Positions 1-64,000 of a stretch of DNA of 64,000 nucleotides are shown piece by piece. A program made the position numbers and the translations under genes. This DNA comes from Promethearchaeati archaeon SRVP18_Atabeyarchaeia-1. Lineage in GTDB: Archaea; Asgardarchaeota; Atabeyarchaeia; Atabeyarchaeales; Atabeyarchaeaceae. Under the pieces are notes generated by a model that worked only from the letters and a program-made list of their open reading frames with translations, had not been told where the DNA came from and did not search any database. The first letter of the stretch is position 1. Each line of letters starts with the position of its first letter. Where the stretch lies: positions 2,720,001-2,784,000 of the forward strand of contig CP147779.1 in assembly GCA_037308085.1 (NCBI GenBank). Direction: 5' to 3'.

Positions 1-92
1 GTATCTATTCTGAGGAGATCTCTGCAGACTTCAATGACCTCATGCCTGTTCCTCTCGACTTCTTTAAAGGCTTTCAGGATCAAGTCCCTCAA
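1..92 (-). CDS. Partial (runs off window start) probable M20/ArgE-DapE family metallopeptidase, N-terminus
   Basis: Not in ORF track. TTG at 92 opens LRDLILKAFKEVERNRHEVIEVCRDLLRIDT, typical of the M20 N-terminal helix ending L(I/L)RIxT; purine-rich SD upstream. Confidence 0.55.
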   Translation of the reverse strand, partial: MRDLILKAFKEVERNRHEVIEVCRDLLRID

Positions 93-232
93 TCACAGCA
101 TCGCCTACCTCTTTTCTACTGCTGGCTTCAGTATCTTGTAGGGATCCTTGGCAAATATAACCTAACATGGTGTTTTGCGAAGCAAACCACCACGTATTGA
201 TGTAGATGGCTTCAAACAGGAGTTGATTCAAG

Positions 233-871
233 GTGCGCGACGCCAAAATGAACTTGCCCTGCAACAGAAACGTTAATAGCTTTGTCTTCCGGAGCAGTTT
301 GCGGAGGGATTGGGGTCTGCAGGGTAGAAGTTTCCAAAAGCTGGTTGCTCTGAACGCCGTATTCCTTGTTATGTACGCTATTACGGACTATTCTGCGTGG
401 ACCACGGTGTCCAACATCCCGTACATAACGCATCTCTTCTGGAGCCCCATTGTGATTTCATTCAGCTGGAGCAACCCGCCCAGCAGTAGCGGACTGATTA
501 GTGGACCTAATTTGAGCTTTGAGTTTCTTATGGCCATGGTGGTAGCCAACCTGGCGCTGGCACACGAAGATGCTCCAAGATATCTTCTTGCTGACTCAGC
601 GCTCCTGTTAGCTTATGTTCCCGCCAATTTCTACGGTTGGAGCCACATAATCTCGTATGTTTCGCCACTTCAATCTGGTCTACAATGGAATCCTTTGTCT
701 ATTCAGATTGGGTGGGGCTCTTCTCTGGGCGGCGTCATCACAGACGGAGTCATATTCCTCCCTAACCTGACTCTGATAATCGCACTTGCGCTGGCGATAG
801 TGAATATGGCATATACGCGCAGAGCTATGCAGCTACCCCCGAAGATGAAAAATGTGATAGGAAAAATATAG
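233..871 (+). CDS. Hypothetical membrane protein with two internal repeats (start possibly ATG 248)
   Basis: Four hydrophobic segments; repeated unit Y..W...W(S/N)P..I...W....PNL......N(L/M)A. Confidence 0.65.
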   Translation: MRDAKMNLPCNRNVNSFVFRSSLRRDWGLQGRSFQKLVALNAVFLVMYAITDYSAWTTVSNIPYITHLFWSPIVISFSWSNPPSSSGLISGPNLSFEFLMAMVVANLALAHEDAPRYLLADSALLLAYVPANFYGWSHIISYVSPLQSGLQWNPLSIQIGWGSSLGGVITDGVIFLPNLTLIIALALAIVNMAYTRRAMQLPPKMKNVIGKI

Positions 872-879
872 GCGGGGGA

Positions 880-1830
880 CTATACCTCTGACGGGGTCTC
901 TTCGAGCCGCGCTGTGAACTTGCCCTTTTGTCTACCGCGCACAACTGTCAAAGAGATCTCGTCGCCGACGTTCCTATCCTCGAGGTGCGCCACTAGGTCT
1001 GACATGGATTTGAGTTCAGAGCCCTCGACCTCAACAATGGAGTCGCCCGCCGCTATACCAGCCTCATATGCGGGACTGCCCCTAAGCACTCTTGCAACCA
1101 GTACACCCTTCGATACGCTGAGCTTGTAGTAGTTCGCTAGGCTGGTGGTGATGTCAACGCCCACCACGCCGAGCCATGGCCTCTTATATGATCCGTATTT
1201 CAGTACCCTGTTGAGAATTCTTTTCGCCGCGTTGATTGGTATTGCAAACCCTATGCCTTGAGCAAAGGGGATGATTGCAGTGTTAATGGCTATCACTTTC
1301 GCACCGATGTCTATCAGGGGACCCCCACTGTTACCGGGGTTGATGGCAGCATCGGTCTGCACAAGGTTCTCAAGGTTACCTCTATCAGATTGGATCGTTC
1401 TGCTTACGGCGCTTATCACCCCCTTCGTCACGGTGGCGCCGCCGGTCAGGCGGAAGGGAACACCTATTGCGATCACTGTCTGCCCGATTCTGAGGGTGTC
1501 TGAGTCGCCCAGCTCTGCCGCCGGCAGACCTTTGCCTTCAATCTTCAGGACAGCGCTGTCAATTGCTGGATCTTCTCCGACGACCTTGGCATCCAGAACC
1601 TTTCCATCAGGTGTCATTACCTGAATCCTTCTGGCGCCAGTGACAACGTGCCTGCTTGTGAGTATGTAGCCTTTTGAGTCGGCGATAAGGCCTGAGCCTA
1701 CTCCTTCAACAGGGTGAGCTCTGTAGAAGTAGTCCTCGACAAGTTGCACTGTGCTTACCATGACTGCACTCGGCAGGATCTTCTCACATGCCTTGATCAC
1801 TGCATCTTCTTCCGACAAGTTGGGATTCAC
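880..1830 (-). CDS. htrA: HtrA/DegP-like trypsin serine protease with C-terminal PDZ domain
   Basis: GSG, TSRHVV (His), DSAVLKI (Asp), QTDAAINPGNSGGPL (Ser), PDZ motifs WLGV and GSPAYEAGI; no obvious signal peptide. Confidence 0.95.
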   Translation of the reverse strand: MNPNLSEEDAVIKACEKILPSAVMVSTVQLVEDYFYRAHPVEGVGSGLIADSKGYILTSRHVVTGARRIQVMTPDGKVLDAKVVGEDPAIDSAVLKIEGKGLPAAELGDSDTLRIGQTVIAIGVPFRLTGGATVTKGVISAVSRTIQSDRGNLENLVQTDAAINPGNSGGPLIDIGAKVIAINTAIIPFAQGIGFAIPINAAKRILNRVLKYGSYKRPWLGVVGVDITTSLANYYKLSVSKGVLVARVLRGSPAYEAGIAAGDSIVEVEGSELKSMSDLVAHLEDRNVGDEISLTVVRGRQKGKFTARLEETPSEV

Positions 1831-2189
1831 TACTCTTCACTCTCAATCTGAGTTGTTTTCCAGCCCATGTCTAGTGCAATCTTTCAATTGTCCGACATAA
1901 TAAATGTTTCCAGAAAGGGGCATCCTGCATGCCTCGGAATAGCAGATATGCAATCCTTGCCCCGCCCGGCGTCAATGGCCGACACAATCGCGCCGATAGC
2001 CTCAATGCTGCACATTGTAGAAGCAGTTGTACAGAATTGAACAAGACAAACTATTTCTGTCTGCAATATCATTAAGACTTATATACCAATTTGAACCGAA
2101 TGAATTCAGTGAGTGCGAGATAATCGTTCGCGCGCGATCTTCAGGGTCAACCAAAGGTTCTGAAGAATTAGCCTCAAGGTGAAGTAACA

Positions 2190-3728
2190 GTGTTGTATAG
2201 CGAGAAAGTAATGGATCACTTCAGAAACCCACGCAACGTGGGGGAGATCAAGGACGCTGATGGAATCGGTAAGGTTGGAAATCCCGTTTGCCTAGCGGGG
2301 AACGAGAAGATCAATCTAAATGATACATTCATAGCGATTAGCAGAATCCCCGACGAAGAAGAAAGAGTTCTGGGTCATAATGGCGAATACAGCAATATAC
2401 TCAAGAAGTTTAGGAGAACGTATGACGGAGAAATCTTAACTCTAAGAAACAAACTCGGATCAGTTTCCTTGACACCAGAGCACCTTGTTCTGGCTGCGAA
2501 GCTCCCGAAGGGAGATAGGTTTCTCAGAACAAGTGGCAAAAAGACTCCATATCATGATTGGTATCACGCAAGCGAGTTAAAGAAAGGTGACATAGCTCTC
2601 TACCCGATCTTGAAGGAAGTAAGAGACGTTGACAACATCGAAATCGATGTGGGAAAATCAGAACATGATTTCAAGAGCAAAGAGATCCCAGGAATAATCC
2701 CCGTTAATGGAGACTTCCTGAGGCTTTGTGGGCTTTTCTTATCTGAAGGTCACGCAAGAGATGCCCCTTCAAAGACTTACATCGGCTTCACATTGAACCT
2801 CAAAGAGAAGGACATTGCTGAAGACATCAAGAATATTGCAGGAATGCTTTGGGGCATTGAACCCAAGACCAAAGAGAGAGCAAGAAGCCTTGAATTGTTC
2901 ATATACAATGCAACTCTGGCAAGATTCTTCAAGAAACTATTCGGAGTTCATGCAGAGCACAAGAAGATACCCCAGTTCATGATGATATTGCCCCCAGTGA
3001 AGCAAAGGGAATTGATAAGGGGACTTTGGCTTGGCGATGGCTACGTCAACCTCAAGAGGCAAACACCTCGGGCGGGCTACTCCACGATATCCTACCAATT
3101 GGCACAGCAGTTGAAGACGTTGCTGATGAGACAGAGAATCGTCCATTCTCTCTATATGGAACCGAAGAAGACAAAGAACGGAGTAATTCACAAAGAAGCA
3201 TATAGAATTCACATAGGTGACAAGGAATCATTGAGAAGACTCTGTGAAATCCTTGGAACTAAGTTCAACTACAATAGACCTGAAAAAGTTCATTCTTGGT
3301 TTGACACCAACTACTTCTACACTCCAATAACCCAAATTGAAAAGAGACATGTTGCAGCGGACATTTACAACCTTGAGGTTGAGAACAGTCACTCGTTCAC
3401 AGGTGAGGCATTCTGCTTTCATAACTGTGGCGACTTGATGTGGATCTACATCAAGGTCAGCAAGGATGCTAACGGTGTGGAGCGGCTATCAGATATAAAG
3501 TTTAAGACCTTTGGGTGTGGAGCAGCCATTGCTACCAGCAGTATGATAACGGAACTAGCTAGGGGGAAGACCTTGGAGGAAGCAATGAAAATCACGCGTG
3601 AAGATGTCGCATCAAGCTTAGATGGACTCCCTCCCATCAAAATGCATTGCAGCAATCTTGCCTCGGATGGGCTGAAGGCTGCAATCGAAGATTACTTGTC
3701 GAAGAAGAAGGCGGCAAAGAAGAACTAG
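2190..3728 (+). CDS. iscU: IscU/NifU-N Fe-S cluster scaffold protein interrupted by an intein (133 aa after splicing)
   Basis: YSEKVMDHFRNPRNVG...GNPV | intein | CGDLM...FKTFGCGAAIATSS...LPPIKMHCS; three Cys ligands and the LPPxK chaperone motif. Confidence 0.95.
   Translation: MLYSEKVMDHFRNPRNVGEIKDADGIGKVGNPVCLAGNEKINLNDTFIAISRIPDEEERVLGHNGEYSNILKKFRRTYDGEILTLRNKLGSVSLTPEHLVLAAKLPKGDRFLRTSGKKTPYHDWYHASELKKGDIALYPILKEVRDVDNIEIDVGKSEHDFKSKEIPGIIPVNGDFLRLCGLFLSEGHARDAPSKTYIGFTLNLKEKDIAEDIKNIAGMLWGIEPKTKERARSLELFIYNATLARFFKKLFGVHAEHKKIPQFMMILPPVKQRELIRGLWLGDGYVNLKRQTPRAGYSTISYQLAQQLKTLLMRQRIVHSLYMEPKKTKNGVIHKEAYRIHIGDKESLRRLCEILGTKFNYNRPEKVHSWFDTNYFYTPITQIEKRHVAADIYNLEVENSHSFTGEAFCFHNCGDLMWIYIKVSKDANGVERLSDIKFKTFGCGAAIATSSMITELARGKTLEEAMKITREDVASSLDGLPPIKMHCSNLASDGLKAAIEDYLSKKKAAKKN
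2289..3425 (+). mobile_element. Intein with LAGLIDADG homing endonuclease (379 aa) in IscU
   Basis: Block A CLAGNEKI (TGC at 2289), block B LTPEH, LAGLIDADG blocks LCGLFLSEG and LIRGLWLGDG, block F IYNLEVENSHSF, block G FHN followed by Cys+1 (TGT at 3426). Confidence 0.95.
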
Positions 3729-3771
3729 TACTCTTTCTCTCGGTGCGTGCATCGGCGAGATACTATGCCGA

Positions 3772-4839
3772 CTAGCCTCCGCTCGTGATTAGATTCATAA
3801 TCTCGTTGTATACGGCCATAGCCTCCTCATTGCTCTCGGCTCCTTTGACGAGCATGTTTCCCCCTCTCATTAGGCTGACCGAAATTCTATCGCTGAAGTT
3901 GAGTGTGACTCCGTAGCTCGCGATTACTTTCACCTTGAATTTCCTAGTTAGAATTTCGCCAGCTGACTTTATGTCAATTGGGGCTCCTTGGTTCTGGGTC
4001 ACCATGAAGCTTTCCCTGCCACAGAGCTCACTTATCTTACCGTCCTTGCCCTTTAGCGACATAGGCTCCGAGCCAGTGAGAGGGTTGGTGGCTTGCGCAC
4101 CACAGACCTTGCAGTCGATTCTCCTCGCCACGTTGAATACGTCAAAACTCACCGTGGCGAGGTCACAGTAGAGGATCTTGTTGGCCAGGAGAGGCTCTTC
4201 TTTCAATATCAACCGCAGAGTTTCGTTGACTTGGATGCTCGCAACCACGTTGATTATGGGAGGTATAACACCTACTCGTTCACATGTTGGAGTGATGGAA
4301 TCATCAGCGTTGTGGAACAAGCATTCGAGGCACGGCGTTTTGCCCGGGATTATGGTTGTGGCATTCCCGTAAGTTTCAATTGCCCCTCCAAAAACGTATG
4401 GCGTGTTCAACCTCACACATGCCTTGTTAACGGCGAATCTTGAGGAAAACCTGTCGAAGGCGTCTACAACAATGTCCATCCCCTTTACAATGTCTTCTGC
4501 ATTGTCCTCGTTGACGGAAGTTGCTATTGGGTCCACTTTCACGTTCGGGTTTAGGTCCTGAAGCCTCTTTGCCGCGATCTCGACCTTGGGGTACCCTATC
4601 GAGTGCACATCGTAGATCAACTGTCTTTGGAGATTTGTGGTTTCCACGACGTCCCTATCAACTATCCTGAGGTGACCCACGCCCATTCCCGCCAGCTGAA
4701 GCGATGAGACAGATCCCAGTCCTCCTAGCCCCATTACGCAAACCTTGGCAGACTTGACCTTGAGTTGTCCTCCCTCCCCGAAGTTGCGTAGGACAATCTG
4801 GCGGGAGTATCGTTCAAGCTCATCTTTGGTTAGCGGCAA
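3772..4839 (-). CDS. ThiF/MoeB/HesA family E1-like adenylyltransferase
   Basis: RYSRQI, GLGGLG, DRDVVETTNLQRQ, Zn motifs CLEC and CKVC, catalytic TC in PTCERVG, C-terminal LCGR extension. Confidence 0.92.
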   Translation of the reverse strand: MPLTKDELERYSRQIVLRNFGEGGQLKVKSAKVCVMGLGGLGSVSSLQLAGMGVGHLRIVDRDVVETTNLQRQLIYDVHSIGYPKVEIAAKRLQDLNPNVKVDPIATSVNEDNAEDIVKGMDIVVDAFDRFSSRFAVNKACVRLNTPYVFGGAIETYGNATTIIPGKTPCLECLFHNADDSITPTCERVGVIPPIINVVASIQVNETLRLILKEEPLLANKILYCDLATVSFDVFNVARRIDCKVCGAQATNPLTGSEPMSLKGKDGKISELCGRESFMVTQNQGAPIDIKSAGEILTRKFKVKVIASYGVTLNFSDRISVSLMRGGNMLVKGAESNEEAMAVYNEIMNLITSGG

Positions 4840-4845
4840 ACGAAT

Positions 4846-5412
4846 TCACTTCCATCTTTCAAAGAGTTTGTGTTCTATTCCCAAGGCATCGAGGATCTTA
4901 CCGATGGTGTAGTTGATTATATCGTCGAGTGTTCTTGGCCTATGGTAGAATGCAGGTACGGGCGGAAGTACCACCGCTCCTGCCTCAGACAATGTGAGCA
5001 TGTTTCTCAGGTGAATATTGCTCAATGGGGTTTCCCTGGGAACGACAATTAGTCTGCGTCTCTCCTTTAGGGCTACATCTGCTGCACGCGCGATGAGGTT
5101 ATCTGAGTAGCCGCTGGCAATAGAGGCAAGTGTTTTCATTGAGCACGGGACAATCACCATTCCATCAGTCAAAAAGGAGCCGCTGGCGATTGGAGCTGCA
5201 ATGTCTTCAGGCTCGAAGTACCGTGCCACTTTCTTCGATAGGGCTTCTGGTGTGGTTGAGGTCTCGAGCGCCAGTATCTTCTTGGCAGCGTCGCTAATTA
5301 CAAGGTATGTCTCAATATCCTCTTGGTACTGATGGAGGTACTCAACCATCTTGACGCCATAAATAACGCCAGATGTGCCTGTGATTGCTATTATCAGTCT
5401 CTTGACTACCAT
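4846..5412 (-). CDS. ubiX: Flavin prenyltransferase UbiX
   Basis: AITGTSG, IAAPIASGS, PCSMKTL, RAADVALKERR, PRETPL, PAFYHRP; start placed at ATG 5412 after GGAGG/GAGGG SD. Confidence 0.93.
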   Translation of the reverse strand: MVVKRLIIAITGTSGVIYGVKMVEYLHQYQEDIETYLVISDAAKKILALETSTTPEALSKKVARYFEPEDIAAPIASGSFLTDGMVIVPCSMKTLASIASGYSDNLIARAADVALKERRRLIVVPRETPLSNIHLRNMLTLSEAGAVVLPPVPAFYHRPRTLDDIINYTIGKILDALGIEHKLFERWK

Positions 5413-5452
5413 TCCCTCTATTCCTCCGACATACATGATACGTTGAGCATTT

Positions 5453-5959
5453 TCATTCTTGAGCCCACTCGAAGCTTCCGTGCTTCTTGAAGTGAGCTAC
5501 AAGGCCACCATCCTCGAATATCCTTTCCAGGAAAGGCGGGATAGGTTTTATTCCCCATGATTTGCCTGTTCTCGCATTCTTGATCGTCCTGGCTGAGGGG
5601 TCGATGAACAACCTATCGCCTTCTGCGGTTCCATCGTATGCTTTGTCGCATTCAAATATCGGGAAAGCTATGTTGATGGAGTTCCTATAGAATATTCTTG
5701 CAAATGATCTAGCGACAACTGACGCGATGCCGAACTCCTTTAGGACATGAGGAGCTTGCTCTCGGCTTGATCCACAGCCGAAGTTACTTCCGGCGACAAT
5801 TATGTCTCCAGACCTTGCCTTCTTTGCGAAGTTTGGGTCGGAGCCCTCCATAGCGTGCCTTGCCAGCGCAGCCATATCCATGGTGCCGAGCTTGTATTTT
5901 GCGGGTATTATCTCGTCAGTGTTGACGTTGTCTCCGAATCTCCAGACTCGGCCTTCCAT
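5453..5959 (-). CDS. leuD: 3-isopropylmalate dehydratase/homoaconitase small subunit (LeuD/HacB family)
   Basis: [37 protein letters not shown]; start taken as ATG 5959 because the longer ORF overlaps the large subunit. Substrate (Leu vs homoaconitate) unresolved. Confidence 0.9.
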
Positions 5960-5976
5960 TTTCTTCAGAGGAATCG

Positions 5977-7242
5977 CTATTTCATCTCCCTTGGATCGGT
6001 TATCTTGCCTGTCAGCGCAGAGGCTGCGGCGGTTGCTGGGGAACAGAGGTAGATCGATGCGTCGGCGCATCCCATACGCCCTTTGAAATTCCGGTTTGCA
6101 GTCGAGAGGCAAATCTCTCCTGGTCCGAGTACCCCTAGGTGGCTCCCAATGCAGGGACCACAGGTGGGGTTGCAGACTGTGCATCCTGCCTCGGCGAAGA
6201 GTTGCAGCAATCCTTGTTCAGCTGCTTGAATGTAGATCTCTCTTGAAGCAGGTATGACGATGGTTCTAACACCTTTCTTCACTTTTCTGCGCTGGATGAT
6301 TCTTGCAGCAACCTGTAGGTCTTCGATTGAACCGTTGGTGCACGACCCGAGGAAAACCTGGTTGATCTCCACGTTTCCAACCTCGGTGATAGGCTTGACG
6401 TTGTCTACGGCGTGAGGGCAAGCTATCTGCGGTTCAAGGTTCGTGACTTCAAACCTTCGTTCCTCCTTGTAGTATGCATCATGGTCACTAACGACTAGGT
6501 TCGAGTTTTCGCCTCGGGAGTGATTCTTCAAGTAGGCTACGGTGGTTTTATCGGGCGCGACTAGACCCGCCTTTGCACCCATCTCCACAGTCATGTTGCA
6601 CAGGGTTGATCTGCCGTCAACACTTATTTCTGAGATGTAGTCTCCCGTGAATTCTATTGCCTGATATGTGGCACCGTCTGCCCCGACTTTCCCCGCGATA
6701 TGAAGGATGACGTCTTTAGGGAGGACCATCCTGCTTGGGGTGCCAGTTATCTCGAATTTCACCGTGTCTGGGACTTTGAACCAAAGCTTGCCTGAAATCA
6801 TTGCAGCGGCAGCTTCAGTTGAGCCAATCCCAGTCGAGAACGCCCCCACGGCACCGTAGGTGCAGGTATGTGAATCGGCGCCAACAATAAGCATCCCAGG
6901 CAAGGCGTGTCTCTCGAGCATGACTCTATGGCAGATTCCGCTCGCAACGTCATAGAAGTTCGTCAAGCCCTGCTCTTTAGCAAAGCTCCTAATGAGGTTG
7001 TGAGTTGCAGATATCTCTTCATTTTGACTCGGAGCAATATGATCAATAAAGAGAACGACTCTCTCGGGGTTCCAGACTTTTTCTCCGCCCATTTCTCTGA
7101 AGAACCTTATTGCGAGCGGGGCCGTCCCGTCGTTAGCCATAACGTAATCTAGGTTTGCGACGACGATGTCGCCAACGGCGACACTTTTGCCCGAAGCTTT
7201 CTCGAGGATCTTCTCAGAAATGGTCTTGCCCAAGCCATTCAC
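5977..7242 (-). CDS. leuC: 3-isopropylmalate dehydratase/homoaconitase large subunit (LeuC/HacA family)
   Basis: [23 protein letters not shown] [4Fe-4S] ligands, NRNFKGRMG. Confidence 0.93.
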
Positions 7243-7339
7243 CGGCTCAAATCGTTTTGTACACGTAGAATGTTACCCATTAATTACAGTATGTATGATA
7301 CTATCAGTTGCAGAATACTTGTCGAATCTTATAAAATCG

Positions 7340-8452
7340 TTATGCGAGCTTTCTAAGCACTGCTCTGACGAGCCCCATTGTGCCTGTCATCATGACATCT
7401 CCGGCAGGGGCGGCAAAGTGAATGGGTATCCTCGTCTCAGTCATGACAGACCTGTTGGGGCCCGTGACAGCGAATATCCCTACTCTTCTTGAAGAGAATT
7501 GTTGCACCCCGCCTGCTCTAGCTTTCAAATAGAATGCGCCGTGCCCGCCGTCCTTGAACACATCTTCGCCCTTGATATTCCCCTTAGCGAAGTCTCGCAG
7601 TAACCGCTCCAACTTCTTAGGTTTGTAACGGAGCATCTCCGTATGGTGCTCCATTAGACCCAATACGCGTTCATCCTGAACTAAAGCAGCTAGCGTGTGT
7701 CCGTTACCCACGTTGACTGCCAAGATTCTATGACTCTTTACTACGACGGGATCCTCCAAGCAACCAAGTACAGCGCTCAGCGCCGTGTCCATCACGACGG
7801 GTGTTGCATTCGGAAGTTGCTTCTTGCAAGCATCAAGGGCTGAGCGCATCCTCATGAAGCATTCAGGTACCTCTGCTTCTTCAAACGCTAGTGCCTCCAT
7901 ATGGGGATTCTTTTCCAAGAGCTCCTGCATTTTTCGCATCCTGAATCTCCTGTTACTCTCGCCTGGCGGCTGGGCGCCGTGATCTTGCACGGCTACTGCA
8001 ACCACATCTATGTCCTGAGGGTTAGTACCTAGTTCGGATAGAAACTTGGTGATCTTTGTCGCGTTGATTTCCTCGAAGCTGATAAGTGTGCCACTGTGCT
8101 TTGAGAGCTCGGATTCGTCTTTCACGGTCTCAATGCCCATAGAGCGAACTTCGTCCAAGTTGTTTCTAATCGTCATAGCTGCCTTCTCGGTCATGGCAAC
8201 TTTCAGACCGCTCGCAAGATGCTTCTTCAGCGCGGCTGTGATTGCGCTGCCACCTATAATGTCACCACCGACAATGATATTCTGCTTTTTGCCAGTGAGC
8301 TCCTCGGCCTTGCTGGCGTAGACCAGAGTTGGTGATGGGAGAACCATCTTGATGCAGTTCTCAACGATCCTTGAATCATCATAAAGGAGGACATCTTCGG
8401 TTCCAGCGCCTATATCGATAGACAAGATCTTCAGAGTTACACCATCCCTCAA
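7340..8452 (-). CDS. DUF1786 family protein (actin-like/ASKHA fold); likely true start CTG 8434
   Basis: KILSIDIGAGTEDVLLYD, KMVLPSPT, AVQDHG...SNRRFR, NVGNGHT, EHHT, GGHG, GDVMMTG. Confidence 0.88.
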   Translation of the reverse strand: MRDGVTLKILSIDIGAGTEDVLLYDDSRIVENCIKMVLPSPTLVYASKAEELTGKKQNIIVGGDIIGGSAITAALKKHLASGLKVAMTEKAAMTIRNNLDEVRSMGIETVKDESELSKHSGTLISFEEINATKITKFLSELGTNPQDIDVVAVAVQDHGAQPPGESNRRFRMRKMQELLEKNPHMEALAFEEAEVPECFMRMRSALDACKKQLPNATPVVMDTALSAVLGCLEDPVVVKSHRILAVNVGNGHTLAALVQDERVLGLMEHHTEMLRYKPKKLERLLRDFAKGNIKGEDVFKDGGHGAFYLKARAGGVQQFSSRRVGIFAVTGPNRSVMTETRIPIHFAAPAGDVMMTGTMGLVRAVLRKLA

Positions 8453-8474
8453 CTACGTCTCAGCAGAAAAGGAT

Positions 8475-9002
8475 CTAAAGGCTCTCTTTGTGAATAAGTT
8501 CTGACAGCTTCCGCCGAGGAGTAGGCCTAGGTGTCTCCTTTGAATATCCGATTGGTAGAACGGCTTCGGGCTTGAAGCCTTTGCTCATATCCGCGCCGAT
8601 GGCCTCTGCAACGGCTGCATCATCATACGCGCCGACCCAGCAAGTGGATAGCCCCAGAGCCGTAGCAGCAAGTTGCATGTAGGAAGCTGCTATGGTGGAA
8701 TCTTGAATGGCGTACAAATCGCTTCCGCGCTTGCCGTATTTCGTTGCTGATCTCTTCTGATTAGCTAAGACGACAAGCACAACGGGGGCCTGTGCTATGA
8801 AAGTCTGTCCATGGGCCGCACCACTTATTGCTACCTTCTGCCTTTTGCTTTTGACTACAACGATCTCATAAGCTTGCAGGTTGCCTGCAGAAGGAGCGGC
8901 GTTTCCAGCCTCAAGCACCTTTTGAAGTTTCTCTTCCTCGACTTCCTTGTCGAGATAGGCTCTAGTGGACCTTCGCTTCTCAATAACCTCAAAGAAATCC
9001 AA
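8475..9002 (-). CDS. Nitroreductase family flavoprotein
   Basis: IEKRRSTRAY, APSAGNLQ, LAATALGLSTCWVG; start placed at TTG 9002 after GGGGTTG. Confidence 0.92.
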   Translation of the reverse strand: MDFFEVIEKRRSTRAYLDKEVEEEKLQKVLEAGNAAPSAGNLQAYEIVVVKSKRQKVAISGAAHGQTFIAQAPVVLVVLANQKRSATKYGKRGSDLYAIQDSTIAASYMQLAATALGLSTCWVGAYDDAAVAEAIGADMSKGFKPEAVLPIGYSKETPRPTPRRKLSELIHKESL

Positions 9003-9401
9003 TTTCTTGACAACCCCAGTTTTGCATGACATGATAGGAACGCTTGTGAATAAAAAGATACTTGTCCGACAAAGATCGTCGGGCAATTCAACCCTGGCCC
9101 CGAAAGTCCATTCAAGACAGCCGTCTTCTAATCTGTCGCTGGGGGTGCTTATCTACGTTGGCAACGCAATCAAACGTCGTCGCGCTAACAAGAAGATGCC
9201 GGAGTCGCACTGACAATTCGGCAGGGGCAGAATTACTCGGTATGTGAGCTTCGATCACGAACCTATATCTCGCAGGTCGCACTTAACAGTGGATCAGCGT
9301 GATGCGCATGAGTTCTCTCTGCTTATCCAGCGATCTTTTAAGGCGGTAAATCTCCTATGATTTGCGGACTCCAAGTGGAGAAAGAGGAGGGATCTCGAGG
9401 C

Positions 9402-9845
9402 TTGGAAGAAGAGAAGTTGATAGGGAGCGTTGCCAGCATGTGGCTGAAGAGGGAGCATTTTGAAATGCCCGGCTATGGTGTTTACGCTACAAGCAAGAGG
9501 TTAATTGGAATTGAGCTCAAGAAGGTCATTGCCAAAAGCATAGCCAAGAACGCAGTGCTGGGTGCACCTATGCGTGCCTACGCTAAGGGAAAAGCAACGG
9601 CAGAGGCAAATAGCCCCAAGACGCTTCAGGAGCTTGAAGGTAGCAGAAAGGACTTCGAGATAGGGAGAGAGCAAATTTCCAGGATAGAGCTCACAAGACC
9701 TGGCACCTTCAGGGGAGGTCATCTCAGGATTCTTGACAAGTCTGGACATGAAATCGGGATAATTATTGGCGGCAAGAAGGAGTATGAGTCCCTAGGCGAG
9801 CTAATGAAAGCATTTCTTCCTGATGTGGTGACGATCAAAGAATGA
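9402..9845 (+). CDS. Hypothetical protein, probable PH/GRAM-like fold
   Basis: GVYATSKRLIG and FEIGREQISRIEL...GGHLRI beta pattern followed by a C-terminal amphipathic helix; TTG 9402 after GAGGAGG (track start 9357). Confidence 0.6.
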   Translation: MEEEKLIGSVASMWLKREHFEMPGYGVYATSKRLIGIELKKVIAKSIAKNAVLGAPMRAYAKGKATAEANSPKTLQELEGSRKDFEIGREQISRIELTRPGTFRGGHLRILDKSGHEIGIIIGGKKEYESLGELMKAFLPDVVTIKE

Positions 9846-9936
9846 GACGGTAGAAAAGAGTGGATCGAGTGGAATAGCTCTCCAATTGCTAAGGGTGTCT
9901 TGGAAGAGAGCCAGCTGGGTGGAAATCGCGCCAACT

Positions 9937-12636
<2,700 letters not shown>

Positions 12637-13008
12637 ACCAAATCACCAGATCAGGTTGTTCGCCAGAAAAAGCATCATGCAGAATCACATTGTAATTGCG
12701 ATTAATTGATTTCAAGAATCAAACAGAGTTGATTAGTCATCTTCCGCACTGCTTAATCAATCGGAATAGTGGGACTAGGCAAGTTTTTAAGTCTTTCTAG
12801 ATACGATGAGTCGCCCTCATGCGTAGCTTCTGGGCGGTCGAACAATGGAGCTGGCGTCTCCGCAGCCGAAGAAAGCTGCCTGACTTGGTGCACAAGAGCT
12901 GATGGATAACCTTAAAAAACGACGACAATCACAATACTCTTCCGAGATGTAAAATGGATATCAAACTACCAATTCGGGGTAGAAAAATGCTTTCGAGGTA
13001 AGTGAAAA

Positions 13009-13704
13009 ATGTCCAAGGTAGAGATGAGTTCCCATTTGCTAAGTAGAGCAGCACTCCTCAGCTATGTGATGGGTGCACTGGTGCTTGTTCTTGACGTCGC
13101 TTTGTTTGCCTGGGTGTTCACCGTTGCGTTGCCATATTCATCAGCGTCGGCGCAATTGAGCCTGGAGACTTTCGTCACGATTCTCTGGGTAGTTCTGATC
13201 CTGCTCCCGATCACCATACTCGTGTCAGCGTTCTTTGGCTACTACAGCAGAAAGGTTGGAGACACGTATAACGCAAGCTCGTTGAAGTTGGCTGGACTAA
13301 TGGCGATTCTTCTTGCAGTCGTCGCGATTCCAGTAGCTGTCGGCATTTATGGATTCGTCGCAATACTACAGGCATTCGCTTCTCCTCCAGGTAGCATCAT
13401 TATGGTCTTCATTCAGCTAATAGTCGGTATAGGGCTAGCTTTAGCTTTTCTTGCGTTGTTCGTCCTCTTGGCTCTCGTGCTACTTGTGGTTCTTGGTCTA
13501 GTCTTCGAGGTTTCACTCTTCACTGGGCTTTCCAGCATGTACGAGGTGACGGGTATAGGTGAGTTCAAGACGGCCAAGTGGCTGGTGCTCGCCGGCATAT
13601 TTGTCCTAATCCCGCTGCCAATAGGGATACTCTTTTACGCAAGAGGTCTAAGCAAGCTGTCCAGAGGAGAGAAGACGGGGAAAGGTTCTGGCAAGTCGAC
13701 ATAG
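13009..13704 (+). CDS. DUF973/DUF996-like membrane protein (paralog 1)
   Basis: About five TM segments; motifs FFGYYS, LKLAG, TG...F.TA.WL and GLSKL shared with the next gene. Confidence 0.7.
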   Translation: MSKVEMSSHLLSRAALLSYVMGALVLVLDVALFAWVFTVALPYSSASAQLSLETFVTILWVVLILLPITILVSAFFGYYSRKVGDTYNASSLKLAGLMAILLAVVAIPVAVGIYGFVAILQAFASPPGSIIMVFIQLIVGIGLALAFLALFVLLALVLLVVLGLVFEVSLFTGLSSMYEVTGIGEFKTAKWLVLAGIFVLIPLPIGILFYARGLSKLSRGEKTGKGSGKST

Positions 13705-13965
13705 GTGATAGTGCGGGAAAGCATCGCTCCGCAAGCAGAACGTCTAGGACCGTAGGGTTGAGGGGTTAACTCAGCGCGCTACGGCTCTGCCTTTTTTTGA
13801 GAGCAACAGTATTTGGACCGTAGTGTGCTACTTCGAGCTTTCCGACTAGGTTGCCGGTGTTTGTCGCCATGAGCAGATTTTTAAGTCGAAATCATTCTAG
13901 ATAGCTCAGCAATCAAAATCGCTTATGGGTTAACGAAGAGAGGGGCCAAAGGAGATAGTGGAAAC

Positions 13966-14778
13966 TTGCCCAGAGGAGAAGTAGATACGACCGTACTGAG
14001 AAGGGCTTCGGCCTTCAGCTATCTGATGGGAGGTTGGCAGCTCCTGTCAGTCTTGGTGCTGCTAGGCATCGTGTTTGTGATGCTTTACCCTATACTATCA
14101 TTAATGACGCCAGGTTTCACTCCAAGCGTTGCTCTGATCTACCAGATTCTCGACTCCATAATTACGTCGATTACGATTGTAGGCGCGATTACTATTCCAA
14201 TCACATTGTTCTTTGGGTATTACTCGTACAAAGCTGGTCAACTGTGCGGGGTGGGCACGCTCAAGTTAGCAGGTTTCTCTAGCATAATCATGGCTCTTGG
14301 CTACCCGATGGTAGTAGCTGGAATCTACCAGTTGATGTCAACCCTTCTTTCTATGATGCCGACCCCACCCCCGAATGCCTACCAAATAATCATGGGCTCA
14401 GTTGGACTGCTCGCGCTGGGTGCATTGATCGTAGGCGGGTTCTACTTGATATTCTTCTTCTCATTCATAATTGCGGCATCAGCGATGAAGAACCGAACTG
14501 GGATAAATGATTTCGGCACGGCGATGTGGCTGTCAATTGTGGGGCTATTCATTCCTTTCATCTTCCCCATAGGACTTCTCTTGTTCGGCTCTGGCCTCAG
14601 CAAGCTTGCGAGGCAAGGGGAACCAACGCCAACCGGAGCGGCCGCACCAGCGGCACCAGTGGCACCTGCCAAGGCGCCTGTAAGGCGCGAGACGATGTAC
14701 TGCCCATACTGCGGTGCGAGGGTGGACCCTGACGCGATTTTCTGCCAATCTTGTGGCTCTAGCCTCAGAAAAGAATAG
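13966..14778 (+). CDS. DUF973/DUF996-like membrane protein with C-terminal zinc ribbon (paralog 2)
   Basis: Same TM motifs, Ala/Pro linker, CPYCG...FCQSCG zinc ribbon. Confidence 0.75.
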   Translation: MPRGEVDTTVLRRASAFSYLMGGWQLLSVLVLLGIVFVMLYPILSLMTPGFTPSVALIYQILDSIITSITIVGAITIPITLFFGYYSYKAGQLCGVGTLKLAGFSSIIMALGYPMVVAGIYQLMSTLLSMMPTPPPNAYQIIMGSVGLLALGALIVGGFYLIFFFSFIIAASAMKNRTGINDFGTAMWLSIVGLFIPFIFPIGLLLFGSGLSKLARQGEPTPTGAAAPAAPVAPAKAPVRRETMYCPYCGARVDPDAIFCQSCGSSLRKE

Positions 14779-14902
14779 TGAATAAGACCCTAGCCCGGCA
14801 GCTCCCCTCCTCCTCTTTATTCTGTGAAAAGGAGAAAGGCATAACACACAAAGAGTTGAGATCAGAAAAGGTTCGCAGGTTGGGGAAGCGAGTATCTCGC
14901 TT

Positions 14903-15802
14903 CTACACCAGCTGGAATTTCCTTATGTTTTCGTCGGCGATCATCTGAATTCGCTTGATTTCTTCTGCGCCGCCTTCTTTCTGGAAGAGGTGTCTGTATC
15001 TGCCCTGGATCTTAAGGTATTCTTCGACGGGTTTGGCGACACCTATTTTCATAACTGATGCCAACCGCCCGTTCTCCATTTCATATATCGGGTAAAGCCC
15101 CGTCTGCTGCGCAAGCCTAGCGACGGTTATGGTCTGCGCCGGGTCATAGTACCACCCAAGTGGACACGGAACGTGCACCTGAACATATTTCGGTCCAGTA
15201 ATGGATAGAGCCTTCCGGACCTTCTTCTCAATGTCCTTCGGATATGCAACTGACGTCGTGGCAACGTATGGAACACCGTGCGCAACGGCTATCGCGGGAA
15301 GGTCCTTCTTCTCGGTAATGTTGCCGAAACTCGCTGAGCCTGAGGGGGTGGTGGTTGTCCGGGAATCCAGAGGTGTCAGGCTGCTGCGCTGTATCCCCGT
15401 GTTCATGTAGGCCTCATTATCATAGCACACGTATAGCACGTCGTGCTTTCTTTCCAGCATTCCACTAAGCGCGCCCATGCCTATGTCCGCGGTTCCACCG
15501 TCTCCTCCCTGAGCTATTACCTTAGCTTCATCCTTTCTGCCAAGAGCCTTCAAGGCTGCTTCTATCCCAGATGCCACTGCTGCAGCGTTCTCAAACAGAG
15601 AATGAATCCAGGGAATCTCCCAGGAAGACTGCGGGTCACGGGTTGTGAAAACTTCTAAGCATCCTGTGGCATTTGCAACTATCGTATTCGGACCTGCAGC
15701 ATTCAAGACTAATCTTGCGCCAAGTGACTGCCCGCAGCCCATGCAAGCCGTGTGCCCAGGAGCGAGCAAGTTCTTTGCCTCCACTTTTTCGGCTGTCGCC
15801 AT
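14903..15802 (-). CDS. porB: Pyruvate/2-oxoacid:ferredoxin oxidoreductase beta subunit
   Basis: [38 protein letters not shown]. Confidence 0.93.
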
Positions 15803-15807
15803 GATTT

Positions 15808-17040
15808 CTAGTCACCTCCACTGAGCAGTTCCTTGTCGAGGTCGACAAAGCCCAGCTCGACCGGTTGTTTCTCTGCTTGTTCCACAGCTCCAAGTATCGA
15901 GCTTTCCGTGATGTCTCTTCCTCCAAGTCCGATTATGAAGTTGCTTATGTTGCTCGGAGCATTCCTAGACTTCGCATCGAAAATTGACTTTATCTCAGAG
16001 CAGAGAATTCCTCCTTTGCCAAGGGATATAGCCTTCTCGAATATGATGAGGTTCTTCGCTCCCTTGAGCGTCTCGTGAAGCCTCTCCTTAGGGAAGGGTC
16101 TAAACGCTCTGACTTTTACGACGCCGATCTTCCCACCCTTGCTTCTCAGTTTGTCAACTACATCCTTCATGGTTCCCACCATCGACCCCATGCCGACAAG
16201 CAGGGTCTCCGCGTCATCAGCCCGGTACTTATCGATTAACCCGCCATAGTATCTTCCAAACTTCTCTCTGAAGTCGTTGGCCACTCCCTCGATCTTGTCC
16301 TTTGCGAGTTCCATGGTCTGCTGAATCTGGTACCTCATTTCCATGTATCTCTCGGGACCGACCATCGCTCCAATTGTCAGCGGGTTCTTTGTGGTCAAGT
16401 AGTACTTCGGCCTGTACGGTGGGAGAAACGCGTCAACGTCTTTCTGATCTGGAACACTGACTGGCTCGTAAGCATGTGTCAGTACAAAGCCGTCCATGCA
16501 GACCATTACTGGCAGCATTATATCCTTGTCTTCGCCGATCTTGTACGCCTGGATTTGCATGTCGCTTGCCTCCTGGTTGTTCTCTGCGAAGACCTGGATC
16601 CAGCCGCTGTCCCTGGCAGTTACCGCGTCCTGGTGGTCGTTCCATATGTTTATTGGTGCAGATACTGACCTATTGGCACACGTCAGGCTCACAGGTAGTC
16701 TCAGACCCGCTATATTGTACAGGACTTCAAGCATGAGTAGAAATCCCTGAGAGGTTGTGGCGGTGTAGGTTCGAGCACCCGTTGCGCTTGCACCCAGAAC
16801 GACGGAAGCCGCGGAGTGTTCGCTTTCGACGTTAACGAACTCGGTTTTCAGCTCACCATCAGCGACAATTTGCGCCAAGTTCTCGACTATGTGGGTCTGT
16901 GGTGTAATAGGGTAAGCGGAAATCACATTCGGCTTACACAGTTTCACGAACTCGGCCACAGCCTTGGATCCTTCCCACATAAACGTTCTGGAATTACCCT
17001 TCACTTGACTAGATTTTGCCGGGCTTGCCATAATAGACAT
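15808..17040 (-). CDS. porA: Pyruvate/2-oxoacid:ferredoxin oxidoreductase alpha subunit
   Basis: [42 protein letters not shown]. Confidence 0.93.
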
Positions 17041-17069
17041 CTCCCGCGGAATCGCGATTCTACTTCATC

Positions 17070-17357
17070 CTACCTTTTTTCCGGCTTCATCTCCAATGCC
17101 TTGACCGGGCATACTACGGCGCATATGCCGCAACCCTTGCAGTAGTCTAGATCAACTTCATACTTGTTCTTCTTGTCGACCTTAATGACTCCCTCTGGGC
17201 AGTAGAGTACGCACAGTGTGCATGCAGTGCACTTGTTCTTATCGCAGACTGGGTACTGTGTTCTCCAGCTGCCTGTCTTGTTAGCTCTGCTACTTCCCGG
17301 TTTCGCAGCAACCGAGACTGGGATCTTCTTCTGAGTCGTCTTGATTTTTGCGCTCAT
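17070..17357 (-). CDS. porD: Pyruvate/2-oxoacid:ferredoxin oxidoreductase delta subunit (2x[4Fe-4S])
   Basis: KTGSWR, CTACTLCVLYCP, YCKGCGICAVVCP. Confidence 0.93.
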   Translation of the reverse strand: MSAKIKTTQKKIPVSVAAKPGSSRANKTGSWRTQYPVCDKNKCTACTLCVLYCPEGVIKVDKKNKYEVDLDYCKGCGICAVVCPVKALEMKPEKR

Positions 17358-17911
17358 TTTTCCGATCGCCTCACAAAATCGTAGGCAGTCTGGGCGGCTT
17401 TGGCATTCTTTTCACCAAGTTCGCCGGGGAACCTCTCCTTTATACATCGTTCTATCGATTCAAGCTTGATCAGGTTGGTAGCCGCCGCAAAGGCACCCAT
17501 TAAGGCGGTGTTGGGAATAGGGCGGCCGATTATCTTCATGGCTATCTCGGTCGCTGGAACAGTTATGACTTTGCCTTTGGTCTGAATACTTAACTCGCTC
17601 GGCTTCTTCTCGGTGTTAATGATCACTAAGCCGTTGTCCTTCAACCCACGAAACACGTCCACCACGGCGATTACCGAGGGATCCTGAACTATAACGTAGT
17701 CTGGGTTAGTTATCTGGCTCCGTGATCGTATCGGTTTGTCATCTATTTTGACGAACGATTCCACAGGAGCACCCATGCGCTCAGAGCCAAAGCTTGGGAA
17801 CGCTTGAGCTACCTTACCATCTACGAAGGCAGCTACGGCGAGAAGCTCGGCTGCGGTGACCACGCCCTGCCCACCGCGACCGTGCAATCGAACTTCTATC
17901 AGCTCTATCAA
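17354..17911 (-). CDS. porC: Pyruvate/2-oxoacid:ferredoxin oxidoreductase gamma subunit (possible CTG start at 17902)
   Basis: EVRLHGRGGQG, FGSERMGAP, PNTALMGAF. Confidence 0.93.
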   Translation of the reverse strand: MIELIEVRLHGRGGQGVVTAAELLAVAAFVDGKVAQAFPSFGSERMGAPVESFVKIDDKPIRSRSQITNPDYVIVQDPSVIAVVDVFRGLKDNGLVIINTEKKPSELSIQTKGKVITVPATEIAMKIIGRPIPNTALMGAFAAATNLIKLESIERCIKERFPGELGEKNAKAAQTAYDFVRRSEK

Positions 17912-18218
17912 CCCCTAAGACAGTAAAAATCCTATACTGCAAGTAATGACACGAATGTAAAGCCAGTAGCTTAACCTTAAGGTTTATCCTTCAATACCAA
18001 AAGAAAAACGTGATATGTCTCTGTAACACACGCAGAAACGCTCTTAAAAAGATGGTTAAGTGTAAACAGATCGTACAATCACCTAAAAACCAGAAACCAG
18101 GTTGGCTAGGCTACGACAAAAGAGAAGGAGGGAGGGCTCTCAGTGGAGAACTGCCGAGGCCTCCAATCCCCCCATATGCATTTCCTGGTTTCGGCTCTCT
18201 TCTTACTAGGTCTGCAGG

Positions 18219-19157
18219 TCAGTTGATCTCTAGTTCCCTCCGACTTAGCACGGAGTATATTACAACCATGGCAATTACCGCGACGACTGCTATCTCCAGC
18301 AGTAAGTCGAGGGATATCCTTGGACCCCCTAGTGCAACTCCAATTGCTCTACCTTCGACAGTCAACGTGTGCAGCGATGCTGCCACAATGTTTACTGCCA
18401 AGTTAAGCGACTCAGCGGTTCTGCCCTTGAAGCCTGTCGGCCAGTCATTCACATTTGACCAGCCTGTGTTGAAGTTCGCGTTCATCCAAGTAGCAGTGTA
18501 TGTTCCTCCATTATCATTGTAGGTGTTCAAGCCAAGTGTGACTGATGCGTCATGGGCGGAGATTGTCTCAAGTGTCCCATCAAAAGAGACAGAGAAAGTG
18601 CTCGCACCATAGCTACCAGTGACGCTATCCACTTGGCTCTCGAAGTTGCTGTGAGCGGTCGATGACTCGCCTGACATAACGTGCGCCCAGCAGCCCACGT
18701 CATCTATGTAGTGTGTCATTGCACCAGCGTACCATGCCGCCAGGGCTAATGAGCCATTGCTTCTTATGATGTTCAGGGCCTTCTGGTATTCCTCGCCTGC
18801 CCGATTGGCAGCTGAAGCATCAACGCATGTTGTGCCGGAGTAGTAGTTATGATGGTGTGTCGTATCGCCATATCCATTATGCCCTTCGAATAATGCGTTG
18901 CCATTGTCAGGGGCCTCAGTTCCATAGATAAAGGCATTCTTGTTTTGAGACAGCCAACCTGACTCGTTGGCCGGTAACAACATAATTGCGTGCTCCGCTA
19001 TCCAATCATGTGAGCCATAGTCTGGGTTGTTAGGGTCGCTGCTGTAACCGCCGTTCGACCAAGCCATTGCGTTATGACCTGAAATCAGTACACCAGAAGC
19101 AATCAGCCCGAATAAGGCGAGGCTGGTGATCTTGAGCCAAGATTCTCGATCCGCCAA
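18219..19157 (-). CDS. Secreted, membrane-anchored zinc-dependent phospholipase C / S1-P1 nuclease family protein
   Basis: Signal peptide ending AMA|W, mature N-terminal Trp, SHDWIA, APD, HYIDD...H, HSNFE Zn ligands, C-terminal TM helix. Confidence 0.85.
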   Translation of the reverse strand: MADRESWLKITSLALFGLIASGVLISGHNAMAWSNGGYSSDPNNPDYGSHDWIAEHAIMLLPANESGWLSQNKNAFIYGTEAPDNGNALFEGHNGYGDTTHHHNYYSGTTCVDASAANRAGEEYQKALNIIRSNGSLALAAWYAGAMTHYIDDVGCWAHVMSGESSTAHSNFESQVDSVTGSYGASTFSVSFDGTLETISAHDASVTLGLNTYNDNGGTYTATWMNANFNTGWSNVNDWPTGFKGRTAESLNLAVNIVAASLHTLTVEGRAIGVALGGPRISLDLLLEIAVVAVIAMVVIYSVLSRRELEIN

Positions 19158-19283
19158 ATAAGATTGGCACCTACCAGATCTGCGGATAACGACCTATAAC
19201 TGCATGAAGATGCCTTGTTGAGAACTATATAAGAGTTCCCAGTCTCTGCTCTTCAGGCCATCGCGGAAAAGACCTGTGTCCTT

Positions 19284-19718
19284 CTAGTCCTCGCCAACCA
19301 CTGATACAGTGAACTCGCGGTACTGCGGTCCGTCAAACTCGAGGAAGAATACGGATTGCCTTTGGCCAATTACAAGCTTCCCATCTTGTAATGGTATGAG
19401 TGTGTGGTTTCCAGCTAATACGCTTCTAAGGTGACTTGGAGCGTTCACGCCCAGTCGCCCGTCGAAATCCAGGTACCTGGCGTGCCGATAGCTTCCTTCA
19501 TCAGGTACAAGGTTCTTGAGAAGGCTCAATATGTCCTTTCGTATGCACTCCGCATCCTCGTTAACCGTTATTCCTGTTGTCGTATGCATTGTGATGACGA
19601 AGACCATGCCGTTGCCGATCTCTGATTCATCCACTGCTTGCTTGACGAGTCCATTGATGTTTACTATGTCTTGGAAGTCGCTCGTCTCGATCCCTATGCG
19701 TTTTGTGTACGTCTTCAA
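19284..19718 (-). CDS. yjbQ: YjbQ (UPF0047) family protein
   Basis: HTTTGITVNE, Y.H, NA.SHL, G..Q....EFDGP..R. Confidence 0.92.
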   Translation of the reverse strand: MKTYTKRIGIETSDFQDIVNINGLVKQAVDESEIGNGMVFVITMHTTTGITVNEDAECIRKDILSLLKNLVPDEGSYRHARYLDFDGRLGVNAPSHLRSVLAGNHTLIPLQDGKLVIGQRQSVFFLEFDGPQYREFTVSVVGED

Positions 19719-19737
19719 CCTCCTACCTCCTCGCTTC

Positions 19738-20658
19738 TTAGCTGATGTTCCCGAGAAGTCTCAATGCGTTCCGACCAAAGATATTTTGCACGACGTCCTC
19801 TTCGTGTAGGACTCTCCTCAGAGCTTTGACCATCTTGTGCATCTCTATCCGCGGGTAGTTTGAGCCGAAGATTATCTTTCTGTGAAGGCTACGCTCGACC
19901 ACGGTTATCGGAATCTGCTTTGTGAAAACGTATTCCACGAATTCATTTGGGGTATCAGCGTAGAGACAAGAAGTGTCTAAGTAGATGTTCGGGTATTTCA
20001 GCGCAAGTGCGACAGAGTCAAGAACCCATGGCCAGCCCATATGAGCTATGACGAGGTTGAGCTTTGGGAAGTCATGGGCTACATCCTCAAGCAATCGCGG
20101 GTGGCTGTACTTCATCATCGCATCTGCCTCCCAGGTCATTCCTGAATGTATGACTGCGGGTATGCCGAGTTTAGAGGCTTTCTCGAAGATGGGGTACGCT
20201 TTCTCTTTGTCATTTGGGTAGAATTCTTGTAGACTTGGATCCAATTTCAAACCCCTCAGACCAAGATCCGAGATGGCCGTCCCGAGACTTTCAGCAGCAT
20301 CTTCGCTAAGGGGGTCGACGCTGGCGAATCCTATGAAGAAATCATTTTCTTTGACAAGGTCAGCGATCTGCTCGTTTGAGAATATCTTGCAGCCACGCGC
20401 TGTGGAGCAGTCTATCGGGAGCAGGACGCATTTATCTATTCCTGCGACCTTCATCTGCCTCTTGAAGGTTTCAATCGGCTGCAAAGTATTCTGAAGATTG
20501 AAAACCTTTCTTATTGCATTCTTCAGCTCCTCGGATTCTTCGACAACCTCTTCTATTAGAACAGGATGCGTGTGGAAGTCAATCATAAGAAGTGCCTCTG
20601 CAAACTCTTTGATATCTAACTGTAGCCGGTCGGCTGTTGGAATATTCAATAAGTCCAC
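19738..20658 (-). CDS. Amidohydrolase_2 family metal-dependent hydrolase
   Basis: IDFHTH, GFASVDP, GLKL, IHSG, IAHMGWPW, YLDTS, FGSNYP. Confidence 0.9.
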   Translation of the reverse strand: MDLLNIPTADRLQLDIKEFAEALLMIDFHTHPVLIEEVVEESEELKNAIRKVFNLQNTLQPIETFKRQMKVAGIDKCVLLPIDCSTARGCKIFSNEQIADLVKENDFFIGFASVDPLSEDAAESLGTAISDLGLRGLKLDPSLQEFYPNDKEKAYPIFEKASKLGIPAVIHSGMTWEADAMMKYSHPRLLEDVAHDFPKLNLVIAHMGWPWVLDSVALALKYPNIYLDTSCLYADTPNEFVEYVFTKQIPITVVERSLHRKIIFGSNYPRIEMHKMVKALRRVLHEEDVVQNIFGRNALRLLGNIS

Positions 20659-20747
20659 ACATAAGATAAGTCTAGTTGTTGGGTTTGCTGAAACAGTCGC
20701 GAAGAGGACCCGTTCTATGGAGTTTTCCCTTTAGTTTCGATCCTTTC

Positions 20748-21257
20748 CTATCTGGGTTTAACCGAGAACTTGCATGCGTCGTCTCCGCTTGCTATGCACT
20801 TGACTTCATGAACAATGTATTTCCGCTTGAATGCTTTCTCGTAGAGTGCCGTGATTATGCCGACTGCAATATAGTCAACCTTTCCCTTGACAGCGTATTC
20901 TTGAGCTATTGCGCTGTTCTTCAGAACAACCTCACCGCCGTCTGCTTCAGGATCCGCAGTGAATACTCCCCACCCCTTAACTGACAATTCCTCAAGGCAT
21001 GAACTTACTAGTTCCTTGCCAGTCGCAGTGGACCCCTCGAGTTCTTTGGAAGCAATGAGACCGCCGATCCTCGTCAGAACTACACCCACCGTGGCTGCGC
21101 TCATGTTTTCAGCTGAATATCTCAGCATCTGAACTACGCTAATGAGATCTTTGACTGCAACCCGTTGCTTGCCGGACATCATTCGTCCATCTTGTGGCAT
21201 TTGAAGCTTCTTTAGGAACTCCTTGAATTTCGCTCTGACCGATTCCTCCATTCTCAC
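20748..21257 (-). CDS. Stand-alone V4R domain protein
   Basis: GWG, KNS, EVKCIASGDDACKF. Confidence 0.85.
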   Translation of the reverse strand: MRMEESVRAKFKEFLKKLQMPQDGRMMSGKQRVAVKDLISVVQMLRYSAENMSAATVGVVLTRIGGLIASKELEGSTATGKELVSSCLEELSVKGWGVFTADPEADGGEVVLKNSAIAQEYAVKGKVDYIAVGIITALYEKAFKRKYIVHEVKCIASGDDACKFSVKPR

Positions 21258-21844
21258 TTCCCCTTCCTTGGATTGAACTTGAATTCACAGCAAGGATTTC
21301 CTTGAGCAACGCAAGAGATCTCATCGGCTTCAAATGGCTGTCCCCAGGCTTCTTCAGCCGCCCCACTGATCATGCCAGCCATGTTGACGTGAACCGCACC
21401 GACTTTTCCCATCGATGGCAGAGTGTCGCCGTAGTCTTCCCATTTTGCCGATCCTGCCAGCGTCCCCACGTCGAGTTTAAGTTCTTTTAACTTTCCCCAG
21501 CCCACGGCGGAGATGAGCCAGAAGTAGAACGCGAAAGCCAAATCCCCTTCCTTTAGCCCGAACATCTTCTTTCCAATTTGAACCATGTGTTTTCCCGGTA
21601 TGATGTGCGCCTCTTTTATGATCCTGTTGGAAACGTGTTCCCCCAAGATGTCGCTGAAGCTTTTCAAGAAGTACGAGACGAACGAGGAATCGACGAAAGC
21701 TATGCGCAGACCAGTTAGGCCATCCACCAACTTGCCGGGAGCTGGATTAACAACTATCGTCTTCAGCATCTCGAAAGACTCGTGAACGGTCTTCATCCCA
21801 ATCTTCTTCGCTAGACGATCAAACAAGTCGGTTGCGTAAACCAC
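21254..21844 (-). CDS. Stand-alone V4R domain protein
   Basis: GWG, AGMISG, EISCVAQGNPCCEF; 4-nt overlap with the downstream V4R gene. Confidence 0.85.
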   Translation of the reverse strand: MVYATDLFDRLAKKIGMKTVHESFEMLKTIVVNPAPGKLVDGLTGLRIAFVDSSFVSYFLKSFSDILGEHVSNRIIKEAHIIPGKHMVQIGKKMFGLKEGDLAFAFYFWLISAVGWGKLKELKLDVGTLAGSAKWEDYGDTLPSMGKVGAVHVNMAGMISGAAEEAWGQPFEADEISCVAQGNPCCEFKFNPRKGK

Positions 21845-22109
21845 TCGAGTTCCGCTCCATCATCTGCGCTCCGATTTCGTCTGGTTCGCTATACGGTAGC
21901 TTGCCGGTCTTTGGCACGAATAGTACCGTCTCACAAGCCCAGACTGGAGGCAGACCTTTCTGTAGCGTTATTTGCCTTCAAGTTGTTAATAAACTCGACG
22001 ATTCGCAGGGGGGCGAAATGTTCGAGCGTATCTTGAATAACGCTTAAATCAGAATCAGCGGGATTATCGTATCACGTCGAATACAGTTTAAGATCGTCTC
22101 GTTTCTAGC

Positions 22110-23297
22110 GTGGTGTCCTCCGTGAAAATCGCTATTGTAACCGACAGCTATGCGCCTTACGTTGATGGCATCGCAAGGTACCTTGACAGGATCGTGCAAG
22201 TGCTCACAGATAGAGGACACAAGGTTCTCATTCTCGGTCCAGGCTTTTCACTGCATAGGAAGTTCGAATACGACAAGCACGGGGTTGGAATAGTACGGAA
22301 CCCCACTCTAAGGATGTTAAGGTTAAATGAATACTACCCTTCGCTTCCGTCGCGAGTTTGTGCAACGATACTCAGGTGGGCTGATGTGATATTCACGCCA
22401 AGCCCAGCTCCATTGGGCATCTACTCCATATTATATGCTAGGAGAAGAAGGAAGCCCATTACTTTCTTCTGCTCGCACGATGAGAGTGTGCTGATAGGAA
22501 AAGGGGTCTGGCTTCCTCTGCCAAAAAGAGTCGTCGATGGGATTGTTCGACGCCTGTATCTAAGGTGCAACGTGATCTTCTTCGCCATCCAGAAATTCAG
22601 AGAGAAGATAACTCGGCTAAGGATACCCGAGGAGCGCTTGGTCTACAATCCATACGGCATAGAGTACGACTTCTTCTCGTCGGCAGACAAGGTAACGGGA
22701 AGGAGAGACCTCGGCATATCTCCAGATGCTAAGGTTGTGCTTTACCTGGCGCGGATGTCAGAAGAGAAGAATGCCCGCACTCTAATCAAGACGATTCCAG
22801 AAGTCTCCAAGCATTTCCACAACTTATACTACGTGTTTGTCGGTCACGGACCGAAGTTTGACGAGTATAGAAAGATGGCGATTGACACCGCAAAAGGGAC
22901 ACGCGCAAAGGTGATTTTCACTGGCCAAGTCAAGTTCGAGGATCTGCCTCAGGCCTATGTTGTAGGAGATGTCTTCGTTCATCCCAGCCTCCAAGAATCG
23001 CAGTCCTTTACCGTCTTGGAAGCCATGTGCACTGGCGTCCCTATCATAACTGGTGTAGAAGTCGGCAGGTATAGCTATCTCAAAGAAGGGTACAACACTC
23101 TTTTCCTCAGGAATGTTCTGGATGACAAGGAGCTTTCAGAGAAGATCATCGAACTCCTCGGCAATGAAAACAAGCGGAGACAGATGGCACGGAACTCCGT
23201 TGCAACGGCCAGACAATTCACTTGGGACGCTCATGTCGACAAACTTGAAGAAGGATTCAAGAGGGCCATCAAGGAAATGGAAAGCAAGCAGGCCTAA
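22110..23297 (+). CDS. Glycosyltransferase family 4
   Basis: KIAIVTDSYAPYVDG, LARMSEEKN, VFVHPS..ESQSFTVLEAM, FTW. Confidence 0.92.
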   Translation: MVSSVKIAIVTDSYAPYVDGIARYLDRIVQVLTDRGHKVLILGPGFSLHRKFEYDKHGVGIVRNPTLRMLRLNEYYPSLPSRVCATILRWADVIFTPSPAPLGIYSILYARRRRKPITFFCSHDESVLIGKGVWLPLPKRVVDGIVRRLYLRCNVIFFAIQKFREKITRLRIPEERLVYNPYGIEYDFFSSADKVTGRRDLGISPDAKVVLYLARMSEEKNARTLIKTIPEVSKHFHNLYYVFVGHGPKFDEYRKMAIDTAKGTRAKVIFTGQVKFEDLPQAYVVGDVFVHPSLQESQSFTVLEAMCTGVPIITGVEVGRYSYLKEGYNTLFLRNVLDDKELSEKIIELLGNENKRRQMARNSVATARQFTWDAHVDKLEEGFKRAIKEMESKQA

Positions 23298-23518
23298 TCG
23301 TTCCTCTTCGAAATTGTCCTTGAGCTTCTCCTTTTCTCCTTCGTATCGACCGAGTCTTTCCTGCATATGCCTCTGCTTGCGCAGAAGTCGCAGTCATACA
23401 CCAACTCGCATATCTGGCAATTAATATGTTCAAAGCAAGGCTCGGGGAGAGTGCGTTCATTTAAACTTCCCGGGAACTCCTTTCCTAAAAGCTTCGCGCA
23501 TACAAAGTTCTCGCACAT
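23294..23518 (-). CDS. Possible small Cys-rich metal-binding protein (start uncertain)
   Basis: Regular C-x5-C-x2-C-x5-C-x2-C-x5-C array followed by a basic tail; stop overlaps the GT4 stop. Confidence 0.35.
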   Translation of the reverse strand: MCENFVCAKLLGKEFPGSLNERTLPEPCFEHINCQICELVYDCDFCASRGICRKDSVDTKEKRRSSRTISKRND

Positions 23519-23771
23519 TTGAATCCCCACATTACAAAATGGAGACCCCTGCATCTTAAATGCATCTCAAATGTGGCATGCCAGGCAATATGCGCCACAT
23601 ATTGCCCGTTGAGCTATCTCTTTCCCAAGGATTAGCGCTCTGAGGAAGCCATGATTCAGAAATACCCTTCAGAGTTAGATTAATGAGCCGTCGCAGGCTA
23701 CCGAATACACAGTGTTTCAAGTGCAGCAAATATTCCATGGATCATGAACCTCAGGAAAGCGAGGCCTAGAT

Positions 23772-24479
23772 ATGCGCGAGAAGGTCGTACAGATCAAGGA
23801 TAGGCATGAAGTTGTCTACTCTGATGAGGACTGGATTCTGCTCAAGAAGATCCGACAGGAAGCCTCCAACCTGATGAGGATACTCGGGCTGAACGGCATC
23901 CCGTCAACTGTGCACGGAAGTGTCGCGCGCGGAGATGTCTCTCCAACAAGCGATATCGACATATTCATTCCAATGCAGGTCTCCTCCTTCAAGGTAGAGC
24001 TAGCGCTGCGATCTTCTAATATTGACTTCATTTCTCGAAGAATAGAGCTGGCCACGCCTCAGCACGCGATAAAGGCGCATATTGATACCGATGTGAATCG
24101 CACGATAACGTTTCCGCTAGTGAATCCCAAGCGACGCGAGTGGGAGTTCTATAGGTTTGGTGGGGTAATCGAGCTCCACGAACTTATGAAGGACAAGAGG
24201 GTCCTGGGCGTCGACAAGAGGCTACTTCTAATTGAGCCAGAGCCTAATGGGCACTATGAGAGCTCCATAATTGGCAGAGAGAGATCTGTGGCTAAGCTAC
24301 TCAGCGTAAGCCTAGATCTTGTCGAGGAGCGTGTAAGGGTGCTAAGGAGGAGAGACTCAATAGGAAGAACTGGTGTGTACCTCAGGCGAGATCTGTCTCC
24401 TGATGAGAGTTTTGAAGAGGTTCTGAAGAAGATTAGTGAAAAGGATCCAATAATCAGAAGAAGACTACTCGAAGGTTAA
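23772..24479 (+). CDS. Archaeal minimal nucleotidyltransferase (Pol-beta superfamily, COG2413-like)
   Basis: HGSVARGDV...SDID, ATP.H..K, EFYRFGG, RV.GVDKRL, RRD.IGRTG. Confidence 0.88.
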   Translation: MREKVVQIKDRHEVVYSDEDWILLKKIRQEASNLMRILGLNGIPSTVHGSVARGDVSPTSDIDIFIPMQVSSFKVELALRSSNIDFISRRIELATPQHAIKAHIDTDVNRTITFPLVNPKRREWEFYRFGGVIELHELMKDKRVLGVDKRLLLIEPEPNGHYESSIIGRERSVAKLLSVSLDLVEERVRVLRRRDSIGRTGVYLRRDLSPDESFEEVLKKISEKDPIIRRRLLEG

Positions 24480-24687
24480 GGCTGGGTTGCGATTCTATTT
24501 ATCCCCTGGAATTCATATCAACTCGAGATAACAAGGCTTAAGTATTGTGTGACAGCAATAGATATCGCTGTAAGGTTATCTGCTGAAGAACCATGCATAA
24601 AGCAAAGCTACCTCAATATTACCAACCAGAAAGCAAATTGGTTCTGGCAAAGCTGGAAATCTGGATGTACTCATCGGAGAGTAATCC

Positions 24688-27111
24688 TTGATGACAGATC
24701 TAACGTTACTTTACGTTTTCGGTCCCGCCGTACTGATATCATTGTTCTTCTTGCTCTGGATCCGATCTCGGATCTATAAAGGAATTGCAAGAACGCTCCT
24801 GTTGGTAGTTTGGGTCAATGCATTCATGGTTTTGCTGTGGCTGGTCACAAGCGGTGAGCTAGCTTGGTCCGGAAGCGCGCAGGGAGTTAATGAAGGAATC
24901 CTCCTGGCGCAACTATCATTATCAGCATTTCAATCCGGTGCCTACGTACTTGAGCAGCTACTGCTCTGGGGCTTCGTCGCCTTCTTTGCCGTAATCATTG
25001 GATCAATATATCTTCTAATAACATGCATGCGCAAGAAGGGCGGCTCCCTCGCAGAAAAAATGAGCCAAGTAAGCTTCAAGGGATCGGTCCAAAACCCGTT
25101 AACTAGTGGCTTTGACATCATGGGTCTTCAGAGCTACCTGATCATTGGACTTGCGACAATGCCTTCGATGATCTCAATCCTGATGGGCATGGACATAGCC
25201 CAGGCAAATGGCAGTCTCTCCCTTTTCTCCTACAGCGTTGTGTACTACGTTCTTCTCTTCTACAGATTCTCACTAATGGCGTATACTAGGATTGCGAAGA
25301 GAGCTGATCTCCACTACGGGAAGGAGGATCTTGGACAGAAGTACCAGCAGAGGATATTCGGACGGTTCACAGTGCTAAACCTGCTGCTATCAGTAGTTCT
25401 CCTGGGGTATTCCGTAATCACCGCCCCAGGTGCACTCGGTTATCTTGCAGGCGATCTCGTTGTTGAGCTGAGATCACTACTAGTCGCCATCTTGGTCTTG
25501 CCCTTTGTTGAAGGATTTGCCACGTTCTTCTTCATGCGGTTCTGGCATTTCTGGTCCAAGCTTGGAACTAGAGTGCGTAGCATCAAGTGGAAGTCAGCAC
25601 TATACTCGTTGACACGGGGGATCTTAGTCGGCGGTGCGTGTTTCGTTCTCTTTTATTCAATTCTATCCTTTGTGACGGCCGCAACAACCTTCTTCAACGG
25701 GCTCAGTAGCACCCCAGTCTTCAACAACCAGATCGGAGCCGTGGACATATACAGCTTCATACAGGGCTTAGGATCAACCCTTGGAACACGCTATGACGTC
25801 CTCGTCTTACCAGCATTGTGGGGACTGATAGGCGTTTTCCTATTTCAATTCATCAAGGTCCTTATCGGCGGATCCCTAACTCACCGAAAGGACACTGCGC
25901 CAGAGTACAGCATAGTTGTCGCTGGGATTACGATAGCAGTACTCATCTGGGTGATTATGCCTGCCACGAACTTCCTGCTGGGTGCCTTTCCTGCCAGTCT
26001 CACGACGGATGGCCAGACCTGGTCAACGCTAACAATGGCATTCGTTCCACAACCCTTGCAGCAAGAATTCTTCACAATCTACTACGTCGTGCCAGCGCCT
26101 TCCGTCTTGCTCTATGCGGTATTCTTGGATTTCCCAATCTGGATTTTTGGATCCCTGCTGCTAACGTATTTCTTCGTGTTCCGAAGACCACTAGTCCCCC
26201 AGAAGAAAGAAGAGGTTGACGTCTTCATATCGTCAGACTTCTTCAAGCTTTTCATATCCTTCTGTGCGGTCGCGGTTGCTTCAGTCGCCTCTCTCATGGC
26301 GATAAGTTCAGTGACGCCTTTCGGAGATGCGGTGCATGCGCTTCTGAGCAAGCTCTGGTTCCCGAATGCTAGAGACCTCTGGCTCTTCCAGACGGTCGGA
26401 TCATCCTGGATCTTCTTCCATAATGTGATCCGATTTCTGCTCACTGTATTTACGCCGCTAGTACTCTGGATCAGTTTGACGGGTATCTGGAAGTGGTTAC
26501 GGAATGAGAAAGTCGAGGGTAAGCCCTGGTATCTCTTGGCGATTGCCCTGTTTGTGCTTGAGGGCGTCTTCTTCGTTGACAGATTCACGTACATTGCGGT
26601 CATAGCGATTCCTCTGGTCTTTGCAGCTATCTACCGTGGATTCTACCGCCTAGTGAAAAGGACTTCACCTAAGACAAGGTTCAGGACAACTTTTCTGAAG
26701 ATATCATTCTACTCGTTGATTCTCTGCGAGATCTACTCTACTGCGATAGCTTTTGCTGACAGGTACATGTTTCCTATTCCCCCCGCAACCCAAAGCTTTG
26801 CTGCCGGAGGCAACCTGGGACTACTGTTCTACCTATTGATCCTCGTACCCCATGGTCTGATTGAAATACCTGCTATCATGCTTGCTGGGATGATCGGACT
26901 CTACATTGCGCGGCGGATGACACCTGTGATCGACGCAGACGAGAAAAAACTAGGGAAGTTCATGACCGAAGGGAAGAACCTTCTCTTCTCCAAGAAGATC
27001 TGGTACCCCATATTGTTTGTGACAATATTCTTCGCTGTCGCCGCAGTCATTGAAATCTACGTATCTTATGGTCCAATGGAGCAGCTGGCAAATATGTTCG
27101 GATTCGCGTAA
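24688..27111 (+). CDS. Large polytopic membrane protein with C-terminal SpoIIM-like domain
   Basis: Many TM segments; LVPHGLIEIPA and AAVIE..V(S/T) SpoIIM signatures at the C-terminus. Confidence 0.8.
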   Translation: MMTDLTLLYVFGPAVLISLFFLLWIRSRIYKGIARTLLLVVWVNAFMVLLWLVTSGELAWSGSAQGVNEGILLAQLSLSAFQSGAYVLEQLLLWGFVAFFAVIIGSIYLLITCMRKKGGSLAEKMSQVSFKGSVQNPLTSGFDIMGLQSYLIIGLATMPSMISILMGMDIAQANGSLSLFSYSVVYYVLLFYRFSLMAYTRIAKRADLHYGKEDLGQKYQQRIFGRFTVLNLLLSVVLLGYSVITAPGALGYLAGDLVVELRSLLVAILVLPFVEGFATFFFMRFWHFWSKLGTRVRSIKWKSALYSLTRGILVGGACFVLFYSILSFVTAATTFFNGLSSTPVFNNQIGAVDIYSFIQGLGSTLGTRYDVLVLPALWGLIGVFLFQFIKVLIGGSLTHRKDTAPEYSIVVAGITIAVLIWVIMPATNFLLGAFPASLTTDGQTWSTLTMAFVPQPLQQEFFTIYYVVPAPSVLLYAVFLDFPIWIFGSLLLTYFFVFRRPLVPQKKEEVDVFISSDFFKLFISFCAVAVASVASLMAISSVTPFGDAVHALLSKLWFPNARDLWLFQTVGSSWIFFHNVIRFLLTVFTPLVLWISLTGIWKWLRNEKVEGKPWYLLAIALFVLEGVFFVDRFTYIAVIAIPLVFAAIYRGFYRLVKRTSPKTRFRTTFLKISFYSLILCEIYSTAIAFADRYMFPIPPATQSFAAGGNLGLLFYLLILVPHGLIEIPAIMLAGMIGLYIARRMTPVIDADEKKLGKFMTEGKNLLFSKKIWYPILFVTIFFAVAAVIEIYVSYGPMEQLANMFGFA

Positions 27112-27122
27112 AACACCAACAC

Positions 27123-27137
27123 CTTTCTCTTTTTTTG
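27123..27137 (+). terminator. Oligo-pyrimidine/T-tract archaeal terminator
   Basis: CTTTCTCTTTTTTTG shortly after the stop at 27111. Confidence 0.5.
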
Positions 27138-27296
27138 CTTTCTCAGGCACCCATACATAATAGCGCGAGCGAAATCAGTGGACGACAGAAAGAGGTAAAG
27201 CTATTAATGTGTCCATTGTCGGAATCTCATGTTATCTCGGGCTACGACGCCGTCTTTGTGCTATTGTGATTATACTCTGAAGAACTGTTTGCCCGG

Positions 27297-27316
27297 AAGT
27301 GTTACGCATAACACTT
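27297..27316. promoter_or_regulatory. Perfect 8-4-8 inverted repeat (AAGTGTTA-cgca-TAACACTT), candidate transcription-factor site
   Basis: Palindrome abuts the TATA-like TTATTTAA upstream of ORF 27434. Confidence 0.5.
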
Positions 27317-27433
27317 ATTTAACGGCAGAGTTCATTATATTCTGGTGCAACAGCCGTTAATCTAATCCTGCAATCTTCGCAATGAACTTGGCGCGTATGA
27401 AAAAACAACCGCAACTAAGGGGATGATGGATAA

Positions 27434-27769
27434 ATGATAAGCACGGTGACGACTGAATCTTGGGAGCAATTCTTCGCTGTGGAACTTGACAGGCTAAGAA
27501 GATTCTATTCCATAGAACTGGGGAAGCAGGATTACAATGAGATCGAAGAATGGCTAAAAGATCGACTTGGGCTGCGCTCAGGCGCCATGATTTCTGAACA
27601 GCTTAGGACTCTGCCGGAGTGCGACGTTCGACAGCTAAGGTATGAATTCATTCAGCTTGTGAAGAGAAACAGAAGATTCAGGAAGCCCACGGCACACGGC
27701 AGAACGTTGCCTGAGGGAACAGCAGATGCGCTTGGCGAGAGAGAAGAACGAGATAGCAGAACTGAATGA
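27434..27769 (+). CDS. Hypothetical helical protein
   Basis: ATG start with purine-rich upstream region, own promoter-like region, plausible composition; no recognised motif. Confidence 0.6.
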   Translation: MISTVTTESWEQFFAVELDRLRRFYSIELGKQDYNEIEEWLKDRLGLRSGAMISEQLRTLPECDVRQLRYEFIQLVKRNRRFRKPTAHGRTLPEGTADALGEREERDSRTE

Positions 27770-27840
27770 AAAAGCGAAAACAAGGTAGACAAGAAGCAAT
27801 CCTGTCCAGCTTGTCCTTCTATTTTCTATGTGCCCTGAGT

Positions 27841-28992
27841 CTATTTTGACCAGAGCTTCGGTATCATCTCAAGTATCCTAGATCTAAGGAGGGGTATTCC
27901 TCGCTCAGCTCTGGCATGAGCCACAGGTTCACAGAATTGCACCTCGGTAGCCCCTGTGTCCGTGAATATCGGTTGAAACTTCCAGAGTTTTATCTTCTTT
28001 GCATTCTTGGACATCATGTTTGGCAATAGGTGGAAGGATAGAGCGGCGTACTGTTTTCCAAACCACGAAAGCTCCGTCTCCATCCTGCAGGTCCATAGAA
28101 GCGCTCCTTCCTTACCCCAGATTGACGGAGGACCATTGACTGGAGGAGTCTTCAGCGGTATCTCTATCGATTCGCCTGGATCAATTTTCCCGCTCTCTTT
28201 GAGTATGAAGCCGGCAGAGAAGACTCTATCGCCGATCGAGGGGCTTGCGTTCCAGCATTCTACGACTCCCCTGAAGCCGTTCACTTTGCCGGGTTTGGGG
28301 GTGGGGTTCCAGACCTTCAGCAACAAGTCAAGCCCTTCGCCTTGCTTGGCGTATCTTGAGGGGGCCTTGAGTTCTCCTACCTGAGTAAACTTCGCGACAA
28401 CAGATTCCCCAGTCGACACCTCTGCTGGAGCATAACTGATGGTAATCGGTTTGGACACACGTTCATACGAGGAGTCTTTGCCCAACGAGAAGCTATAAAC
28501 GAAACCATTGCCTAACTGGGAAGCTTCAATCAGCTTAGCTTTGTCATCTTCCGCGAGCCCCATGTCCTCCCGGACGCTCTCAGGCATCTTCTCCATCAGC
28601 CAGGCCATCTCGCCAGATTCTCTGACGGGTTTTGAGAACACTGCGAAAATGTTCCATCCCCATGAGAGATCCACTCGCCCCTGTTTTCCCTTGGAGGCGA
28701 ATGACGGCGGATAGGCAACGAGTTGCTCAGGATCTTTCGGTGTCTGGAATACAATGTCGAAATAGCTCTTCTTAGCCAGTGGCTTGTTTTCAACCAGGGT
28801 GGCCCCCCAGTCATAGATGATGCGTTGTTGAACCTGCTTCTTACCATTCGCCAATACTGTGCTGTTCTCGACGCAAACTAAAGAGACTCTTAGATGCCCA
28901 GACTTCTTGAGGTCAGTGTCGACGGCGACTCTGCACCTTATGGGCTCACCCATATTGTAGTCATCCTTTTCAGTGAAGATCTTAATGCCCAA
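27841..28992 (-). CDS. Arrestin-fold protein (tandem Arrestin_N and Arrestin_C-like domains; Vps26/alpha-arrestin/SpoOM-like)
   Basis: N-domain: Y.MGEPI...V, LRVSLVCVE, FDIVFQTP, YPPSF, W...A. C-domain: Y...GEGLDLLLKVWN, IDPGESIEIPLKTP, PPSIWG, LLW. Confidence 0.7.
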   Translation of the reverse strand: MGIKIFTEKDDYNMGEPIRCRVAVDTDLKKSGHLRVSLVCVENSTVLANGKKQVQQRIIYDWGATLVENKPLAKKSYFDIVFQTPKDPEQLVAYPPSFASKGKQGRVDLSWGWNIFAVFSKPVRESGEMAWLMEKMPESVREDMGLAEDDKAKLIEASQLGNGFVYSFSLGKDSSYERVSKPITISYAPAEVSTGESVVAKFTQVGELKAPSRYAKQGEGLDLLLKVWNPTPKPGKVNGFRGVVECWNASPSIGDRVFSAGFILKESGKIDPGESIEIPLKTPPVNGPPSIWGKEGALLWTCRMETELSWFGKQYAALSFHLLPNMMSKNAKKIKLWKFQPIFTDTGATEVQFCEPVAHARAERGIPLLRSRILEMIPKLWSK

Positions 28993-29115
28993 ATTTCAAC
29001 AACTCCTGCGGACTCCGCAAAATCATGTCACAGGGGCGGAGACTTTGGCTCCAATGAAGCAGAGGCGTATCATGTCTATTAATAAGTTATGCCTTTATGG
29101 CGGGTCTGCTCGATA

Positions 29116-29517
29116 TCACTTGAGAAGTTCGAGAATATCTGAAGGGATCTCAACTGCGCGAAAGCCTTCGTCAACGGCGACCACCTTGACTCTACCGTTA
29201 GCCGACACCCTGCCAGTAGTCTTGTTGAAGACCGAAAAAGCGTAGGTTATACTACTCTTTCCTACGGCGGCGATGTTCAATTCTACTTCAAGTAGATCAT
29301 CGAACTTGGCAGGGGATGAATACTGGCAGTATGCCTCCACTCGAGGCAGACTGAATCTCTTGCTTTGCGAGGCCCTTGTCAAGTCTAGCTTGAGGACGTC
29401 CCGTAGCAGTTTCTGTTCAGCAATCTCGAAGTACACGAAGAAGTTCGTGAAATGTACAATGCCTGCGGAGTCGGTTTCTCTCCACCTTACTCTAATTTCC
29501 TCTTTGATTGGTTTCAA
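29116..29517 (-). CDS. Acyl-CoA thioesterase (YbgC/4HBT hot-dog family)
   Basis: RVRWRETDSAGIVHFTNF...E, YSSPAKFDD. Confidence 0.92.
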   Translation of the reverse strand: MKPIKEEIRVRWRETDSAGIVHFTNFFVYFEIAEQKLLRDVLKLDLTRASQSKRFSLPRVEAYCQYSSPAKFDDLLEVELNIAAVGKSSITYAFSVFNKTTGRVSANGRVKVVAVDEGFRAVEIPSDILELLK

Positions 29518-29799
29518 GAGACTTCACCAGTCCGATTGTGATGAGCGGAATCCAATTTGACGAGAAAACCGCGTCTGCATTTCTGAGAATGAGATCTCTT
29601 CACTGTTGCGGAGTTACTGCGATCTCCACAATGGAGCGGTGTAGATTTAAAAAGCTTTATGAACATAGGAATAGAATTAACTATTTAGGTAGCAAACGAT
29701 CCTTTGACGGACGTATCTGCGTTCGTCCCGTTCGAGGGATGCTGGAATCCAGAGTCTCTTGCTCTTTGGCGACGATAAAAGTGGAGGAGTCAGATAGAG

Positions 29800-30399
29800 T
29801 TGCAAGTGTTCAAAGTGATAGCTGTCGGTGATGGCTCAGTCGGCAAAACCAGCATCACAATAAGGTTCTGTGAAGGGAAGTTCTCACAGGAGTACTTGAT
29901 GACCATTGGAGCCAACTTCGGAGTCAAGCAACAGACCATCTCGTTCGGAGAAGATGCAAAGGACATCAAACTCCAGATCTGGGATACTGGAGGGCAAGAG
30001 AGGTTCAGCGCGATCCGGGAACTCTACTACAAAGGTGCTCTCGGCGCGCTCGTAGTCTTCGACGTTACAAATCGGGAGAGTTTTGAGCACGTCCCCACGT
30101 GGTTTTCCGAGGTCCGCAGGAACATCACGAACATACCGATCACGCTCATCGGCAATAAGATAGACTTGCCCAGCAGGGCCGTGACGTTAGAGGAAGGAGT
30201 AGCGATGTCAAAAAGGATGGCTACTCCATACAGGGAAACTTCTGCAAAGACCGGTGAGAGAGTGTACGAAGTCTTTTCAGAACTGTCTTACAGGATTCTG
30301 TTGTCCCTCTACGGTCCTCCAATAGTAAACGGAGAGACTATAATAGGGATACCCAAGGAGCTTCAAAGGCACTCCGCTTCGGTTGAGTCTGAAAAGTGA
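29800..30399 (+). CDS. Rab/Ras-like small GTPase
   Basis: G1 GDGSVGKTS, G2 TIG, G3 WDTGGQE, G4 NKID, G5 TSAK. Confidence 0.95.
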   Translation: MQVFKVIAVGDGSVGKTSITIRFCEGKFSQEYLMTIGANFGVKQQTISFGEDAKDIKLQIWDTGGQERFSAIRELYYKGALGALVVFDVTNRESFEHVPTWFSEVRRNITNIPITLIGNKIDLPSRAVTLEEGVAMSKRMATPYRETSAKTGERVYEVFSELSYRILLSLYGPPIVNGETIIGIPKELQRHSASVESEK

Positions 30400-30483
30400 T
30401 GTTTTTGACGATAGATCTTGATCTGACCGCCAATGCCCTTCTTCCTTTGCCTTCTTGCTGAGCAGAACTGCTGTCTCCTCAGC

Positions 30484-31581
30484 TCATTGGCGGGACTCGG
30501 ATTCGTTCAGGATTCGGCTTATTGCATCCAAGGGGCTTTCCATATCTCGCGTGAGCTCTTTCGCATTCACCCGGTATTTGTCCGGTTCGCGTAGTACAGC
30601 CAGAGCATGGCTTGTGACTTCATCCATATTCCTCGAGTAGAAAATTGGAAATCCTTTTGCTGTCAAGTACTTCTCGACATCCATCTCCATTGGGAAATGA
30701 GATATGCTTGGAATTCCAAGAAGGGCGGATTCCCAGGTCATGGTCCCTCCGCCACTGACAGTCAGTGTTGAGTAAGCGAGTAGGCTCGGTCCATCTATCG
30801 CATGGCGTGGCACGACCACTTTTCCGTGGAACTCCTTTGTGATGGCTGCGCGCTGATCATCATACCGTGGCATCACAACAATTTGTGCGTTACGAAACTC
30901 TTTGAGAATCCTTTTCACTAGGGTAGCTGCCTGGAAGTTCTGGGCGCTGATGCCTTTGAACTCTCTCAGATATGCTGCCTTTGCCTCTTCTGGTCTTATG
31001 ATCACTATTGGTTCTGAGGCAGATAGCCCGAGCGTCTCAAGGACAGAAGAGTCTGGCCTTAGGTTAGGTATCCACGCTACTTCGTCGACGCCATCATATT
31101 GCACAATCCCATCTCTGCCCGCTCCCAAGGCTATCAGTTTCACAGGATCTATGCAAGCTGGTGAGATAACGTACTTGGAGAATGGGAAAGTGAGTTTGCA
31201 GACAGCAGTTGAGTGTGGCGTATCATTGAGACACATGGCTTTTATTCCCAGACCAAAGGCCACACGCGCAGCTTCTGGCGAACTAAAGTGCATTGAATAG
31301 TCGATCTCTCCCGCCATGGGAGAAACGTAGTCGATCAACTTCAGTATTCTCTCTGTGCTTGCCCTGAGCTTGCCCTCTAGTGTTTCCCCCCCATACTTAC
31401 CTGCAACGTAGTGAGGGATCCCCTTCAATTTCAATAGATCAACAACAACATCATGGATTCTAGTAGTGACAATTGCTTTGTGCCCTTTTGCCTCGAGACC
31501 CTTTTTTATGCTTTCGAATAGCCAAACCTGTTTTGGGGTCATTATGTCAAGCCAAAATGTCATCATGCCGCTGAGACACAC
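30484..31581 (-). CDS. DUF354 family GT-B-fold protein (start likely ATG near 31566)
   Basis: WLDIMTPKQ, SPEAARVAFGLG, NDTPH, RPEE..A.Y, GGGTM..E.ALLG.P. Confidence 0.88.
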   Translation of the reverse strand: MCLSGMMTFWLDIMTPKQVWLFESIKKGLEAKGHKAIVTTRIHDVVVDLLKLKGIPHYVAGKYGGETLEGKLRASTERILKLIDYVSPMAGEIDYSMHFSSPEAARVAFGLGIKAMCLNDTPHSTAVCKLTFPFSKYVISPACIDPVKLIALGAGRDGIVQYDGVDEVAWIPNLRPDSSVLETLGLSASEPIVIIRPEEAKAAYLREFKGISAQNFQAATLVKRILKEFRNAQIVVMPRYDDQRAAITKEFHGKVVVPRHAIDGPSLLAYSTLTVSGGGTMTWESALLGIPSISHFPMEMDVEKYLTAKGFPIFYSRNMDEVTSHALAVLREPDKYRVNAKELTRDMESPLDAISRILNESESRQ

Positions 31582-31696
31582 CCACCCAGGTGTTCGGTGA
31601 TCAATGTTGATAACTAGTTGATAGGGATATCTCTATTAAAGCAATTGGATGCCGGTGACCGCAGAAATGAGTCTTCGGCTTGCTTACCATCGTTCT

Positions 31697-31833
31697 GTTC
31701 ACCCTTTTGGTGACAGCTTTGAGTTGGGGACAAGCTGGTTTCAGGTATGCGTGGAGTTAAGGCTGCTAGGTTGAGCTATCCCCTGTCTCCCGAATTACTC
31801 AAGCCCTTAGACTAGTACAACAAGAGGGTGAAC
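31697..31833 (+). ncRNA. Candidate structured RNA (long imperfect hairpin)
   Basis: GTTCACCCTTTTG pairs with CAAGAGGGTGAAC; TTGAGT/ACTCAA and GGGGACA/TGTCTCC nested inside; mismatches are G.U on the + strand. Confidence 0.35.
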
Positions 31834-32055
31834 GATTGCGCAGCATGAGCAGAGGTTCAGGAAGAAAGATGCACTTTCCATTCTGCGATAGTCTCGTGGC
31901 AGAAGTGAGAATACAACATTGGGTATTTCTGGCGCAGGGGTTGGGGTCAGCCTGAAGCGTAGGCGGCAAGTGAAGTGACGAAGGGAGCCTCGAAAAAGCG
32001 ATCCTTCGAGCAGATGCTCCTCAATTGAATTGCTGCCGGAAGAGTAAACAGGACC

Positions 32056-32571
32056 TTATCCATATCTGTCCACTAGCAGTCGCACTATGTTATCGAACAG
32101 TTTGCGGACGTTCTCTCCGGTTTTGGCTGAGGCTTCGAGAAAACTGGCTCCGATCTCTTTGGCCAATTTCTCACCTTCGTCTCTGCTTATGTTCCTGTTT
32201 GGCAAGTCAATCTTGTTACCAACCAAAATAAGGGGAATCGATGATGTTGAGCTTACAAGATCCTTAAGCCAGGCTCTCGTATTTGTAAGGCTCTTCTTTA
32301 CAGTTATGTCGTACACCAGTACGGCCAGCGACGTACCCCCATAGTACTTGTCCCTGACCTGACTAAACATCTCTTGTCCGGCGATGTCCCAGATCAGAAG
32401 CGTGAGGATTTTGCCTTCGTGACTGTACTCTCTTGCCACAACGTTGGCGCCCAATGTGGGGAGATAGTCGGACTTGAACTGAGATGTAGCATAGCGCGAG
32501 ACTAGACTGGTTTTTCCAACACCTTCGTCCCCGATGAAGATGATCTTGAAAACTGATGATTTGCTGCTAAT
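32056..32571 (-). CDS. Rab/Ras-like small GTPase (171 aa, probable ATT start)
   Basis: The frame extends upstream of the track ORF to give FKIIFIGDEGVGKTS (G1), then PTLG, WDIAGQE, NKID, ASAK. In-frame TGA at 32586-32584; no ATG/GTG/TTG before G1. Confidence 0.9.
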   Translation of the reverse strand: MSSKSSVFKIIFIGDEGVGKTSLVSRYATSQFKSDYLPTLGANVVAREYSHEGKILTLLIWDIAGQEMFSQVRDKYYGGTSLAVLVYDITVKKSLTNTRAWLKDLVSSTSSIPLILVGNKIDLPNRNISRDEGEKLAKEIGASFLEASAKTGENVRKLFDNIVRLLVDRYG

Positions 32572-32885
32572 TGTCCCACACCCTCATTCGGGAGGTTAGG
32601 AAATCTGGATATTTCCTCCTTCTGTTAGCGGAACCTCCACTCGCCCAGTCTTCGCACATCAATTTATAGCTTGCTAGCACTACATCAATATAATGGATTT
32701 GGCTCTTCTCTTTTTGAATCTTACCGATCCATATTGTAGCCCGACATAACTGTGCTGCGATATCCGCAACATTTCAGCTAATTATGGCATATCTCTGCAT
32801 GGTCATTTGTTATCTCGTAAAGTTCGCCAATCAGCTCATGAAGAAATGCTAACTATATTGCGAAGATGATAGGTGGAAGGAAATA

Positions 32886-34478
32886 ATGAACCAAAAAAAT
32901 GGAATTTCAACAAGATTTATGTTCATGGATCCAGACGGAAACAACCTTAAGCCGTTCAATGAAGCCGTAACGGCTTCCATTAGGTTGCTCGGTTTATGGT
33001 GGAAGGGCATTGATGGAGCGAGTCCACCTCTTCTTAGCGACGGCGATGTAAAGAACCTATCCTCATCTTTTGACGAACACCCCGAGCCCTCACTTCTCAA
33101 AGAACCATATACGAAACTTGGGCCTTGCATCAAAGCTCTGTTTGGAAGCGTCCGCTTCAATAAGCATAATATGATGAACGTTCACCCAACGCCTTTTCTA
33201 CCAGCCGTTGTTGCCTCATTATTCACAATGCTTCAGAACCCAAACAATCTGTCCCCCGCGACCTCTCCTGCAACTACGCTTCTGGAAGAGGAGTGCATCA
33301 GCCAGTTAGCGGATCTCTTAGGATTCCACGAGGAGAATGGGGCAGTCAAATGTGGAGGAAACATATTGTCCTGCGGAAGCCTATCAAACTTGACGGCTCT
33401 AATGGTAGCTAGAGAAAAGACGTACAGTAAGCACTATCGAGGACAGTCTTCAGAGGGACTGGGGTTGTTTGGTCTACCTAGAGGCATAATAGTGACCTCG
33501 AAGTCTGCACATTACTCAATTCAGAAAGCGGCCAGAATCCTTGGATTAGGGGAAGGCGGCGTACTTGAAGTACCCGTGGCTGACGAAAATGAAATTGCCG
33601 AATTCGAAAAATCAGGCACACCTCTCAAGTTGAAGCCCACCAAGGAGGCTTACGCGGAGGCGTTTGAAAGAATAGAGAAAGGAACGCATGGTGCAAATTC
33701 CGAGGGTCAATTGATCATATCAGCTGTATCCACGCTCGGAACGATAAGCACTGGCACTATAGAACCGGTTCAACGCTTGGTGGACCTGAGAAAGGAGTAT
33801 GGATTCCATCTTCACGTCGACGCGGCGATTGGCGGTCTCGCACTGGGACTAAGCGAAGTCAAATGCAAGGCCGCAGGTGTTGAACAGGCTGACTCTGTCA
33901 CGATGGATCCTCATAAACTCGGCTTCCTTCACTATCCGTGCAGCGCCGTCATATTCCGCAAGAAGTCGGATCTTGACGTAATATCCACAGATGCGCCATA
34001 TGTTGATTCTTCCGCTAGCACGATAGAAGGCTCTCGCCCGGGATCTGGCGTAGCGGGTCTGTGGGTCGCTCTGAAGACACTTGGAAGCGAGGGCTACAAC
34101 AGGATAATAGGTGAGTGTATTGACTTGACAAGGAAACTGGCCAATCACCTAGTAGACGTGGGATTCCAAGTCTTACACGAGGTCGACCTAAACACCTTAT
34201 GCTTCTCAATCGGTTATGACGGCAAAACCAGAAAGAAGCTGAATAGGATGACGAGTGACTTGCATGCTAGGCTTGTCGCTGATGGAGAGTATCTCTTGGC
34301 GAAAGTTGAGGATCTGTCCGGAGTGATGGTTAGGGATAGACCATGGCATTCGAGCTCCGAGAGGGTGAAAGTCACGGGGATCAAAGCGTGGATCATGAAT
34401 CCGTACACAACCGAGAGCGATCTGGAGTCGCTTGTAAATAGGCTTCATGAGAAAAAGAAGGAACTTTCTATCAGCTGA
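32886..34478 (+). CDS. Group II PLP-dependent amino-acid decarboxylase (bacterial tyrosine-decarboxylase-like)
   Basis: NPNN...SPATT..EEE, GSLSNL.AL..AR, HYS, LHVDAAIGG, SVTMDPHK (PLP Lys), IEGSRPG. Confidence 0.88.
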   Translation: MNQKNGISTRFMFMDPDGNNLKPFNEAVTASIRLLGLWWKGIDGASPPLLSDGDVKNLSSSFDEHPEPSLLKEPYTKLGPCIKALFGSVRFNKHNMMNVHPTPFLPAVVASLFTMLQNPNNLSPATSPATTLLEEECISQLADLLGFHEENGAVKCGGNILSCGSLSNLTALMVAREKTYSKHYRGQSSEGLGLFGLPRGIIVTSKSAHYSIQKAARILGLGEGGVLEVPVADENEIAEFEKSGTPLKLKPTKEAYAEAFERIEKGTHGANSEGQLIISAVSTLGTISTGTIEPVQRLVDLRKEYGFHLHVDAAIGGLALGLSEVKCKAAGVEQADSVTMDPHKLGFLHYPCSAVIFRKKSDLDVISTDAPYVDSSASTIEGSRPGSGVAGLWVALKTLGSEGYNRIIGECIDLTRKLANHLVDVGFQVLHEVDLNTLCFSIGYDGKTRKKLNRMTSDLHARLVADGEYLLAKVEDLSGVMVRDRPWHSSSERVKVTGIKAWIMNPYTTESDLESLVNRLHEKKKELSIS

Positions 34479-34592
34479 AGCGTTATTCTATCCTAGGAAA
34501 GCAGAAAGGGTAAGAGAATAGTAGCGTCTTATATAGACTGATGAGGCTACACTCATTGAATCTAATTGGCCGGCATGTGGTGTGTTCCACCT

Positions 34593-35678
34593 ATGGATCC
34601 AGCGCGCAGATTGGAACTTGTCACAAGAGGAACGGAAGAAATCATAACTAGGGATGAACTCAAGACTCTTCTTGAGACGAAGAGTAGACCAAGAGCATAC
34701 TGGGGTTTTGAACTGAGTGGTTTTCTCCACCTTGGAACTGGTCTTGTTTGCGGGAACAAGATCAAGGATTTCGTTGAAGCGGGCTTTGACTTCACAATAC
34801 TCCTCGCTGACACGCACAGCTTCATAAACAAGAAGCTCGGCGGAAAATGGGAGAACATCTCGGTCGCGGCAGAGTACTTCAGGCATTGTTTCATTGCTTT
34901 GGGCATAGACCCGAAAAGGGTTAGATACCTCCGAGCATCCGAGATGATGAACAGGTTTGAGTACTGGTTCAAAGCCCTACAAGTAGCAAGAAGCTCAACG
35001 ATTAACAGGATGAGGCGAGCCCTTCCAATCATGGGACGCGAGATGACTGGGGATGACGTCGAAGCGGCCTTTCTATGGTACCCGGCTCTCCAGGCAGCTG
35101 ACATATTCGATCTTGACCTCCATGTTGCGGCATCAGGGCTCGACCAGAGGAAGGCACATATGTTAGCTAGGGATGTTGCCGGCAAACTCGGGTGGCGTCC
35201 TCCAGTATGCGTGCATACCCCTTTGCTTCCAGGATTGACGGAGACCAAGCAGAGAATGGAGTACGATGAGGACGAAAAGATTGCGGCAAAGATTTCAGGC
35301 AAGATGTCAAAGAGCCTTCCACAAAGCACGATCACAGTCCATGATTCACCCGAGGTGTTGAAGGAAAAGGTGAAAGGAGCCTTTTGCCCTCCAAAACAGG
35401 TTGAGGGGAATCCAATCACGGAGATTGCACGCCTAATAATCTTTGGAGACGAGAAAGCTAAGTTCATGATAAATAGGCCGACGAAATATGGAGGTCCACT
35501 TGAGGTGCAAGATTACCCAGAGCTTGAGAAGGCATACCTCGAGGGGAAGCTGCACCCAACGGATCTGAAAGAGGCCGTTGCCGATACGCTAATAACTATG
35601 CTTAAACCCGTGAGAGACTATTTTGCAGAGAACCCTGAGCCTCTTGAAGCTATGAAGAAGATTGCGGTAACTAGGTGA
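34593..35678 (+). CDS. tyrS: Tyrosine--tRNA ligase (archaeal type)
   Basis: AYWGFE.SG.LHLG (HIGH), YPALQAADI, GLDQRKAH, KMSKS, LHPTDLK; start placed at ATG 34593. Confidence 0.96.
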   Translation: MDPARRLELVTRGTEEIITRDELKTLLETKSRPRAYWGFELSGFLHLGTGLVCGNKIKDFVEAGFDFTILLADTHSFINKKLGGKWENISVAAEYFRHCFIALGIDPKRVRYLRASEMMNRFEYWFKALQVARSSTINRMRRALPIMGREMTGDDVEAAFLWYPALQAADIFDLDLHVAASGLDQRKAHMLARDVAGKLGWRPPVCVHTPLLPGLTETKQRMEYDEDEKIAAKISGKMSKSLPQSTITVHDSPEVLKEKVKGAFCPPKQVEGNPITEIARLIIFGDEKAKFMINRPTKYGGPLEVQDYPELEKAYLEGKLHPTDLKEAVADTLITMLKPVRDYFAENPEPLEAMKKIAVTR

Positions 35679-35729
35679 GCCTTGCAGGAGAAGACAGTGC
35701 AAATCATTTCTCCGCCTCTACTTTTCATT

Positions 35730-35905
35730 TGCAGGGACCTGACACCAGTTGAGAAAACCAGCGACTTGCCAGCCTGACTTGATCCACGGCATCCCGCATT
35801 GGCGGAGGTACCTCCAGGGCCACGTATTGAAAACCATGCCAGATCGTGGGCACCTAGATCCTTCATGGATCAGGGTTCTGGATCGGGGCTGCGGTCTGGG
35901 CTGCA
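35730..35905 (-). ncRNA. Candidate multibranch structured RNA between tyrS and sufT (strand tentative)
   Basis: Nested stems TGCAG/CTGCA, CAGCC/GGCTG, GATCC/GGATC, CCACG/CGTGG, CCGC/GCGG and CTGGTT/AACTGG; TATA-like tract at 35920-35927. Confidence 0.3.
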
Positions 35906-36079
35906 CTTCAAACCGCACCTTTTATATCAATAAGGAAGAGTTAATTAGGTTTGCAGGGTGACTTGTGACGGGTTGTTCCAGCCGCCAGAATGGATGAGTG
36001 TTTGACCAGTATATAACATGATTTTAACTGTCTGACGCCGCAAGATGAATACTGTTTACTAAGAAGGTGACTGCAGAAA

Positions 36080-36382
36080 ATGGTCAGCAAAGATGAAGTT
36101 ATGAAGGTACTTCAGTCAGTTTATGATCCTGAGATCCCCGTGAGCATAGTGGATCTTGGACTAATCTATGAGGTCAATGTCGATAAGAGCAGCAATGTCC
36201 ACATTAAGATGACCTGCACGACACCGTATTGCCCAATGAATGCCTCCATGCAGAAGGAAGTGAACAGCAAAACTAAAGCAATAAAGGGCGTAAAGGACGT
36301 GAAGGTAGACATGGTCTTTGATCCGCCGTGGACTCCAGATAGAATCGCACCAGAGGCCAGAAAAGAGCTGGGGATTAAGTAG
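36080..36382 (+). CDS. sufT: Metal-sulfur cluster assembly factor (DUF59/SufT/MIP18)
   Basis: VYDPEIPVSIVDLGLIY, T.TTPYCP, FDPPWT. Confidence 0.92.
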   Translation: MVSKDEVMKVLQSVYDPEIPVSIVDLGLIYEVNVDKSSNVHIKMTCTTPYCPMNASMQKEVNSKTKAIKGVKDVKVDMVFDPPWTPDRIAPEARKELGIK

Positions 36383-36566
36383 GTTTTACCGAGTACTGGC
36401 CTAGTGTCGCTTCGTGGAGTTTCATTTCAGGCTGAATTCTCTGGGAATATCAATAATTGACCACGGGTTGTTCTCTTTCTTCTTTCCCTTTCTTTTTCTG
36501 ACCAAGTCTAACCGTTGGGAAAATCTAAAATACAGAGGAGATCCCACGTTCCCCCGGTGTCCAAGT

Positions 36567-36716
36567 TTGGGTGAAAAGTGGTTCTCCAAGTGCCCAAGAT
36601 GCGAGACCATAGCTGAGGTTGAATCTCACCGATATAACCCTCAATACCCGTGCCATGGAGTCTGCCCAAATTGTAAGGCGGAGTTCTGGAACTGGAGCGT
36701 TTGGACAGAGGTATAG
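36567..36716 (+). CDS. Small zinc-ribbon protein (49 aa)
   Basis: TTG start; CPRC-x20-CPNC. Confidence 0.55.
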   Translation: MGEKWFSKCPRCETIAEVESHRYNPQYPCHGVCPNCKAEFWNWSVWTEV

Positions 36717-36770
36717 AAATAAGAGTCCGTGGCTATTGCAGTACAAGGCTTAGGATTGAATTACGGAGAA

Positions 36771-37511
36771 ATGAGAATATTGATTAGTGATGCTCATGTG
36801 CATGTGGGCCCTTCAGCCCCTTGGGTTCCGGAAGTCAGCCCAGCGAGGAATATCGAGGAATACCTCAAGGTTATGGAGAAGTATGAAATCGAAAGGGCAA
36901 TAATCTTCCCCAACCCTGGAGTAGGCGAAGGTTACGCGAAGCAGAATGATGTTATCGCTGAAGCCCAGAAGAAGTATCCCCATCGGATTATAGGCTTTGG
37001 TCGTACAGATCCTAGGCTGGGTGACGGGGCGATAAGAGAGGTCCAGAGGTTTATAAGTGAGCTCGGTTTGAAGGGAGTCAAGCTTCACCCAATAGTGGAG
37101 TGCTTCAGGCCGGACCACCCAGCTTTTGACCCGTTTTTCAAGGCGATTGAGGACCTGGGTGTTCCAATACTATTCCACTCTTCACCTGGATTCTTCGCGG
37201 AGCCCCACCTAATAGCCGTTGTCGCTGAGCGGCACCCCAAGCTCAGAATATGCCTTGGGCACCTATATGGTTCAATGCTGCCAATAATAGAGAAGCACAA
37301 GAATCTGTGGGCTGAGACAAGCGGTGTATCCCTACCAGCAACAATAGGCAGCGCAGCAAAGATTGCCCCTGGTAGAATCATGTTCGGGTCTGACTGGCCT
37401 TATCTTAGCCCAAGGGTAGAACTAGTAAAGGTTGAAGAGGGAATCGAAGACAAGATGATCCAGAAGAAGGTACTTTCGGAGAATTTCAAGAGTTTTGTCG
37501 AGAGTCTATGA
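36771..37511 (+). CDS. Amidohydrolase_2 family metal-dependent hydrolase
   Basis: DAHVH, GVKLHP, LFHS, LGH, FGSDWP. Confidence 0.92.
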   Translation: MRILISDAHVHVGPSAPWVPEVSPARNIEEYLKVMEKYEIERAIIFPNPGVGEGYAKQNDVIAEAQKKYPHRIIGFGRTDPRLGDGAIREVQRFISELGLKGVKLHPIVECFRPDHPAFDPFFKAIEDLGVPILFHSSPGFFAEPHLIAVVAERHPKLRICLGHLYGSMLPIIEKHKNLWAETSGVSLPATIGSAAKIAPGRIMFGSDWPYLSPRVELVKVEEGIEDKMIQKKVLSENFKSFVESL

Positions 37512-39414
37512 CCGTTCGTCCGACCGGTCGTTTCAGGCTCCTGCTTCCTTTTTCGACACGGCTTAAAGCAGTGGCTACGATTGCTCCTACTGCAACTCCA
37601 GCGGCAAGTGCTGAGAAGATGATTGCCTGCAGAGGAATAGGCGGAAGATACGGAGGCCCAGACGGAGACGGGTAGGATGCAAGCATGAAGTAGTATACGG
37701 CGTTGCCCGCAATGGTTGGCGCCAGTTGTACCACGATGGTGTTATTGCTGGTGTCCCTCTGCAGAGGCTGTAACCTAGCCCACAACTGTCCTTGTGAGTC
37801 CCACATGAATACGTTCAGGCTGTTCTCATCAGTGTTGGTTGAGTTTAGCTGCTGGTCAGTGTATCTAACTGAGAGAGTTAGGTTGGTAAGTGTCTGGCCG
37901 GAAAGTAGTGAGAAAGTATTGCTTACTAGTGACAACTTCTGTGCTGAACGCAGCCAAGAGGGCAAGAGCGTGTAGCTGCCAACTGCAATGTCTGAAGGTC
38001 CACCAAAGTTCCAAGTGAAATTCAGCTGATTGAATCTATCGTTGAATATGATTGGTAGTTGAGATGCCGAGGTCGCTCTGATACTTGAATAAGTGTTGAT
38101 TGCACAAACTTCTTCAAGCATCCCTAGGCCTCTTCTGCAGACTGGATCTATCAATAGATTCGAAGGATTGAAGTAATCCCAAATCCCCCAGCAGATGTAC
38201 CTGTCCCCGGATGGGCTAATATTGTAGTATTGGTACGCCGAGTAGTTCACATACATTTCGCAAGTCATTGCTGGTATTCCTTTCGCTCCGTACATCCAGT
38301 CACAAAATTCGCCTGAACAGTTGTATCCGATACCCCCACTGCCAAGTGAGTAGTAGTAGCCGCTTGCCTGCTGAAAGGCTTCGCCAAACATGTTGAAGAG
38401 AGATAAGTTGGCCCCCAGAGAAACGACATCATTCGTGTACGACCACGGGCGCAGAAGCGTCTCTGAACCTGAGTGAAGGCTCATGGCGAAGATGAACCTA
38501 TGCGATTCGACTAACCCTTTGATTGCCCGTGTCTCAGGTTCGGAGAACGGTGCTGGCCCCTTGTAGTCTTCGACTCTCGGGTTTGTTGAGTTGCTACTCA
38601 TCTCAAACGTGTCATTGAAGTGGAAGTCATAGTTCCTGTTCAGATCGACTCCACCGGGATTATCACCCACGAAGTCCGGGATAACGCCGTTTCCGTTAGC
38701 GTCGATACCTTCGTACGCCTGGTCAGTGGTAACCCAGACAGGATTACTCGCCGTCCCGAGATTCGTGTCAATTTCGTAGCACTCCAGAAAGCCATCTCTG
38801 TTGGCGTCCGTTATGTTGTCTTCGTCGACCAACAAATCATGATCGTCGTCTATGGGGTGCATGTTCTTGCGCTGGAATGGGTTGTAGGTCAAGGCGACTT
38901 GCATCCCGTCAGGGTTGAGGCAAGGTATGATGTAGATCTCCTTTGAGGCGAGTAGTTTCCTGATGTTTGCGTCGGTCTGAAGGTTCGCCAGAAGATACCA
39001 TGTTAGGTAGAGTGCCGCTTCTTGGGTTATGACTTCCCTTGCATGGTGTTCAGCAACAATGAGTATCTGTTGCTTGGAGGAATTGGCGACGCTCTCGTTT
39101 GTTATTCTGATGCAGAGAATGTCTCTACCCTGCCACGTTTTGCCAATTGAGAAAACGTACGCGAAGCCGCGGTAGCTTTCATTGAAGGAGAGAAGAAGAT
39201 TTCGAAGACTCGTATAGTCGTGGTAGGACCCCCAGTCTACTGGGACTGGAGCACTGGAGACATGCAATGGTGAAAGAACGCTGGGTCGACTACTTGCATT
39301 AGTGGTATTATCATCTGCAGGTAAGCTTATGGGTGTAGCAGCAACAGTTGCGAAACAAGGTACAAGTAAGATTGTGACGATCACCACTAGGGAGAGATTG
39401 GAGACAGCACCCAT
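37486..39414 (-). CDS. Secreted, membrane-anchored M14 zinc carboxypeptidase (carboxypeptidase T-like)
   Basis: Signal peptide, HHARE, NPDG, RKN, GVDLNRN, GPAPFSEPET, LHS, catalytic E in TCE, DxDxDG-like loops, C-terminal TM helix. Confidence 0.92.
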   Translation of the reverse strand: MGAVSNLSLVVIVTILLVPCFATVAATPISLPADDNTTNASSRPSVLSPLHVSSAPVPVDWGSYHDYTSLRNLLLSFNESYRGFAYVFSIGKTWQGRDILCIRITNESVANSSKQQILIVAEHHAREVITQEAALYLTWYLLANLQTDANIRKLLASKEIYIIPCLNPDGMQVALTYNPFQRKNMHPIDDDHDLLVDEDNITDANRDGFLECYEIDTNLGTASNPVWVTTDQAYEGIDANGNGVIPDFVGDNPGGVDLNRNYDFHFNDTFEMSSNSTNPRVEDYKGPAPFSEPETRAIKGLVESHRFIFAMSLHSGSETLLRPWSYTNDVVSLGANLSLFNMFGEAFQQASGYYYSLGSGGIGYNCSGEFCDWMYGAKGIPAMTCEMYVNYSAYQYYNISPSGDRYICWGIWDYFNPSNLLIDPVCRRGLGMLEEVCAINTYSSIRATSASQLPIIFNDRFNQLNFTWNFGGPSDIAVGSYTLLPSWLRSAQKLSLVSNTFSLLSGQTLTNLTLSVRYTDQQLNSTNTDENSLNVFMWDSQGQLWARLQPLQRDTSNNTIVVQLAPTIAGNAVYYFMLASYPSPSGPPYLPPIPLQAIIFSALAAGVAVGAIVATALSRVEKGSRSLKRPVGRTVIDSRQNS

Positions 39415-39510
39415 TCCGAGTTGCCCACTCCTCGGATGATCACGGCAGCTACGTTGCCTATATTTCTTTCTTCTGGGCAGTCTCGGGAGATCAACCTTCT
39501 AGTTGATTCT

Positions 39511-40620
39511 TCATGTTATTGAGTCGACCTTGACTGGCTTCCCAACCCTAGCCGATTCGTGAACTGCTACCACGAACTGAAGGACTTTCTTTCCCTGTTC
39601 TCCTGAGAGTATGGGTTCCTTGTCTTCGAGAATGCTGTTGATGAAGTGCCGACCAGAGTCTCTGAATGATGCGTCCCATTCGCACTCGATGTTGTTGAAG
39701 TGGACTGCGCTGCCGTCAGGTTTGTAGAGTATTAGCGGCGCCTGATCGAGGAGCTGCCCAGTGCACCGAGTAACAAAAATGTAGCCTTTGTCCCCTGTTA
39801 TCTCAACTCGATCTTCGTCTCCGTAGAACCGACTTGTGACCGCGCATCCCGGAGACCAAGTTGTTATGAATGTTCCGAAGGAGCCCTTTGCCTTGTACTT
39901 CCATTCGACAAGGGCAGGGCAATCAATCTTCAGCCCTGCTAGGTCGGTGCAGCCTATCATCGAGAAGACTTCGTCTATTTCGCCCAACAGATACATGGCT
40001 AAGGAGAAAACGTGGTAGCCATGATCCCACACTATTGGGCCTCCACCACAGAGCTTGGGGTTGAACCTCCAAGCCCACGTATCTCCTGGAATCTCCCACC
40101 CTCCGACGCCGCAGTTCCCCACCCGGATTACGACCATGCTGGGGTTTCCGATCTCTTTCCTTTCGAGTAGCTGCTTCGCCTTTATGTGAGGGGGGTAGAA
40201 CACGAAGTTCTCATAAACTTTGAACTTGACGGAGGCTTTCTTGGCTGCCGAGATCATTTCATCTGCCTCTGCGAGGTTCATGGCCATGGGTTTCTGGACT
40301 GATACGTGTTTACCTGCCTCTGCGGCTGCAATGGTTACGTCGTGGTGAAGGTGGTGTGGCAAAAGCACTTCCACTACATCCACCTTCGGATCTTTTAGTA
40401 GCTTGCTGTAGTCAGCATAGTGATTTTCAGCGCCCCATGCCCTGGCTTTCTCCTTTGCCTTGGCTTCAATTGAGTCACATGTCGCGACGATTCTAGCTTT
40501 CTTGAAATCCTTGTACGCCAGTGCGTGTAAGTCGGAGATCCTTCCACAACCTATGATCCCGACACCGAGAACTTTGCCATCTGTCAACGAAAGACAGCCT
40601 CCACTGATCAGCCTACGCAA
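39511..40620 (-). CDS. Gfo/Idh/MocA family oxidoreductase (start likely TTG near 40587)
   Basis: GIIGCGRI, GKHVSVQKP, GGG...DHGYH. Confidence 0.92.
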   Translation of the reverse strand: MRRLISGGCLSLTDGKVLGVGIIGCGRISDLHALAYKDFKKARIVATCDSIEAKAKEKARAWGAENHYADYSKLLKDPKVDVVEVLLPHHLHHDVTIAAAEAGKHVSVQKPMAMNLAEADEMISAAKKASVKFKVYENFVFYPPHIKAKQLLERKEIGNPSMVVIRVGNCGVGGWEIPGDTWAWRFNPKLCGGGPIVWDHGYHVFSLAMYLLGEIDEVFSMIGCTDLAGLKIDCPALVEWKYKAKGSFGTFITTWSPGCAVTSRFYGDEDRVEITGDKGYIFVTRCTGQLLDQAPLILYKPDGSAVHFNNIECEWDASFRDSGRHFINSILEDKEPILSGEQGKKVLQFVVAVHESARVGKPVKVDSIT

Positions 40621-40839
40621 TAAGACTCTTTGCCGAAGTCATGGTCTATGAAACGTGCTATTATAGTTTGCCTCAAGAATGGGCAAGGATACTTGCCAGA
40701 AGCGGCAGTTGAAGTAGGTCGGTTTTTCCTGATCTCCTCAAGAACTCCTCTCGTCGCGTCGAGTGACCTCTGCTCCTGAACCGTTAACCTCTTTGAAGGC
40801 GCGATTATTCCTGCCACCACCTTCTCTAAGACTAGTTCT

Positions 40840-42513
40840 TCACTTATCTGGGGTTCTCAGTATTGCTCCCTCACTTGCTGAAGTTGCGAGAGCAAGGTAT
40901 CTTCCGAGATACCCCTTGATCTTCTTGTTAGGCGGACTCCACTTCTGAAGGCGTTTCTTCAATTCCCGACTCGGGATCAGTAAGTCGATTCTTCTTGTAG
41001 GTATGCTATATGATATTCTGTCGCCGCTCTCTACTGCAGCTATCGGCCCTCCTTCGAAAGCTTCCGGCGAGACGTAGCCTATGGCCGGACCTCTCGTTGA
41101 TCCGGAGAAGCGACCATCTGTGACGAGTGCGACGCTGGAGTCGAGCTGCATGCCGACCAGCATTGATGTGATTGCGTGCATCTCCCGCATTCCAGGCCCT
41201 CCTTTTGGTCCCTCATAACGGATTACTATGACTGAGCTCCGCTCTAGGTTACCATCAGCCACTGCTCTGGTGGCGTCTTCCATCGAGTCGAACACAATTG
41301 CAGGACCCTCGTGTTCGAGCATCGAGGAGTTGACGGCCACCTGTTTTACTAGCGCTCCCTTTGGTGCGAGGCTACCTTTCAGAACCGCCACGCCCCCTTC
41401 CTTGTGCACGGGGCTATCTACAGGCCTTATCACTTCAGGTCTGCTGGTCCGCTCAACACCTTCAATGTACGACTTCAATGGTTCTCCTGTAACCGTCATT
41501 GCTTCCCAGTTTATTGAACTGGAGAGTTCCTTCATTAGAGCAGGTATCCCTCCAGCTTCATCTAGGTCGTCAAGTGTGTATTCCCCGGAGGGAACAATGG
41601 GACATAGGTGTGGAGTGTTTCTGCCAGCTCTGTCGATGTCTTCGAAAGTCAGTTTGATGCCTAGCTCGTTTGCTATAGCTGGGATATGCAGGCACGCGTT
41701 CAGGGACCCTCCGATCGCCATGTCAACAGTGAGGGCATTGGCAAATGCTGCCTTCGTCATAATCTTTGAAGGAGTGAGGTTCTTTGAAAGTAGATCCATT
41801 ATGCTTCTTCCGCTTTCCTTGGCGAGGCTCAGCTTTCTCGCGCCCGTTGCATGAGCAGTCGCGCACCCCGGCAGGGACATTCCGAGAGCCTCGGTGATGC
41901 ACGCCATGGTGTTAGCGGTTCCCATCATGGCGCAGGAACCGGGTCCCGGGCATGCGGAATCCTCGATGCATTGGAGCTCCTCCATGCTTAGTTCTCCTCT
42001 TCTTGCTTTCCCAGAGTACTCACGAATGTGGGTAGTAGTGATCTTCTTCCCGTGGTACGTGCCCGGTAGCATCGGTCCGCCAGTCACAATTACAGTCGGG
42101 ATGTCGGTTCTCGCAGCCGCCATGAGATGCCCTGGAACTATCTTGTCGCAAGATGAGATCATAACCATTGCGTCGAACTGTTGCCCTTGGATCATTACCT
42201 CAACCGTGTCTGCTACTAGATCCCGGCTTGGAAGAGAGTACTTCATACCCTCTGTTCCTTGGCATATTCCATCGCACATGCCAATAGTGTTGAACTCGAA
42301 GGGTGTTCCGCCAGCGCTCTTGATTCCAGCCTTGACGGCTTCAGCGAGGGTATTGAGGTGTACGTGCCCCGGCACGATCTCGCTGTAGGAGTTTACTACG
42401 GCGATCCAGGGTCTCGCAATATCATTTCCAGTAAGTCCAAGAGACTTTAGAAGAGCTCTCTGGGCGGTTCTATCTATTCCGGTTTTCATCACATCGCTTC
42501 TCAAGGCTTTCAA
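40840..42513 (-). CDS. ilvD: Dihydroxy-acid dehydratase (IlvD/EDD family)
   Basis: [48 protein letters not shown]. Confidence 0.93.
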
Positions 42514-42678
42514 ACACTCCTAGCTGAGTTTCAAGAGGCGGGTAGCTTGGGCGAAATAGGGACAAGATAGTACACTTGATCTTCGTGGACCCGGATAAGG
42601 ATGTGAAGCACCACCAATAAAAAACCTCCTTAGAGTAAGCCAGAGTATCATACGCAAATGTGGCTACAGAACAAAAAC

Positions 42679-43146
42679 CTACTTTGTGTCTGGCTGGTGC
42701 GCTCCACAGAAATCGCACTCCTCAGAAGCTATTGGAATATCCTTTCCACATCTGACACAGCTCTTGAGGAATGACTTTGGAGTTGGTTTGTAAATGCTTG
42801 GGGAGTAGGGTATCTCGAAGTCGGCGTTTAGATTACTGGTTCTTAGTCCATTTTTCCTTGCAAAGTCTTCGATGAATTCTCGGATATCCCCTACCATCCA
42901 CCTTCCAAATCCCTCGGTAACACCCAAGTTCACCTTGCACGAATCATTGTCCTCGAACTCAAATACGAGGATCGCCGATGGGTGCGAGCGACTCCACATT
43001 GAGTCCTCCTCAGCAAGGAGAATCTGTATGTCCCCAGTTATGGAACGATACCTGTAGGCTAGGAGCTTTTCTGCGATTGCATCAATAAGGGATCGTATTG
43101 GTCCCCCTTCAACTCTGATAGCGTCTCTGTTCATGATGGAAAACAT
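42679..43146 (-). CDS. Hypothetical protein with C-terminal zinc ribbon
   Basis: CVRCG.DIP.ASEECDFCG. Confidence 0.65.
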   Translation of the reverse strand: MFSIMNRDAIRVEGGPIRSLIDAIAEKLLAYRYRSITGDIQILLAEEDSMWSRSHPSAILVFEFEDNDSCKVNLGVTEGFGRWMVGDIREFIEDFARKNGLRTSNLNADFEIPYSPSIYKPTPKSFLKSCVRCGKDIPIASEECDFCGAHQPDTK

Positions 43147-43376
43147 CTCGATAATAGCTCAGAACTGTATTGGATTGACGGAGCGATCTGGAACGGAGAT
43201 TTGCATGCAGTCCCAGCTCAGTATTCGTGAGCTGGTAAGATGAATTGTCTTTAGGCTTTGTCTCTTTTCCGGGCAGGCTCGAAGATTACCTGAGCGAATC
43301 GCCGTAACAGCAATGGTCTCTCAGCTACGTTTGATCCTCTGTATGATCGCGCCATAATAATCTAGCAGAGTCGCCA

Positions 43377-44342
43377 CTACTGCTCCGCTTTGATGGGGTT
43401 TCTGAGTACCCCTATTGACTCAACCTCAGCTTCCACCACATCTCCCGGTTCGAGCAGTCTGGGCTTTGGCTTCGCGTAGATGCCTACCCCTGAAGGGGTA
43501 CCAGTAGATATGACGTCTCCCGGCTCAAGCGTGATAGCGTCCGAGATGAAGTTGATGATGAAGGGGATCTTGAAGATCATGCTCTTCGTGGAGCCATTCT
43601 GTCGTACTTCTCCGTTAACTCTCAACTGGATCTTCAGGTTCTGCGGGTCCGGTATTTGGTCCTTTGTGACCAAGTATGGCCCCATGGGTGCGAAGGTGTC
43701 GAAGCTCTTCGCCCTGAAGAACTGCCTGTCATTGAATTGCATTTCTCTCTCAGATATGTCATTGAGAACAGTATACCCCGCGATGTAGCTGTATGCTTCT
43801 TTCTCTGGGATCTTTCTACCCTTCTTGCCTATTACAACTGCGAGTTCGGCTTCGTAGTCCAGCTTGGTTGCCGTCTTGGGGTAGATGATTTCGTCCTCGG
43901 TGCCCACTATGGCGGTCCAAGGTTTGGTGAAGAGGACTGGGTTTTTAGGCGGCTCTCGGCCGCCCTCCTTTGCGTGGTCGGGGTAGTTCACGGCGAGGCA
44001 GATGATGTTCTTTGGGGGCTTGGTGATAGGGGCGCACAACTTGACATCGCCAAGTCTGTATGCGATTGCCTCCTCCCCCCTTTTCATCTCGAAGACTCCG
44101 TCAGCGATTTCTCGCTCGATTCTATGAATCAGATCGCCGACCTTCCTTATCGAAGAGTCGCCGAACGAAAGGAGTCTCACAAGATCTGCGGGAATCTCTT
44201 CAACGGCTTCAGCCTCGCTCAGACCATTACAGGAGGCGTTCGCCAGGCCTATGTCAACTAAGATGCTGCCCTGCTTGACCAGCGCACCTAGGCGCTGTTC
44301 ACTGCTTGTCGTTCTCTTGAAGGTTGCTAGCTTCAAATCCAC
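43377..44342 (-). CDS. Fumarylacetoacetate hydrolase family protein
   Basis: IICLAVNY..H, PVLFTK, LDYEAEL, NDISER, KSFDTF.P.GP, TGTPSGVG. Confidence 0.93.
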   Translation of the reverse strand: MDLKLATFKRTTSSEQRLGALVKQGSILVDIGLANASCNGLSEAEAVEEIPADLVRLLSFGDSSIRKVGDLIHRIEREIADGVFEMKRGEEAIAYRLGDVKLCAPITKPPKNIICLAVNYPDHAKEGGREPPKNPVLFTKPWTAIVGTEDEIIYPKTATKLDYEAELAVVIGKKGRKIPEKEAYSYIAGYTVLNDISEREMQFNDRQFFRAKSFDTFAPMGPYLVTKDQIPDPQNLKIQLRVNGEVRQNGSTKSMIFKIPFIINFISDAITLEPGDVISTGTPSGVGIYAKPKPRLLEPGDVVEAEVESIGVLRNPIKAEQ

Positions 44343-44352
44343 GAGCCTCTTC

Positions 44353-45177
44353 TTATTTCAGCCCGATTATCTTTCTAGCTTCGCTTGGGTCAGCAACCTC
44401 CCGACCCATGTCCTTGGCCAACTTAACCAAGTTCTCGACTAGCTGAGCAGTGTTCTTGGCTGGAACGCCCTTCTTAACGTATGGGTAATCTTCCGTCCCG
44501 ACGCGTACATGTCCGCCCTCAGACAGCGATAGAACTGCTATCTTCAGCTGCTCGGCTCCCATCACGCTGATCGCGTAGACCGAGTTCGGCCGGAGGTACT
44601 TCACTCTGTAGTAGAACTCCTCGGCAGTCGGAGGGCTCCATGTGCCACCTGGCCATCCGAAGAATAGCGTCTGGTAGTGTGGCGGATCCAGTAGCTTCTT
44701 TCTGATAAGGTAGTCGAGGTTCCATAACGAGCCCGTGTTCCAGACCTCCCACTCGGGCTTTATCTTGGTGGCTTTGCATTTCTTGCAGTACTCTTCGAGC
44801 TCCTCGCGCGGGTGCAGTCTATGGAAGTCCTTCCCAGTGAATGCTTCGTCATGATGGTTCAGAATTATTGAGATCATGTCAGGCTTGTTCTCGAATATCT
44901 CCTTGCGCTCCTCAATTGATTGGCTTGACATGCCTGCTTGAATAATGATGTCGCACTTTTCGCGGATCCCGCCTATCGTTTCTTTCCAGCCGCCAACCCC
45001 GTGTATGTGTGCAATGCTTGCTCCTGCCTCGTAGCATTTGACTGCTTCATCAATTATCTCGTCCGCTGTTTTCGGATAGTTGGTCAGTTCGGGGTTAATC
45101 CATGAGAAATTCGCCGTTGCGGTTACAATAAGCTTCTCAATCTCATTCTTCTTGGATGCCACTTCTAGATTCACCAT
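44353..45177 (-). CDS. Beta-keto acid cleavage enzyme (BKACE/DUF849/Kce family)
   Basis: P.T.DEI..EA..C.EAGASIAHIH, KPEWE, GGHVRVG.ED, VA.P.EAR.I.GL. Confidence 0.9.
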   Translation of the reverse strand: MVNLEVASKKNEIEKLIVTATANFSWINPELTNYPKTADEIIDEAVKCYEAGASIAHIHGVGGWKETIGGIREKCDIIIQAGMSSQSIEERKEIFENKPDMISIILNHHDEAFTGKDFHRLHPREELEEYCKKCKATKIKPEWEVWNTGSLWNLDYLIRKKLLDPPHYQTLFFGWPGGTWSPPTAEEFYYRVKYLRPNSVYAISVMGAEQLKIAVLSLSEGGHVRVGTEDYPYVKKGVPAKNTAQLVENLVKLAKDMGREVADPSEARKIIGLK

Positions 45178-45208
45178 CTATTGAAATTAGATTGCAGTTA
45201 CCACGTGC

Positions 45209-45985
45209 TTATCGTGCTGCCCATCCGCCATCTATCAGGATATCGGCTCCCGTCATATACGAGGACTCGTCACTAGCTAGGAACAGTATTCCAGCTGCCA
45301 CTTCTTCTGGTTTAGCCCATCTACCTAGGACTCCCTGCGCTTCGAATTCCTTCTTGAGGTCTTCTGGATCCATGTTGCGCTGTTTGGCCTGCTTCGCCAC
45401 ATCGCTTCTGAGCATTGGGGTGTCTGTGGCGCCCGGACTTATGCTGTTAACCCTGATATGATGGGGTGCGAGATCCAGCGCCAGGGCCCGAGTGATCGCG
45501 AGTGCACCAGCCTTCGAGGCACAGTACAATGAGTGATTGACTTGTCCAACATGAGCTGCAATAGAGGCCAAGTTGACTATTGCTCCTGACTCCTGCTTAA
45601 TCAGGTGAGGAACTACATATTTGCAACAGAGGAACACTCCCTTGACGTTGACTCTGAAAAGAAGATCGAAGTCGTCTTCAGTATAATCGTCTAGTGAACC
45701 GACTCTGACGACTCCTGCATTGTTGATGAGTATGTCTATCTTGCCATATTTCTCGATTGTTCTGTAGACCATGTTCCGTACTTCAGCAGCCTTTGAGACG
45801 TCTGCTTTGACGAGGAGCGCATCAAGGCGCTCTTTCTTGATTAGGTTCAGCGTCTCCTCTCCGCCTTTCAAGTCGGTATCTGCAATTACAACGTTAGCGC
45901 CCTCCTTGGCAAAGAGGACTGCAGTGGCGCGTCCTATTCCCGAAGATCCTCCGGTGATAATAGCCACCTTATTCTTCAGCTTCAT
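45209..45985 (-). CDS. Short-chain dehydrogenase/reductase
   Basis: TGGSSGIG, NNAG, YCASK, PG.TDT, DGG. Confidence 0.95.
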   Translation of the reverse strand: MKLKNKVAIITGGSSGIGRATAVLFAKEGANVVIADTDLKGGEETLNLIKKERLDALLVKADVSKAAEVRNMVYRTIEKYGKIDILINNAGVVRVGSLDDYTEDDFDLLFRVNVKGVFLCCKYVVPHLIKQESGAIVNLASIAAHVGQVNHSLYCASKAGALAITRALALDLAPHHIRVNSISPGATDTPMLRSDVAKQAKQRNMDPEDLKKEFEAQGVLGRWAKPEEVAAGILFLASDESSYMTGADILIDGGWAAR

Positions 45986-46010
45986 CTCGCTTCGCCCTTC
46001 CTTTCAGCTC

Positions 46011-47144
46011 TTAGGAGACACAATATATTTTTCTTTCAAGTGAGGATATTCTTTCTGTACCCTTCGCCGTGACCATGTAAGTGTCTTCAATGCCCAACAA
46101 ACCTTGGCTGGCCGAGAGCGTCCAAATTTCGATGTCAAGGACATTATTCCTTGTGAATGGTAGTGGCGAGACGCCTTTCATAGGGTCGTAGAAGTGGAAT
46201 TCCTCGGTTAGTATCCCGACGCTATGGAATGTGACGAAGAAAGGCATTTCCTTTCCAGACTTCTTGTGTGCTGCCTCAGCGGCCATGTAGGCCTGCTCTG
46301 GTTTGACTCCAGGCTTGATTGCATCTACACACACTTGCTGGAGCTCAATCATGAAGTCGCTTGCCTCTTGTATGTCCTCAGGGGGGCTCCCTATTGACGC
46401 GTGGCGACTCACATCAGAGCTATATCCTCCATAAATTGCTCCAATATCGAACCTAGCAAGGTCGCCTCTTTTCATTCTCACGCCAGTGCCGGGGTACTCT
46501 GGGTCGCTACCGCCAATACCAAGTGTGACATGGTCGACACCCCATCCGCCCTCCTCAATAATCTTCGCCTTGGCTACTTTGATCAACTCGTTGTCCGAGA
46601 CGCCCTCCTTAACGGAGTCTATCATTGCTTCTATGGCGCTCTCCGCTATTCTTGTTGATTCCTTCATTCTTCTAATCTCTTCCTCGGACTTCTCGAGCCG
46701 CATCTCCAAGAAGATGTCGTCCGACATTCTAAACTTGGCACTTGGGAACTCGTTGGCCAATCTCTCATACTGGTAATATGGCATCTTGGATTCGATTCCA
46801 ATCGTCCCTCTGTCAGGCATTCCTGATTCTCTAACAATCGAGGCAAGACTCTCCAAAGCAGCGCCGACAGACACGATGCCAGTGACATCTTTGATCCAAG
46901 TAGCCTTGTCTGTGCTAGTGAAAAGCTGCCAGGATATGAGTGACTCTTCTCCGTCTTTCTTGATGGCTACTATCGTTGGGTACTGGTTGGCCAAGACGTA
47001 GAGGATCGGGTTGTTCTCGACATGCCTAACTGGCATGCCGCTTGCATAGAAGACATTCTCGGGCGAAGATGCTACGAGGACATCAACACCCTTACTCTGC
47101 ATAAGCTTGGAAGCTTTCTTCTTGTTATAACCTATGGGCTCCAT
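46011..47144 (-). CDS. M24 (Xaa-Pro peptidase/creatinase-like) hydrolase
   Basis: Creatinase-N domain (ENVFYASG), RLEKSEEEI, FDIG...GYSSDVSR, HSVG, IE, GIEDT. Confidence 0.88.
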   Translation of the reverse strand: MEPIGYNKKKASKLMQSKGVDVLVASSPENVFYASGMPVRHVENNPILYVLANQYPTIVAIKKDGEESLISWQLFTSTDKATWIKDVTGIVSVGAALESLASIVRESGMPDRGTIGIESKMPYYQYERLANEFPSAKFRMSDDIFLEMRLEKSEEEIRRMKESTRIAESAIEAMIDSVKEGVSDNELIKVAKAKIIEEGGWGVDHVTLGIGGSDPEYPGTGVRMKRGDLARFDIGAIYGGYSSDVSRHASIGSPPEDIQEASDFMIELQQVCVDAIKPGVKPEQAYMAAEAAHKKSGKEMPFFVTFHSVGILTEEFHFYDPMKGVSPLPFTRNNVLDIEIWTLSASQGLLGIEDTYMVTAKGTERISSLERKIYCVS

Positions 47145-47301
47145 ACATTAACCCACTCCAAAAAAGCATAGACACGCCTTCACATTTTTCCAAATCGAGA
47201 GCATATACTAGCTGATTAACCCTTTTGAATTCTGCGGTATGCCAAGTCCAACCTCGGCAGGACTAGACCATGAGGTTTTATCTGTGTTTACGTCACTTTT
47301 C

Positions 47302-47318
47302 CATTGACTGATTCAATG
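47302..47318. promoter_or_regulatory. 6-5-6 inverted repeat CATTGA-ctgat-TCAATG in a divergent promoter
   Basis: Lies between the divergent M24 and Gfo/Idh/MocA genes, just before TATAAT. Confidence 0.35.
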
Positions 47319-47356
47319 AGTCTATAATGCTACCTTGATCGGAGGGATTATTCTTA

Positions 47357-48430
47357 ATGGATGCAATTCGTACTGGGCTGATTGGTGCGGGAAGCGCCGG
47401 TCTTCTTCATGCGCTGTCGTATAGTCAAATCCCTGGGAAGGCTAAGCTTGTAGCCGTCTGCGATGCCAACGAGACTACTGCCAAGGGTATCGCAAAAACC
47501 TACAAAGCCGAGAAGACGTTCACCGACTACAGGAAAATGCTTGAGCTGAAAGACATCGACGCCGTCTCAATTTGTCTGCCTCACTCCTTGCACGCGGACG
47601 TCGCCGAAGCTGCCGCCAAGGCCGGCAAACACATTCTCTGTGAGAAGCCGATGGCGACGACTCTTGGAGACTGCGACAGGATGATTGGTGCTGCAAAGAA
47701 AGCTGGAGTCAAACTAATGATTGCTGAGAACCATAGGTGGACTCCAGCTCATATAGCGATGAAGGAGGCTTTGGACCAAGGGAAGATCGGGGATATCATT
47801 TTGGCACGAACATACGAAGTCGTTGATGAGCGTTCCAACATGAGTAATCCTAACCTATGGAAGGGGACCGCCGATAGAGCTGGCGGAGGTTCCCTGATGG
47901 ATCAGGGTGTCCACAAGGCAGCCATGCTAAGATGGTTTTGCGGTGATGTGAAAAGCGTTTACTGCTGGACTAGCCAGCAGATGATGAAGCTGCCCAACAA
48001 GGCTGAAGATACCGCAATGATGTTTCTGAAGTTTGAGAAAGGCGCGGTAGGAGACTTGTTCCTCAGCTTCGCGCCCATAGCCTACTACAACAACGCGTTT
48101 GAGCTTTATGGAACACATGGAACGATACTTGAAGATCACTCGTGGAGTGACCCTGTAAGGGTCTACTCGACCAAACCTGGCAAGGACAGCTACAGGTGGG
48201 TAACGCCAAAGGTGGAGCATCAACCTTATCCGGGATACTACAAGATCTCGTTTAAACTGGAAGCTGAACACTTCGTGGACTGCATACTACAGGACAGGCA
48301 ACCAGAGCCAAGTGGAGAAGATGGTAAGGCAGCAGTTGAAGTAGCCCTCCTTGGATACCTGTCTGCTAAGACGGGTAAAGAGATCAGAAGAGGAGAAGTC
48401 AGTTACGCACCGCTGAAGCTTGCGGGCTAG
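47357..48430 (+). CDS. Gfo/Idh/MocA family oxidoreductase
   Basis: GLIGAG, GKHILCEKP, GGG.LMDQGVH. Confidence 0.93.
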   Translation: MDAIRTGLIGAGSAGLLHALSYSQIPGKAKLVAVCDANETTAKGIAKTYKAEKTFTDYRKMLELKDIDAVSICLPHSLHADVAEAAAKAGKHILCEKPMATTLGDCDRMIGAAKKAGVKLMIAENHRWTPAHIAMKEALDQGKIGDIILARTYEVVDERSNMSNPNLWKGTADRAGGGSLMDQGVHKAAMLRWFCGDVKSVYCWTSQQMMKLPNKAEDTAMMFLKFEKGAVGDLFLSFAPIAYYNNAFELYGTHGTILEDHSWSDPVRVYSTKPGKDSYRWVTPKVEHQPYPGYYKISFKLEAEHFVDCILQDRQPEPSGEDGKAAVEVALLGYLSAKTGKEIRRGEVSYAPLKLAG

Positions 48431-48475
48431 AAACTCGGGGTTGTGTATGGTGCGACCTTTCAAACCCTTCACCTT

Positions 48476-48710
48476 GTCAGACGCGCCTACTGACGGAGGC
48501 ATGGCTTCTTACTCTATTTCAGTAGGTCTTCATCTTTCTTTGATACTGTAGCGCGCTAGGGACGAGAGTCTGCAAGCGGCGCGCCTGAAGTAAGTAGTAG
48601 CCAACCCGGTTCGCCTTGCTCGTGTACCCGCAGTGGGGGCACATCTGAGACTTGTAACTGGGATCAACCTCAACCAAGAGTACACGCTGCCTCCAGCCAC
48701 CTTCTTTCAT
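48476..48710 (-). mobile_element. tnpB: Degenerate IS200/IS605 (IS1341-type) element: tnpB 3' remnant plus right end
   Basis: VEVDPSYKSQMCPHCG...KANR zinc-ribbon/RuvC segment with frameshifts; right-end-like GAAGCCATGCCT...AGGCG...TGAC hairpin at 48509-48476. Confidence 0.75.
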
Positions 48711-48748
48711 GGATCAGCGTTCCAGTCGCTTTCACGTCGCGTATGGTT

Positions 48749-49012
48749 CTACCTAATGCCCCTGAGTATTGCGCTTTTGGTTGCCTGCATGATGAAGACC
48801 GCGTCCCGCATAGCTTTCGAGGCATCTTCTTTACTGTAACTCCTTTCCACCTAGAAAGTTGGAGCTCTCGCCTCCGCAAGCAATTTCGAGCTTGTTCAAT
48901 CCTCGCCAAAGTGAGTATCATCTGGGAAAACCGCTCCTTTTTCCTTGACTCCCTTCCAGAGAATCATGCCCAGGTCATGCACCTTAGGGAAATCTGTGCC
49001 AATCACCTTCAA
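48749..49012 (-). pseudogene. HEPN domain pseudogene
   Basis: One frame reads LKVIGTDFPKVHDLG...ED*TSSKLLAEARAPTF*VERSYSKEDASKAMRDAVF: HEPN motifs PKxHDL and Y..EDA with two internal stops. Confidence 0.7.
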
Positions 49013-49083
49013 CCGAAACCATGTTCTCCGCGAATAGTACCCTTCCTGAACGCGGCAACATTGACTTCTATTCACTCTTTGAG

Positions 49084-49158
49084 AAAGCGGTCAAAAGGGA
49101 CATACCAATTCTCAAAAGAAAACTGACATGCCTCGCGAAAAATACGAGTAGACCATGA
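49084..49158 (+). pseudogene. C-terminal fragment of a DUF86/HepT-like RNase
   Basis: KAVKRDIPILKRKL resembles the DUF86 terminal W..v..DIP.LK motif; the 5' part is missing. Confidence 0.4.
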
Positions 49159-49177
49159 AGCTTGTTAACGTTCTCTT

Positions 49178-49624
49178 CTACAAATAGTCGCTTAGGACGA
49201 TGACATTCAGTTCTTTTATCCGCTTGAGTTTCTTATCATTAGTGACAAATGCATCAGCTCCAATCCCAATAGCCGCCGAAATCTGAACGGCGTCAACCGT
49301 CCTGAGGTCGGGGTACTGCCCTCTGAGTCTCCCAGCCCTTTCCGCCACATCGACAGAGATCTCAATCAGACCAAGATTTTTCCCATACTTCAGAAACTCT
49401 GCAAACTTCCTTGCGAGATTCTCGTCTCCTGCTTCAATCGGCTTGGATAGAACTTCAGTAAGAGTCAAAACAGAAGAAAACGCAACTGCGCCATCTGACT
49501 GAAATAAGTCAACAATCTCTTTGACAAGAGGACCAAACTGCGGATGCGCCTCGATGTAATAGATAACCGGAGGCGTATCAATGAATAACCTGTTCACTCG
49601 TGAGAGTTCCTTAGATAGCGTCAT
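49178..49624 (-). CDS. vapC: PIN domain toxin (VapC)
   Basis: LFIDT..VIYY, SVLTLTEVL, LRTVDAVQ, FVTND; 4-nt overlap with the antitoxin. Confidence 0.93.
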   Translation of the reverse strand: MTLSKELSRVNRLFIDTPPVIYYIEAHPQFGPLVKEIVDLFQSDGAVAFSSVLTLTEVLSKPIEAGDENLARKFAEFLKYGKNLGLIEISVDVAERAGRLRGQYPDLRTVDAVQISAAIGIGADAFVTNDKKLKRIKELNVIVLSDYL

Positions 49625-49836
49625 ACCCGATCCTCTCTTAGCCTACCAACGTAGGTTTGAGCATCTTCATCCTTCCATAATCCCTTTCCAAGCCCATAGA
49701 GTTCAATCCAATCAAGTTCCTTCCTTCGAGGAATGCCATTTCTTCTCAGTTGGCGAGCAAGCTTTTCAACCAGTTCTAATTGCTCCTCGGGTGATAGCTT
49801 CCTTATTTCTTTCTCAATCTTCTCCAGTGTGACCAC
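49621..49836 (-). CDS. vapB: Putative antitoxin of the VapBC pair
   Basis: 71 aa, LSPEEQLEL...W..LYGLGKGLW...DAQ.YV..LR; immediately upstream of the PIN gene. Confidence 0.8.
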   Translation of the reverse strand: MVTLEKIEKEIRKLSPEEQLELVEKLARQLRRNGIPRRKELDWIELYGLGKGLWKDEDAQTYVGRLREDRV

Positions 49837-50252
49837 CTTCCATATCTATGGGTCGCTCACTAACCATTTAGCTGCGATCACATTAAAACGTATCTTCTCC
49901 AAATGGCTATAAATCTTGACCGAATGCTCACACCGAAAATTCAATTCCGAACGACTAGACCAATGTCGAAAGCTGTATTTAATGTGGCGCCGTAACGTTG
50001 GACACCCTTCTTTGTTTCTTTGCAGTCCTGTTAGACCTGTCTGAAGTGTTCACTGAGAACATATAGAGAAATCAGAAAAAGAGGGTTCGGAGAAAAGAGA
50101 AAGCGTGAAATGGAGCGTTCAAGCAAAAGAGATTTCATGGTGAGTGATCCGAGGACATTCCTCAAGGAACTGATCCCTGTCCTAGTTTATGTTTAGGGAT
50201 ATTCGGTTGCATGTTGCACATAATTCGGCTAATGATGACTTTATCTTCCATC

Positions 50253-50393
50253 TTATGAGGATTCAGGCTCCTTTATTTGAGCCTCAAGCTTTCGAGCTTT
50301 CTTCAATGATCTCGTCTTACTCCTTTTCTTCTTCGATAAACGGATCAAACGATCCCTATTAATAGTCGGCGGAGGAACTTGATCGATTCCCAT
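50253..50393 (-). CDS. Small basic protein (46 aa)
   Basis: ATG after GGTGGTG SD; MGIDQVPPPTINRDRLIRLSKKKRSKTRSLKKARKLEAQIKEPESS; below the ORF-track cutoff. Confidence 0.4.
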   Translation of the reverse strand: MGIDQVPPPTINRDRLIRLSKKKRSKTRSLKKARKLEAQIKEPESS

Positions 50394-50583
50394 TGCACCA
50401 CCGCTTATTTTCATCAGCCTTTGCCTACTAATTTAGTAATTGTTAGCACATCCTGACGGAGTTATGACTGCTTACTGTACATCATTAGGTTTCTTATGAA
50501 TTGGGAGAGACAAGTTAGGCTAGACTCTGGGCAGACTTGTTTTGGAGGGTAAAGGGCGGGGCAGAGAGCAGGAGCTGGAGATT

Positions 50584-50760
50584 ATGGCTAATAGATGGCG
50601 TGATCTGACACCAAAGGTCAGAGAGATTGGAGACGGGAGCATTGGCATTACACTTGCCTAGTTTCGGGTGTATTATGAATGATAATTAGATGGTTCATGT
50701 TGAGGGGCATCTAATCTCTCTATGCCTGACGGTCATCTGATCTTGGTCGTAGATCAAGGT
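50584..50760 (+). pseudogene. AbrB/MazE-like DNA-binding protein pseudogene
   Basis: MANRWRDLTPKVREIGDGSIGITLA* followed by several stops, then MPDGHLIL; matches the AbrB KV..IG.S.GITLP and DG.LIL patterns. Confidence 0.5.
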
Positions 50761-50962
50761 CGAAGCTGCACAACACAGTCTCCACCCTTCGATTCTCCGA
50801 ACTTGTCCTACTTCTGACTCCGATCAGGTACCAAGAACTCAGCACAAGAGAAGTAAATCGCAGAGCAAGGTTTATATGCCGCTCTCCCATATGAGAGCGA
50901 GGTGGCAGGAGCTCATCAACTCCTGCCGCGCTCTAACTGTAACAGGAGGACTGAATAACAAA

Positions 50963-51295
50963 ATGGCAGAGACAAAACCACTTTTTGGAATGTTGCTGAG
51001 CCTAATCGGTGGACTAATAATACTCATCGCCAGCGTTTTAGCAGCTGTTAACATTACAATCATCTTTGGCAGCTTGAACCTAATACCATACTCAGGTGTC
51101 TTCGGTGCGATTTGGGGAATTCTGATCATAGTCTTCTCCCTCTTGATGTACATGAAGCCAAAGAGTAAGATGATCTTCGGACTATTGATCATCGTCTTCG
51201 CGATCGTGAACATTCTGGCTGGCTACGACATTGTCTTAATCGGCTCGATACTTGCGTTAATAGGCGGATTAGTCGGTTGGTTCATGGGCAAGTAG
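50963..51295 (+). CDS. Small four-TM membrane protein (DUF4064/DUF6114-like)
   Basis: LSLIGGLIIL ... IGSILALIGG glycine-zipper helices; CAGGAGG SD; T-tract terminator at about 51331-51338. Confidence 0.75.
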   Translation: MAETKPLFGMLLSLIGGLIILIASVLAAVNITIIFGSLNLIPYSGVFGAIWGILIIVFSLLMYMKPKSKMIFGLLIIVFAIVNILAGYDIVLIGSILALIGGLVGWFMGK

Positions 51296-51385
51296 ACCCT
51301 GATGCTGAGCCGATCTAACCTAGCCCTTCCTTTTTTTTCGAAAAAGGTGGATCTCCTTCTGCGGCGCTTCTGTGTTTACTACCTT

Positions 51386-51424
51386 GTCAGTTACCCACCG
51401 CCAAAGCTTGTGGGCTTGCAACTC
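51386..51424 (-). mobile_element. Orphan IS200/IS605-family right end (omegaRNA 3' scaffold-like)
   Basis: GAGTTGCAAGCCCACAAGCTTTGGCGGTGGGTAACTGAC matches the GCAAGCCCAC..TTT....GTGGGTA.TGAC right-end hairpin pattern; no tnpB adjacent. Confidence 0.6.
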
Positions 51425-51827
51425 GGGTTTTACTTAGAAGTCTGCGGGGATGAGCGGTATAATTACTCCTGCCGTGAAAACATCTGCAAGGAAAATAAGG
51501 AACCTGTGAACTTTGCACAAGTTTACAAAGAAGGGACAAGTGTAAGAAATATCTAGAAATGCAGATCAAGGAAACCCGTGGCAAGCGATCAGAGATCATT
51601 GAAGGTTTGAAGTGAACTGTGCGAGACAAGACACGCTAACGGGCGCGGCAGAAGTGAAGAGGTTTTTCGATGCCGAAATGTCTATTAGAGACCAAACCCT
51701 TTTTCAGGGCAGATAGAGACGGATTAGGTAAGAGATGGTTTGTGCTGTGTTTTCTCTGAATAAGACTGGCACTCCACTTTCCTATTAGTCTCTAATCTCT
51801 TATCTACGTAGATTCTATCTGTCTTAG

Positions 51828-53672
51828 TTACTTTCTGGGTTTGTGCAGGTACTCGGGTACCGGAACGTCCCACCAGCCGCTGCTGAGACCTTCGGAGTAT
51901 GGGTGCTCGACTGCAACCATGGCTTCTATCACTGATGGCTTACCTGACTCCACGGAGTTCCTGAGTGCATCTTTTAGCTCTCCCGGCTTCTCCACTCTTT
52001 CCGCATGGCATCCGTATGCCTCACTTATTTTCATGAAGTCAGGCGTGTATCGTTTGCCTGATTTGTCAATGAATTCCGTCGCATAATCTCTTCCTTTGCC
52101 ATACTTGTCTATTTGTAAGTCTCGGATGGAGCCGAACATTTGGTTGTTAATTAGGCAATGGATTACCGATATTTCGTTCTGAACGGCTGTTGCTAGTTCG
52201 TGACCGCACATGAAGAAGTCTCCGTCCCCGCCGATGCTTACGACTGTGCGGTCTGGCTTCGCAAGTTTGGCGCCAAGCGCTGCCGGTATGCACCATCCCA
52301 TCGTTGAGAATCCACCTGACGACAGGTGCGTCCTTGGCTCATAAACTGGGAACTCCTGAAATAGCTGGGCCTGGGAGTGACCTGCTGAGCCAACTAGGAT
52401 GGTTTTCCGGTCAAGCAATTCGCGGAGTTCCTTCAAGAAAAGTGAGAGCGTTATTTTTCCACCAACAACTTTCTGGAGTCCCTTGATCTTCGCTAGCCAG
52501 TCCTCTTTCCCCTTTGCCAATTCCTTGAAATAAGGCGAAGTTTGGTATTCTCTCCGTTTAGCTAACTTAATAATTGCCACAAGCAGATCGGCTAGAGCGG
52601 TTCTCGCGTCGCTTACTATCCCTATCTCCGTGGGATAGTTCTTTCCTATCTCACCTGGATCGATATCTATGTGGATCAGCTTTGTGGGTGGAATCGAGTA
52701 GGTAATTCCTGGCTTGTATGAACTCGTGGACTGATCTGAGAACCTGCATCCAACCGCCACTATCACGTCAGCTTCCCGCGTGACCTTGTTCCCGATATCT
52801 GAGCCCTTTGCGCCGCCATAGTATGCCGCTAGAGGATGATCCTCAGGGATAGCACCTTTTCCCATTAATGTGGTGATAACCGGCGAACCGATGTACTCCG
52901 CGAGGCTAACGAGCTCCTTTGAGGCGTCTGCAAGAATCACTCCTCCACCTGCAACTATGACTGGGCGCTCCGATTTCATGATAAGCTTGCCAGCTTCAAG
53001 TATTCTCTCGGGGTCTGCTCTAATTCTTCCAAAAGGTCTCTTTTGAACTGGATCAGGTATCTCAGTCTCAATTGATTCGGCTTGAACGTCCATTGGCAGA
53101 GTCATATGCACCGGACCAGGTCTTCCGCTCAGCGCCCAGCGAAATGCATCAGGCAGAACCCTTGGCAACTGGTCTACTCTACTGATATTCCAGGTACGCT
53201 TGACTATGGGGCGCATTACGCCATAGAAGTCCGCCCAGACTTGTCTATCTATTTCTTGGAAGATGCCCCTCCCATACGAATACGTATGGGTTTCCCCTGT
53301 GAATATGACCATCGCGGTGGAATCAACATATGCCGTGGCAGCGCCTATCGCAAGATTAGCCGCACCAGGTCCAATAGATGTGAATACGGCAAGTGGTTTC
53401 CCGCTAGCCCTAAAGTATCCATCAGCTATGTGGGCAGCTGACTGCTCATGTCGAACCTGTATAACCGATATCTTGTCGCTTCTATCCCTTAGGGCGTCGA
53501 CCAGCGCAAGATTTCCGTGACCCGGGATGCCAACGATGTAGGGAACGCGCTCTTTGATTAAGTATTCAGCTACTATCTCTCCACCAGTCCAGCCTCTGAT
53601 ATTGCTACTCTCACTGGAGTTCTCCTTCTTGCCTTGCCTTCTAACCATACGTTCTCGGCGCCTCCTTCTCAT
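51828..53672 (-). CDS. ThDP-dependent enzyme, acetolactate synthase superfamily (IolD-like features)
   Basis: GIPGHGN, RHEQ, TSIGPGAAN, GDG...NN ThDP motif, MG..IPAALGAKLA; start probably the ATG of MVRRQ. Confidence 0.88.
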   Translation of the reverse strand: MRRRRRERMVRRQGKKENSSESSNIRGWTGGEIVAEYLIKERVPYIVGIPGHGNLALVDALRDRSDKISVIQVRHEQSAAHIADGYFRASGKPLAVFTSIGPGAANLAIGAATAYVDSTAMVIFTGETHTYSYGRGIFQEIDRQVWADFYGVMRPIVKRTWNISRVDQLPRVLPDAFRWALSGRPGPVHMTLPMDVQAESIETEIPDPVQKRPFGRIRADPERILEAGKLIMKSERPVIVAGGGVILADASKELVSLAEYIGSPVITTLMGKGAIPEDHPLAAYYGGAKGSDIGNKVTREADVIVAVGCRFSDQSTSSYKPGITYSIPPTKLIHIDIDPGEIGKNYPTEIGIVSDARTALADLLVAIIKLAKRREYQTSPYFKELAKGKEDWLAKIKGLQKVVGGKITLSLFLKELRELLDRKTILVGSAGHSQAQLFQEFPVYEPRTHLSSGGFSTMGWCIPAALGAKLAKPDRTVVSIGGDGDFFMCGHELATAVQNEISVIHCLINNQMFGSIRDLQIDKYGKGRDYATEFIDKSGKRYTPDFMKISEAYGCHAERVEKPGELKDALRNSVESGKPSVIEAMVAVEHPYSEGLSSGWWDVPVPEYLHKPRK

Positions 53673-53943
53673 TTGAGAGCACAGTTAGCTAGAATTGCGA
53701 TGATCAAGTAAATATCGTTAACGCCAGGGATGCCGCTTTCGGCCTAGGTTCTGCAATGGGTCATGGAATTGGATGCGGCCTATACCATATTGGCAAGTCA
53801 ATTGGCGCAGTAGGTTATGAGGTGCCGGCTCTTTTCGCGGTTGCTCTAGCAACATGCGGGCGATGTGGTTCGCCAGTGGAGCCCAGCAAAGATAAAGGGA
53901 GGTTGAAACAAGAGAATAATTGATACAGAAAGGGGTTTTCATC

Positions 53944-54468
53944 TTGAGAATCTTGGTGACCTACCACTCTGATACCGGAAACACAGAGAAAGTCGCGAAG
54001 GCGATCCATGAGGAAGCCTCAAAAAAGGGCAAAGCAGATTTGAAGAAGCTCAAAGAAACTAAGGCGGAAGACCTTGACCAGTACGATCTGGTTTTCCTAG
54101 GCTCACCTTGTCATGCATTTGACTTGTCAAGCCCAGTCAAGAGAATGTTGGCTGCGATTCCTAAGGCGCCCAAGTACAAGCTTGCAGGCTTCATAACCCA
54201 CATGTCGCCGGTAGCAGAAAAGCATGAGGGACACGAAAGATGTTTCTCCACATTTGAAAAAGCGATTAAGGAGAAGCAAATCGACTTCAAAGGTATCTAT
54301 GATTGCCAAGGGGTTCCCGCCCTGCAAATCCGGGAGTTTGTCAAAAAGGGTTTGAATGTTCCCGATGCTGAATGGGAGAAGCATTTACGGGAAATGGAGA
54401 AGCACCCCAGCGTCGAAGACTTGCAGAAGGCTAAGGAATTTGCCAGACGCGTGATGTCTGGAATCTAG
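53944..54468 (+). CDS. Flavodoxin family protein
   Basis: YHSDTGNTEKVA, YDLVFLGSP, HP..EDL..A..FA. Confidence 0.9.
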   Translation: MRILVTYHSDTGNTEKVAKAIHEEASKKGKADLKKLKETKAEDLDQYDLVFLGSPCHAFDLSSPVKRMLAAIPKAPKYKLAGFITHMSPVAEKHEGHERCFSTFEKAIKEKQIDFKGIYDCQGVPALQIREFVKKGLNVPDAEWEKHLREMEKHPSVEDLQKAKEFARRVMSGI

Positions 54469-54505
54469 CCCTCTCGTCTTCTCTGAGTCTGGAACAGATC
54501 TAGGG

Positions 54506-54976
54506 TTAGGCGGCGATCTCCGTTACTTGAAGTCTTCCTTTTTCTATGATTCTTCGTCTGGCTTCGAAAAGTTCGATAAGATTTCCCAATGAATTCAGAG
54601 CCATGACGACTGATATCACAAGGGCGAATAGGCTGATGTCAAAGAAGATTATAACTGTTTGACCTCCTACGAGAATGGTGTATGAGGCAGGGGTACCCAG
54701 AAGGAAGTATAGATAGGCTGCGGAGAAGAGTGACCATCCTATTCCGGCAAGCGCCCAGATGACCGAATGCCTCGGAAACGCACCTCTGCAGAAGGCGACG
54801 ATTGCAACCAAGACTCCAGTTGCAGTGACGGTTACGGTTCTATTCTCACCCAGCGACAAGCCTGGGATTGCTTGTTGCAGTACCTGGAAGAGCGCACTTG
54901 GCAACAACACGAAGAGTATAACAGTCATTATCGCGTTAGTCACGCCACTTGCGAAGCTGAATCTCGCCTTGCTCAT
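54506..54976 (-). CDS. Hypothetical four-TM membrane protein
   Basis: ATG after GGTGGT SD; four hydrophobic segments. Confidence 0.7.
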   Translation of the reverse strand: MSKARFSFASGVTNAIMTVILFVLLPSALFQVLQQAIPGLSLGENRTVTVTATGVLVAIVAFCRGAFPRHSVIWALAGIGWSLFSAAYLYFLLGTPASYTILVGGQTVIIFFDISLFALVISVVMALNSLGNLIELFEARRRIIEKGRLQVTEIAA

Positions 54977-55050
54977 TTGCCAGCAACCACCTTCGATCCT
55001 TCAAATCCGGGTATCCGTCGCTTGCTCTCGTCCCAGACCTAGTCGGCTTG

Positions 55051-55632
55051 TTACAGGGGAACTACCTGAGGTGACTGTACTGAGAATTTTATCAGCCCAT
55101 AGGCGAACTCGCTGTGGATTGTAAATACGATATTGTAGTTGCCGGGATTGGCACTGACGTATGTCAGGTTTAGATCGAGGCTTACAGTCCCACTCTGGGA
55201 ATAGCCCCTCTGTATTGATACGGGAACTGTCTGTGTTGAGTTGACAAAGTTGCTATAAGGATCATTCGCTGTTATGCTCACGTAGAAGTTGTCTATCTCG
55301 TAGAATCCGTTGTTTGTCACCGTATAGCTTACCGTGACAACATAGGCTGAAGGTTTGGAAGTCACTGTGGCTGACGATATTCCTACGTTGTACGCAGGCG
55401 GGATAGCGGAATAGACTGCCGTGAAAATCAACGCAATGAATACTAGATTCGTTACTCCAAGAAGTATTCTTCCTGCCTTGGTTTTTCTCACCCTGCGGTA
55501 GACCTCCGTAGAACCCTGTGTAGAGAGCTTAGTATCACTACTATTGTCTGAACTTGTCTGCATAGAGATCTGGCGAGCATGACTTAATATACTTGGCGAA
55601 GTCATTGCGAATAATGCAGCCAGAGCGGGCAA
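55051..55632 (-). CDS. Single-TM anchored beta-sandwich (LEA_2/WHy-like) protein; start uncertain
   Basis: Basic patch, one TM helix, then V.N.G.Y.I and an alternating beta pattern. Confidence 0.6.
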   Translation of the reverse strand: MPALAALFAMTSPSILSHARQISMQTSSDNSSDTKLSTQGSTEVYRRVRKTKAGRILLGVTNLVFIALIFTAVYSAIPPAYNVGISSATVTSKPSAYVVTVSYTVTNNGFYEIDNFYVSITANDPYSNFVNSTQTVPVSIQRGYSQSGTVSLDLNLTYVSANPGNYNIVFTIHSEFAYGLIKFSVQSPQVVPL

Positions 55633-55743
55633 AACCTAGCTTTAGATACGCCGGTAATGTGAAGCTGTAATTACCATCACCACAGAAATCCCTATCCATG
55701 AATCACCGTGAAAAGCTACGCAATCAATGGAGGTGCATGCGTC

Positions 55744-56739
55744 TTGGGAACCCTTATACAAGGCGCGAGGAACGCGGTTCAGACTTGCATGAATGTCAAG
55801 ATGGGTGAGCATGTGCTCATCGTGACAGACAGGCCACGGCTCGAAATAGGAGAGGCACTGAGAAAAGAGGCGGAGTTCCTCAGCCCAGGAAACACAAAGT
55901 TGTTTGTCTTGGAGGACTTCGTGTCAAGACCGATGAAGGATCTGCCTCAACAGATTTTCAAAGAGTTACCGTCAGCGAATGTAACGTTCTGGGCGACGGA
56001 TTCCATGAAGGGAGAAGTCACAAGCAGAATGAAGTTTCTCAGAGAGGTCCTGAAATATGCTAGGCACGGGCACATGCCAAACATAACTAGGCAAGTCATG
56101 GAAGATGGCATGTGCAGCGATTACAATGAGATATACAGAATTACGACAAAGGTCCATGAAGTTGTGAAGAAAGCTAGGAAGTTCAGAGTGACGAACCCCG
56201 CTGGAACAGATCTGGAAGTCGAGCTGAACCCGAGTTGGCGATGGAAGCTCGCTCATGGCTTGTACCACGAGAAGGGTGAGTGGGGAAACCTTCCTGAGGG
56301 TGAGATCTTCACTGCCGCTTACAGAGCAAACGGAACGATGGTCATCGACTTGCTGGGAGACTTCTTCGATAAGAAATACGGGATAATGACGGACTCGCCA
56401 CTGCGGATCAAAGTGAAGAATTCGAGGGCAGATGTGGAGAGCATTGAAACGAAGAATCAAGAACTTAAGAAAGAACTGCAGGCGTACCTGAAGACTGACG
56501 GAAACAGTGATCGGCTCGGAGAGTTTGCACTCGGAACAAACATGTCTCTAAAGAAACTAATAGGGAACCTTCTGCAGGATGAGAAGTTCCCGACAGTTCA
56601 CTGTGCCTTTGGCGATCCATATTCCGATGAAACAGGAGCAGATTGGAAATCTAAGACGCATGTAGATGGAATCATGATCGACTGTACCGTGACAGCTGAC
56701 AACAAGAAGATCATGGAAAAAAGCCAATACCTGCTTTGA
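55744..56739 (+). CDS. M29 aminopeptidase (AmpS/AmpT-like)
   Basis: GTDL, NLPEGEIF, LGEFALGTN, LQDEK, H.AFG, H.DG; TTG after GGAGGTG. Confidence 0.88.
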   Translation: MGTLIQGARNAVQTCMNVKMGEHVLIVTDRPRLEIGEALRKEAEFLSPGNTKLFVLEDFVSRPMKDLPQQIFKELPSANVTFWATDSMKGEVTSRMKFLREVLKYARHGHMPNITRQVMEDGMCSDYNEIYRITTKVHEVVKKARKFRVTNPAGTDLEVELNPSWRWKLAHGLYHEKGEWGNLPEGEIFTAAYRANGTMVIDLLGDFFDKKYGIMTDSPLRIKVKNSRADVESIETKNQELKKELQAYLKTDGNSDRLGEFALGTNMSLKKLIGNLLQDEKFPTVHCAFGDPYSDETGADWKSKTHVDGIMIDCTVTADNKKIMEKSQYLL

Positions 56740-56843
56740 TCTCAAAGAGAATCGAACAAAGGTATAGCGCGGATTCTCACCTATGCCGTGGATGGGTACT
56801 GAAACCAGATGTTCGCCCTACTTGGTTCTGCGTAGGCGTTCTC

Positions 56844-57092
56844 TCACGAAGTTACGTTGGCTATCTTTATGTCCCAGTAGTCTTCGACCTTGAGGACTAT
56901 GGCTGTGTGGAACCTTCTGTGCGTCTTCGGGCAGACGAGGATCGCACCTAGTTGTCTGTTCCTGTCTTGGGAGAACTGTGGACTAAAATCCTTACCCACC
57001 ATTGATGACGGCCTTTCAAGCAGCATATTCACAGTATGCTTGCCCTTGCATCTGGGGCAAGGCACGCTAATGCTCTTTTCTTGTTTCTCCAA
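56844..57092 (-). CDS. Small putative zinc-binding protein
   Basis: CPRC...H and CP.T...F motifs; TTG after a purine-rich SD. Confidence 0.55.
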   Translation of the reverse strand: MEKQEKSISVPCPRCKGKHTVNMLLERPSSMVGKDFSPQFSQDRNRQLGAILVCPKTHRRFHTAIVLKVEDYWDIKIANVTS

Positions 57093-57348
57093 GGTTCCTT
57101 CCCGTCTCCCGTAGAGACTATCTACGTATTACCTTTTATTGCTTGCCATTATTTCGCTGGGTGAAATGCCAGAGTCATCCACAGCCAAGGAGAACTCCCT
57201 GATACGGTTGTTCCACATTCGGGGAGGCTTTCATAGGAGATCAGCTACCCCCAGAGCACTGTTTCTTGCTTCGAAGTTCGCAATGCAGAAAAAAAGCATA
57301 TGTGCTTGTGGTGCCAATAGTATCTCTGACTCTCGTAAGGGGATCTTA

Positions 57349-57912
57349 ATGACAGAAAACCTTCAGCGTTACTCGTTCAAGGTAGTCGTGCTCGGAGACT
57401 GGGCTGTTGGAAAGACCAGCCTTATCAGGCGACATGCCAAAGGCAAGTTTGAGCATGATACCAAACCGACAATCGGCGTCGATATTACCACAAAGCCCTA
57501 TAGGATTCAGGGAGGAGCCGCGATAGAACTCTCTATATGGGATATTGCCGGTCAGGAGTTCTCAAGTTCTGTAAGGCACCAGTATTATGCGGGAACATCT
57601 GCTGCCATCCTGGTTTTCGATCTGACGAGACCTGAGACTTTCTGGCATGTCAAGACGTGGTACGTTGATCTTAGAGACCATTTGCATCAGAAAGTTCCAG
57701 TTGTTCTTATGGGCAATAAGAAGGACCTTGCCGATCAGAAAGCAGTAACTGACAGCGAGATCAGGGAACTTGCTGATGGCTATGGCTTTAAGTATTTTGA
57801 CACTTCGGCTTCAACTGGTGAAAATGTTGACAAGGCTTTCTACACACTTCTCGCTCAAATAGTGCTACAGAAGAAGGTCCATCTGGACTTGTTTGGCATA
57901 AGAGAAACCTGA
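57349..57912 (+). CDS. Rab/Ras-like small GTPase
   Basis: GDWAVGKTS, PTIGVD, WDIAGQE, NKKD, TSAS; start ATG 57349. Confidence 0.95.
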   Translation: MTENLQRYSFKVVVLGDWAVGKTSLIRRHAKGKFEHDTKPTIGVDITTKPYRIQGGAAIELSIWDIAGQEFSSSVRHQYYAGTSAAILVFDLTRPETFWHVKTWYVDLRDHLHQKVPVVLMGNKKDLADQKAVTDSEIRELADGYGFKYFDTSASTGENVDKAFYTLLAQIVLQKKVHLDLFGIRET

Positions 57913-58019
57913 AATGCTTGCCACTCAAGGCCTAAACGTGCCTTGTCTTCATGGTCGCGTTGCCAAGGATAGAAGAAGAAACCTTATGGCGAGAAGCATC
58001 CCAGATTGATTCATTCTGC

Positions 58020-58766
58020 TCAGGTCGTCATTCCCCCATCGACAGATAGATTGGTGCCCGTGCAGAAATCATTCAGCGCTAGGAACAGAACGCCGTCGGC
58101 AATTTCCTCGGGTTTGCCTAAGCGTTTCATGGGCTGTCGCGAAATGAGCTGTTTCAGCGCTTGCTCGGGGTCCTCTGCTGCTGCTACCCTTTGTCTGAAA
58201 GACGGCGTTTCTGTCGTACCTGGAAGGATACTATTCACGCGAATGTGGTCATCCATATAGTCCATCGCCATGGCGCGGGTCAACGACAACACTGCGCCTT
58301 TCGACGCGGTGTAGGCGGCTCTATCCTTGACTCCCTTTAATGCGACAGATGATGATGTATTGATTATCGTCCCCCTTGTCTTCTTGAGGTGTGGTATGGC
58401 ATACTTAGAAAGAAGGAAGATGCCGCGTACGTTGACCCCCATTGTCTTGTCCCAGTCCTCGACGGACGTGTTATCGACCCTTCCTGACACAACAATGCCG
58501 GCGTTGTTAAATAGGATGTCGATTCTTCCATAAGTTGCGACCGCTTCGTCGACGATCTTCTTCGCATCTTCTGCCCTAGAGACGTCGCCCTGGATGAACT
58601 GCGCTCTCCCACCTGAGTCCTTGATCTTTTGTGCTATCTTGGAAGCGGATTCGGCTATGTCGACACAGCACACGGACGCTCCCTCTCTGGCAAAAAGTAT
58701 GGCAGTCACCTCTCCAATACCTGCGCCCGCACCAGTCACGATCGCTACTTTACCCTTCAACCTCAT
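58020..58766 (-). CDS. Short-chain dehydrogenase/reductase
   Basis: TGAGAGIG, NNAG, YTASK, PG.TET, DGG. Confidence 0.93.
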   Translation of the reverse strand: MRLKGKVAIVTGAGAGIGEVTAILFAREGASVCCVDIAESASKIAQKIKDSGGRAQFIQGDVSRAEDAKKIVDEAVATYGRIDILFNNAGIVVSGRVDNTSVEDWDKTMGVNVRGIFLLSKYAIPHLKKTRGTIINTSSSVALKGVKDRAAYTASKGAVLSLTRAMAMDYMDDHIRVNSILPGTTETPSFRQRVAAAEDPEQALKQLISRQPMKRLGKPEEIADGVLFLALNDFCTGTNLSVDGGMTT

Positions 58767-58798
58767 TATCCTCATCTCTTGATAATGACAGCTAATCA

Positions 58799-59074
58799 TT
58801 ACTTGCCATTGCTAATTATCCTTTGTTGTCCTAAACCTGTCAAGTGCCACACCCTAGGTCTTCCACTTCTACGCGACACTATCTTCTCGTTCTCCATCAA
58901 GTGAAGGTGGTAGTTAACAACCTTGTAGGAGAGGCCAGCTTCCTTGGATACCTTCGAGGCGGACTTCCAATCCGCCCTCAGTGCCCTGATAACTCTAGTT
59001 CTGCTCATTACTCCAGGAAGAACGTTTTGTATCGTCCGAAGGTAGGCCCTTGGTTCAGTTTCAAGTTTCTCCAT
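58799..59074 (-). CDS. Winged-helix (ArsR-like) transcriptional regulator
   Basis: RTRVIRAL...SKEAGLSYKVVNYHLHLME.E.IV...W.LTG.GQ. Confidence 0.82.
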   Translation of the reverse strand: MEKLETEPRAYLRTIQNVLPGVMSRTRVIRALRADWKSASKVSKEAGLSYKVVNYHLHLMENEKIVSRRSGRPRVWHLTGLGQQRIISNGK

Positions 59075-59512
59075 CTTCCGTAACCGCCTCTTCACAGTCA
59101 TGAAGCCTCCTGCAGGGACTTCTTAGACATCACATTACGGACTGCTCATATATTGCGGTAATGAGACATCTCTCAATATCTGGAACTTGAGACCGAGTCT
59201 GAAGACCTGGTAGCCGCATATTCAACCTATGAAGCCCTGCAATTTGAAAGTTTCCCCATTGACCTCCCTTGCGTTTCCAGGAATTGGAGGAATCTGAATG
59301 CAGTTCTGGCCGAAAACACGGACAGCCTCCGAACAAACCTTACTTTCCTGAATCTGAAGGGTAGTATCAAAGAGAGAAAGGCTCTCCGGAACCGGAGTCA
59401 AGGGAACTATAAAGCGGTTGTTGCCCAGTCAGGCTTGCCAAAAGGATCTATGTCTGCATCCCGACGGACAACGAAAAGAAAAAAGTGACGGCGCACTGCT
59501 TCGAGGCACGAT

Positions 59513-60226
59513 TCATCTACGACCCTTAGTGACTGCAATCGCAACGACAGCGACTAATAATATTACAGCCCCGCCACCCAGAACCAGCGCTGTGGTCAGG
59601 TCGGCGCCCTGAGTCATGCTATTTGCCGTGAAGGAGGTCATGGTCCAGTTGAACCATCCTTGCCAGCCAGGAAAGCTGAGCCCAGTACACCAGTACACAT
59701 CGGCTTTCACCGTTATTCCAGTAGCCCTGTCCCAGTACATCTCATATCCGAATATATACGGAAGATCCATTATCTCCGCGTTGTAGTAGATGGTCAGAAA
59801 CTGCCTATAGTTGACAAGTCTCTGCGAACCGGCAACGTCCATCACAATGGTCTTGTTGATCATCCTGGGATAGCCGTCATACTCCGCAATCTGATCCCCT
59901 GCCAATAGATCTCCCGCAATGATATAAGGCTCAATGAAGCCATGATAACGCTGCACGTCCGAGACGTAATGTATCGTGTAAGCTGCCGCTCCGTTTGAGT
60001 AGAAGAAGATCACGTCGTACGACACGCTAGTTCCGCTGATATTGGTGATAGATATTGTTAGCCTGTCCCACTCTGGGACAGCCGAACAGACAAGGCTGTA
60101 GCTTGCCGTGTCTCCTACGTGAACGCCAGGATACCGGCTGACCGCAGCCCTGGAGCCATTTATTGTCGCCGAGACTGCCACGAGAACTAGAAGAGCAATG
60201 ATAGCAAAACCACACTTCTTACTTAT
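59513..60226 (-). CDS. Exported protein with signal peptide and C-terminal TM anchor (probable ATA start)
   Basis: ISKKCGFAIIALLVLVAVSA signal peptide in frame upstream of the track GTG; GVHVGD..Y and YWD..TGI motifs; C-terminal TM followed by KGRR. Confidence 0.75.
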   Translation of the reverse strand: MSKKCGFAIIALLVLVAVSATINGSRAAVSRYPGVHVGDTASYSLVCSAVPEWDRLTISITNISGTSVSYDVIFFYSNGAAAYTIHYVSDVQRYHGFIEPYIIAGDLLAGDQIAEYDGYPRMINKTIVMDVAGSQRLVNYRQFLTIYYNAEIMDLPYIFGYEMYWDRATGITVKADVYWCTGLSFPGWQGWFNWTMTSFTANSMTQGADLTTALVLGGGAVILLVAVVAIAVTKGRR

Positions 60227-60404
60227 ATGCTCCTCACCCCTAAACGGTCCCTACTCAGTACTATGATCTATGACACCCGGAGTATTGAACCTAGCGCTAA
60301 GCCTTGAAACGCAAAATTGCTTGCCCAGTGACCGACTGGCAACGTAGCAACCTTTAGATGAAATGACAAGTTTAATTTAGGTTGTACATTACTCTTCAAA
60401 TTGG

Positions 60405-61793
60405 TTGATGTCTATGGGTGTAACCGACTTTCTAAGAAGCTTGAAGCAGTGGCATGATAGGGGGGTTCTGTTTAACTACAACTTGCTGCCTGAGACCATT
60501 CCTACAACGATGCCGAGTAGGGTTCACATATGGGATGAGACTCTCAGAGATGGCGAACAGACCCCGGGTGTCTCTTTGAATGTGAATGAGAAGATTCAGC
60601 TCGCTAAGCTACTCGATGAGATCGGCGTCGACATAATCGTCGTCGGTTATCCTGCAGTCTCAAAGCACGAGGCTGAGGTTGTGAAGACGATACGCAAGGA
60701 GCGCTTCTCTCACGCAAGCATTGGGGCTCCAGCTAGGGCCCTGAAAAAGGACATCGATGCATGCATAGAATGCGAGGTTGATGAGGTCCCGATTTTCCTA
60801 GCAACCTCCGACCTTCGAATAAAATACGACTACAGGTTTAAGGGCGGTCGAGATGAGGTAGTAAAGCGGGCAGTTGAATCGGTTGAGTATGTTCGTCAGC
60901 ACGGGATGAAGGCGGACTTCGTGGCAGAGGACTCAACCAGAAGTGATGTTGATTTTGTTGCGAAGGTATTCAAGAGCGTAGCCGAAGCTGGTGCAGAAAG
61001 GGTTGTGGTCGCCGACACCGTGGGATTCATGCGACCCGGTTCGATGAAGGTCTATATGAAACGCCTCATGGACAAACTCCATGAGCAGAAGGTCAATGTG
61101 CCCGTCTCTGTTCACTGCCATAATGACCTGGGATTAGCAACCGCAAATACTCTAACCGCGATAGAGGAAGGAGCGGACTATCCACACGTGTGCGTAAATG
61201 GGTATGGTGAGAGAGCCGGGAATGCGCCACTTGAGGAAGTTGTACTAGCCCTCGAGATTCTATATGATAGAAGGACAGGCCTGAAAGTTGACAAACTATT
61301 CGAGCTCTCATTGCTTGCAGAGAAGGTCTTCTGCATCCCTATCCCTGTTCATAAGGCGATCGTTGGGGGAAACGCCTTCACACATGAATCTGGGATTCAT
61401 GTGAAAGGCATGCTGTTCCACCCGCTAGCGTATGAGCCAATAGATCCCAAAGTTGTCGGCAGAGAGAGACAGATAAGCTTCGGGAAGATGAGTGGAGCAG
61501 CAGGCGTCAAGGCGGTGCTACAGAGGGAGCTGAAAGGGGTCGAGCTGAGTGACGAGGAAGTGGGGAGGGTGCTCCAAGCCATCAAGAGCCGGATTGAGCA
61601 CCAAGGGGAAGAAGAGAAAGACAGCATAACCTCGGAATTCCAGGAGAAAGTCAAGAAGACCATGACCAAGATTCTTGCCGGAGTTAGATACAAGGAATTC
61701 TGGGAAATAGCTGGGAAGGAATTGAGGATCCCTAAGAAGACGCTTAATGAGATCATTGGACGCAAGGCGGAGGATGAATGGATAAGCCTCTAG
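60405..61793 (+). CDS. Isopropylmalate/homocitrate/citramalate synthase family (DRE-TIM), no evident LeuA regulatory domain
   Basis: DETLRDGEQ, ADTVG, HCHND.G.A.AN, GERAGN, AF.HESGIH, GKMSG. Confidence 0.9.
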   Translation: MMSMGVTDFLRSLKQWHDRGVLFNYNLLPETIPTTMPSRVHIWDETLRDGEQTPGVSLNVNEKIQLAKLLDEIGVDIIVVGYPAVSKHEAEVVKTIRKERFSHASIGAPARALKKDIDACIECEVDEVPIFLATSDLRIKYDYRFKGGRDEVVKRAVESVEYVRQHGMKADFVAEDSTRSDVDFVAKVFKSVAEAGAERVVVADTVGFMRPGSMKVYMKRLMDKLHEQKVNVPVSVHCHNDLGLATANTLTAIEEGADYPHVCVNGYGERAGNAPLEEVVLALEILYDRRTGLKVDKLFELSLLAEKVFCIPIPVHKAIVGGNAFTHESGIHVKGMLFHPLAYEPIDPKVVGRERQISFGKMSGAAGVKAVLQRELKGVELSDEEVGRVLQAIKSRIEHQGEEEKDSITSEFQEKVKKTMTKILAGVRYKEFWEIAGKELRIPKKTLNEIIGRKAEDEWISL

Positions 61794-61915
61794 TAGAAAG
61801 ACCTATCAAGCCTGTACTCTGTCTGGGGTTCTTGTGATGCACGATAAAAGTCTTTAAGTAGAGAGAGCCTTCCAAAGAACATGGCTCGGAATATTCTGCT
61901 TCCAATTTCTGGCAG

Positions 61916-63361
61916 TTGGTGATTTACTTGGAGGGGCGCCACATCGAGGACATAGCCGAACTAGTTTTGGAAAAGGCGTCAAAGCTGGGAGCATCTTATT
62001 GTGAGGCAAGGACTGAGGCTCTGACAAATGAGACCATAAATGTTGAAGGTAGTCTTCTGAAATCAAGCTACAATTACTTTGCCACCGGCACAGGAATCAG
62101 GGTAATTGCCGGAGGAGCTTGGGGCTTCTCTTCTGCGACAAGTCTTGATGCCCCCAGTGTCGAAGATGCCGTTACTGCTGCTGTTCGAATAGGGAAAGCA
62201 GCAGGTAGCCGACGGAAGAAACCAGTAATGTTGCGCAAAGTCAAACCAGTACGAGAAGATGTAGCAACCAATGTCGAAGAAGAATTCGGAAACATAAGCT
62301 TGAAGGAGAAGGTGGAATCACTCGTCGAGTGCAATAAGAGACTCAAGGCTTCAGACGATGTGATGAAGACGGTAGCGACTTTGGTATTGGTTCAGAGCCA
62401 GAAGTTCATCGCGACATCCGAAGGATCGAAAGTCAGATTCAAGCACTCCATGGCCTTTGGAAGCATGTCGGCCTTCGCCTCAAGCTCAGGCGTATCAGAG
62501 GCGGCAAGTGTAGAGTTTGGCGGATCTGGTGGCTACGAGATGGTTGAGCCTAGCTGCCTCATCGAATTATCACAGGACGTTGGGCAAAGGGTTACGCGTC
62601 TACTCAAGGCGAAAGCATGCCCGAACATGGGGAGAACACAGGTAATCATGGATCCAACGTACGTCGCTCTCCTCGTTCATGAGATCATCGGGCATCCCTC
62701 TGAAGCCGACAGGGTCTTAGGCTGGGAGAATGCGTGGGGCGGTGGTGCATGGTGGCAAGGAATGCTCGGGCAGCAGGTTGGATCCAGGGTTCTCAACGCT
62801 GTCGATGAGGGCAGTGTCAAAGGAGCGCTTGGATACACGCCTTATGATGATGAAGCTGTTAGGTGTGACAGGAACTACTTGATCAAAGAAGGCAAGCTAG
62901 TCGGGCATATTCAGTCAAGGCAGACTGCCGAGGAATTCGGTACCGATGCGAAAGGAGGGGTAAGATCCTTCTCTTTCTGTAATGCACCGCTCATCAGAAT
63001 GACAAACACATATATCCTTGGGGGAGACTGGAGCGAAGAAGAGATACTAGAGGAGACTAAGAGCGGGATACTTGTGCAACACTACGTCGCGCCCTCAATA
63101 GATGATAGGCGCTATAGGTGGGCAGTTACCCCACAGGAAGCATTTTTGGTGGAGAACGGCGAGGTTACCGAGTCGTATAGAGGAGCAGTTGTCATGGGAG
63201 TCGCACCTGAATTTTTCAAATCAATTGATGCAGTGGGTCGCGATGTGAGCATACTTCCATTGGCAGGATGCGGGAAAGGCGACCCTGAACAACTTATATG
63301 TGTCGGCAACGGAGGCCCAACTCTGCGCGGTACGGCTAGTGTGGTTGGGAGGGGTGAATAA
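61916..63361 (+). CDS. tldD: TldD family metalloprotease
   Basis: G.GIRV...GAWGF, HEIIGHPSEAD (HExxGH), YDDE, RMTNT, CGKG, GGP. Confidence 0.93.
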   Translation: MVIYLEGRHIEDIAELVLEKASKLGASYCEARTEALTNETINVEGSLLKSSYNYFATGTGIRVIAGGAWGFSSATSLDAPSVEDAVTAAVRIGKAAGSRRKKPVMLRKVKPVREDVATNVEEEFGNISLKEKVESLVECNKRLKASDDVMKTVATLVLVQSQKFIATSEGSKVRFKHSMAFGSMSAFASSSGVSEAASVEFGGSGGYEMVEPSCLIELSQDVGQRVTRLLKAKACPNMGRTQVIMDPTYVALLVHEIIGHPSEADRVLGWENAWGGGAWWQGMLGQQVGSRVLNAVDEGSVKGALGYTPYDDEAVRCDRNYLIKEGKLVGHIQSRQTAEEFGTDAKGGVRSFSFCNAPLIRMTNTYILGGDWSEEEILEETKSGILVQHYVAPSIDDRRYRWAVTPQEAFLVENGEVTESYRGAVVMGVAPEFFKSIDAVGRDVSILPLAGCGKGDPEQLICVGNGGPTLRGTASVVGRGE

Positions 63362-63367
63362 AGGGAA

Positions 63368-64000
63368 TTGAGCCCAAGTACTAGTCTGCATGATTTCGCG
63401 GAGAGGGCTTTCGCCGACCTATCAAGAAGCAGCGAAGCTGACCAGCTTGAGGTCTACTGTTCGTCGAACAAGATAGCAGGACTTCGAATTGTGAACAACG
63501 AGCTACATGAGTCGAAGCTAGTTGTGGATTCGGGCCTGGGTGTACGAGTCGTCAAGAATGGCTTCATAGGATATGCCTCGCTGGCCACCTTGTCTATCAA
63601 TGGCGCCAGAGAAGCCTACGAGTGGGCGCTCAAAGTCGCTAAGATGGGAATGGGTGAAAGAGAGAACGTAGACTTCGCAAAGCCTTCGGTTGGTGGCAAA
63701 ATGACTTCGACAAGCTTCCTGGATGGAAAACTTGAGGGATTACAGGGTGAAGAGCTGGCAGAGCTTGGAAAGAGAATGACTTCCCCAGCCTTGTCTCATG
63801 ATAACCGCATCTATGATTGCTCGGGCTCGATAACTATAGTGAGTTACGAATTCAGCGTGATGAACTCGAATGGCATAAACGCGAGCGACAAGGGAGGGTA
63901 CGCCTACGCCACCCTCACCTCGATGTCCAAAGACGGTGAGCACTCATCCCAAGGCTTCGACACACTCGTCACTAAGAAGTATTCTAGCTTGGTGGACGGG
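63368..64000 (+). CDS. pmbA: Partial PmbA/TldE family protein (runs off window end)
   Basis: TTG 63368: MSPSTSLHDFAERAF...DQLEVYC...GLGVRVVKNG.IGYAS...NSNGI; follows tldD. Confidence 0.82.
   Translation, partial: MSPSTSLHDFAERAFADLSRSSEADQLEVYCSSNKIAGLRIVNNELHESKLVVDSGLGVRVVKNGFIGYASLATLSINGAREAYEWALKVAKMGMGERENVDFAKPSVGGKMTSTSFLDGKLEGLQGEELAELGKRMTSPALSHDNRIYDCSGSITIVSYEFSVMNSNGINASDKGGYAYATLTSMSKDGEHSSQGFDTLVTKKYSSLVDG

Follow-up and report, generated by a model that had tools for sequence, protein, structure and literature searches.

A class-1 intein at the first cluster-ligand cysteine of IscU in an Atabeyarchaeia genome is probably a recently mobile homing element

The best-known inteins interrupt proteins of replication and repair. 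The window studied here, a stretch of 64,000 nucleotides from the genome of the Asgard archaeon SRVP18_Atabeyarchaeia-1 (contig CP147779.1, positions 2,720,001 to 2,784,000), carries one in the gene for the Fe-S scaffold IscU, at a site where the +1 splicing nucleophile is itself a ligand of the scaffold. Is such an intein a selfish element that targets a conserved motif, or a sensor through which the host makes splicing conditional? The locus offers a clean natural test of selfish targeting versus conditional-splicing sensing for active-site inteins, and it comes with matched natural controls: alleles with and without the intein lie in the same neighborhood of close relatives, and the interrupted gene is apparently the only scaffold. 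We favor the first answer, with a probability of about 0.82: the class-1 intein in the single IscU gene of this genome would be canonical in type, with its LAGLIDADG homing endonuclease intact, and would behave as a selfish element whose homing cycle is still running.

The open reading frame at 2190..3728 of the window (plus strand; 512 codons plus stop) is a precursor of the IscU/NifU-N type of Fe-S scaffold with an intein directly before the first cluster-ligand cysteine. Its start codon is GTG, with a TTG at 2193 as an alternative. The N-extein of 33 residues (aa 1-33, ending GKVGNPV; 2190..2288) is followed by a class-1 intein of 379 residues (aa 34-412, CLAGNEK to EAFCFHN; 2289..3425), which comprises a HINT splicing domain and a LAGLIDADG homing endonuclease domain, and by a C-extein of 100 residues (aa 413-512, beginning CGDLMWIYIK; 3426..3725). 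With a slash at the junction, the two boundaries read GNPV/CLAG and FCFHN/CGD. Against Pfam, NifU_N matched in two pieces (144.2 bits versus a cutoff of 22), its positions 2-34 and 32-126 falling on the two exteins, so that removal of the intein restores a normal host protein. LAGLIDADG_3 scored 66.3 bits against a cutoff of 22.5 and Hom_end was also matched, whereas Intein_splicing, at 26.7 bits, stayed under its cutoff of 35.8. Among NCBIfam models, intein_Cterm exceeded its cutoff (20.1 versus 15.6 bits) but intein_Nterm did not, and the equivalog NifU_clost reached 180.6, slightly under its cutoff of 187.9, with a match that is split by the intein; the precursor is furthermore similar to several intein-containing proteins.

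Residue conservation was read from an alignment of 118 sequences, consisting of this precursor and 117 metagenomic cluster representatives. The residues on which splicing would depend are invariant throughout: the N-terminal nucleophile C34 (codon 2289..2291), T95 and H98 of the TxxH motif in block B (SLTPEHLVL, 2466..2492), H411 and N412 at the end of blocks F and G (DIYNLEVENSHSF ... EAFCFHN, 3360..3425), and the C-extein nucleophile C413 at position +1 (codon 3426..3428). The block F position N394 is likewise an invariant Asn; many inteins have a conserved Asp at the matching position. The first LAGLIDADG motif (LRLCGLFLSEGHA, 2718..2756), covered by the Pfam LAGLIDADG_3 match, contains the acidic residue E186 in the context GLFLSEG, with E186 and G187 invariant, and the second (LIRGLWLGDGYV, 3012..3047) contains D283 in the context GLWLGDG, with D283 kept in 117 of 118 sequences (Glu in the other) and G284 invariant. 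The alignment thus shows every residue for putative four-step class-1 splicing and for a predicted two-motif LAGLIDADG nuclease to be present. An earlier, sequence-only reading had described a complete 379-residue LAGLIDADG intein splitting IscU between GNPV and CGD, and all motifs and both junctions were located as it had them.

The same reading had also proposed that the +1 nucleophile is the first cluster-binding cysteine of the scaffold, which comparison with a solved structure bears out. The C-extein matched the archaeal IscU 7c8m with an E value of 1e-39 over 95 residues, placing C413 opposite Cys38 (E. coli Cys37), an established cluster ligand of IscU. The remaining ligand residues of the C-extein are D415, C443, H486, and C487; all five are invariant in the 118-sequence alignment, and PDB variant names such as D40A/H106A agree with this set. 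An AlphaFold2 model of the precursor, predicted from the 118 sequences with a mean pLDDT of 92.5, retrieved intein-endonucleases as its top Foldseek matches (TliVMA 7qsu, E 3e-22 and TM 0.76 by target, then PI-SceI, PI-PkoII, and PI-PfuI), with IscU structures ranking after them and matching the extein part. A HINT fold is predicted by the resemblance of the model to the intein structures 7qsu, 1vde, 2cw7, and 1dq3. An assembly artefact or an RNA-level intron is ruled out, given that the frame is open throughout, no intein block is missing, and the same architecture recurs in more than 100 independent assemblies. The intein also has consequences for annotation: the copy of one relative is called as two separate ORFs, and a copy from Parcubacteria is named as an oxidoreductase subunit.

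If the predicted chemistry operates, the 512-residue precursor would be translated and then undergo an N-S acyl shift at Cys34, after which attack by Cys413 would give a branched intermediate, cyclization of Asn412, aided by His411, would release the intein, and a final S-N shift would join GNPV to CGD. The products would be a 133-residue IscU, with VGNPVCGDLMWIYIK as its ligated junction peptide, and a free 379-residue nuclease. This nuclease would then cleave iscU alleles that are without the intein, at the conserved GGNAAYCCNGTN/TGYGGNGAY, and the intein would be copied into the cut allele during repair, which is homing; the predicted cut is a single one, near GGAAAYCCNGTN/TGYGGNGAY of the intein-free allele. 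In the host family the element has probably been acquired through horizontal transfer, possibly repeatedly, and some close relatives are without it.

How much depends on splicing can be judged from the rest of the genome. The host genome (G000) is a closed, single contig of 2,808,651 bp that is 96.9% complete; PF01592 has one locus in it, the gene described here, and a search of this contig for the SufBD core domain found none. Two other genomes of the host family likewise have one IscU gene and no SufBD, and among the 41 genomes searched (G000 and 40 relatives from the phylum) SufBD is found in 30. Candidates for the cysteine desulfurase (Aminotran_5, 400 and 258 bits) lie at 1.443-1.446 Mb of G000, ~1.28 Mb from iscU. 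With a single IscU gene and SufBD lacking from the genome, de novo Fe-S cluster assembly in this archaeon probably cannot proceed unless the precursor is spliced.

The same gene inventory bears on the suggestion that the insertion is dead, that is, that splicing has been lost, iscU has become a pseudogene, and Fe-S clusters are assembled by an unrecognized pathway. We regard this as scarcely credible. The absence of a detectable SufBD does leave room for another route, and the same-genus relative G001 has an in-frame TAA within its intein, which could mean that the element is decaying in that genome or that the assembly is in error. Against these points, the frame at the present locus is open over all 512 codons, no splicing residue varies in the alignment, the nearly complete closed genome holds no second IscU or SufBD gene to take over, and purifying selection on the exteins is very strong (dN/dS 0.03). 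The corresponding values are 0.16 for the whole intein and 0.14 for its nuclease domain; the nuclease, too, is maintained under purifying selection.

An intein at this position is far from confined to the host family. Of 5.8 billion protein clusters searched, 1059 matched at E <= 0.001; both a NifU_N and a LAGLIDADG domain are present in each of the best 120 of these. All 117 other aligned cluster representatives share the insertion site, the N-terminal junctions that were inspected read GNPV/C, and HN/CGD is found in every match reaching the C-terminal junction (P0013 ends before it). Intein length ranged from 377 to 415 residues among the matches that could be split. Named carriers include Pacearchaeota, Parcubacteria, and an unclassified archaeon, and one GTDB match is a Thermoplasmata genome. 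Within the phylum, inteins of this type occur in only 6 of 400 genomes, from two families. A scan of GTDB contigs with the whole protein returned mostly intein-free IscU, because its usable patterns lay in the exteins, and gives no measure of intein frequency.

In the literature searched, we found no description of an intein in IscU or NifU. The terms 'intein', 'IscU', and 'NifU' do not occur in the two Atabeyarchaeia genome papers (PMC11291895 among them), and the published surveys of Asgard mobile elements that we examined do not mention inteins. The sequence-only reading had expected the novelty of the insertion to drop if the site proved common, and this holds in one respect but not in the other: the site is common in sequence databases, yet it has no description in the literature searched. 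Our overall verdict is that the IscU intein is a homing intein of the ordinary kind that has moved recently; its host gene and insertion site are undescribed in that literature, although it is abundant in metagenomes.

The evidence for recent mobility comes from a comparison of the intein with the locus around it. The iscU gene lies in the conserved order HtrA-IscU-ThiF-UbiX-LeuD-LeuC; its neighbors in the window are an HtrA-like serine protease with Trypsin_2 and PDZ domains upstream (880..1830, minus strand), used here as a marker of host divergence, and, downstream, a ThiF/MoeB-family gene (3772..4839, minus strand) and a UbiX-type flavoprotein gene (4846..5436, minus strand), both used for the host-locus tree. 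The syntenic locus was collected from two genomes of the host family and nine metagenomic contigs, five with the intein and four without. The four intein-free alleles, in the same neighborhood of close relatives, encode proteins of 123-133 residues with GNPV or GNPI directly before CGD, and their C-exteins are 92-98% identical to that of this locus. In the MoeB+UbiX tree G000 pairs with an intein-free locus as its sister (100% support; their MoeB proteins are 80% identical), the nearest relatives of G001 are intein-free too, and a third clade is mixed; intein-bearing and intein-free loci are thus interleaved in all three clades.

Furthermore, the intein and its host locus have different histories. 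Neither alignment accepts the topology of the other: the host tree is rejected on the intein data (delta lnL 132, AU p = 4e-32), and the intein tree on the host data (AU p = 2e-7). The host-locus tree in this comparison is built from two neighboring genes only, which may themselves recombine, and the metagenomic contigs may mix strains.

Synonymous divergence points in the same direction and makes the intein younger than the gene that hosts it. The pS of the intein is 0.43 between G000 and G001 and 0.37 between G000 and P0003, about half that of the flanking htrA, moeB, and ubiX genes in the same comparisons (0.77-0.80, saturated). Low divergence is not inherent to the intein sequence, since the G000-G002 intein pair is saturated (pS 0.83). 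Transfer of the whole iscU gene as the cause of the low divergence is ruled out: the exteins have a pS of 0.69-0.73 in the comparisons with G001 and P0003, close to the saturation seen in the host genes, and third-position identity to P0003, which is 52-92% (mean about 74%) in bins inside the intein, is 44-60% in bins wholly within the C-extein, the high identity ending at the C-terminal intein boundary. The transferred unit is the intein itself.

Alternatively, the intein might have been present in the ancestor of the family and been lost precisely from some lineages, with no recent transfer. This old vertical inheritance could account for the presence of the intein in all three GTDB genomes of the host family, and it agrees with the grouping of nine of the ten host-family inteins in one clade (support 1.0) of the 118-sequence tree. 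We nevertheless judge it very improbable. Branching within that clade contradicts the host locus at the AU p value given above, synonymous sites in the intein have diverged only half as far as those of the saturated flanking genes, and the tenth intein, P0012, belongs to another lineage. P0012 and P0004 come from close hosts, with MoeB 83% and exteins 98% identical, yet their inteins are only 55% identical, and the P0012 intein clusters in the 118-sequence tree with P0019 and P0022, the exteins of both of which lie outside the host family. By this pattern, an intein of a second lineage has come into the host family.

Composition, which in G000 has not ameliorated, likewise speaks against long vertical residence and for recent arrival. 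The sequence-only reading had taken a hint of foreign origin from two sampled lines, and its counts are exact (21 of 60 G+C at 3241-3300 in the intein, 29 of 60 at 3541-3600 in the extein); the hint is upheld by full composition, with GC contents of 43.4% for the intein, 48.4% for the extein, and 49.6% for the genome, in which 0.9% of 1137-bp windows are as low in GC as the intein. At third codon positions the intein has 50% GC versus 52-61% in the flanking G000 genes (moeB 61%, exteins 58%, ubiX 52%). The composition of the G000 intein resembles that of inteins from the clade of G001, a clade in which the host genes, too, have lower GC contents.

Taken together, the tree conflict, the low intein pS, the interleaving of intein-bearing and intein-free loci, the composition, and the kept nuclease match what the homing cycle would be predicted to leave behind in the case of an active element. 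The suggestion that this might be an active homing element, made earlier from the letters of the window, has gained backing from population-level signs of recent horizontal movement, namely the conflicting trees, the low intein pS, the interleaved presence and absence, and P0012. In many archaea and bacteria, intein-free IscU genes encode almost the same junction, which would explain the wide host range of the intein. The target is also indispensable and highly conserved, so that imprecise deletion would be lethal; for this reason the intein would be expected to persist, and placement in a ligand motif is what one would expect of a selfish element.

Could the host instead gate Fe-S biogenesis by redox state or metal through the intein? 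In such a switch, a Cys34-Cys413 disulfide, or Zn or Fe bound at the +1 cysteine, would keep IscU an inactive precursor until conditions become reducing. All de novo Fe-S assembly would then depend on the +1 cysteine being reduced and free of metal, a checkpoint that some lineages might have kept as useful. Several features suit this idea: the residues at positions 1 and +1 are both cysteines, the latter is itself a cluster ligand, and a block of splicing would act globally where the intein-bearing IscU is the only recognizable scaffold. A further cysteine near the C-terminal junction, C409 in FCFHN, had been noted in the sequence-only reading; it is present, but across the alignment the position is a Cys in only 101 of 118 members, being replaced by Ser, Ala, Thr, or Ile in the other 17, and its conservation counts both for and against a switch. 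Conditional inteins that sense redox state or metal include those of Mtu SufB and Msm DnaBi1, and the M. tuberculosis SufB intein offers a precedent, its splicing being described as oxidation-sensitive, although cysteine-based redox inhibition is not universal even in class-1 inteins (PMC6195587).

A disulfide or metal block of splicing is thus chemically possible, but the switch is not favored by the evolutionary pattern. The uninterrupted IscU of close relatives indicates that the intein is dispensable, and horizontal movement together with a conserved nuclease fits a selfish element. Both the gating of Fe-S biogenesis by the host and the retention of the intein as a checkpoint on all de novo assembly accordingly seem unlikely to us, and use of the intein by the host for regulation is not supported. 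Patchy presence, horizontal exchange, and a nuclease under purifying selection argue for a selfish element rather than a fixed, domesticated regulator. As such, the locus would illustrate a homing cycle still under way in uncultivated Asgard archaea; should the switch prove true after all, it would give an anaerobic Asgard archaeon a checkpoint for oxygen or metal that acts after translation.

Among inteins of known structure, the best matches to the predicted precursor are TliVMA (7qsu/7qss) and PI-SceI (1vde/1lws), with Foldseek E values of 3e-22 to 1e-15. They share with it a HINT domain into which a two-motif LAGLIDADG domain is inserted, but sequence identity is 13-18%, their host protein is the catalytic subunit of the V/A-ATPase, and PI-SceI has an additional DNA-recognition region. 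By sequence, the closest solved structure is PI-PkoII, the second Pol intein of Thermococcus kodakarensis (2cw7; E 1.3e-7). This similarity covers only about 145 residues of the endonuclease core, among them the KKIPxF and GDG segments, and PI-PkoII differs in its length (537 residues) and in its insertion in a family-B DNA polymerase.

On the side of the host protein, 7c8m, deposited as 'Nitrogen-fixing NifU domain protein', has C38, D40, H106, and C107 where the present scaffold has C413, D415, H486, and C487. Both 7c8m and the Archaeoglobus fulgidus IscU 4eb5 differ from it in being without an intein. The A. fulgidus protein was crystallized with its IscS partner; here, the desulfurase candidates are encoded ~1.28 Mb away from iscU.

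Another close parallel is the SufB (Pps1) intein of M. tuberculosis. That intein is bacterial, its host protein is SufB of the SUF system rather than the IscU scaffold, and its +1 cysteine is not known to be a cluster ligand; nor was a close sequence relationship seen, the NCBIfam and PDB sequence searches having given other inteins. The two elements are nevertheless alike in being class-1 inteins of similar size (359 residues in SufB, 379 in IscU) with Cys1, Cys+1, a penultimate His, a terminal Asn, and an intact LAGLIDADG domain. Both also interrupt a protein of Fe-S assembly, in M. tuberculosis one that belongs to the organism's only pathway (PMC8891592). The SufB intein is the case in which oxidation-sensitive splicing in Fe-S biogenesis has been studied, and a high sensitivity of its splicing to oxidation and ROS/RNS modification is reported in PMC6195587, with reference to Topilina et al. 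2015.

The SufBD core domain was detected in none of the three genomes of the family (G000, which contains the window, together with G001 and G002; two of the three are closed), while it is found in 30 of the 41 genomes searched (G000 and 40 relatives from its phylum). The family appears to rely solely on a minimal system of the IscS/IscU type. In G001, which belongs to the same genus as G000, the IscU intein carries an in-frame TAA (L092:2266-2268, within LAREFI*TRPEKV) at a codon that is TAC (Tyr) in G000 and CAT (His) in the metagenomic representative P0003, and gene callers split the intein-bearing iscU into two ORFs of 359 aa and 147 aa (P0013, P0134). Since neither a second IscU nor SufBD was found in G001, the TAA must reflect a fault of assembly, a mixture of strains or a lethal-looking lesion.

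In P0135, a 146-aa intein-free metagenomic IscU, a segment of about 28 residues (SMVTELAKGKTLDEAMDITREDVAESLDG) is repeated exactly in tandem inside the protein, so that it occurs twice; the duplication may be an assembly artefact or genuine. For P0117, a Parcubacteria IscU with an intein, the NCBI entry KKT26549.1 bears the name "2-oxoglutarate ferredoxin oxidoreductase subunit beta", probably a misannotation that stems from the interruption of the gene. At L111, the intein-free locus closest to G000, a 461-aa TnpB/Cas12f-like gene (L111:1408-2793; Pfam MJ0013 and Cas12f1-like_TNB) lies between HtrA and IscU; it is missing from the window and from the remaining syntenic loci.

The IscU intein may have considerable company in its own genome. 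About 10 further LAGLIDADG_3 domains occur in G000 within very long open frames (1169-1752 aa), two of them in a single frame of 1752 aa, which suggests that G000 harbors many other inteins. Examples are located at C1:340133-340297, 612148-612636, 658555-658704, 720664-720915, 724098-725954, 1030827-1031042, 1430409-1430573, and 1474210-1474446.

In block F, N394 (window 3369-3371) is an invariant Asn (VYNL) throughout this intein family, whereas many class-1 inteins have Asp at the matching position (VYDL).
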